Part shown: positions 1 through 10,236 of the stretch, in pieces | Position numbering within the stretch: the first letter of the stretch is position 1 | Layout of the letters: every line of letters starts with the position of its first letter | Position numbers and translations under genes: made by a program | Notes under the pieces: generated by a model | Told to the model about the DNA's origin: nothing | The model's database searches: none | The model's input: only the letters and a program-made list of their open reading frames with translations | IMG/VR virus record: IMGVR_UViG_2974644367_000001 | Coordinates: 1-10,236 of that record | Source: a virus | Taxonomy: Duplodnaviria > Heunggongvirae > Uroviricota > Caudoviricetes | Reading direction: 5' to 3' (one strand) | Length of the DNA: 10,236 bases

Positions 1-20
1 TTAGCCACTTTTACATTTCG

Positions 21-828
21 TTAACAACTTTTTAACATCTCTGCAACATTCTATTCAGTCATCTGCATAACATCTTGACAACATTCTATTAACATTCCTG
101 TTACAACTCTTTAACGATTCTTTAACACGGTCATGTTAAGAGTCTGTTACAACCCTGTTAAAATTTCTCGATACAAATTAACATTTCGATAACATGGTGA
201 TTCAACTGTAAAGCCATTTGTCAAGTCTAATAAATTCTCTTCAAACCCTTGACAATCCTGATTAGTTGAGTTGTTAAGACCCTGTTAAAATCCTGTTAAG
301 ATTGTTAAAGAGAATGGGTAAATGTTAACGGATTAGATGAATTGTTAAGAGCTTTGGAGAGTTGTTAAGAGACTGTTAAGAGAATGTTGCAGATATGTTA
401 AGATTTTGCAAAGGAACGGTTAACTTCTGAGAAGCGGCCACTAAGTAGATATACAATTAATGTCAAAAATTGCATAAATCTTCAAAGTGACTATCCAATT
501 AACAGTAAAGAACAGTGGTTAAGATACCCTGTCAGATATGATGTGAACCCTTGCAGTGTCTGGTTTAGAGAAGAGGTACTGTTAATTTTTAAAAAATAGA
601 AAATTATCTGAAAAGTTACTGTCTGTTAAGATGAGATGTTAAGACGTAGGTTAAGATTGATTTTAAGGCACTTCTCAGCCCTTCTCAGAGGACTTCTCAG
701 ACAAGATGAGCAAACATACAGCTTACCAAGATAACGCCTTAGAGAGGCTTGTATGAGGCTTATGACGAATCCCTATGAGGATATGTTAAGAGGTGTGTTA
801 AGACTGGATGTTAAGAAGTGGGTTAAGA
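21..828. repeat. Non-coding array of TGTTAAGA/GGTTAAGA motifs (TTAACA orientation in the first ~185 nt)
   Basis: Exact TGTTAAGA at 134, 272, 294, 343, 363, 374, 396, 624, 637, 784, 796, 809; GGTTAAGA at 517, 649, 821; reverse-orientation TTAACA at 21, 32, 89, 122, 178. No ORF of 60 aa or more in 1-876. Confidence 0.85.
671..700 (+). repeat. Triple CTTCTCAG short direct repeat
   Basis: CTTCTCAG at 671, 681, 693; reverse complement CTGAGAAG at 427-434. Confidence 0.7.
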
Positions 829-843
829 ATTTTTTAGAAAAAT

Positions 844-865
844 AAAAAGCCTCTGAAAAGAGGCT
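844..865 (-). terminator. Rho-independent terminator closing the minus-strand operon
   Basis: AGCCTCT-GAAA-AGAGGCT stem (848-865) preceded by an A run (U tract on minus), 12 nt past the stop of CDS 877-1071. Confidence 0.8.
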
Positions 866-876
866 GTATAGAGGAA

Positions 877-1071
877 TCACAGTTTGGTGACAGGTCTGCC
901 GTTAATCAACATGTTCAGATGGAATGTTCTCACAATCTCTTCAGGAAACTGTAAAGCAACTTTCTTCCTTATCCGTTCTAATGTATCTGCGTTGTACGGT
1001 AATCCTTTGAACTCTTGCAAGCATTCTGTCAATTCAGCATACTGCTCAGGTGTAGCGTTCTTGTACATCAT
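877..1071 (-). CDS. Hypothetical protein, 64 aa (MMYKNATPEQ...)
   Basis: ATG at 1071 overlaps the TGA of the upstream gene (ATGA coupling); GGAGG at 1073-1077. The track's TTG start at 1080 lies upstream of, and overlaps, this SD. Confidence 0.7.
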   Translation of the reverse strand: MMYKNATPEQYAELTECLQEFKGLPYNADTLERIRKKVALQFPEEIVRTFHLNMLINGRPVTKL

Positions 1072-1301
1072 TCCTCCCAATATGACCAGTTCTCTTCAGC
1101 GGTATCTTTAGGGTCATACAGACGCCATTCACGACGATACATGTTGAAGGACATTGCACTGTAGCTATCAGTGACCGCTTCCATCTCACCTTTAGCGAGT
1201 TTCTTAGCAGTTTTGGAGTCACAGCCAGCACCTATCAAGAGATTCTTAAAGGTACGTCTAAACTGCTTCTTCCATTGGTTGTTCGTGTAACGATGTTTCA
1301 T
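1068..1301 (-). CDS. Hypothetical protein, 77 aa, basic N-terminus and Trp/acidic C-terminus
   Basis: GGAGA SD 9 nt upstream; ATGA overlaps at both ends. Confidence 0.75.
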   Translation of the reverse strand: MKHRYTNNQWKKQFRRTFKNLLIGAGCDSKTAKKLAKGEMEAVTDSYSAMSFNMYRREWRLYDPKDTAEENWSYWEE

Positions 1302-1462
1302 GAGAAAATCTCTCCAATCAGTTTTCCAAGACCATCAAGCAGATAACACAGTAAGAATGTGATTCCACTTGCCAGATACGGGTTCATCCACTCGAAGTGA
1401 TACACTACAACAAACACTAAGAGTGTTGCAAGTACATTTTCAAGAAATCTTCCGAGAATCAT
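1298..1462 (-). CDS. Small two-transmembrane membrane protein, 54 aa (not in ORF track)
   Basis: Hand translation MILGRFLENVLATLLVFVVVYHFEWMNPYLASGITFLLCYLLDGLGKLIGEIFS*; AAGGAA upstream; its TGA overlaps the ATG of the next gene. Confidence 0.7.
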   Translation of the reverse strand: MILGRFLENVLATLLVFVVVYHFEWMNPYLASGITFLLCYLLDGLGKLIGEIFS

Positions 1463-1492
1463 TCCTCTATTTCCTTGTATGTGATTCAGGTG

Positions 1493-1741
1493 TTACAGCT
1501 TTTTGAAAGTGACTGTACCGTTCTTTTCAGCAGCTTCTTTAGCAGCGTTGAAACGGTCAATCATATCAGATTTGCCAGAGGCGATGGCCTGATAATCCGG
1601 CTTTTCCGCACCGCAGTATTCGCACTGCACTACGTGCTTCGGTTCACCACCCTCAATGCCAGTGATAAACTCAGACGGGATTGTCATCTCTTTAAAGGAA
1701 CAACCAGCACCTGATGCAGAACACTCTGTGAAGTTATTCAT
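1493..1741 (-). CDS. Hypothetical Cys-containing protein, 82 aa (possible zinc ribbon)
   Basis: GGAGA SD 5 nt before ATG at 1741 (track start at 1753 overlaps the SD); CSASGAGC and CEYC motifs. Confidence 0.75.
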   Translation of the reverse strand: MNNFTECSASGAGCSFKEMTIPSEFITGIEGGEPKHVVQCEYCGAEKPDYQAIASGKSDMIDRFNAAKEAAEKNGTVTFKKL

Positions 1742-1761
1742 GTTACTCTCCAATAAATGTG

Positions 1762-1784
1762 AAAAAAGGACTCCGAAGAGTCCC
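1762..1784 (-). terminator. Rho-independent terminator downstream of endolysin
   Basis: On minus: GGACTC-TTCG-GAGTCC followed by T6; C(UUCG)G tetraloop. Confidence 0.85.
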
Positions 1785-1791
1785 TATTATA

Positions 1792-2265
1792 TCAAACGCC
1801 ATAGTTGCTGTGCAAGTAGATTTCAACTTCTTTTGCACGTCTGTTTACCAGACCCTTGCTCACGACTTTCTTACCCTTGACAGTGATTTTATTCCACAGT
1901 GCAAATGATGCAGCAGCGGCTTCAAAGTTCCCTGCAAGATGATTTCTCAGTACGCTTGAAGAAGCAAAGTTAGTCAATCCCACGTTATACGCGAAGATTA
2001 CAAGAGCGTCAAACTGATTCTGTGTTGTGCCTTTAACGGCCTTGACCAGATACTTTTCAACACCTGATTTGAAGTCATGCAAATCCAGAGCAAGTTCGGC
2101 TTTAGCAGCTTCGAGAGTTGTTGTATCACCCATCTTAACTTTTCTTGCACGAACACTGGTATCACCGAATCCAATAGTCGGTACACCTGCAACATCCAGA
2201 TATGCTTTTGCACTGAACCCTTCCATTACTTCAAGGGCTTGCTGACCTTTTTGAGAAACTTCCAT
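1792..2265 (-). CDS. Endolysin, GH24 phage lysozyme (muramidase), 157 aa
   Basis: Catalytic triad E15-X8-D24-X5-T30 (EGFSAKAYLDVAGVPTIGFG), plus QNQFDALVIFAYNVG and GLVNRRAKE motifs; GAGGT SD; no N-terminal SAR/TM segment. Confidence 0.95.
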   Translation of the reverse strand: MEVSQKGQQALEVMEGFSAKAYLDVAGVPTIGFGDTSVRARKVKMGDTTTLEAAKAELALDLHDFKSGVEKYLVKAVKGTTQNQFDALVIFAYNVGLTNFASSSVLRNHLAGNFEAAAASFALWNKITVKGKKVVSKGLVNRRAKEVEIYLHSNYGV

Positions 2266-2287
2266 TCATGATTACCTCACTAAATAT

Positions 2288-2309
2288 AAAAAGGACTCCG
2301 AAGAGTCCC
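2288..2309 (-). terminator. Rho-independent terminator between the Ig-like gene and endolysin
   Basis: Same GGACTC-TTCG-GAGTCC hairpin plus T5; 25 bp identical to the copy at 1763-1787. Confidence 0.85.
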
Positions 2310-2315
2310 TATGAG

Positions 2316-2936
2316 TTATGCTGCTGCAACTGTCACAGTCGCTGTATCGGTCTTCGCACCATCTTCGGTTGTTACCGTAATAGTCGCTGTACCTTCAGCT
2401 TTTGCAGTCACCAGACCGTTAGCATCAACGGTTGCTACAGACTCGTCAGAAGACTTGTAAGTAACTTTGCTGTTTGTTGCATTGTCAGGAGAGACCGTTG
2501 CAGTCAACTGACGAGTACCACCTACAGCAAGATTGTTAGTTTTCGGTGCAATTGCTACACCAGTGACGCTAACAGTCGTCGCTTTGATAACAGCATTAAG
2601 CTGTGAGAAGAACGGTTTGACTTTATCAGTCGGGTTGAGGATTTCTTCAATCTCGTAACCGTTCAGGGACAGATACTGAATATCGTGCAGGAAGTCAACC
2701 AGACGAACAACACGCGAAGCACTGTACATATTGGTTGCAGAGAACGGTACAGCACCTTTCGGTGTATATGTTCCGGTCATCTCTGTAGCGACATCCATCA
2801 GACGGTTCCAGCTACCTGAGTAGAAATAGCGTGGGAAGTAATAACTCTGAACTTTGCTGAAGTCAGTAATTTTACCGTCTGCTTTCGCTTTAGCGATAAC
2901 CGCTGCCACGAACTCGTTAAAGGTTTCTCTAGCCAT
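2316..2936 (-). CDS. Probable virion protein with C-terminal bacterial Ig-like (Big_2) domain, 206 aa
   Basis: C-terminal VTGVAIAP...QLTATVSPDNATNSKVTYKSSDESVATVDANGLVTAKAEGTATITVTT is a typical Big_2 pattern; AAGGA SD. Confidence 0.85.
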   Translation of the reverse strand: MARETFNEFVAAVIAKAKADGKITDFSKVQSYYFPRYFYSGSWNRLMDVATEMTGTYTPKGAVPFSATNMYSASRVVRLVDFLHDIQYLSLNGYEIEEILNPTDKVKPFFSQLNAVIKATTVSVTGVAIAPKTNNLAVGGTRQLTATVSPDNATNSKVTYKSSDESVATVDANGLVTAKAEGTATITVTTEDGAKTDTATVTVAAA

Positions 2937-2939
2937 TTC

Positions 2940-3560
2940 TTATCCTTCGTTCACAATGGTTTGGAGTTGGTTTTGCATTGCTGCAAGGTTACGGCGCTTG
3001 TCAAGAGTGATGCCATACTTTTCAACATACTCTACAAGCTCTTCCTTAGACTCTTTAGACATTGCAATGCTCATATCAAAAGGTTCAGAAGATTTCACAG
3101 TGTCTTCATCGTTCGTCTTAAACAGAGGTTCGATGTCGTCCTGTACTGGTTCATTCACTGTCTCAGGAATCTGTTCAGAGACTTCAGCAGACAGACCGTT
3201 CACCGTAGCACTGTAAGCACCGAGAGTCATAGTTGCAGACTTCACAGTTGCACCAGTTGGTTGCTTAATCAGAGCATTGCTCAGTGTTCTTAAAAGAGAC
3301 TCAGCATTCGGTGAATGAATGATTGAATCACCATCTTTAAGGTCAGTCCGATGAACAATTACATCAGGAGAAACCTCTTCAATGTCCTGTTTAACAGTGA
3401 CTTTAAAGTTTGGATTGAAAGGTGTCTTTGCAACGAAAGTGTTAGGGACATATTTAAAGCCCTGACCAATCTGATTGTACATTTCACCAATCAACTCAAG
3501 TGCAGTAGTACCCGAAAGGGTAACTGACTCATCAGGATTGAATGTTCTTTGAACAGTCAT
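2940..3560 (-). CDS. Hypothetical protein, 206 aa; acidic linker and C-terminal HeH/Rho-N-like helical module
   Basis: Long ORF, ATGA-coupled to the upstream gene; C-terminal SKEELVEYVEKYGITLDKRRNLAAMQNQL resembles helix-extended-helix modules (inference). Confidence 0.8.
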   Translation of the reverse strand: MTVQRTFNPDESVTLSGTTALELIGEMYNQIGQGFKYVPNTFVAKTPFNPNFKVTVKQDIEEVSPDVIVHRTDLKDGDSIIHSPNAESLLRTLSNALIKQPTGATVKSATMTLGAYSATVNGLSAEVSEQIPETVNEPVQDDIEPLFKTNDEDTVKSSEPFDMSIAMSKESKEELVEYVEKYGITLDKRRNLAAMQNQLQTIVNEG

Positions 3561-3775
3561 TTCAAATTCCTTCTATTCAGTAGGTAAAGAATTTTCATCA
3601 AGATTCGATTCTCATAGTCAGAGATAAAAATCTCTTCAGAGTTTCTTGACCGATTATTCAGGTCAGTCATAACACCTGCGTATTCAGAGTGCATTCCACC
3701 AAAGGCCAAACGATAGAGAAGATAATCTTCGTAGACCTCTTGGATTTCTGAACTGTTTAATAGAATACTGGACAT
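3557..3775 (-). CDS. Hypothetical protein, 72 aa (MSSILLNS...)
   Basis: AGGT SD 7 nt before ATG at 3775; TGA overlaps the next ATG. Confidence 0.7.
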   Translation of the reverse strand: MSSILLNSSEIQEVYEDYLLYRLAFGGMHSEYAGVMTDLNNRSRNSEEIFISDYENRILMKILYLLNRRNLK

Positions 3776-3784
3776 TACGACCAC

Positions 3785-3937
3785 CTACATAATCTTACCA
3801 TAACCTTGAAAGAAACGGTATAATGCTAATTCGTCGTCAGAGTAGTGCTCTGAAAGATGACTCTTGGCCTTTTGGGGAGACTTCTGATTATCTTTCGCTT
3901 TCTTTCTGACGGGTTTGTTTAAAATTGGTTGAGTCAT
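3785..3937 (-). CDS. Small basic hypothetical protein, 50 aa (not in ORF track)
   Basis: MTQPILNKPVRKKAKDNQKSPQKAKSHLSEHYSDDELALYRFFQGYGKIM*; AGGA SD 7 nt upstream; stop overlaps the SD of the next gene. Confidence 0.65.
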   Translation of the reverse strand: MTQPILNKPVRKKAKDNQKSPQKAKSHLSEHYSDDELALYRFFQGYGKIM

Positions 3938-4290
3938 TAGTAAATCCTAATAATGCCTCGCCCTACAGCTATGGAGTATATTCTCATAATATGGGTCTAA
4001 AGTCAAGCAATTTGTTGCATAAAATCGAAGAAAAAGTCATGAAAATCATCATTTTAACCCGATTTTTACTCATTTATGACGAAAAACCTCAAATATATGG
4101 TGATTCTCCACTTTACAGGTCTCTTTTTGTATGCTACACTCCGTTCTGTCATCTGAACAGGTTCTTTTTAAAGATTTCTTCTTATATTCTATCTGTTATC
4201 TATCTATCTCTAATTATCTCTTAAAAGTCTTTAAAGATAACTGTAAAGACGCACTCACGCCCACAAGCACACGCGAGGGCAAGAAACACC

Positions 4291-4318
4291 TTGACAAAAT
4301 GTCTATTAAGGTTAAAAT
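4291..4318 (+). promoter_or_regulatory. Sigma70-type promoter upstream of terS
   Basis: TTGACA (4291-4296), 16-nt spacer, TAAAAT (4313-4318). Confidence 0.6.
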
Positions 4319-4354
4319 TATTACTTGACATAATGTTTGATTGAGGATTTAATA

Positions 4355-4720
4355 ATGGCTAGAAAACATGCTGGTCAGTTCCGCAAGGGGCAATCTGGCA
4401 ATCCTGCTGGAAGACCGCGAGGAAGCAGAAATAAATCTTCTCTTGTCAAGGCTCAATTACTGCTTGACGACTCAAGTGAGATGTCTGTAAAATTGTTCCG
4501 CGCTCTTGTTACAAGAGATGCAGCACAACTTGCAGAGTTCGGACTTTCACCCTCTGACGTAAATGTCAAAGCGATGATGGAAGCAGCGAAAATCATTCTC
4601 ACTCAGTCTTCTTCAGAGATGAAAGCACTTGCATCTGACAAGAAAAAAGAAGATGATGTACCGGAACAGAAAGAGGAAGCTCCAACGTTCCAGAATGTTG
4701 CAAGAATTGGTTCAAAATAG
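4355..4720 (+). CDS. terS: Probable terminase small subunit (DUF5681-type N-terminus), 121 aa
   Basis: GAGGA SD 7 nt before ATG 4355; N-terminal QFRKGQSGNPAGRPRGSRNK motif typical of DUF5681/TerS; terL lies downstream on the same strand. Confidence 0.7.
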   Translation: MARKHAGQFRKGQSGNPAGRPRGSRNKSSLVKAQLLLDDSSEMSVKLFRALVTRDAAQLAEFGLSPSDVNVKAMMEAAKIILTQSSSEMKALASDKKKEDDVPEQKEEAPTFQNVARIGSK

Positions 4721-4723
4721 TTG

Positions 4724-4752
4724 TTGACAGATACGAAGTTGAATGTTACCTT
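4724..4752 (+). promoter_or_regulatory. Sigma70-type promoter opening the RNA island
   Basis: TTGACA-17-TACCTT with TGn extended -10. Confidence 0.55.
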
Positions 4753-4796
4753 GGTATCTGTTCTGAGAGAGCTTCAGAGGTTTCACAGAAATCTGT

Positions 4797-4869
4797 GCGG
4801 GTGTGGTGTAAAAGGGGAACATACATGGTTTTGCCCATGTGGATGAGGGTTCGACTCCCTTCACCTGCT
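4797..4869 (+). ncRNA. Atypical tRNA-like element (6-nt anticodon loop, G3.U70, no encoded CCA)
   Basis: Cloverleaf: GCGGGTG/CACCTGC acceptor, GTGT/ACAT D stem, CATGG-TTTTGC-CCATG, GAGGG-TTCGACT-CCCTT T arm. Confidence 0.7.
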
Positions 4870-4959
4870 GCTCTGAAGGTAGCCTGATGATGAATCGGGA
4901 GTAAATAACACGAGGCGACAGAACGCGCCTACTCTTAGAAAAATAAATTGAAAATCTTG

Positions 4960-4988
4960 TTGACAGGCTCCAATAAGTGCGATAAGAT
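4960..4988 (+). promoter_or_regulatory. Sigma70-type promoter for the tRNA cluster
   Basis: TTGACA-17-TAAGAT with A-rich UP-like tract upstream, just ahead of tRNA-Pro. Confidence 0.75.
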
Positions 4989-5011
4989 AGCTTCATAGTT
5001 TTAGAAAACAT

Positions 5012-5089
5012 CTCCGTTTAGCTCAGTATGGATAGAGTAGGCCGTTTGGGGCGGTCGGGTCGAAGGTTCAAATCCTTCAACGGAGACCA
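5012..5089 (+). tRNA. tRNA-Pro(TGG)
   Basis: CTCCGTT/AACGGAG acceptor, loop TT-TGG-GG, TTCAAAT T loop, ACCA. Confidence 0.95.
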
Positions 5090-5096
5090 AATTAAT

Positions 5097-5171
5097 GTCG
5101 TAGAAGGCAAACGGTTAGCCACCTGACCTTCAATCAGTTGCTCGCGGGTTCGAATCCCGTCTACGACTCCA
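5097..5171 (+). tRNA. tRNA-Glu(TTC)
   Basis: GTCGTAG/CTACGAC, loop CC-TTC-AA (C33), TCCA end. Confidence 0.9.
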
Positions 5172-5209
5172 AAATAAAGTTTGACAGGTACTTTGAATTC
5201 TGTCAGTAT

Positions 5210-5286
5210 GGGTCAGTAGCTTAATTGGGAAAGCATCTCACTTGCAATGAGAAGGATGAGGGTTCAAGTCCCTCCTGTATCCACCA
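5210..5286 (+). tRNA. tRNA-Ala(TGC), bulged acceptor stem
   Basis: GGGTCAG pairs with CTG(T)ATCC with one bulged T; G3.U70 and A73; loop CT-TGC-AA; ACCA. Confidence 0.85.
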
Positions 5287-5462
5287 AAACTTTAATGGTC
5301 TGGTCAAATTCTCCCTTAGAATCTTGACTGATAAACTCTCTGTAAGGATTCGCGGTTGCTTGCAGAGCTTTGGGATAGCATCTTCTAAGTCACGTGCTGA
5401 AGAATGCGAAATTGGAATGACCTTGCCGAAACGGTTAGTTTGTCCAGAGCCATTAAAGTTTT
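5286..5462 (+). ncRNA. Structured non-coding RNA of unknown family (~175 nt)
   Basis: Perfect 13-bp closing stem AAAACTTTAATGG/CCATTAAAGTTTT extended by TCTGG/CCAGA; internal hairpins CTCTGTAAG/CTTGCAGAG and GCATCTTC/GAAGAATGC. Confidence 0.65.
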
Positions 5463-5464
5463 AT

Positions 5465-5539
5465 AGCGGGATGGAGCAGTGGTAGCTTGCCAGTTTCATT
5501 ATCTGGAGGTCGTAGGTTCGAATCCTACTCCCGCTTCCA
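5465..5539 (+). tRNA. tRNA-Met(CAT), fMet-like body without initiator determinants
   Basis: AGCGGGA/TCCCGCT, D region TGGAGCAGTGGTAGCT resembles tRNA-fMet; loop TT-CAT-TA; TCCA. Confidence 0.9.
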
Positions 5540-5547
5540 AATTTAAA

Positions 5548-5623
5548 GGGTTTGAAGCACATATGGATGTGCGGCTGGCTGTTAACCAGATGGTAGTGGG
5601 TTCGAGTCCCACCTTTCCCGCCA
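5548..5623 (+). tRNA. tRNA-Asn(GTT), three U.U mismatches in acceptor
   Basis: GGGTTTG/CTTTCCC; loop CT-GTT-AA; GCCA. Confidence 0.85.
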
Positions 5624-5629
5624 ATTTAT

Positions 5630-5712
5630 GCGTCTATGGCAGAGATGGTCAATGCAGCGGTCTGTAAAACCGCCCCGAAAGGTTACTGGTTCGAGTCCAG
5701 TTAGGCGCACCA
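5630..5712 (+). tRNA. tRNA-Tyr(GTA)
   Basis: GCGTCTA/TAGGCGC, loop CT-GTA-AA, variable arm, ACCA. Confidence 0.95.
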
Positions 5713-5718
5713 AACAAT

Positions 5719-5792
5719 TGCGAAGTAGTGAAATGGCATCATACTGGTTTCATTATCCGGTGTAGGTAGTTCGAATCTACCCTTCGCATCCA
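5719..5792 (+). tRNA. tRNA-Met/Ile2(CAT), second copy
   Basis: TGCGAAG/CTTCGCA, loop TT-CAT-TA, TCCA. Confidence 0.85.
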
Positions 5793-5871
5793 AATTACTC
5801 AGTTTGGGTTGTTCTGAGTGACGTGTAGGGTATTACCCTTTAGAGCGTCGAATCAAAGACTCCTTAAAGTT

Positions 5872-5948
5872 GGGGATGTGGCAGACTTGGTAATTGTACC
5901 GCACTGTCTATGCGGAATATGAGGGTTCAAATCCCTTCATCCTCGCCA
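5872..5948 (+). tRNA. tRNA-Asp(GTC)
   Basis: GGGGATG/CATCCTC, CCGCA-CTGTCTA-TGCGG, GCCA. Confidence 0.93.
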
Positions 5949-5951
5949 ATT

Positions 5952-6170
5952 TCACCGGAAAGACTACCGTCCAACTGGTAACTGCCGTCTGGTATATGCG
6001 GTGATTCTACTTTGTAGCGTTCCTCTTATGAGGTGAATGGATGTCTCCTTTCCAAAGCACATTTAGATGAAATATACAGGTCTACAGCTTTTACTTAAAC
6101 GTTTCACCTCCTTGCGTTTAAGGTTTGGGCTACATAACTGAGTAGTCTCGCTCAGGGCGACAGAGAGACA
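5952..6170 (+). ncRNA. Putative structured RNA with anti-Shine-Dalgarno loop
   Basis: TCACCG/CGGTGA, TGTAGC/GCTACA, and CTTAAACG-TTTCACCTCCTTG-CGTTTAAG hairpin; no ORF. Confidence 0.5.
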
Positions 6171-6174
6171 AAAT

Positions 6175-6265
6175 GGAAGGGCAAATCGACTGGCGACGAA
6201 AACGGTCTTGAAAACCGCCGAGCGTTAATAGCGCCTTGAGGGTTCGACTCCCTCTCCTTCCGCCA
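6175..6265 (+). tRNA. tRNA-Ser(TGA)
   Basis: GGAAGGG/TCCTTCC, loop CT-TGA-AA, long variable arm, GCCA. Confidence 0.93.
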
Positions 6266-6266
6266 C

Positions 6267-6341
6267 GGTCTAATTAGCTTATATGGTAAAGCAACGGTCT
6301 GAAAAGCCGTGGAACAGGGTTCGAATCCCGATAGACCGCCA
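6267..6341 (+). tRNA. tRNA-Phe(GAA), irregular acceptor and T stems
   Basis: ACGGT-CTGAAAA-GCCGT anticodon arm; GGTCTA/TAGACC; the T stem pairs only with a bulge; GCCA. Confidence 0.75.
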
Positions 6342-6348
6342 AATTCAA

Positions 6349-6424
6349 CGGTGTGTAACTCAATTGGCAGAGTGGGTGGCTTTTAACCACAGGGTTGCAG
6401 GTTCGATGCCTGTCACACCGACCA
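6349..6424 (+). tRNA. tRNA-Lys(TTT)
   Basis: CGGTGTG/CACACCG, loop CT-TTT-AA, ACCA. Confidence 0.93.
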
Positions 6425-6432
6425 AACAAAAT

Positions 6433-6509
6433 GGACTATTAACTCAACTGGTCAGAGTACCCGACTCTTAATCGGGAGGTTCAGGGTTCGACTCCCTGAT
6501 AGTCTACCA
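6433..6509 (+). tRNA. tRNA-Lys(CTT)
   Basis: GGACTAT/ATAGTCT, CCCGA-CTCTTAA-TCGGG, ACCA. Confidence 0.95.
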
Positions 6510-6520
6510 AATTTCTTAGT

Positions 6521-6593
6521 AGTGGTATGGCAGAGATGGTCATGCACTTCCTTCATACGGAAGCCTACATCGGTTCAAGTCCGATTACCACTT
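6521..6593 (+). tRNA. tRNA-Met/Ile2(CAT), third copy, no encoded CCA
   Basis: AGTGGTA/TACCACT, CTTCC-TTCATAC-GGAAG; followed by T-CTA instead of N-CCA. Confidence 0.85.
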
Positions 6594-6607
6594 CTAAGAG
6601 ATTTAAT

Positions 6608-6682
6608 TGTGGGTTAGCATAAATGGTAATGCAAACGCCTGATAAGCGTTAGAAGAGGGTTCGATACCCTCACCTACGACCA
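6608..6682 (+). tRNA. tRNA-Ile(GAT)
   Basis: TGTGGGT/ACCTACG, AACGC-CTGATAA-GCGTT, ACCA. Confidence 0.93.
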
Positions 6683-6688
6683 AACAAT

Positions 6689-6764
6689 CGGGGTATGGAG
6701 TAATTGGCAACTCTACGGTTTTTGAGGCCGTCAGTTTTCGGTTCGAATCCGAATGCCCCCGCCA
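6689..6764 (+). tRNA. tRNA-Gln(TTG)
   Basis: CGGGGTA/TGCCCCC (1:72 mismatch), ACGGT-TTTTGAG-GCCGT, GCCA. Confidence 0.92.
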
Positions 6765-6770
6765 AACGAT

Positions 6771-6847
6771 GCACCCTTAGAACAAACGGATAGTTCCACT
6801 GTCTTCTAAACAGTTAGTTACAGGTTCGAATCCTGTAGGGTGTGCCA
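6771..6847 (+). tRNA. tRNA-Arg(TCT)
   Basis: GCACCCT/AGGGTGT, ACTGT-CTTCTAA-ACAGT, GCCA. Confidence 0.95.
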
Positions 6848-6853
6848 AAAAAT

Positions 6854-7020
6854 GGGTGATTCTGCAACGGTGGAGCTAGGCCAGCTTTGAAGCCGTAAAA
6901 TGGGAATGCAGTATCTACTGACGATAGTTCTTGAAAGTAGTTTGTGAAGCCGGACTAACAGATTATGAGTAATGGGCGACAATAGGTCGTGGAGAGGTTC
7001 GAATCCTTAATCACTCGCCA
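6854..7020 (+). ncRNA. 167-nt tRNA-mimic RNA: acceptor stem, T arm and CCA around a ~130-nt multi-hairpin insert
   Basis: GGGTGATT (6854-6861) pairs with AATCACTC (7009-7016), then G-CCA; GAGG-TTCGAAT-CCTT T arm; no D arm or anticodon arm recognisable. Confidence 0.75.
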
Positions 7021-7028
7021 AATTTAGG

Positions 7029-7057
7029 TTGACAGGTGAAACAATCTCCTGTAATCT
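7029..7057 (+). promoter_or_regulatory. Sigma70-type promoter ahead of the tmRNA-like element
   Basis: TTGACA-17-TAATCT. Confidence 0.65.
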
Positions 7058-7063
7058 TTACCG

Positions 7064-7264
7064 TAGTTTTCGTTGGGTATGCTTCTATTTTTATCATTTA
7101 AAATAAATGCAAATGATGCTCAATTTCTGGCAGTGGCGTAATAGCTAAACACCAGTAGGGTCTTCCGACTCCCTATCACCGAATTCGGCGTAGAGTTGTC
7201 CCGTCTATGATTGCCAAACGGGGCTTCAACCTAAAAGGTTCTTACGAGAGTCTTTCAGATTGAA
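7064..7264 (+). ncRNA. tmRNA-like mRNA domain (tag ANDAQFLAVA**) without an attached tRNA-like domain
   Basis: AATAAAT-GCA resume context; 10-codon tag 7109-7138; TAA TAG in a hairpin loop; two H-type pseudoknot pairings downstream; no T arm/CCA end. Confidence 0.75.
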
Positions 7265-7265
7265 T

Positions 7266-7342
7266 GGCGTAATATCCCAATTGGCAGAGGAAGCAGGTTC
7301 AAACCCTGTTCAGTGTGGGTTCGACTCCCACTTACGCTACCA
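7266..7342 (+). tRNA. tRNA-Leu(CAA), short variable loop
   Basis: GGCGTAA/TTACGCT, GCAGG-TTCAAAC-CCTGT, ACCA. Confidence 0.9.
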
Positions 7343-7472
7343 GATTCAGATGTCTTTATAATCGTCCCTGAAATGACGGGGCAATTAAGGAGGTGGTCTG
7401 TATCTCCTGACTGTCAGGATAACCAGTAGAGCGTTAATAACACTGAGAAGTGTGATGAGTCGCTTGATAAAT

Positions 7473-7548
7473 GCAAGTATGATGTCAATAGGTAACATGG
7501 CGTCCTTCCAAGTCGCTCTTGCGGGTTCGAGTCCCGCTACTTGCTCCA
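7473..7548 (+). tRNA. tRNA-Gly(TCC)
   Basis: GCAAGTA/TACTTGC, loop CT-TCC-AA, U73, CCA. Confidence 0.93.
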
Positions 7549-7554
7549 AATTAT

Positions 7555-7630
7555 AGGGGGTTAGTTTAACTGGCAAAATATCGGCTTCCAAACCCGTAAG
7601 TTGAAGGTTCGAATCCTTCACCCCTTGCCA
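7555..7630 (+). tRNA. tRNA-Trp(CCA)
   Basis: AGGGGGT/ACCCCTT, G73, loop TT-CCA-AA; only 3 pairs in the anticodon stem. Confidence 0.8.
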
Positions 7631-7639
7631 ATTCAGAAT

Positions 7640-7714
7640 GCCTCCATCATATAAGGGCTATTATGCCTGTTTTGTAATCAGGTCATCGCGGTTCGAATCC
7701 GTGTGGGGGCACCA
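7640..7714 (+). tRNA. tRNA-Thr(TGT)
   Basis: GCCTCCA/TGGGGGC, loop TT-TGT-AA, ACCA. Confidence 0.92.
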
Positions 7715-7720
7715 AATAAT

Positions 7721-7796
7721 ACTCGTATAGCTCAGATGGTAGAGCGGCATCTTTACACGTTGCTGGTCAGGCGTTCGAGTCGCCTTGCGAGTACCA
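7721..7796 (+). tRNA. tRNA-Val(TAC)
   Basis: ACTCGTA/TGCGAGT, loop TT-TAC-AC, ACCA. Confidence 0.93.
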
Positions 7797-7802
7797 AACA
7801 AT

Positions 7803-7880
7803 GGCTGTGTAGCCCAACTTGGCAGAGGCACTACGCTAAGAACGTATTCAGTGTGGGTTCGAATCCCTCCACAGCTACCA
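7803..7880 (+). tRNA. tRNA-Leu(AAG), A34, short variable loop
   Basis: GGCTGTG/CACAGCT; TACG-CTAAGAA-CGTA puts AAG at 34-36; A73; CCA. Confidence 0.8.
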
Positions 7881-7886
7881 AACAAT

Positions 7887-7963
7887 AGACCTTTATCTTA
7901 AATGGACAGAGACTCAAGCTACGAACTTGAGAGGTTCGGGTTCGAATCCCGAAAGGTCTTCCA
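7887..7963 (+). tRNA. tRNA-Arg(ACG)
   Basis: AGACCTT/AAGGTCT, TCAAG-CTACGAA-CTTGA, TCCA. Confidence 0.95.
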
Positions 7964-7965
7964 AT

Positions 7966-8042
7966 AGGATGTTCGTATAGTTGGCCTATTACACCGGACT
8001 CTGAATCCGGTTACGATGGTTCGAGTCCATCACGTCCTGCCA
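7966..8042 (+). tRNA. tRNA-Gln(CTG)
   Basis: AGGATGT/ACGTCCT, CCGGA-CTCTGAA-TCCGG, GCCA. Confidence 0.93.
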
Positions 8043-8048
8043 AACAAT

Positions 8049-8125
8049 AGGTGATTACCCCAATTGGCAGAGGGTAGGAGCTTAAACCTCCGATGTTGAG
8101 AGTTCGAATCTCTCATCACCTACCA
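8049..8125 (+). tRNA. tRNA-Leu(TAA), short variable loop
   Basis: AGGTGAT/ATCACCT, loop CT-TAA-AC, ACCA. Confidence 0.9.
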
Positions 8126-8127
8126 AT

Positions 8128-8205
8128 GGAGTTGGTATCATAAATGGATAATGACCCTGACTGTGAATCAGGTCTATGCGGGTTCGAATCCCGTCCTTCT
8201 CCCCA
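8128..8205 (+). tRNA. tRNA-His(GTG)
   Basis: G-1:C73 pair, GAGTTGG/CCTTCTC (two U.U), CCTGA-CTGTGAA-TCAGG, CCA. Confidence 0.92.
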
Positions 8206-8211
8206 AATTCT

Positions 8212-8304
8212 GGAAGATTAACCCTAAATGGTAAGGGAAGTGTTTGCTAAACACTCAGTAACCGAGAAATCGGCGTACCAGTTCAAGTCTGGTATCTTCC
8301 TCCA
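8212..8304 (+). tRNA. tRNA-Ser(GCT)
   Basis: GGAAGAT/ATCTTCC, AGTGT-TTGCTAA-ACACT, long variable arm, TCCA. Confidence 0.93.
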
Positions 8305-8320
8305 ATTCGTAAGGTGTATA

Positions 8321-9055
8321 ATGGCTGTCACAGACCAAACTAAGCAAATCTTCAGTTTAATGCAGTCTGGTAAGGCTTTTAAAAATCCTCTGGCGAGTGC
8401 ATCATCAAGTCTGTCTTCAAGTATTAGTTCCGGTACATCTGGAATGAACACACTGAAGAGCAACCTGACAAATCCAACCGCTCAGACGGCTTTACAGAAT
8501 GCTGGCATTAACACGACATTACTGACAAGTGGTGCAGGGGCTTTAACCTCTTCAGCTTCGACTGTTACAAGTCTCGTCAGTTATGGTCAGACCTCAGTTA
8601 ACGAGTTCTCTCAGAGAATGCAGTTGGCAGAGGGTTACAAGAGTTCTTACGAATCTCTTACAGGCACTTCCGCAGGTTGTTCACCTTTCAACTCCGTAAT
8701 GGGTGTTGCACAAGGAATCGGACAGTCAGCAATGAATGCTTACAACACGGTGATGACCGGAGTTAACTCAGCTATCAGTGCATTGAATGATGCTATCGCA
8801 AAAGGTCTTGCAACTATTCAGGACTTAGCAGCAGCAGCATACGCAAAGATTAATGAGCTTATCACAAAGGCCAAAGAGTTTGCACAGAAGGTTGTTGATA
8901 TGATTGCTGAAGAAGCAAGCCTAATCAGTGATTACCTGAAGACTCAAGCCAGTGCGTTTATGGCGAAGTATATGCCAGATTGGTTCAAGGACTCTTGTAA
9001 GAGTGCTGTGACAAATAACGTGGCAACCGATGAATTGAAAGCAGCAGCGAAATAA
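8321..9055 (+). CDS. Hypothetical Ser/Ala/Thr-rich helical protein, 244 aa
   Basis: AAGGTG SD before ATG 8321 (MAVTDQTKQIF...); the track's start at 8228 lies inside tRNA-Ser(GCT). Confidence 0.88.
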   Translation: MAVTDQTKQIFSLMQSGKAFKNPLASASSSLSSSISSGTSGMNTLKSNLTNPTAQTALQNAGINTTLLTSGAGALTSSASTVTSLVSYGQTSVNEFSQRMQLAEGYKSSYESLTGTSAGCSPFNSVMGVAQGIGQSAMNAYNTVMTGVNSAISALNDAIAKGLATIQDLAAAAYAKINELITKAKEFAQKVVDMIAEEASLISDYLKTQASAFMAKYMPDWFKDSCKSAVTNNVATDELKAAAK

Positions 9056-9056
9056 T

Positions 9057-9133
9057 GGCGCGATGACTGAAACACAAATGGTGTCCGTCTGCAAAACGGA
9101 AAAATGAGGGTGGGATTCCCTCTCGCGTCTCCA
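9057..9133 (+). tRNA. tRNA-Cys(GCA), non-canonical T loop
   Basis: GGCGCGA/TCGCGTC, U73, TCCGT-CTGCAAA-ACGGA; T loop TGGGATT. Confidence 0.8.
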
Positions 9134-9264
9134 ATAAGTCCTCTTGAGAGTCAGGGTATCGCTACCTCTTGGCTCTTGGGAGGCAGCTTTCGAGTCATAC
9201 TTAAAGTGTCTTTCCGAAGAGTTTTTGAGTATGTTTCGGCATACAGGCAGTTGCGGTTTCCTTT

Positions 9265-9287
9265 GTGGCGCTAGTCGCCACCTTTTT
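9265..9287 (+). terminator. Possible terminator
   Basis: GTGGCG-CTAGT-CGCCAC followed by C and T5. Confidence 0.5.
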
Positions 9288-9328
9288 CCAAACTGTCAGT
9301 AGTGTGTACATTTTCAACTCATTTCTTC

Positions 9329-9352
9329 GGAGGCTTTTTAGCCTCCTTTTTT
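9329..9352 (+). terminator. Rho-independent terminator ending the tRNA island transcript
   Basis: GGAGGCT-TTTT-AGCCTCC followed by T6. Confidence 0.85.
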
Positions 9353-9369
9353 CGTTTATGGAGCAAAGA

Positions 9370-9552
9370 ATGAACGAACAACAGATTAAAGAACTGCAAC
9401 TTAAAGCCGAACTGTATGACCTCTCAAAATCCAATCAGGAGATGAGTGCGGTTATCAGAAACGTAATTATCAGCCTTGCAACCTCACTGAAGGTTGACCC
9501 GAATGAGTATAACCTGCAAGAGCTATTGGATAAGGTCTCAGAAGCTGTGTAA
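9370..9552 (+). CDS. Small coiled-coil protein, 60 aa; possible gp57A-like tail-fibre chaperone
   Basis: GGAG SD 6 nt before ATG 9370 (MNEQQIKELQLKAELYDL...); the track's start at 9265 lies upstream of the terminator. Confidence 0.75.
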   Translation: MNEQQIKELQLKAELYDLSKSNQEMSAVIRNVIISLATSLKVDPNEYNLQELLDKVSEAV

Positions 9553-9584
9553 GCCTCTGTGAGCTATTTTATGGAGTAACCCTA

Positions 9585-10236
9585 ATGAACCTTACCGAAG
9601 TTAAACAGCAGCGTCTGAGGGACGTACAGGCCGTTTTAGCGGGTACTATCAAACTTGAGCCAGCAGTTGTAAAACTTCTCGCCAAGTATGGAAAGCCAGT
9701 TGAAAAACTGCTTCCAAGTCAAATCTTGACATTGAGAAAGTATACGCTTGAAGAGGTTGAACTTCTCATGAGGCTGTTGACAAATAAGAAGTTTATTGCC
9801 CCACAGCCCGGCTCTCAAGAGGCATTGCTGAACACCACAACTGACATCACACTCTATGGTGGTGCGGCTGGTTCCGGTAAGACGGTTGCTATCCTGATGG
9901 ATGCCCTTCAGCATAAAGATGACCCTGATTACTACGCTGTATTCTTCCGTAAAAACACCACACAGTTATCAGGTGGTCTTTGGCCTGCCGCTAAAAAATT
10001 GTATGGCATGTTCGGGGGAGTTCCACATGAACAGAAGATGGTGATTCAATTCCCTTCTGGCGCATCAATCAAGTTCTCTTACATGGAACTGGAAAAACAC
10101 GCAGAAGCCCATCAGGGTATCGAATACTCAGCAATTTATTGGGATGAGTTTACTCACTTCTCACAGAGTCAGGTTGATTACCTGATGACTCGTATGCGTT
10201 CTGGTGCAGATGGTGACTCGTACATGAAATGTTCGA
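9585..10236 (+). CDS. terL: Terminase large subunit, 5' part (runs off the window; absent from ORF track)
   Basis: Hand translation open to the window end: MNLTEVKQQRL...PQPGSQ (adenine binding)...LYGGAAGSGKT (Walker A)...SAIYWDE (Walker B); GGAG SD 8 nt upstream. Confidence 0.96.
   Translation, partial: MNLTEVKQQRLRDVQAVLAGTIKLEPAVVKLLAKYGKPVEKLLPSQILTLRKYTLEEVELLMRLLTNKKFIAPQPGSQEALLNTTTDITLYGGAAGSGKTVAILMDALQHKDDPDYYAVFFRKNTTQLSGGLWPAAKKLYGMFGGVPHEQKMVIQFPSGASIKFSYMELEKHAEAHQGIEYSAIYWDEFTHFSQSQVDYLMTRMRSGADGDSYMKCS

What the first reader, a model, noticed from the sequence alone, without database searches (positions are those of the whole stretch)
5286..5462. Unannotated ~175-nt multibranch RNA between tRNA-Ala and tRNA-Met
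Seen: the whole spacer is closed by a perfect 13-bp helix (5286-5298/5450-5462) that continues through a bulge (TCTGG/CCAGA, CAAA/TTTG). It encloses hairpins CTCTGTAAG/CTTGCAGAG (5338-5367), GCATCTTC/GAAGAATGC (5378-5407) and CCG-AAA-CGG. Processing of the flanking tRNAs would release it as a discrete RNA. It has no T loop or CCA and no credible ORF. I do not recognise the family.
Basis: seen in the sequence. Interest (0 to 1): 0.7.

Follow-up and report, generated by a model that had tools for sequence, protein, structure and literature searches.

The report
End-paired spacer in phage tRNA array
The 178 bases between two tRNA genes of this Erwinia/Salmonella phage do close into a long, non-random RNA duplex, but their interior folds no better than random sequence, so this is most likely a processing stalk of the tRNA precursor and not yet a demonstrated new functional RNA.

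Summary
The window is the tRNA array of a phiEa21-4-like phage (Kolesnikvirus, Ounavirinae). The 13-bp perfect helix (5286-5298/5450-5462) and its extensions are real. It starts on the last A of the CCA of tRNA-Ala and ends 2 nt before tRNA-Met, giving about 24 bp. The whole spacer folds at z = -3.9 on the + strand, but the interior without the closing helix folds at z = -0.25, so the "multibranch" part is not beyond chance. There is no Rfam match, no supported ORF, no second copy in the genome and no copy outside the genus. All 28 copies found are at least 98.9% identical, so covariation cannot be tested. One variant turns A-U into G.U, which pairs only on the + strand. The helix core GGUCUGG/CCAGA(G)CC is that of the stem-closed hairpins of Felix O1-type arrays, with the strands swapped. 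A model of that family does not match here, and this genus also lacks their Ro60-like gene.

Best reading (0.45): an end-paired transcribed spacer acting as an RNase III-type processing stalk. This scan noted the same element earlier on other Kolesnikvirus genomes and reached the same conclusion.

The parts
5210..5286 (+). tRNA-Ala(UGC) including the encoded CCA (5284-5286). The acceptor stem is GGGUCAG/CUG(U)AUCC with bulged U5278, G3.U70 and discriminator A5283.
   Evidence: ARAGORN and Rfam place it at 5210-5282 with two acceptor mismatches. Re-read with a bulged U, it gives 7 pairs plus A73 and CCA. The in-context MFE fold draws the same bulge. The same bulge occurs in related phage tRNA-Ala genes.
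5286..5310 (+). 5' strand of closing helix P1: AAAACUUUAAUGG / UCUGG / U / CAAAUU. It contains the GGUCUGG box (5297-5303).
5437..5462 (+). 3' strand of closing helix P1: AGUUUG / U / CCAGA / G (bulge 5449) / CCAUUAAAGUUUU. It ends 2 nt before tRNA-Met.
5311..5436 (+). Interior of the spacer. Predicted hairpins are 5338-5367, 5378-5407 (loop holds the palindrome CACGUG at 5391-5396) and 5425-5435. It is orphan sequence.
   Evidence: Fold z = -0.25. No similarity to Felix-type tRNA-Met, to E hairpins or to other gaps beyond shuffles. Natural variants are 5337 T>C (unpaired), 5380 A>G (A-U to G.U) and 5386 T>A (loop).
5465..5539 (+). tRNA-Met(CAU) directly downstream of the spacer.
5324..5485 (+). 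53-codon TTG-started ORF annotated as 'hypothetical protein' in some GenBank records. It overlaps tRNA-Met by 21 nt and is judged not a gene.
5172..5209 (+). Short Glu-Ala gap with hairpin UGACAG/CUGUCA (5182-5187/5200-5205). It keeps the TTTGACAG start of the Felix-type E1 5' arm and is invariant in 10 genomes.

Best explanation
The element is a transcribed spacer of the polycistronic tRNA precursor, and its functional part is the ~24-bp terminal duplex. The duplex is 13 perfect pairs, a G bulge, 5 pairs, a U.U mismatch and 6 pairs. It begins on A76 of tRNA-Ala and ends 2 nt before tRNA-Met, so it ties the 3' end of one tRNA to the 5' leader of the next. It hides the single-stranded trailer and leader that 3' exonucleases, RNase E and the RNase P protein normally use. 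The inferred pathway has three steps. A double-strand-specific endonuclease, most likely host RNase III, cuts the stalk first, as in rRNA operons and T7 early RNA. RNase P and exonucleases then finish tRNA-Met and tRNA-Ala. The ~130-150-nt interior is released as a by-product whose stability and use are unknown. In evolutionary terms the stalk is an 'inside-out' derivative of the GGUCUGG-box stems that close four small RNAs in sister genera. Shown: the helix, its position on the tRNA ends, its + strand bias, its single-copy and genus-restricted distribution, and the core shared with the sister-genus stems. Inferred: co-transcription, cleavage by RNase III, and the order of processing.
For: The perfect 13-bp repeat plus extensions sits exactly at the spacer ends. 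The fold excess is wholly in this helix: z = -3.85 for the whole spacer against -0.25 for the interior. P1 persists in the MFE and centroid folds when both tRNAs are included. The + strand folds better than the - strand. G.U pairs (U5309.G5438, U5343.G5362) and the natural A5380G change (A-U to G.U) pair only on the + strand. The duplex has the ~2-turn length of RNase III substrates (established knowledge). The RNase P protein contacts leader positions -8 to -3 (PMC11143913), and here these are paired from -3 onward. The only promoter-like site upstream is 4960-4988, and there is no terminator-like site before 9265 on the + strand. The element is as invariant as the neighbouring tRNA genes: 2 of 178 variable sites against a median of 21 per 178-nt window over 10 kb in 9-10 genomes. 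The core GGUCU/AGA(G)CC equals that of the E hairpins of Felix/Susp-type arrays. Their stems are 100% paired, with compensatory changes in 5 of 11 pairs and A>G giving G.U. The 11-mer TGGTCTGGTCA is shared with their Glu-Met spacer. The homologous bulged tRNA-Ala of KVP40-like Vibrio phages is also followed, 2 nt after CCA, by an end-to-end hairpin with compensatory changes.
Against: No experiment or read-level RNA data shows cleavage or even transcription. If only a stalk were needed, 130 nt of invariant interior would be unexplained. The low diversity is regional: the whole block 5172-5871 is low, and its other small gaps are equally invariant. It therefore does not prove selection on this element. 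No divergent homologue exists, so the helix itself has no compensatory support. The long spacers of the same array that were folded show no comparable long end-to-end stalk, so such a stalk is not a general requirement.
Confidence: 0.45

Rival explanations
1. It is a stand-alone stable non-coding RNA with a function in trans, such as a decoy or sponge for a host protein or RNA. It could be the 178-nt form or a 255-nt tRNA-Ala-spacer chimera. The closing helix serves mainly to protect its ends after excision by tRNA processing.
For: The interior is invariant in 28 copies from Erwinia, Salmonella, Hafnia and Cronobacter phages and from one metagenome. The + strand is favoured. Other gaps of the same array were read as structured RNAs in earlier scan notes. 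In an RNA-labelled library one 256-nt contig covers 5214-5469, bridging tRNA-Ala and the spacer. The tool warns that such libraries may hold DNA.
Against: The interior fold is no better than random. There is no covariation, no family match and no significant complementarity elsewhere in the phage genome. Conservation is regional and not specific to this element.
Confidence: 0.25
2. It is an evolutionary leftover without function of its own. It would be remnants of Felix-type stem arms rearranged around inserted orphan sequence and the tRNA-Ala gene. It would be kept because the block is young or swept by recombination and homing-endonuclease co-conversion.
For: The arms resemble E-family arms in swapped order. 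The genus has lost the E family and the Ro60-like gene. The whole block 5172-5871 has low diversity, and HNH endonuclease genes are inserted nearby in some genomes. The interior is orphan sequence with a random-like fold.
Against: A 13-bp perfect plus 11-bp extended helix placed exactly on two tRNA ends is unlikely to persist by drift. A duplex that locks a CCA end and an RNase P leader should be costly if it were not handled by the cell.
Confidence: 0.2
3. It is a DNA-level element: a miniature transposon, a recombination site or a nuclease target defined by terminal inverted repeats.
For: It has perfect 13-bp terminal inverted repeats. The array is mosaic and has homing-endonuclease insertions.
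Against: It is single-copy in the 84.7-kb genome. It is absent from 50,697 phage records outside the genus and from IMG/VR. In 185,579 prokaryote genomes only six isolated 19-20-mer matches occur against 4.3 expected by chance. No target-site duplication is visible in the sequence. The strand asymmetry of pairing favours RNA.
Confidence: 0.05
4. It encodes a small protein, the 53-aa TTG-start ORF 5324-5485 annotated in some records.
For: The frame is open through the spacer. Automated annotations call it a CDS. Two of three natural variants are synonymous in that frame (5380, 5386).
Against: By reading the sequence, it has a TTG start, no Shine-Dalgarno sequence upstream and a 21-nt overlap with tRNA-Met, and it lies in a tRNA transcript. 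It has no Pfam or PHROG family. tblastn finds no match outside Kolesnikvirus. An open frame of this length in AT-rich DNA is not unusual.
Confidence: 0.03

Closest known systems
Stem-closed GGUCUGG-box hairpins (E1-E4) in the tRNA arrays of Felixounavirus and Suspvirus. They are not in Rfam. Earlier notes of this scan read them as Y-RNA-like partners of the phage Ro60-like protein. Bas63 gp130 is Ro60-like and counters the Ppl defence (PMC11482910).
   Same: They lie in the same subfamily and in the same part of the array (between tRNA-Glu and tRNA-Met/Asn). They are closed by a helix with the same core, GGUCU paired to AGA(G)CC. The 11-mer TGGTCTGGTCA is shared. Their pairing is specific to the + strand RNA.
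   Different: The strand order is swapped: GGUCUGG is the 5' arm here and the 3' arm there. There is no CAGAAGACC box, no AGA/G internal loop and no invariant U-CAGCAA. This element has a much longer perfect helix and a 126-nt orphan interior. The family covariance model gives no hit at E up to 10. The Ro60-like gene is absent from this genome.
RNase III processing stems that flank mature stable RNAs (E. coli rRNA operon stalks, phage T7 early RNA sites; established knowledge, not tested here)
   Same: It is a long-range duplex of about two helical turns formed by sequences on either side of an excised segment within a precursor of stable RNAs. It has a bulge and an internal mismatch.
   Different: Here the stalk encloses spacer and the mature RNAs (tRNAs) lie outside it. 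In rRNA operons the mature RNA lies inside the stalk. Cleavage is unproven.
End-to-end hairpin after the homologous bulged tRNA-Ala of KVP40-like Vibrio phages (ValKK3, VH1_2019)
   Same: It follows a tRNA-Ala(UGC) that is 84% identical and has the same bulged U. It starts 2 nt after CCA and reaches to the next tRNA. Its stem is kept by compensatory changes.
   Different: It is about 67 nt long with a simple hairpin interior and no sequence similarity. The next gene is tRNA-Arg.
Phage T4 species 1 and species 2 stable RNAs (rnaC, rnaD) in the T4 tRNA cluster (my own knowledge; no paper could be read here)
   Same: They are non-tRNA RNAs encoded within a phage tRNA cluster and released by tRNA-type processing. 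Their function is unknown.
   Different: blastn of the phage collection found no similar sequence outside Kolesnikvirus. Accumulation of the RNA is shown for T4 but not here.
Functional tRNA-operon spacers of E. coli, such as the 3'ETS of leuZ acting as an sRNA sponge (my own knowledge)
   Same: It is spacer RNA excised from a tRNA precursor that could act in trans.
   Different: No target complementarity was found here, and the structure type is different.

Membership tests
GGUCUGG-box stem-closed hairpins (E family) of Felix O1-type tRNA arrays | 5' box CAGAAG(A/G)CC and 3' box GGTCTGG, in that order, closing the element | tested here: not met
   89 elements in 23 loci all have this order. 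In the window GGTCTGG (5297) is the 5' arm and CCAGAGCC (5444) is the 3' arm.
GGUCUGG-box stem-closed hairpins (E family) of Felix O1-type tRNA arrays | Invariant T-CAGCAA just inside the 5' stem | tested here: not met
   It is invariant in 45 distinct copies and absent from 5283-5464.
GGUCUGG-box stem-closed hairpins (E family) of Felix O1-type tRNA arrays | Score against a covariance model of the family | tested here: not met
   Model R1 finds all four copies in L003 at 48-72 bits, including E4, which was not in the training set. It finds nothing at 5283-5464 in the window, L024 or L026 at E up to 10 with filters off.
GGUCUGG-box stem-closed hairpins (E family) of Felix O1-type tRNA arrays | Ro60-like (DUF2828/DUF7788/VWA) gene upstream of the array | tested here: not met
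   There is no match in the complete 84,694-bp genome. Three Felix/Susp-type genomes match at 1e-43 to 1e-45 in the same search.
RNase III-type processing stalk | Near-continuous duplex of about 20 bp or more | tested here: met
   13 + 5 + 6 pairs with one bulge and one mismatch, stable in isolation and in context.
RNase III-type processing stalk | Lies within a precursor of stable RNAs and borders their mature ends | tested here: inconclusive
   The position on A76 of tRNA-Ala and 2 nt before tRNA-Met is shown. A single transcript is only inferred from the promoter and terminator scan.
RNase III-type processing stalk | Cleaved by RNase III in vivo or in vitro | not testable with these tools
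   Only assembled contigs were available.
Any Rfam 15 family (Y RNA/YrlA, 6S, tmRNA, tRNA, ribozymes and others) | Covariance-model score | tested here: not met
   No family reaches its gathering score. At E up to 10 the only matches touching the spacer are two far below their gathering scores: tmRNA_permuted at 9.7 bits and CLRN1-AS1 at 9.9 bits.
Miniature inverted-repeat transposable element | Several copies at unrelated sites, with target-site duplication | tested here: not met
   Single copy in the genome. Found only at this locus, in Kolesnikvirus. The prokaryote matches are at chance level.
Protein-coding gene | Homologues or a family match; a translation start signal | tested here: not met
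   no Shine-Dalgarno sequence before 5324.

The most novel reading that the evidence does not exclude
The stalk-closed RNA, alone or still fused to the unusual bulged tRNA-Ala as a 'CCA-locked' 255-nt species, is a stable, functional phage RNA. For example it could be a decoy for host nucleases or defence proteins that attack tRNA 3' ends or bind GGUCUGG-type stems. It might be the functional successor of the Y-like RNAs in a lineage that lost its Ro60-like protein.
Probability: 0.12. Interest if true: 0.7.

Novelty: new variant of a known kind. Interest (0 to 1): 0.35.

Why it matters
Phage tRNA arrays are usually annotated as tRNA genes plus meaningless spacers. This spacer ties the CCA end of one tRNA to the RNase P leader of the next with a two-turn duplex. 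If that holds, it would make maturation of two phage tRNAs depend on a double-strand RNase, which is a testable control point.

The comparison with sister genera also gives a natural experiment. Kolesnikvirus has lost both the Ro60-like gene and all four GGUCUGG-box hairpins, yet it keeps one rearranged copy of their stem. That co-loss is indirect support for the proposed partnership between the protein and those RNAs. As it stands, the element is a genus-private, unproven processing spacer. It is useful for annotation, because the 53-aa CDS in several GenBank records is probably spurious.

Tried and rejected
**Rfam.** Searches at gathering score and at E up to 10 found nothing in the spacer.

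**Search for homologues.**
- blastn of the spacer against 50,697 phage records found only 27 Kolesnikvirus copies, all at least 99.5% identical.
- An IMG/VR pattern scan and a protein-anchored scan found only the phiEa104 copy.
- A protein-anchored metagenome scan found one more Kolesnikvirus copy with 2 changes, plus 15 Felix-type arrays without the spacer.
- A 19-mer scan of 185,579 prokaryote genomes gave six isolated 19-20-mer matches against 4.3 expected by chance, with no extension.
- Covariation analysis of the element itself was therefore impossible.

**Membership in the E family.** The covariance model gave no hit.

**Origin of the interior.** Local alignments tested a decayed tRNA-Met, an E interior and another gap of the array. 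They score like shuffles.

**Complementarity.** The best antisense match elsewhere in the phage genome is one 13-mer at E 0.18.

**ORF.** No family and no homologue outside the genus.

**Promoter or terminator inside the spacer.** None found by the scan.

**Sequencing runs.**
- Only assembled contigs could be laid, so ends, strand and level of any RNA cannot be read.
- A tick metatranscriptome holds a 256-nt contig covering 5214-5469 at depth 2.6.
- Another RNA-labelled run has contigs covering 4700-5304 and 5372-5550, with a hole between them.
- Neither shows transcription, because DNA may be present in such libraries. I do not count them as evidence.

**Specific purifying selection.** I considered and dropped this claim. 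The spacer is the least variable feature, but the whole block 5172-5871 is equally quiet once the error-prone Ep030 record is removed.

Full report
**Where the window lies.** ARAGORN and Rfam find 27 tRNA genes on the + strand between 4797 and 9130. blastn identifies the region as the tRNA array of phiEa21-4/phiEa104-like phages (Kolesnikvirus, Ounavirinae). These phages were isolated on Erwinia, Salmonella, Hafnia and Cronobacter. The window is bases 1-10236 of a complete 84,694-bp virus record.

**The observation.**
- The finding is the 182-nt gap between tRNA-Ala and tRNA-Met.
- The 13-nt inverted repeat 5286-5298/5450-5462 is the only perfect repeat of 12 nt or more in 4500-9300.
- It extends through a bulged G5449 (UCUGG/CCAGA) and a U.U mismatch (CAAAUU/AGUUUG) to about 24 pairs.
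- ARAGORN ends tRNA-Ala at 5282 with two acceptor mismatches.
- Read with U5278 bulged, the stem is GGGUCAG/CUG(U)AUCC with G3.U70, discriminator A5283 and CCA at 5284-5286. The in-context fold draws the same bulge.
- The helix therefore starts on the terminal A of the CCA and ends 2 nt before tRNA-Met.

**Is it more than chance?**
- The whole spacer folds at -55.8 to -57.4 kcal/mol, z = -3.85 to -3.88, with 0 of 200 dinucleotide shuffles as good. The - strand gives z = -2.0 to -2.4.
- Without the closing helix, the interior 5311-5436 gives z = -0.25 on the + strand and +1.6 on the - strand.
- The 5312-5375 domain gives z = -1.8 and the 5378-5407 hairpin gives z = -0.95.
- The real signal is therefore the closing duplex. 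The 'multibranch' interior is not distinguishable from what random sequence of this composition forms.
- P1 survives in the MFE and centroid structures when both flanking tRNAs are folded with it.

**Distribution and variation.**
- The spacer occurs in 27 Kolesnikvirus records at 99.5-100% identity.
- It also occurs in one metagenomic Kolesnikvirus contig with two changes.
- It occurs nowhere else. It is absent from other phages and from IMG/VR beyond phiEa104.
- It is absent from 22 Felix/Susp-type arrays and has no second copy in its own genome.
- In prokaryote genomes, six bare 19-20-mer matches equal the chance expectation of 4.3.
- The natural variants are 5337 T>C (unpaired), 5386 T>A (hairpin loop) and 5285 C>A, the last in an 'UNVERIFIED' record.
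- The fourth variant is 5380 A>G, seen in four or more genomes. It turns A5380-U5405 into G.U, a change tolerated only in + strand RNA.
- Across 9-10 genomes the spacer has 2 variable sites in 178. The median for 178-nt windows over the 10 kb is 21, and coding parts show about 14% variable sites.
- The whole block 5172-5871 is equally quiet, including its two other small gaps. I therefore read this as 'as conserved as the tRNA genes beside it', not as proof of selection on this element.

**What it is not.**
- No Rfam family matches at gathering score or at E up to 10.
- An 86-codon frame is open through the spacer, and a 53-codon TTG version is annotated in several records.
- That frame lacks a ribosome-binding site and overlaps tRNA-Met. 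It has no Pfam or PHROG family and no translated match outside the genus.
- The element is single-copy and shows no target duplication, so it does not behave as a mobile DNA element.

**Relation to sister genera.**
- Felixounavirus and Suspvirus arrays carry four stem-closed hairpins each. I counted 89 in 23 loci.
- Their form is NNNC-AGA-AGACC-NN ... NN-GGUCU-G-GNNN.
- In 45 distinct copies, all 495 pair cells form standard pairs. Five of 11 pairs show compensatory changes, and A>G changes give G.U. They are real + strand RNA structures.
- Earlier notes of this scan read them as Y-RNA-like partners of the Ro60-like protein encoded just upstream. That protein is Bas63 gp130, a counter of the Ppl defence, and its authors guessed at Y RNAs among the tRNA genes (PMC11482910).
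- The window's P1 contains the same core, GGUCU paired with AGA(G)CC. It shares the 11-mer TGGTCTGGTCA with the 3' arm of their Glu-Met hairpin.
- The strands are swapped, however: GGUCUGG is the 5' arm here. The CAGAAGACC box, the AGA/G loop and the invariant U-CAGCAA are all missing.
- A covariance model of the family finds all four copies in a Felix-type locus and nothing in three Kolesnikvirus loci.
- The Ro60-like gene is also absent from the complete Kolesnikvirus genome, while the positive controls match at 1e-43 or better.
- The element is therefore not a member of that family. At most it is an inside-out relic of its stem.
- The interior shows no similarity to the Felix-type tRNA-Met, to E interiors or to the other gaps of the array.

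**A second parallel.**
- The nearest relatives of this tRNA-Ala are in KVP40-like Vibrio phages, at 84% identity.
- They have the same bulged U, with compensatory differences in the stem.
- They are also followed, 2 nt after CCA, by an end-to-end hairpin of about 67 nt that reaches the next tRNA. Its stem covaries between ValKK3 and VH1_2019.
- A Bacillus phage and crAss001 have the same bulged tRNA-Ala but no such hairpin.
- An earlier scan note describes 'CCA-locking' hairpins in an unrelated lake phage.
- End-paired spacers anchored on a CCA are thus a recurring design in phage tRNA arrays.

**Mechanism.**
- Most tRNAs in this array are 5-10 nt apart, so RNase P plus exonucleases can separate them.
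- Here A76 of tRNA-Ala and leader positions -3 and beyond of tRNA-Met are locked in a two-turn duplex.
- The RNase P protein contacts leader positions -8 to -3 (PMC11143913). 3' exonucleases and RNase E need single strands (established knowledge).
- The simplest reading is that a double-strand-specific nuclease, most likely RNase III, cuts the stalk first, after which normal tRNA maturation follows.
- This step is inferred. It is not shown.
- The invariant interior remains unexplained. It could make the released RNA functional (rival, 0.25) or be young orphan sequence (rival, 0.2).

**RNA data.** The only runs that could be laid are assembled contigs. One RNA-labelled library has a 256-nt contig spanning 5214-5469. 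This shows neither transcription nor RNA ends, and I do not count it as evidence.

**Verdict.** The helix is real and non-random. The multibranch fold and the status as a stable RNA are unproven. The same element was noted earlier in this scan on other Kolesnikvirus genomes, and a follow-up reached the same conclusion, which I reproduced independently. I rate it a new variant of a known kind (a processing stalk or structured transcribed spacer) and of moderate-to-low interest.

Noticed in passing
whole genome G000; window 4721-5011 lies where Felix-type phages carry the gene: Kolesnikvirus lacks both the Ro60-like gene (DUF2828/DUF7788/VWA) and all four GGUCUGG-box hairpins that every Felix/Susp-type array examined carries. 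This co-absence of the protein and its presumed RNA partners fits their proposed partnership.
   Followed up: partly
window 5210-5286; L042 456-534; L045 ~301-378; L043 303-378; L044 305-377: A phage tRNA-Ala(UGC) lineage has an extra bulged U in the 3' strand of the acceptor stem while keeping G3.U70. It occurs in Kolesnikvirus, KVP40-like Vibrio phages (with compensatory stem differences), Bacillus phage vB_BcoS-136 and crAss001. ARAGORN misses the Vibrio copy.
   Followed up: partly
L042 535-602 and L045 ~380-452: An end-to-end hairpin of about 67 nt lies between the bulged tRNA-Ala and tRNA-Arg of KVP40-like phages. Compensatory changes between ValKK3 and VH1_2019 keep the stem paired.
   Followed up: partly
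L003 2524-2545/2647-2668; L002 2581-2601/2704-2724: A 21-22-bp stem closes a ~145-nt element just upstream of tRNA-Lys in Felix- and Susp-type arrays. Compensatory differences between the two genera are visible by eye.
   Followed up: no
L003 2386-2527: The fourth GGUCUGG-box hairpin encloses a T arm followed by a D-arm-like segment, which looks like a circularly permuted tRNA. Rfam gives a partial tRNA hit at 26.8 bits.
   Followed up: no
window 5391-5396: The loop of hairpin 5378-5407 carries the 6-nt palindrome CACGUG, which could allow loop-loop dimerisation. This was not tested.
   Followed up: no
window 4683-5168 and 5872-5948 versus L001, L023, L024, L026: The array is mosaic. Alternative alleles of tRNA-Asp and of the Pro/Glu region occur, and HNH endonuclease genes are inserted in some genomes (Prophecy, ST-3). 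The block 5172-5871 stays nearly invariant throughout.
   Followed up: partly
window 5324-5485: Several GenBank records (SeKF_13, Omen, Harbringer, Coenus, Prophecy) show a 'hypothetical protein' feature under this spacer; in the three records inspected (SeKF_13, Omen, Prophecy) it is a 53-aa CDS here that overlaps tRNA-Met. It is probably a gene-caller artefact.
   Followed up: yes

What the first reader, a model, noticed from the sequence alone, without database searches (positions are those of the whole stretch)
6854..7020. 167-nt tRNA mimic: acceptor stem, T arm and CCA wrapped around a large structured insert
Seen: GGGTGATT/AATCACTC acceptor helix, G discriminator, encoded CCA and canonical TTCGAAT T loop, spaced like the other tRNAs in the cluster. 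The D and anticodon arms are replaced by ~130 nt with nested helices: CTGCA/TGCAG, ACGGT/GCCGT, GAGCT/AGCTT, TAGTTTG/CGGACTA, and a GCGAC/GTCGT hairpin just before the T arm, like a long variable arm. It has G2.U71 rather than G3.U70, so it is not an obvious AlaRS substrate; G73 plus a variable-arm-like hairpin recalls SerRS determinants (inference). Established comparators: the T4 tRNA-cluster stable RNAs RnaC/RnaD of unknown function, and tmRNA tRNA-like domains. It should be processed by RNase P and may bind EF-Tu, SmpB or tRNA-sensing defence proteins.
Basis: partly seen in the sequence, partly recalled or inferred. Interest (0 to 1): 0.82.

Follow-up and report, generated by a model that had tools for sequence, protein, structure and literature searches.

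The report
Oversized non-decoding tRNA mimic in phage
A phage tRNA gene cluster holds a 167-base gene with true tRNA ends and elbow. Its body is too large and too altered to read codons, so it is probably a stable tRNA look-alike of unknown role and not the missing half of the tmRNA-like RNA next door.

Summary
The 167-nt element (6854-7020, +) is real. It has an 8-bp acceptor helix, a 4-bp T stem with a UUCGAAU loop, G73 and an encoded CCA. It starts 6 nt after the CCA of tRNA-Arg(UCU), which is the commonest spacing in this tRNA cluster of a Kolesnikvirus (phiEa21-4-like) phage. ARAGORN and Rfam do not call it.

It is confined to that genus. Across 7 distinct copies the ends never vary. All 18 variable columns are interior, and 12 of 13 changes inside helices keep pairing.

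It is best read as a class-II (tRNA-Ser or allo-tRNA-like, 8/4) scaffold. It keeps a D stem, a UGGG elbow motif, a degenerate anticodon-like hairpin (no U33, loop differs between lineages) and a variable-arm-like hairpin. Two expansion arms are added. It is therefore a non-decoding tRNA mimic.

The neighbouring RNA (about 7062-7265) carries a tmRNA-type tag template (ANDAQFLAVA**). I found no pairing or co-variation with the mimic and no G3.U70. The tag RNA also occurs in hundreds of phages that lack this mimic. A split tmRNA is therefore unlikely (about 10%).

The function is inferred only: a decoy for a factor that reads the acceptor end and variable arm. This scan had already flagged the same element in sister genomes.

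The parts
6854..7020 (+). 167-nt tRNA-like RNA gene (the finding)
   Evidence: Sequence. Covariance model R1 scores 206 bits on itself and finds no other copy in the window. Conserved at 96-100% in 27 Kolesnikvirus records.
6854..6861 (+). 5' strand of the 8-bp acceptor helix (pairs with 7009-7016; G2.U71)
   Evidence: Invariant in 7 distinct copies, 100% paired.
6862..6911 (+). Expanded D arm. D stem CUGCA/UGCAG (6862-6866 with 6907-6911) encloses a 30-nt nested hairpin (6867-6896) and a UGGG motif (6901-6904) where G18-G19 would lie.
   Evidence: Two one-sided changes (UA to UG, GC to GU) keep the D stem paired. R1 aligns UGGGAA to the UGGUAA D loop of a phage tRNA-Ser.
6912..6926 (+). Degenerate anticodon-like hairpin: 4-bp stem, 7-nt loop UACUGAC (A where U33 should be)
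   Evidence: Stem invariant. The loop reads GACUUAC in the SPARTY, SunLIRen and SE5 lineage, so no anticodon is kept.
6927..6977 (+). 51-nt expansion arm: helix 74-80 with 117-124 encloses helix 84-92 with 105-113
   Evidence: Seven one-sided changes and one two-sided change (CG to GU, pair 77-121) all keep pairing.
6976..6990 (+). Variable-arm-like hairpin GCGAC-AAUAG-GUCGU just 5' of the T arm
   Evidence: Three one-sided changes keep pairing. R1 aligns it to the variable arm of tRNA-Ser(GCU).
6994..7008 (+). T arm: 4-bp stem, loop UUCGAAU
   Evidence: Invariant. Only T-loop motif in the window outside a called tRNA.
7009..7020 (+). 3' acceptor strand AAUCACUC, discriminator G73, encoded CCA
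   Evidence: Nearly all tRNAs of the cluster also encode CCA.
4960..4988 (+). Sigma-70-like promoter (TTGACA-17-TAAGAT) at the head of the tRNA cluster. It is the likely source of the polycistronic precursor that holds the mimic.
   Evidence: No plus-strand terminator-like site was found between it and 8400.
7029..7057 (+). Neighbour, not part of the mimic: promoter-like TTGACA-17-TAATCT in front of the tag RNA
   Evidence: Seen in the sequence. The counterpart in Felixounavirus HY02 is TTGACA-17-TATAGT. It falls below the threshold of the consensus scan.
7062..7265 (+). Neighbour, not part of the mimic: tmRNA-message-like tag RNA. 5' arm 7062-7073 is antisense to the E. coli ssrA tag codons. 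Start-less tag frame 7109-7138 (ANDAQFLAVA) with stops at 7139-7144. Pseudoknot at 7156-7188. The 3' end would be set by RNase P cleavage at tRNA-Leu (7266).
   Evidence: Weak tmRNA hits. 526 phage records hold the core. 36 loci carry 10-codon AN[DE]xxxL[AM][AV]A frames. 12-nt perfect complement to ssrA, reached by 1 of 400 shuffles. ARAGORN reads the tag in Moogle.

Best explanation
This is a real gene for a stable, non-decoding tRNA mimic derived from a class-II (tRNA-Ser or allo-tRNA-like) tRNA.

What it keeps:
- The 12-bp acceptor/T minihelix in an 8/4 layout.
- The T loop.
- A D stem with a UGGG motif that could form the elbow.
- G73 and CCA.
- A variable-arm-like hairpin.

What has changed:
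- The anticodon arm has shrunk to a 4-bp hairpin without U33.
- Two arms have been added: 30 nt in the D loop and 51 nt before the variable arm.

Inferred biogenesis: it is transcribed with the tRNA cluster and released like a tRNA, by RNase P at the 5' end and trimming to CCA at the 3' end.

Inferred mode of action: it occupies a host factor that reads the acceptor end, elbow and long variable arm and ignores the anticodon. Candidates are SerRS, or an acceptor-end-modifying defence toxin of the AbiEii/MenT type. It does this without taking part in decoding. It does not pair with the adjacent tag RNA.

The anatomy, conservation pattern and lack of decoding features are shown here. Expression, processing and the decoy target are inferred.
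For: Frame and position:
- tRNA frame at the cluster's commonest spacing, and the only T arm outside a called tRNA.
- It is not a canonical tRNA.

Conservation:
- The ends are invariant and all 18 variable columns lie in the interior.
- In my 51-pair model, 99.7% of cells pair, 12 of 13 changed paired columns keep pairing, and one pair changes on both sides (CG to GU). With the partners slid by 1-3 columns only 30-49% of cells pair.
- Between the window and phage SPARTY the interior differs at 9.6% of sites. Third codon positions of the flanking genes differ at 13-37%, and the mimic's ends at 0%. This indicates purifying selection.

Not a decoder:
- The anticodon-like loop has A at position 33 and changes from UACUGAC to GACUUAC between lineages.

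Class-II scaffold:
- The best non-self hits of model R1 are tRNA-Ser(GCU) genes of three unrelated phages.
- 8/4 tRNAs with G73 and a long variable arm are published. That paper takes these features to indicate serine identity (charging by SerRS). It also reports five-stem-junction variants of allo-tRNA(UAU); amber-suppressor versions of six allo-tRNA(UAU) species were inactive in its reporter (PMC5389517).

Biogenesis and candidate target:
- A promoter heads the cluster and no terminator-like site follows it.
- MenT3 extends the CCA end of tRNA-Ser, and the long variable loop is crucial for this (PMC11162799). The DUF1814 toxin family to which MenT belongs also includes the abortive-infection toxin AbiEii (abstracts).
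Against: - There is no expression or end-mapping data. The public runs available were assembled contigs only.
- The folding energy equals that of shuffled sequence.
- Only 7 closely related sequences exist. The covariation signal is weak (34 of 500 shuffles reach it), and the structure was partly derived from these same sequences.
- The element is confined to one phage genus.
- Its interior changes about 2.5 times faster than the tRNAs.
- Some tRNA-Ser determinants recalled from my own knowledge are not matched: G2-C71 is G2.U71 here, and C11-G24 is G11-C24 here.
- No decoy target has been identified, and the phage encodes no SmpB, Ro or RtcB partner.
Confidence: 0.5

Rival explanations
1. Relic. 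A duplicated class-II tRNA gene lost decoding ability, picked up two insertions, and persists in one young genus without any function.
For: It occurs only in Kolesnikvirus. The interior differs at 9.6% of sites against 3.9% for the tRNAs. Folding energy is that of shuffled sequence. The anticodon-like loop drifts between lineages. The covariation signal is statistically weak.
Against: The ends, T loop, CCA and spacing are fully invariant although synonymous sites nearby differ at 13-37%. Twelve of 13 substitutions in helices keep pairing, and one pair shows a two-sided change. The interior changes about 2.5 times more slowly than third codon positions.
Confidence: 0.17
2. Split ribosome-rescue RNA. 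The mimic is the tRNA-like half and the adjacent tag RNA (7062-7265) is the message half of a two-gene phage tmRNA.
For: The two genes are adjacent on the same strand, and the mimic has a free CCA end. The tag RNA has a genuine tmRNA-type tag frame and lacks any tRNA-like domain. Oversized tRNA-framed RNAs also lie near the tag RNA in Mooglevirus and Kuttervirus.
Against: - Complementarity between the two RNAs does not exceed shuffles: local score 26 against a mean of 28.4, and the longest perfect match is 8 nt, reached by 85 of 300 shuffles.
- Between the window and phage SPARTY (group B), 12 sites differ in the mimic against 1 in the tag RNA. There is no co-variation.
- There is no G3.U70, the discriminator is G73 where E. 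coli tmRNA has A73, and a D stem and an anticodon-like hairpin sit where SmpB would bind (the last point from my own knowledge).
- The tag RNA occurs without this mimic in Felixounavirus, HK633, Pollock and hundreds of other phages.
- The tag RNA carries its own 12-nt antisense arm to host ssrA, which offers a different route to the ribosome.
- The phage has no SmpB gene.
Confidence: 0.1
3. Aminoacylated adaptor or amino-acid donor. SerRS charges the mimic, as it does allo-tRNAs. The charged RNA then either miscodes on the ribosome or feeds an aminoacyl-tRNA-dependent enzyme.
For: It has the 8/4 branch, G73 and a variable-arm-like hairpin. The allo-tRNA paper lists G73 and the long variable arm as essential for SerRS, and states that SerRS also accepts 8/4 tRNA-Sec (PMC5389517). 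The scaffold aligns to tRNA-Ser(GCU).
Against: The anticodon-like arm has 4 bp and A33, and its would-be anticodon changes from CUG to CUU between close relatives. Position 2-71 is G.U and 11-24 is G-C. Amber-suppressor versions of six allo-tRNA(UAU) species, a group for which five-stem-junction structures are proposed, were inactive in translation in that paper. I know of no aminoacyl-tRNA-dependent enzyme in the phage, and I did not search for one systematically.
Confidence: 0.1
4. Antisense binder of the acceptor end. Bases 6869-6877 (GGUGGAGCU) pair with the 3' end AGCUCCACC of host tmRNA and block charging. From memory, tRNA-Ala ends in the same bases.
For: There is a 9-nt perfect complement to E. 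coli ssrA 354-362. Only 2 of 400 shuffles give 9 nt or more touching the last 15 nt of ssrA. The neighbouring tag RNA also targets ssrA.
Against: A match of 9 nt or more anywhere in ssrA arises in 44 of 400 shuffles, and the 3'-end reading was made after seeing the result. The 9-mer is buried in a conserved hairpin of the mimic, and its target lies within the acceptor stem.
Confidence: 0.05
5. Interrupted tRNA. The two inserts are removed after transcription to give a working class-II tRNA.
For: Deleting both inserts in silico gives an 86-nt sequence that ARAGORN accepts at a relaxed threshold.
Against: ARAGORN's call uses a different register (Val-gac) and depends on boundaries that I chose. 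From my own knowledge, bacterial and phage tRNA introns are group I introns in the anticodon loop and far larger. The inserts show structure-preserving substitutions, as expected of mature RNA.
Confidence: 0.02

Closest known systems
Allo-tRNAs and other irregular 8/4 class-II tRNAs (Mukai et al. 2017, PMC5389517)
   Same: A 12-bp acceptor branch split 8/4, G73, a long variable arm, and occurrence in phage tRNA clusters. That paper also proposes five-stem-junction structures for allo-tRNA(UAU) species. Amber-suppressor versions of six such species were inactive in translation and may be regulatory.
   Different: The mimic has no usable anticodon arm (4 bp, A33). It has a 30-nt hairpin inside the D loop in place of a long D stem with a tetraloop, and an extra 51-nt arm. 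I saw no sequence relationship.
Class-II tRNA-Ser(GCU) of phages
   Same: These are the best non-self matches of the mimic's covariance model. The acceptor, D stem with UGG, hairpin, variable arm, T arm and GCCA all align.
   Different: Scores are only 19-20 bits. About 80 extra nucleotides are present. There is no GCU anticodon. The phage already has tRNA-Ser(UGA) and tRNA-Ser(GCU).
Phage T4 RNA C and RNA D
   Same: Small stable non-tRNA RNAs encoded inside a phage tRNA cluster, with roles still unknown (PMC3014915 and PMC9697503).
   Different: I made no sequence or structure comparison. T4 and this phage are unrelated. Whether RNA C or RNA D has a tRNA frame with CCA was not checked here.
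tmRNA tRNA-like domain: the acceptor piece of two-piece tmRNA and the TLD-only tmRNA of mycobacteriophage DS6A (PMC4131195, PMC11915505)
   Same: A tRNA top half with a CCA end and no anticodon, phage-borne, and lying next to a tmRNA-type tag template.
   Different: G2.U71 and G3-C70 replace G3.U70. The discriminator is G73 where E. coli tmRNA has A73. A D stem is present. There is no helix to a coding piece. No tmRNA model covers it beyond its last few bases.
YrlA (bacterial Y RNA) tRNA-like module, recalled from my own knowledge
   Same: A T arm and D arm mimic carried on a larger RNA. Similar embedded T-arm cassettes lie beside the tag RNA in other phages.
   Different: The mimic has free tRNA-type 5' and 3' ends with CCA, not a long Ro-binding stem. 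The phage has no Ro (TROVE) gene. No RNA family of Rfam other than the listed weak chance-level hits matched the region.

Membership tests
Canonical tRNA (Rfam RF00005 / ARAGORN) | Cloverleaf that scores above the family threshold | tested here: not met
   No RF00005 hit over 6854-7020 even at E up to 10, and no ARAGORN call.
Canonical tRNA (Rfam RF00005 / ARAGORN) | 5-bp anticodon stem, 7-nt loop with U33, and a conserved anticodon | tested here: not met
   The stem has 4 bp. The loop is UACUGAC (A33) and reads GACUUAC in sister phages.
Canonical tRNA (Rfam RF00005 / ARAGORN) | Acceptor/T minihelix of 12 bp, T loop UUCRANY, NCCA end | tested here: met
   8 + 4 bp, loop UUCGAAU, GCCA; invariant in 7 copies.
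tmRNA tRNA-like domain / acceptor piece of two-piece tmRNA | G3.U70 alanine identity pair (with A73, as in E. coli tmRNA) | tested here: not met
   G1-C72, G2.U71, G3-C70 and G73.
tmRNA tRNA-like domain / acceptor piece of two-piece tmRNA | Helices that tie the tRNA-like part to the coding part | tested here: not met
   Complementarity to 7060-7265 does not exceed shuffles, and there is no co-variation.
tmRNA tRNA-like domain / acceptor piece of two-piece tmRNA | Match to tmRNA covariance models | tested here: not met
   The weak tmRNA hits lie downstream, at 7035-7141 and 7015-7178, not over the mimic.
tmRNA tRNA-like domain / acceptor piece of two-piece tmRNA | Binding to SmpB and charging by AlaRS | not testable with these tools
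   This needs biochemistry. The phage has no smpB gene of its own.
Allo-tRNA / 8/4 class-II tRNA (PMC5389517) | 12-bp acceptor branch split 8/4 or 9/3 | tested here: met
   U8-A pairs, and A140/A156 cannot form a fifth T-stem pair. This gives 8 + 4.
Allo-tRNA / 8/4 class-II tRNA (PMC5389517) | Long variable arm and G73 or U73 | tested here: met
   Hairpin 6976-6990 just 5' of the T arm, with 3 pairing-preserving changes, and G73.
Allo-tRNA / 8/4 class-II tRNA (PMC5389517) | Long D stem with a tetraloop and a longer-than-usual anticodon stem (tRNA-Sec-like) | tested here: not met
   The 5-bp D stem encloses a 40-nt loop that holds a hairpin, and the anticodon-like stem has 4 bp.
Allo-tRNA / 8/4 class-II tRNA (PMC5389517) | Charged by SerRS and active on the ribosome | not testable with these tools
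   No biochemical data are available.
T4 RNA C / RNA D | Stable non-tRNA RNA encoded within a phage tRNA cluster | tested here: inconclusive
   The location criterion is met. Stability and expression are not shown. Homology to the T4 RNAs was not tested.
YrlA / Y RNA | tRNA-like module on a long stem that binds Ro, with a Ro gene nearby | tested here: not met
   The ends are free and carry CCA. There is no TROVE gene in the 84.7-kb genome. No Rfam family reached a meaningful score on the region.

The most novel reading that the evidence does not exclude
The mimic and the adjacent tag RNA act together on ribosome rescue. Either they form a two-gene trans-translation device, in which a serine- or otherwise-charged tRNA-like RNA delivers a phage-written degradation tag. 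Or they are a pair of RNAs that both seize host tmRNA: the tag RNA through its 12-nt antisense arm to the tag codons, and the mimic through its 9-nt complement to the tmRNA CCA end.
Probability: 0.1. Interest if true: 0.9.

Novelty: new variant of a known kind. Interest (0 to 1): 0.45.

Why it matters
Phage tRNA clusters are usually read only as codon-supply or anti-nuclease devices. A conserved, tRNA-framed RNA that cannot decode shows that these clusters also carry tRNA look-alikes, and that standard tRNA finders miss them.

If it is a decoy for enzymes or toxins that read the acceptor end and the long variable arm, it would be an RNA-based counter-defence of a new type. If it cooperates with the neighbouring tmRNA-like tag RNA, it would bear on how hundreds of enterobacterial phages tamper with ribosome rescue.

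Either way, the 167-nt gene and the tag RNA deserve annotation in Kolesnikvirus genomes. Several of these phages have been isolated or tested for fire-blight control.

Tried and rejected
- **RNA-seq evidence.** The only public runs that hold the locus are assembled contigs, one of them a small metatranscriptome. Laying four of them showed cover over tRNA and protein-coding parts alike, with contig breaks at repeated T-loop sequence. This says nothing about RNA ends, strand or level.
- **Whole-length duplex folding.** Folding the mimic against the tag RNA or against ssrA gave meaningless full-length duplexes with z near 0. I replaced this with local alignment and longest-match tests. The first script, with a dinucleotide shuffle, timed out.
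- **Search for more distant homologues to gain covariation.**
  - IMG/VR pattern scan: 1 hit.
  - Metagenome pattern scan: 1 true hit, identical to the SPARTY type, plus 3 chance hits.
  - Covariance-model search of five other phage genomes and 26 sources (the window and 25 loci): only ordinary tRNAs.
- **BLAST of the interior** against the rest of the window and about 130 phage loci found nothing.
- **In-silico removal of the inserts** gave only a marginal ARAGORN call in a different register.
- **The 86-nt alternative** (partner AAGTGAT) noted in an earlier scan entry exists only in the SPARTY-type lineage and not in this genome.
- **The permuted tmRNA that ARAGORN calls in Moogle** joins the real tag to an unrelated T arm 570 nt away and to part of tRNA-Lys. 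I rejected it as a gene model.
- **Literature.** I found no paper that describes the mimic or the tag RNA in Ounavirinae or Ackermannviridae.

Full report
**Context.** The window comes from an 84.7-kb Kolesnikvirus phage (phiEa21-4/phiEa104-like, Ounavirinae). Bases 6700-7400 of the window are 100% identical to Erwinia phage vB_EamM-BoyaciRG1 and 96-99% identical to 26 other records from phages of Erwinia, Salmonella, Hafnia and Cronobacter. Bases 4797-9133 hold 29 tRNA genes on the plus strand. The finding lies between tRNA-Arg(UCU) (6771-6847) and tRNA-Leu(CAA) (7266-7342).

**Observation.**
- GGGUGAUU (6854-6861) pairs with AAUCACUC (7009-7016).
- G73 and CCA follow, and the T arm GAGG-UUCGAAU-CCUU precedes them.
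- The 5' end lies 6 nt after the previous CCA. This is the commonest gap in the cluster.
- It is the only T-loop motif in the window outside a called tRNA.
- ARAGORN and Rfam do not report it, even at E up to 10.
- Its folding energy is that of shuffled sequence (z = 0.03).
- The tRNA frame is therefore real and well placed, but thermodynamics alone does not mark the interior as special.

**Conservation and structure.**
- The element occurs only in Kolesnikvirus: 27 of 50,697 phage records, one IMG/VR contig and one metagenome contig.
- The window and eight related loci gave seven distinct sequences.
- All 18 variable columns lie between positions 33 and 138. Both ends are invariant.
- I built a 51-pair model from minimum-free-energy and alignment folds plus inspection.
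- In this model 99.7% of cells pair, and 12 of 13 changed paired columns stay paired. Pair 77-121 changes on both sides (CG to GU).
- When the 3' partners are slid by 1-3 columns, only 30-49% of cells pair.
- The shuffle control is weak (34 of 500), as expected for so few and such close sequences.
The alternative 84-92/105-113 absorbs four substitutions without loss of pairing. The other four helices hold, apart from one mismatch in GAGCT/AGCTT in one copy.
- Between the window and phage SPARTY, third codon positions of six flanking genes differ at 13-37%. All tRNAs differ at 3.9%, the mimic's interior at 9.6% and its ends at 0%.
- The interior is therefore constrained, though less than a tRNA. 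The pattern suggests selection on shape more than on sequence.

**What kind of RNA it is.**
- The layout is a cloverleaf with additions.
  - 8-bp acceptor.
  - A D stem (9-13 with 54-58) whose loop holds a 30-nt nested hairpin and a UGGG motif.
  - A 4-bp hairpin with a 7-nt loop in the anticodon position.
  - A 51-nt two-helix arm.
  - A short hairpin just before the T arm.
  - A 4-bp T stem.
- The 7-nt loop has A where U33 should be. It reads UACUGAC in one lineage and GACUUAC in the other. No anticodon is preserved, so the RNA is not a decoder.
- A covariance model of the element finds its best non-self matches in tRNA-Ser(GCU) genes of three unrelated phages (20.1, 19.8 and 18.9 bits). It aligns the acceptor, the D stem with UGG, the hairpin, the variable arm and the T arm.
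- The 8/4 split of the acceptor branch, G73 and a long variable arm are the hallmarks of the published allo-tRNAs and 8/4 tRNA-Ser. These were also found in phage tRNA clusters. Five-stem-junction structures are proposed for allo-tRNA(UAU) species, and amber-suppressor versions of six of these were inactive in translation (PMC5389517).
- The interior resembles no other tRNA or cassette in about 1 Mb of phage loci. The two acceptor strands match perfectly. Both points argue against fused remnants of two tRNAs.

**The neighbour, and the split-tmRNA idea.**
- A promoter-like TTGACA-17-TAATCT (7029-7057) lies directly downstream of the mimic.
- It is followed by an RNA of about 200 nt that runs to the RNase P site of tRNA-Leu.
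- This RNA carries a start-less frame GCA...GCG UAA UAG = ANDAQFLAVA** (7109-7144) and a pseudoknot.
- Its core is conserved at 72-80% identity in 526 phage records of unrelated groups: Felixounavirus, Mooglevirus, Ackermannviridae, lambdoid HK633, Klebsiella siphophages and N4-like phages.
- In 36 loci the frame always has 10 codons, AN[DE]xxxL[AM][AV]A, giving 12 different peptides.
- The pseudoknot stems differ between loci while staying complementary (my reading of the sequences printed).
- ARAGORN itself reads the resume signal and the tag in Moogle.
- The 5' end of this RNA (CGUAGUUUUCGU, 7062-7073) is a perfect complement of E. coli ssrA 97-108, which lies within the tag codons. Only 1 of 400 shuffles reaches this length.
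- The motif GUUUUCG lies just upstream of the tag frame in nearly all of these loci.
- Earlier entries of this scan describe the same tag RNA and the same 167-nt element in other genomes. I reused their leads but repeated the tests myself.

Is the mimic the missing tRNA-like half? My evidence says probably not.
- Local complementarity between the two RNAs is below the shuffle mean (26 against 28.4). The longest perfect match is 8 nt, reached by 85 of 300 shuffles.
- Between the window and phage SPARTY (group B), 12 sites differ in the mimic against 1 in the tag RNA.
- There is no G3.U70, the discriminator is G73, and a D stem and an extra hairpin occupy the side where SmpB would sit.
- The phage has no smpB, Ro or RtcB gene.
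- The tag RNA occurs in most phages without this mimic. In Felixounavirus an ordinary tRNA-Ile precedes it.
- Its antisense arm offers another way to reach the ribosome, through host tmRNA.
- Against this, oversized tRNA-framed RNAs of unrelated sequence also lie near the tag RNA in Moogle (121 nt) and in Kuttervirus phage 38 (126 nt). Embedded T-arm cassettes are common around it.
- A looser functional link therefore cannot be excluded. I give the split or joint reading about 10%.

**Mechanism.**
- Shown here:
  - a conserved tRNA frame with features that could form the elbow;
  - loss of decoding features;
  - structure-preserving change in the added arms;
  - position inside a cluster that has a promoter at 4960-4988 and no plus-strand terminator-like site after it.
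- Inferred:
  - release by RNase P and 3' trimming;
  - stability;
  - action as a look-alike that engages a factor reading the acceptor end, elbow and long variable arm.
- SerRS is one candidate, and the allo-tRNA paper gives grounds for it.
- Another candidate is the family of nucleotidyltransferase toxins that includes MenT and AbiEii. MenT3 extends the CCA end of tRNA-Ser, and the long variable loop is crucial for this (PMC11162799). AbiEii is an abortive-infection toxin of the same DUF1814 family.
- None of this was tested.
- A 9-nt complement of the mimic (6869-6877) to the 3' end of ssrA is noted. It is not significant without post hoc weighting.

**Comparison and novelty.**
- The nearest described things are irregular 8/4 class-II tRNAs (allo-tRNAs) and the T4 cluster RNAs C and D, whose roles are still unknown.
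- The element is not a member of the tRNA, tmRNA or Y RNA families by the features I could test.
- I found no paper that describes it.
- It is a new variant of a known kind. It is of moderate interest by itself and of higher interest only if it proves to be tied to the tag RNA.

Noticed in passing
window 7029-7265: An unannotated tmRNA-message-like RNA with its own promoter-like site. It has a 10-codon start-less tag frame (ANDAQFLAVA**), a pseudoknot, and a 12-nt 5' arm perfectly antisense to the tag codons of E. coli ssrA. Its core is present in 526 phage records of unrelated families.
   Followed up: yes
window 6869-6877: GGUGGAGCU inside the mimic's D-loop hairpin is a perfect complement of the last bases before the terminal A of E. 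coli tmRNA (AGCUCCACC). From memory, tRNA-Ala ends in the same bases. A match of this length anywhere in ssrA arises in 44 of 400 shuffles, and at the 3' end in 2 of 400 (post hoc).
   Followed up: partly
window 7343-7472: A 130-nt non-tRNA spacer between tRNA-Leu(CAA) and tRNA-Gly. It contains AAGGAGGTGGTCTGTATCTCC, a block shared with Felixounavirus HY02 (L003, about 1830-1848). This may be another small RNA or a leader.
   Followed up: no
window 5210-5282: tRNA-Ala(UGC) has an irregular acceptor end. Infernal flags two non-standard pairs, and the 3' side reads CUGUAUCC-ACCA, one base too long for a 7-bp stem.
   Followed up: no
window 4797-4869: ARAGORN calls a tRNA of undetermined identity with a two-base anticodon (tt). 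It lies upstream of the cluster promoter and does not end in CCA.
   Followed up: no
window 5283-5464 and 5949-6174: Two long non-tRNA spacers in the cluster behave oppositely between this phage and SPARTY. The first shows 0% difference over 182 nt and the second 14% over 225 nt. This suggests either a further conserved RNA or recent exchange in the first spacer.
   Followed up: no
L009 1218-1338 (Citrobacter phage Moogle) and L002 1639-1764 (Salmonella phage 38): Two other oversized tRNA-framed RNAs (121 nt ending G-CCA, and 126 nt ending U-CCA), each with an acceptor stem, a T arm and large interior arms. They are unrelated in sequence to the 167-nt element, and both lie close to the tag RNA.
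   Followed up: partly
L003 1922-2004 (HY02); also L009, around 1560 (T-arm hit 615 nt after the tag): An irregular tRNA-like gene of about 83 nt (AUGGGAC...GUCCCAU-G-CCA). It has a CCA-containing anticodon-like loop and a D loop without GG. ARAGORN misses it.
   Followed up: no
L015 79-588 (Erwinia phage Prophecy): An HNH homing-endonuclease gene is inserted in the tRNA cluster just upstream of the mimic, which remains intact.
   Followed up: no
L004 about 1020-1130; also L046, L054, L068, L108: A recurring cassette in which a T arm (GAGGG-UUCGAAU-CCCUA or similar) is embedded in a long helix GGUAAGAGCAUU...AGUGCUCUUUCC. It lies next to or inside the tag RNA and has no free CCA end, which recalls Y-RNA-like tRNA modules.
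   Followed up: partly

Follow-up and report, generated by a model that had tools for sequence, protein, structure and literature searches.

Introduction

To our knowledge, tmRNA has always been described either as one molecule or as two pieces of the same gene, and in both forms as requiring a tRNA-like head. Natural two-piece tmRNAs are held together by their acceptor and P2 helices, and the anticodon arm is mimicked by SmpB. That some phages depend on ssrA has long been known. Among phages themselves, a 2014 survey of their genomes found tmRNAs only in mycobacteriophages and in Bacillus phage G, together with an RNA of mycobacteriophage DS6A that consists of the tRNA-like domain (TLD) alone, and none in any enterobacterial phage; this 'mini-tmRNA' is thought to interfere with host trans-translation, and inhibition of tmRNA by TLD-only RNAs has been reported (Hudson, Lau and Williams 2014, PMC4131195).

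Here we describe an RNA gene, which we call the tag RNA, from a 10.2-kb stretch of phage DNA (10,236 nucleotides; hereafter the window). Like one-piece tmRNA (SsrA, RF00023), it places a resume context before a GCA codon, from which a 10-codon frame encodes an AND-starting tag with a hydrophobic, Ala-terminal end; the loop of a helix-5-type hairpin contains the stop codon, and H-type pseudoknots come next. Unlike one-piece tmRNA, it has two pseudoknots after the frame where that of the host has three, measures about 205 nt rather than 363 nt, and scores 11-16 bits against an Rfam threshold of 47; unlike any tmRNA, it begins with an antisense copy of the host message region. With the coding piece of two-piece tmRNAs (RF04321, RF01849, RF01850; Alpha- and Betaproteobacteria, cyanobacteria), which is joined to its tRNA-like part by base pairing alone, it shares the character of a separate tag-bearing RNA, and it is the two-piece models that yield the family's best Rfam scores. 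However, a true two-piece coding piece contributes a 5' acceptor strand and pk1 and finds its partner in a product of the same gene, whereas the tag RNA has no acceptor strand, and its putative partner would be the complete host tmRNA, bound through the message region. The DS6A mini-tmRNA is likewise a phage-borne half of tmRNA, but the opposite one, a head without a tag where we find a tag without a head. Finally, the tag RNA resembles trans-acting antisense small RNAs in the extended, imperfect complementarity of a short 5' region to a specific host RNA, but differs from them in that this RNA is a stable non-coding RNA and not an mRNA, and in that its own body is a template-like copy of the functional region of the target.

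The tag RNA is the message half of a tmRNA without the tRNA-like domain, and as such stands outside both tmRNA proper and the two-piece coding piece. It is a new architectural variant derived from tmRNA: neither the survey of tmRNAs in phage genomes (PMC4131195) nor Rfam contains a tag-only tmRNA derivative, and full-text literature searches returned no description of such an RNA.

Results

The window belongs to a phage genome of 84.7 kb that has direct terminal repeats; it shares 96-100% identity with the phiEa21-4/phiEa104 group of Erwinia phages (Ounavirinae, Kolesnikvirus). It contains a single tRNA array, in which ARAGORN finds 27 tRNA genes and no tmRNA; at curated thresholds, tRNAs are also the sole Rfam matches in the window. 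The tag RNA gene occupies positions 7062-7265 within a 418-nt gap of this array, which extends from the end of tRNA-Arg(UCU) at 6847 to the start of tRNA-Leu(CAA) at 7266 (7266-7342, ARAGORN); the elements of the tag RNA all lie on the plus strand. Among Kolesnikvirus genomes, the tag RNA is invariant from the -10 box to the tRNA, one site excepted. In a metatranscriptome, this part of the window occurs as three assembled contigs (6700-7005, 7008-7232 and 7238-7596), which show neither transcript ends nor expression.

A distant BLAST search with positions 7029-7265 matched 587 phage records. Felixounavirus retains positions 7060-7192 at about 80% identity, while a core corresponding to 7100-7190 is found in Ackermannviridae (Klebsiella phage May), Schitoviridae (IME11) and Chaseviridae (Orgeat, TH23), in the P22-like phage HK620, in siphoviruses (ZCKP8, pIS4-A and others) and in a Vibrio phage; FelixO1-like, Vi1-like and N4-like phages and P1-sized contigs are among the carriers. 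A two-motif pattern recovered at least 119 viral contigs, and prophage copies are present in 4 of 301 sampled enterobacterial genomes. In none of the phages and prophages found is the element annotated. Judged by these matches, the tag RNA is not the oddity of one phage but a large unannotated family in unrelated enterobacterial phages; it has escaped annotation in hundreds of genomes, yet these belong to well-studied phage groups.

The first-pass annotation, made from the letters of the window alone, had read this region as a stand-alone tmRNA message domain with a hairpin and two pseudoknots, and this architecture is borne out by comparison. A helix-5-like hairpin (7127-7155) is formed by an outer stem of CTGG (7127-7130) with CCAG (7152-7155) and an inner stem of TGGC (7134-7137) with GCTA (7144-7147); it contains the last tag codons and exposes the first stop codon in its loop. 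The first pseudoknot in the window, corresponding to pk2 (7156-7188), pairs TAGGG (7156-7160) with CCCTA (7171-7175) and CCGA (7165-7168) with TCGG (7185-7188); the second, corresponding to pk3 (7191-7224), pairs TAGA (7191-7194) with TCTA (7204-7207) and GTCCCG (7198-7203) with CGGGGC (7219-7224).

These stems covary across 44 diverse homologues to an extent that exceeds chance. Counted over both stems of helix 5, both stems of pk2 and stem 1 of pk3, 16 of the 21 base pairs change on both sides. The outer stem of helix 5 is 92% paired, with three of its four pairs changed in this manner, as are two of four in the inner stem; stem 1 of pk2 is 97% paired, with compensatory changes in three of five pairs, stem 2 is 92% paired, with such changes in all four, and in stem 1 of pk3 all four pairs are compensatory. 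Altogether, 142 alignment cells are doubly changed, compared with 40.8 +/- 8.9 in shuffled alignments, none of which reached the observed value in 500 trials, and 89.3% of the cells are paired, compared with 75.3% after shuffling and 31-46% when the partners are slid by one to three columns. Stem 2 of pk3 was misaligned by MAFFT and was instead collected by a procedure based on anchors, with more noise than in the tool count; it occurs as at least 10 different, mutually complementary sequence pairs across the family. Positions 7062-7265 are a real, structured RNA gene.

Upstream of the hairpin lies an A/U-rich linker with a tmRNA-type resume context (7093-7108; AATAAAT at 7102-7108), and then the tag frame (7109-7138), which runs from GCA to GCG, encodes ANDAQFLAVA and is closed by the tandem stops TAA TAG (7139-7144), with context, frame and stops just as first annotated. 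Throughout the family, (A/G/C)TAAAT immediately 5' of GCA is nearly invariant, and the linker and resume stretch is where the best local matches to the Rfam tmRNA models fall. The frame comprises exactly 10 codons in 88 of 91 distinct copies, where the other two frames range from 1 to 23 codons, and its stop is exchanged among TAA, TAG and TGA but lost in no copy. Single-base differences among the 91 copies, counted pairwise and therefore phylogenetically non-independent, have a synonymous to non-synonymous ratio of 781:1373 in the tag frame, compared with 75:2403 and 412:2058 in the other two. Variability is highest at the third positions of codons 2-4 and 9-10, in a frame whose codons 1-3 are partly fixed by the collecting pattern and whose codons 7-10 are also constrained by helix 5. 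This pattern contained GTTTTCGT and AAATGCAAAYGA and so inflated the uniformity of the 5' arm as well as of codons 1-3; variants with GTTTTCAT occur, one of them in an E. coli phage. The tags themselves vary (ANDDLMMVAA, ANDDVVLMAA, ANDEQFLAVA, ANDNVFLAVA, ANEEMYLAVA and others), but share an initial AN(D/E) and a hydrophobic stretch before a final Ala. By its pattern of substitution, then, the tag frame behaves as coding.

How would such a frame be entered? The first-pass annotation had noted the lack of both an SD and an in-frame ATG. The former holds; the latter does not hold for the window, in which an ATG at 7079-7081 lies in frame, 10 codons upstream of the tag and without an SD. However, this ATG is not conserved: in 79 of 88 family members, the stretch from the closest in-frame stop on the 5' side to GCA contains no in-frame ATG, and in 63 of these that stop lies just 8 codons 5' of the tag. 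As the family has neither a conserved start codon nor an SD, translation would have to resume as it does on tmRNA.

While the message module is thus tmRNA-like, no conventional tmRNA covers 7029-7264 in the ARAGORN and Rfam searches that had been proposed as a check. The only non-tRNA Rfam matches in the gap are to tmRNA models, with 16.5 bits for RF04321 and 13.4 bits for RF01850, below the respective gathering scores of 47 and 84. Relatives, likewise below these scores, reach 33.1 bits (RF04321, IME11) and 26.2 bits (RF01849, Orgeat), and RF00023 gives 11-12 bits. Neither program detects a tRNA-like domain within 7029-7265, and an acceptor stem with G3.U70, a D-loop analogue, a T arm and a CCA end are all absent from the tag RNA. 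The same holds for pk1: neither the fold nor the alignment contains such a pairing upstream of the resume codon, and the upstream 45 nt align instead to the reverse complement of host tmRNA. Thus, the lack of a D-loop analogue, of pk1 and of a 3' T arm with ACCA, already remarked upon in the first annotation, is upheld by ARAGORN, Rfam, fold and alignment alike. Elsewhere in the phage genome there is no tmRNA match beyond T loops inside tRNAs, and ARAGORN reports no tmRNA in any of 67 related loci. Longer family members have T-arm-like hairpins in variable inserts, none of which is followed by an acceptor strand and CCA.

In place of these elements, the tag RNA begins with an arm (7062-7092) that is antisense to host tmRNA. 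It consists of block 1 (7062-7075, CGTAGTTTTCGTTG), the triplet UGC (7080-7082) and block 2 (7085-7092, CTATTTTT), and is complementary to nt 80-109 of host tmRNA, that is, to the upstream A-run, the resume codon GCA and tag codons 2-7. As full-length RNAduplex calculations were uninformative owing to long interior loops, we relied on contiguous runs, local alignment and short-window duplexes. Block 1 forms 14 contiguous pairs with tmRNA nt 95-108 (tag codons 2-7), a run matched by 0-1 of 300 shuffles, and in local alignment to the reverse complement of tmRNA the arm scores z = 6.5, with the forward-strand control at noise level. The duplex of 7062-7092 with tmRNA 80-109 comprises 14 + 3 + 8 pairs, the resume codon included, and has a predicted energy of -30.0 kcal/mol, compared with -13.6 +/- 2.9 for shuffled arms (none of 500 as good) and -13.9 for the duplex of the arm with the phage's own message region.

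This complementarity is a property of the whole family. In more than 40 distinct representatives of its lineages, without exception, the arm aligns to the reverse complement of tmRNA nt 68-108, with z between 2.5 and 10.9; for most arms none of 300 shuffles does as well, for the weakest as many as 11 do, and forward-strand scores are shuffle-like. On average, the arms form 10.4 contiguous pairs with the host tag and 6.5 with the phage's own, the phage tag having diverged from that of the host at exactly the codons that the arm pairs with. The target is a constant one, with an identical resume and tag region in the ssrA of E. coli, Salmonella, Klebsiella, Pantoea and an Erwinia species, and the four prophage-bearing hosts that we found all have the standard tmRNA tag sequence. 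The tag RNA was not found in 28 genomes of the genus Yersinia, nor in five named genomes that include two of Yersinia and one of Proteus, and a scan of viral contigs for arms adapted to Yersinia or Proteus produced 206 matches, all by chance and all lacking a tag frame. Folding of the free RNA predicts a pairing of some of the arm with phage codons 3-5, and the sole Kolesnikvirus substitution in this pairing keeps the pair. By this fold, the arm could have an intramolecular role, or might act as a switch that opens upon binding of tmRNA.

The arm also bears on where the RNA might start. A promoter-like site (7029-7057), read from the sequence as TTGACA (7029-7034), a 17-nt spacer and TAATCT (7052-7057), would give a predicted transcript start at about 7062-7066, the first bases of the arm. 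The claim of an own promoter is borne out in part. The site is present as described, and conservation speaks for it: in four Kolesnikvirus genomes both hexamers are invariant while the spacer varies, and Felixounavirus and siphoviruses have TTGACA-N17-TATAGT or TAGATT at the equivalent distance before the element. However, its -10 box is weak, with three of six consensus bases, and the site falls below the threshold of a promoter scan; alternatively, the tag RNA could be cut out of the transcript of the tRNA array. At the other end, a 3' tail (7228-7265) is predicted by an MFE fold, without a basis in covariation, to form two small hairpins (AACC/GGTT, 7228-7240; AGTCT/AGATT, 7249-7261); it does not vary in Kolesnikvirus, and Felixounavirus retains it in part. 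As first annotated, nothing separates the element from tRNA-Leu(CAA), and since the tail ends at 7265, immediately before the tRNA, RNase P cleavage would set the 3' end.

Discussion

What is the likely role of an RNA that carries a tmRNA tag without the means to deliver it? As a message module derived from tmRNA and devoid of a tRNA-like domain, the tag RNA very probably acts on trans-translation. To this extent, our analysis agrees with the initial proposal of a truncated tmRNA that serves as a decoy for trans-translation components. A passive protein decoy, however, is not the reading that fits best: as the arm is antisense to the resume and tag region of the host, an RNA that blocks or replaces the host tag template accounts better for it, and the tag by which the host marks unfinished proteins for degradation is probably blocked or rewritten by the phage. 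In the reading we prefer, to which we assign a probability of roughly 0.45 on the basis of sequence comparison, the tag RNA would dock on host tmRNA, mask its template and offer its own frame instead. A shade less probable is the full consequence, in which docking takes place on alanyl-tmRNA-SmpB, so that the phage reprogrammes trans-translation in trans and every rescued protein receives a tag of the phage's choosing.

We picture the docking model as follows. A phage small RNA derived from tmRNA would have lost the tRNA-like domain and pk1 and acquired a 5' antisense arm in their place. Transcribed from a promoter of its own or excised from the transcript of the tRNA array, with its 3' end generated by RNase P at tRNA-Leu, it would anneal through this arm to the message region of tmRNA, which is single-stranded, over a stretch that begins about 10 nt 5' of the resume codon and extends to the end of tag codon 7, and thereby mask the host template. 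Because the 3' end of the arm would pair next to host pk1, the phage resume context and frame would leave the duplex where those of the host would otherwise emerge. The intermolecular helix would come to lie 16-22 nt upstream of the phage GCA; host pk1 lies 11 nt upstream of the host GCA. Alanyl-tmRNA-SmpB would then enter the stalled ribosome, translation would resume on the phage frame, and rescued proteins would end in (A)ANDAQFLAVA instead of (A)ANDENYALAA. Ribosome rescue as such would be kept, while recognition of the tag by host adaptors and proteases would be altered. Against the model, we know of no direct precedent for the translation of a template that is joined to tmRNA by an intermolecular helix alone, and the predicted pairing of the arm with phage codons 3-5 also counts against it.

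If the docking model is true, its mechanism is new, and it represents a new form of viral takeover of a host quality-control pathway. The tag RNA would be the first template-swapping parasite of tmRNA, and would show, in nature, a ribosome moving to a message that nothing but an intermolecular helix keeps in place. It would explain part of the dependence of some phages on ssrA, and would constitute a natural tool for rewriting degradation tags in vivo.

The main rival to the docking model is a pure antisense inhibitor or decoy, which would bind host tmRNA, and perhaps, by way of its tmRNA-like body, S1, SmpB or RNase R, so as to shut down tagging or trans-translation in the host, and whose own frame would remain untranslated, its tag sequence being kept as a structural or protein-binding mimic. 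The antisense complementarity is equally expected here, an RNA that lacks the TLD cannot enter the ribosome alone, helix 5 places a structural constraint on the last four codons, which form part of it, and the inhibition of tmRNA reported for TLD-only RNAs (PMC4131195) provides a precedent for half-molecules. A blocker of this kind nevertheless leaves several features unexplained: a frame of 10 codons, no more and no fewer, in 88 of 91 copies, the constant presence of an in-frame stop even as its identity is swapped, unpaired codons 2-4 that vary mainly at third positions, hydrophobic tails that end in Ala, and the retention of the resume context. We therefore regard it as less likely than docking. 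Even so, no natural RNA antagonist of tmRNA is known so far, and a simple antisense inhibitor would be the first.

The tmRNA likeness might, on the other hand, be historical, the mark of a captured and degraded fragment that now serves phage tRNA operons as a structured leader or a processing element, or acts as a sponge for some other factor. The genomic setting is compatible with such a role: in many phages the tRNA cluster begins about 460 nt downstream of the 5' motif, the late leader of HK620 contains its copy between pR'/qut and the terminator tQ, and some members have acquired extra hairpin modules and T-arm-like inserts. However, a fragment in decay would have lost the 10-codon frame with its stops, the resume context and the match of the arm to the host, all of which persist across Ounavirinae, Ackermannviridae, Chaseviridae, Schitoviridae, P22-like and siphoviral genomes, which makes this explanation improbable.

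More doubtful still is a split tmRNA encoded by two phage genes, with 7062-7265 as the message and an alanine-accepting head supplied by a phage tRNA-like gene. Two genes in the window invite this idea. The first (6854-7023), directly upstream of the tag RNA, would specify a tRNA-like RNA of 167 nt (167-170 nt) with a 7-8 bp acceptor stem, a T arm with a TTCGAAT loop, G73, an encoded CCA and an interior of about 115 nt with three hairpins. There is no variation at its ends or in its first 60 nt, and changes at the 12 variable sites of its middle part mostly preserve helix pairing, by which it is probably a functional RNA. The second (4797-4869) has G3.U70 and a 6-nt anticodon loop, and a Felixounavirus relative has a D-armless tRNA-like gene with G3.U70 and A73 directly after the tag RNA. 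However, the 6854-7023 RNA closes its own acceptor stem and has G2.U71 and G73 in place of the alanine identity G3.U70/A73, which sets it apart from a TLD-only RNA of the DS6A type. Its complementarity is not above chance with either the tag RNA or host tmRNA (119 and 70 of 300 shuffles, respectively, are as good), nor with the 7343-7472 spacer, and it is found only in Kolesnikvirus, in 27 records as opposed to more than 580 for the tag RNA. The 4797-4869 gene forms a full cloverleaf, which would presumably clash with the mimicry of the anticodon arm by SmpB, and most family members have no such tRNA-like gene nearby. Thus, the suggestion that the element is the coding half of a split tmRNA, raised in the first-pass annotation, found no support; no phage RNA offers a matching acceptor half.

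An ordinary small protein gene, either MLLFLSFKINANDAQFLAVA from the in-frame ATG at 7079-7081 or a +1 frame from an ATG at 7108 that overlaps the resume site (AAATGCA), is hardly credible and was rejected at the family level, as there is no SD, 79 of 88 members have no in-frame ATG, and the +1 frame ranges between 4 and 12 codons, with a synonymous to non-synonymous ratio of 75:2403.

Neither the tRNA-like gene at 6854-7023 nor the 5' arm of the tag RNA had figured in the first-pass annotation of this element. The tRNA cluster of phage T4 contains two stable RNAs, C and D (species 1 and 2), which are not known to have a function. The 6854-7023 RNA resembles these in being oversized, in its tRNA-like ends and in its place within a phage tRNA cluster.

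tRNA-like Genes

Upstream of the tag RNA, the headless tmRNA-like RNA with the frame ANDAQFLAVA, the window encodes an oversized tRNA-like RNA of 167-170 nt (6854-7023), a gene called by neither ARAGORN nor Rfam. Its acceptor stem, GGGTGAT/ATCACTC, contains a G2.U71 pair and is followed by G73 and an encoded CCA, and its tRNA-like parts, which include a canonical T arm, enclose three internal hairpins. Both ends are invariant, and in the variable middle the pairing of the helices is preserved through wobble or compensatory changes. The RNA is restricted to Kolesnikvirus, where it occurs in 27 records. The tRNA cluster of T4 encodes similar oversized stable RNAs.

Two further genes carry G3.U70, the alanine identity pair. 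The first, at 4797-4869 of the window, forms a full cloverleaf, scores 49.5 bits with the Rfam tRNA model and is reported by ARAGORN as 'tRNA-???'; it has an anticodon loop of 6 nt (TTTTGC) and U73, does not encode CCA, and is flanked by two TTGACA promoters. A proper tRNA-Ala(UGC) follows downstream at 5210-5282. The second, which lacks a D arm, adjoins the tag RNA directly on its 3' side in Salmonella phage DaR-2019b (MK965970; 1703-1786 of comparison locus L001) and, at 31.7 bits, lies barely above the threshold of the Rfam tRNA model. It combines A73 and an encoded CCA with the anticodon loop CTTCTAA (UCU) and an extra arm of 20 nt; the same place in the sister phage BPS17L1 is occupied by a normal tRNA-Arg(UCU).

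Tag RNA Surroundings and Divergent Members

In the window, the tag RNA is followed by a tRNA-Leu(CAA) (7266-7342) that, unlike bacterial leucine tRNAs, which belong to class II and have a long arm, measures only 77 nt and has a short variable loop. Between it and tRNA-Gly lies a non-tRNA spacer of 130 nt (7343-7472), which may represent another small RNA; it includes AAGGAGGTGGTCTGTATCTC, which is kept at the equivalent position in Felixounavirus (L001, ~1790-1920; L002, ~1780-1915).

Outside the Ounavirinae, many members have repeats of a hairpin module on either side of the tag RNA, as in HK620 (L004, 1060-1150 and 1320-1420), L005, L006 and the prophage loci L259-L261. Each module runs from GGTAAGAGCA through a variable insert to TGCTCTTTCC, and in some cases the insert includes T-arm-like hairpins (GGGTTCGAATCCC) that lack both an acceptor strand and CCA. 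These modules may be processing sites, or may constitute extra domains of a longer RNA of ~450 nt.

A divergent member, with the arm GTAGTTTTCATTG and a tag of 13 codons, ANDESNGEMRLVA, is present in Vibrio phage vB_VhaS_MAG7 (L272, 701-800), where its neighbours are a DNA circularisation gene on one side and a tail gene on the other. One wastewater contig matches the window identically from 7089 on, and its upstream sequence, which contains TTGACA, differs from the window; it may be either a relative whose antisense arm, the 5' part complementary to host tmRNA, was replaced or an assembly chimera.
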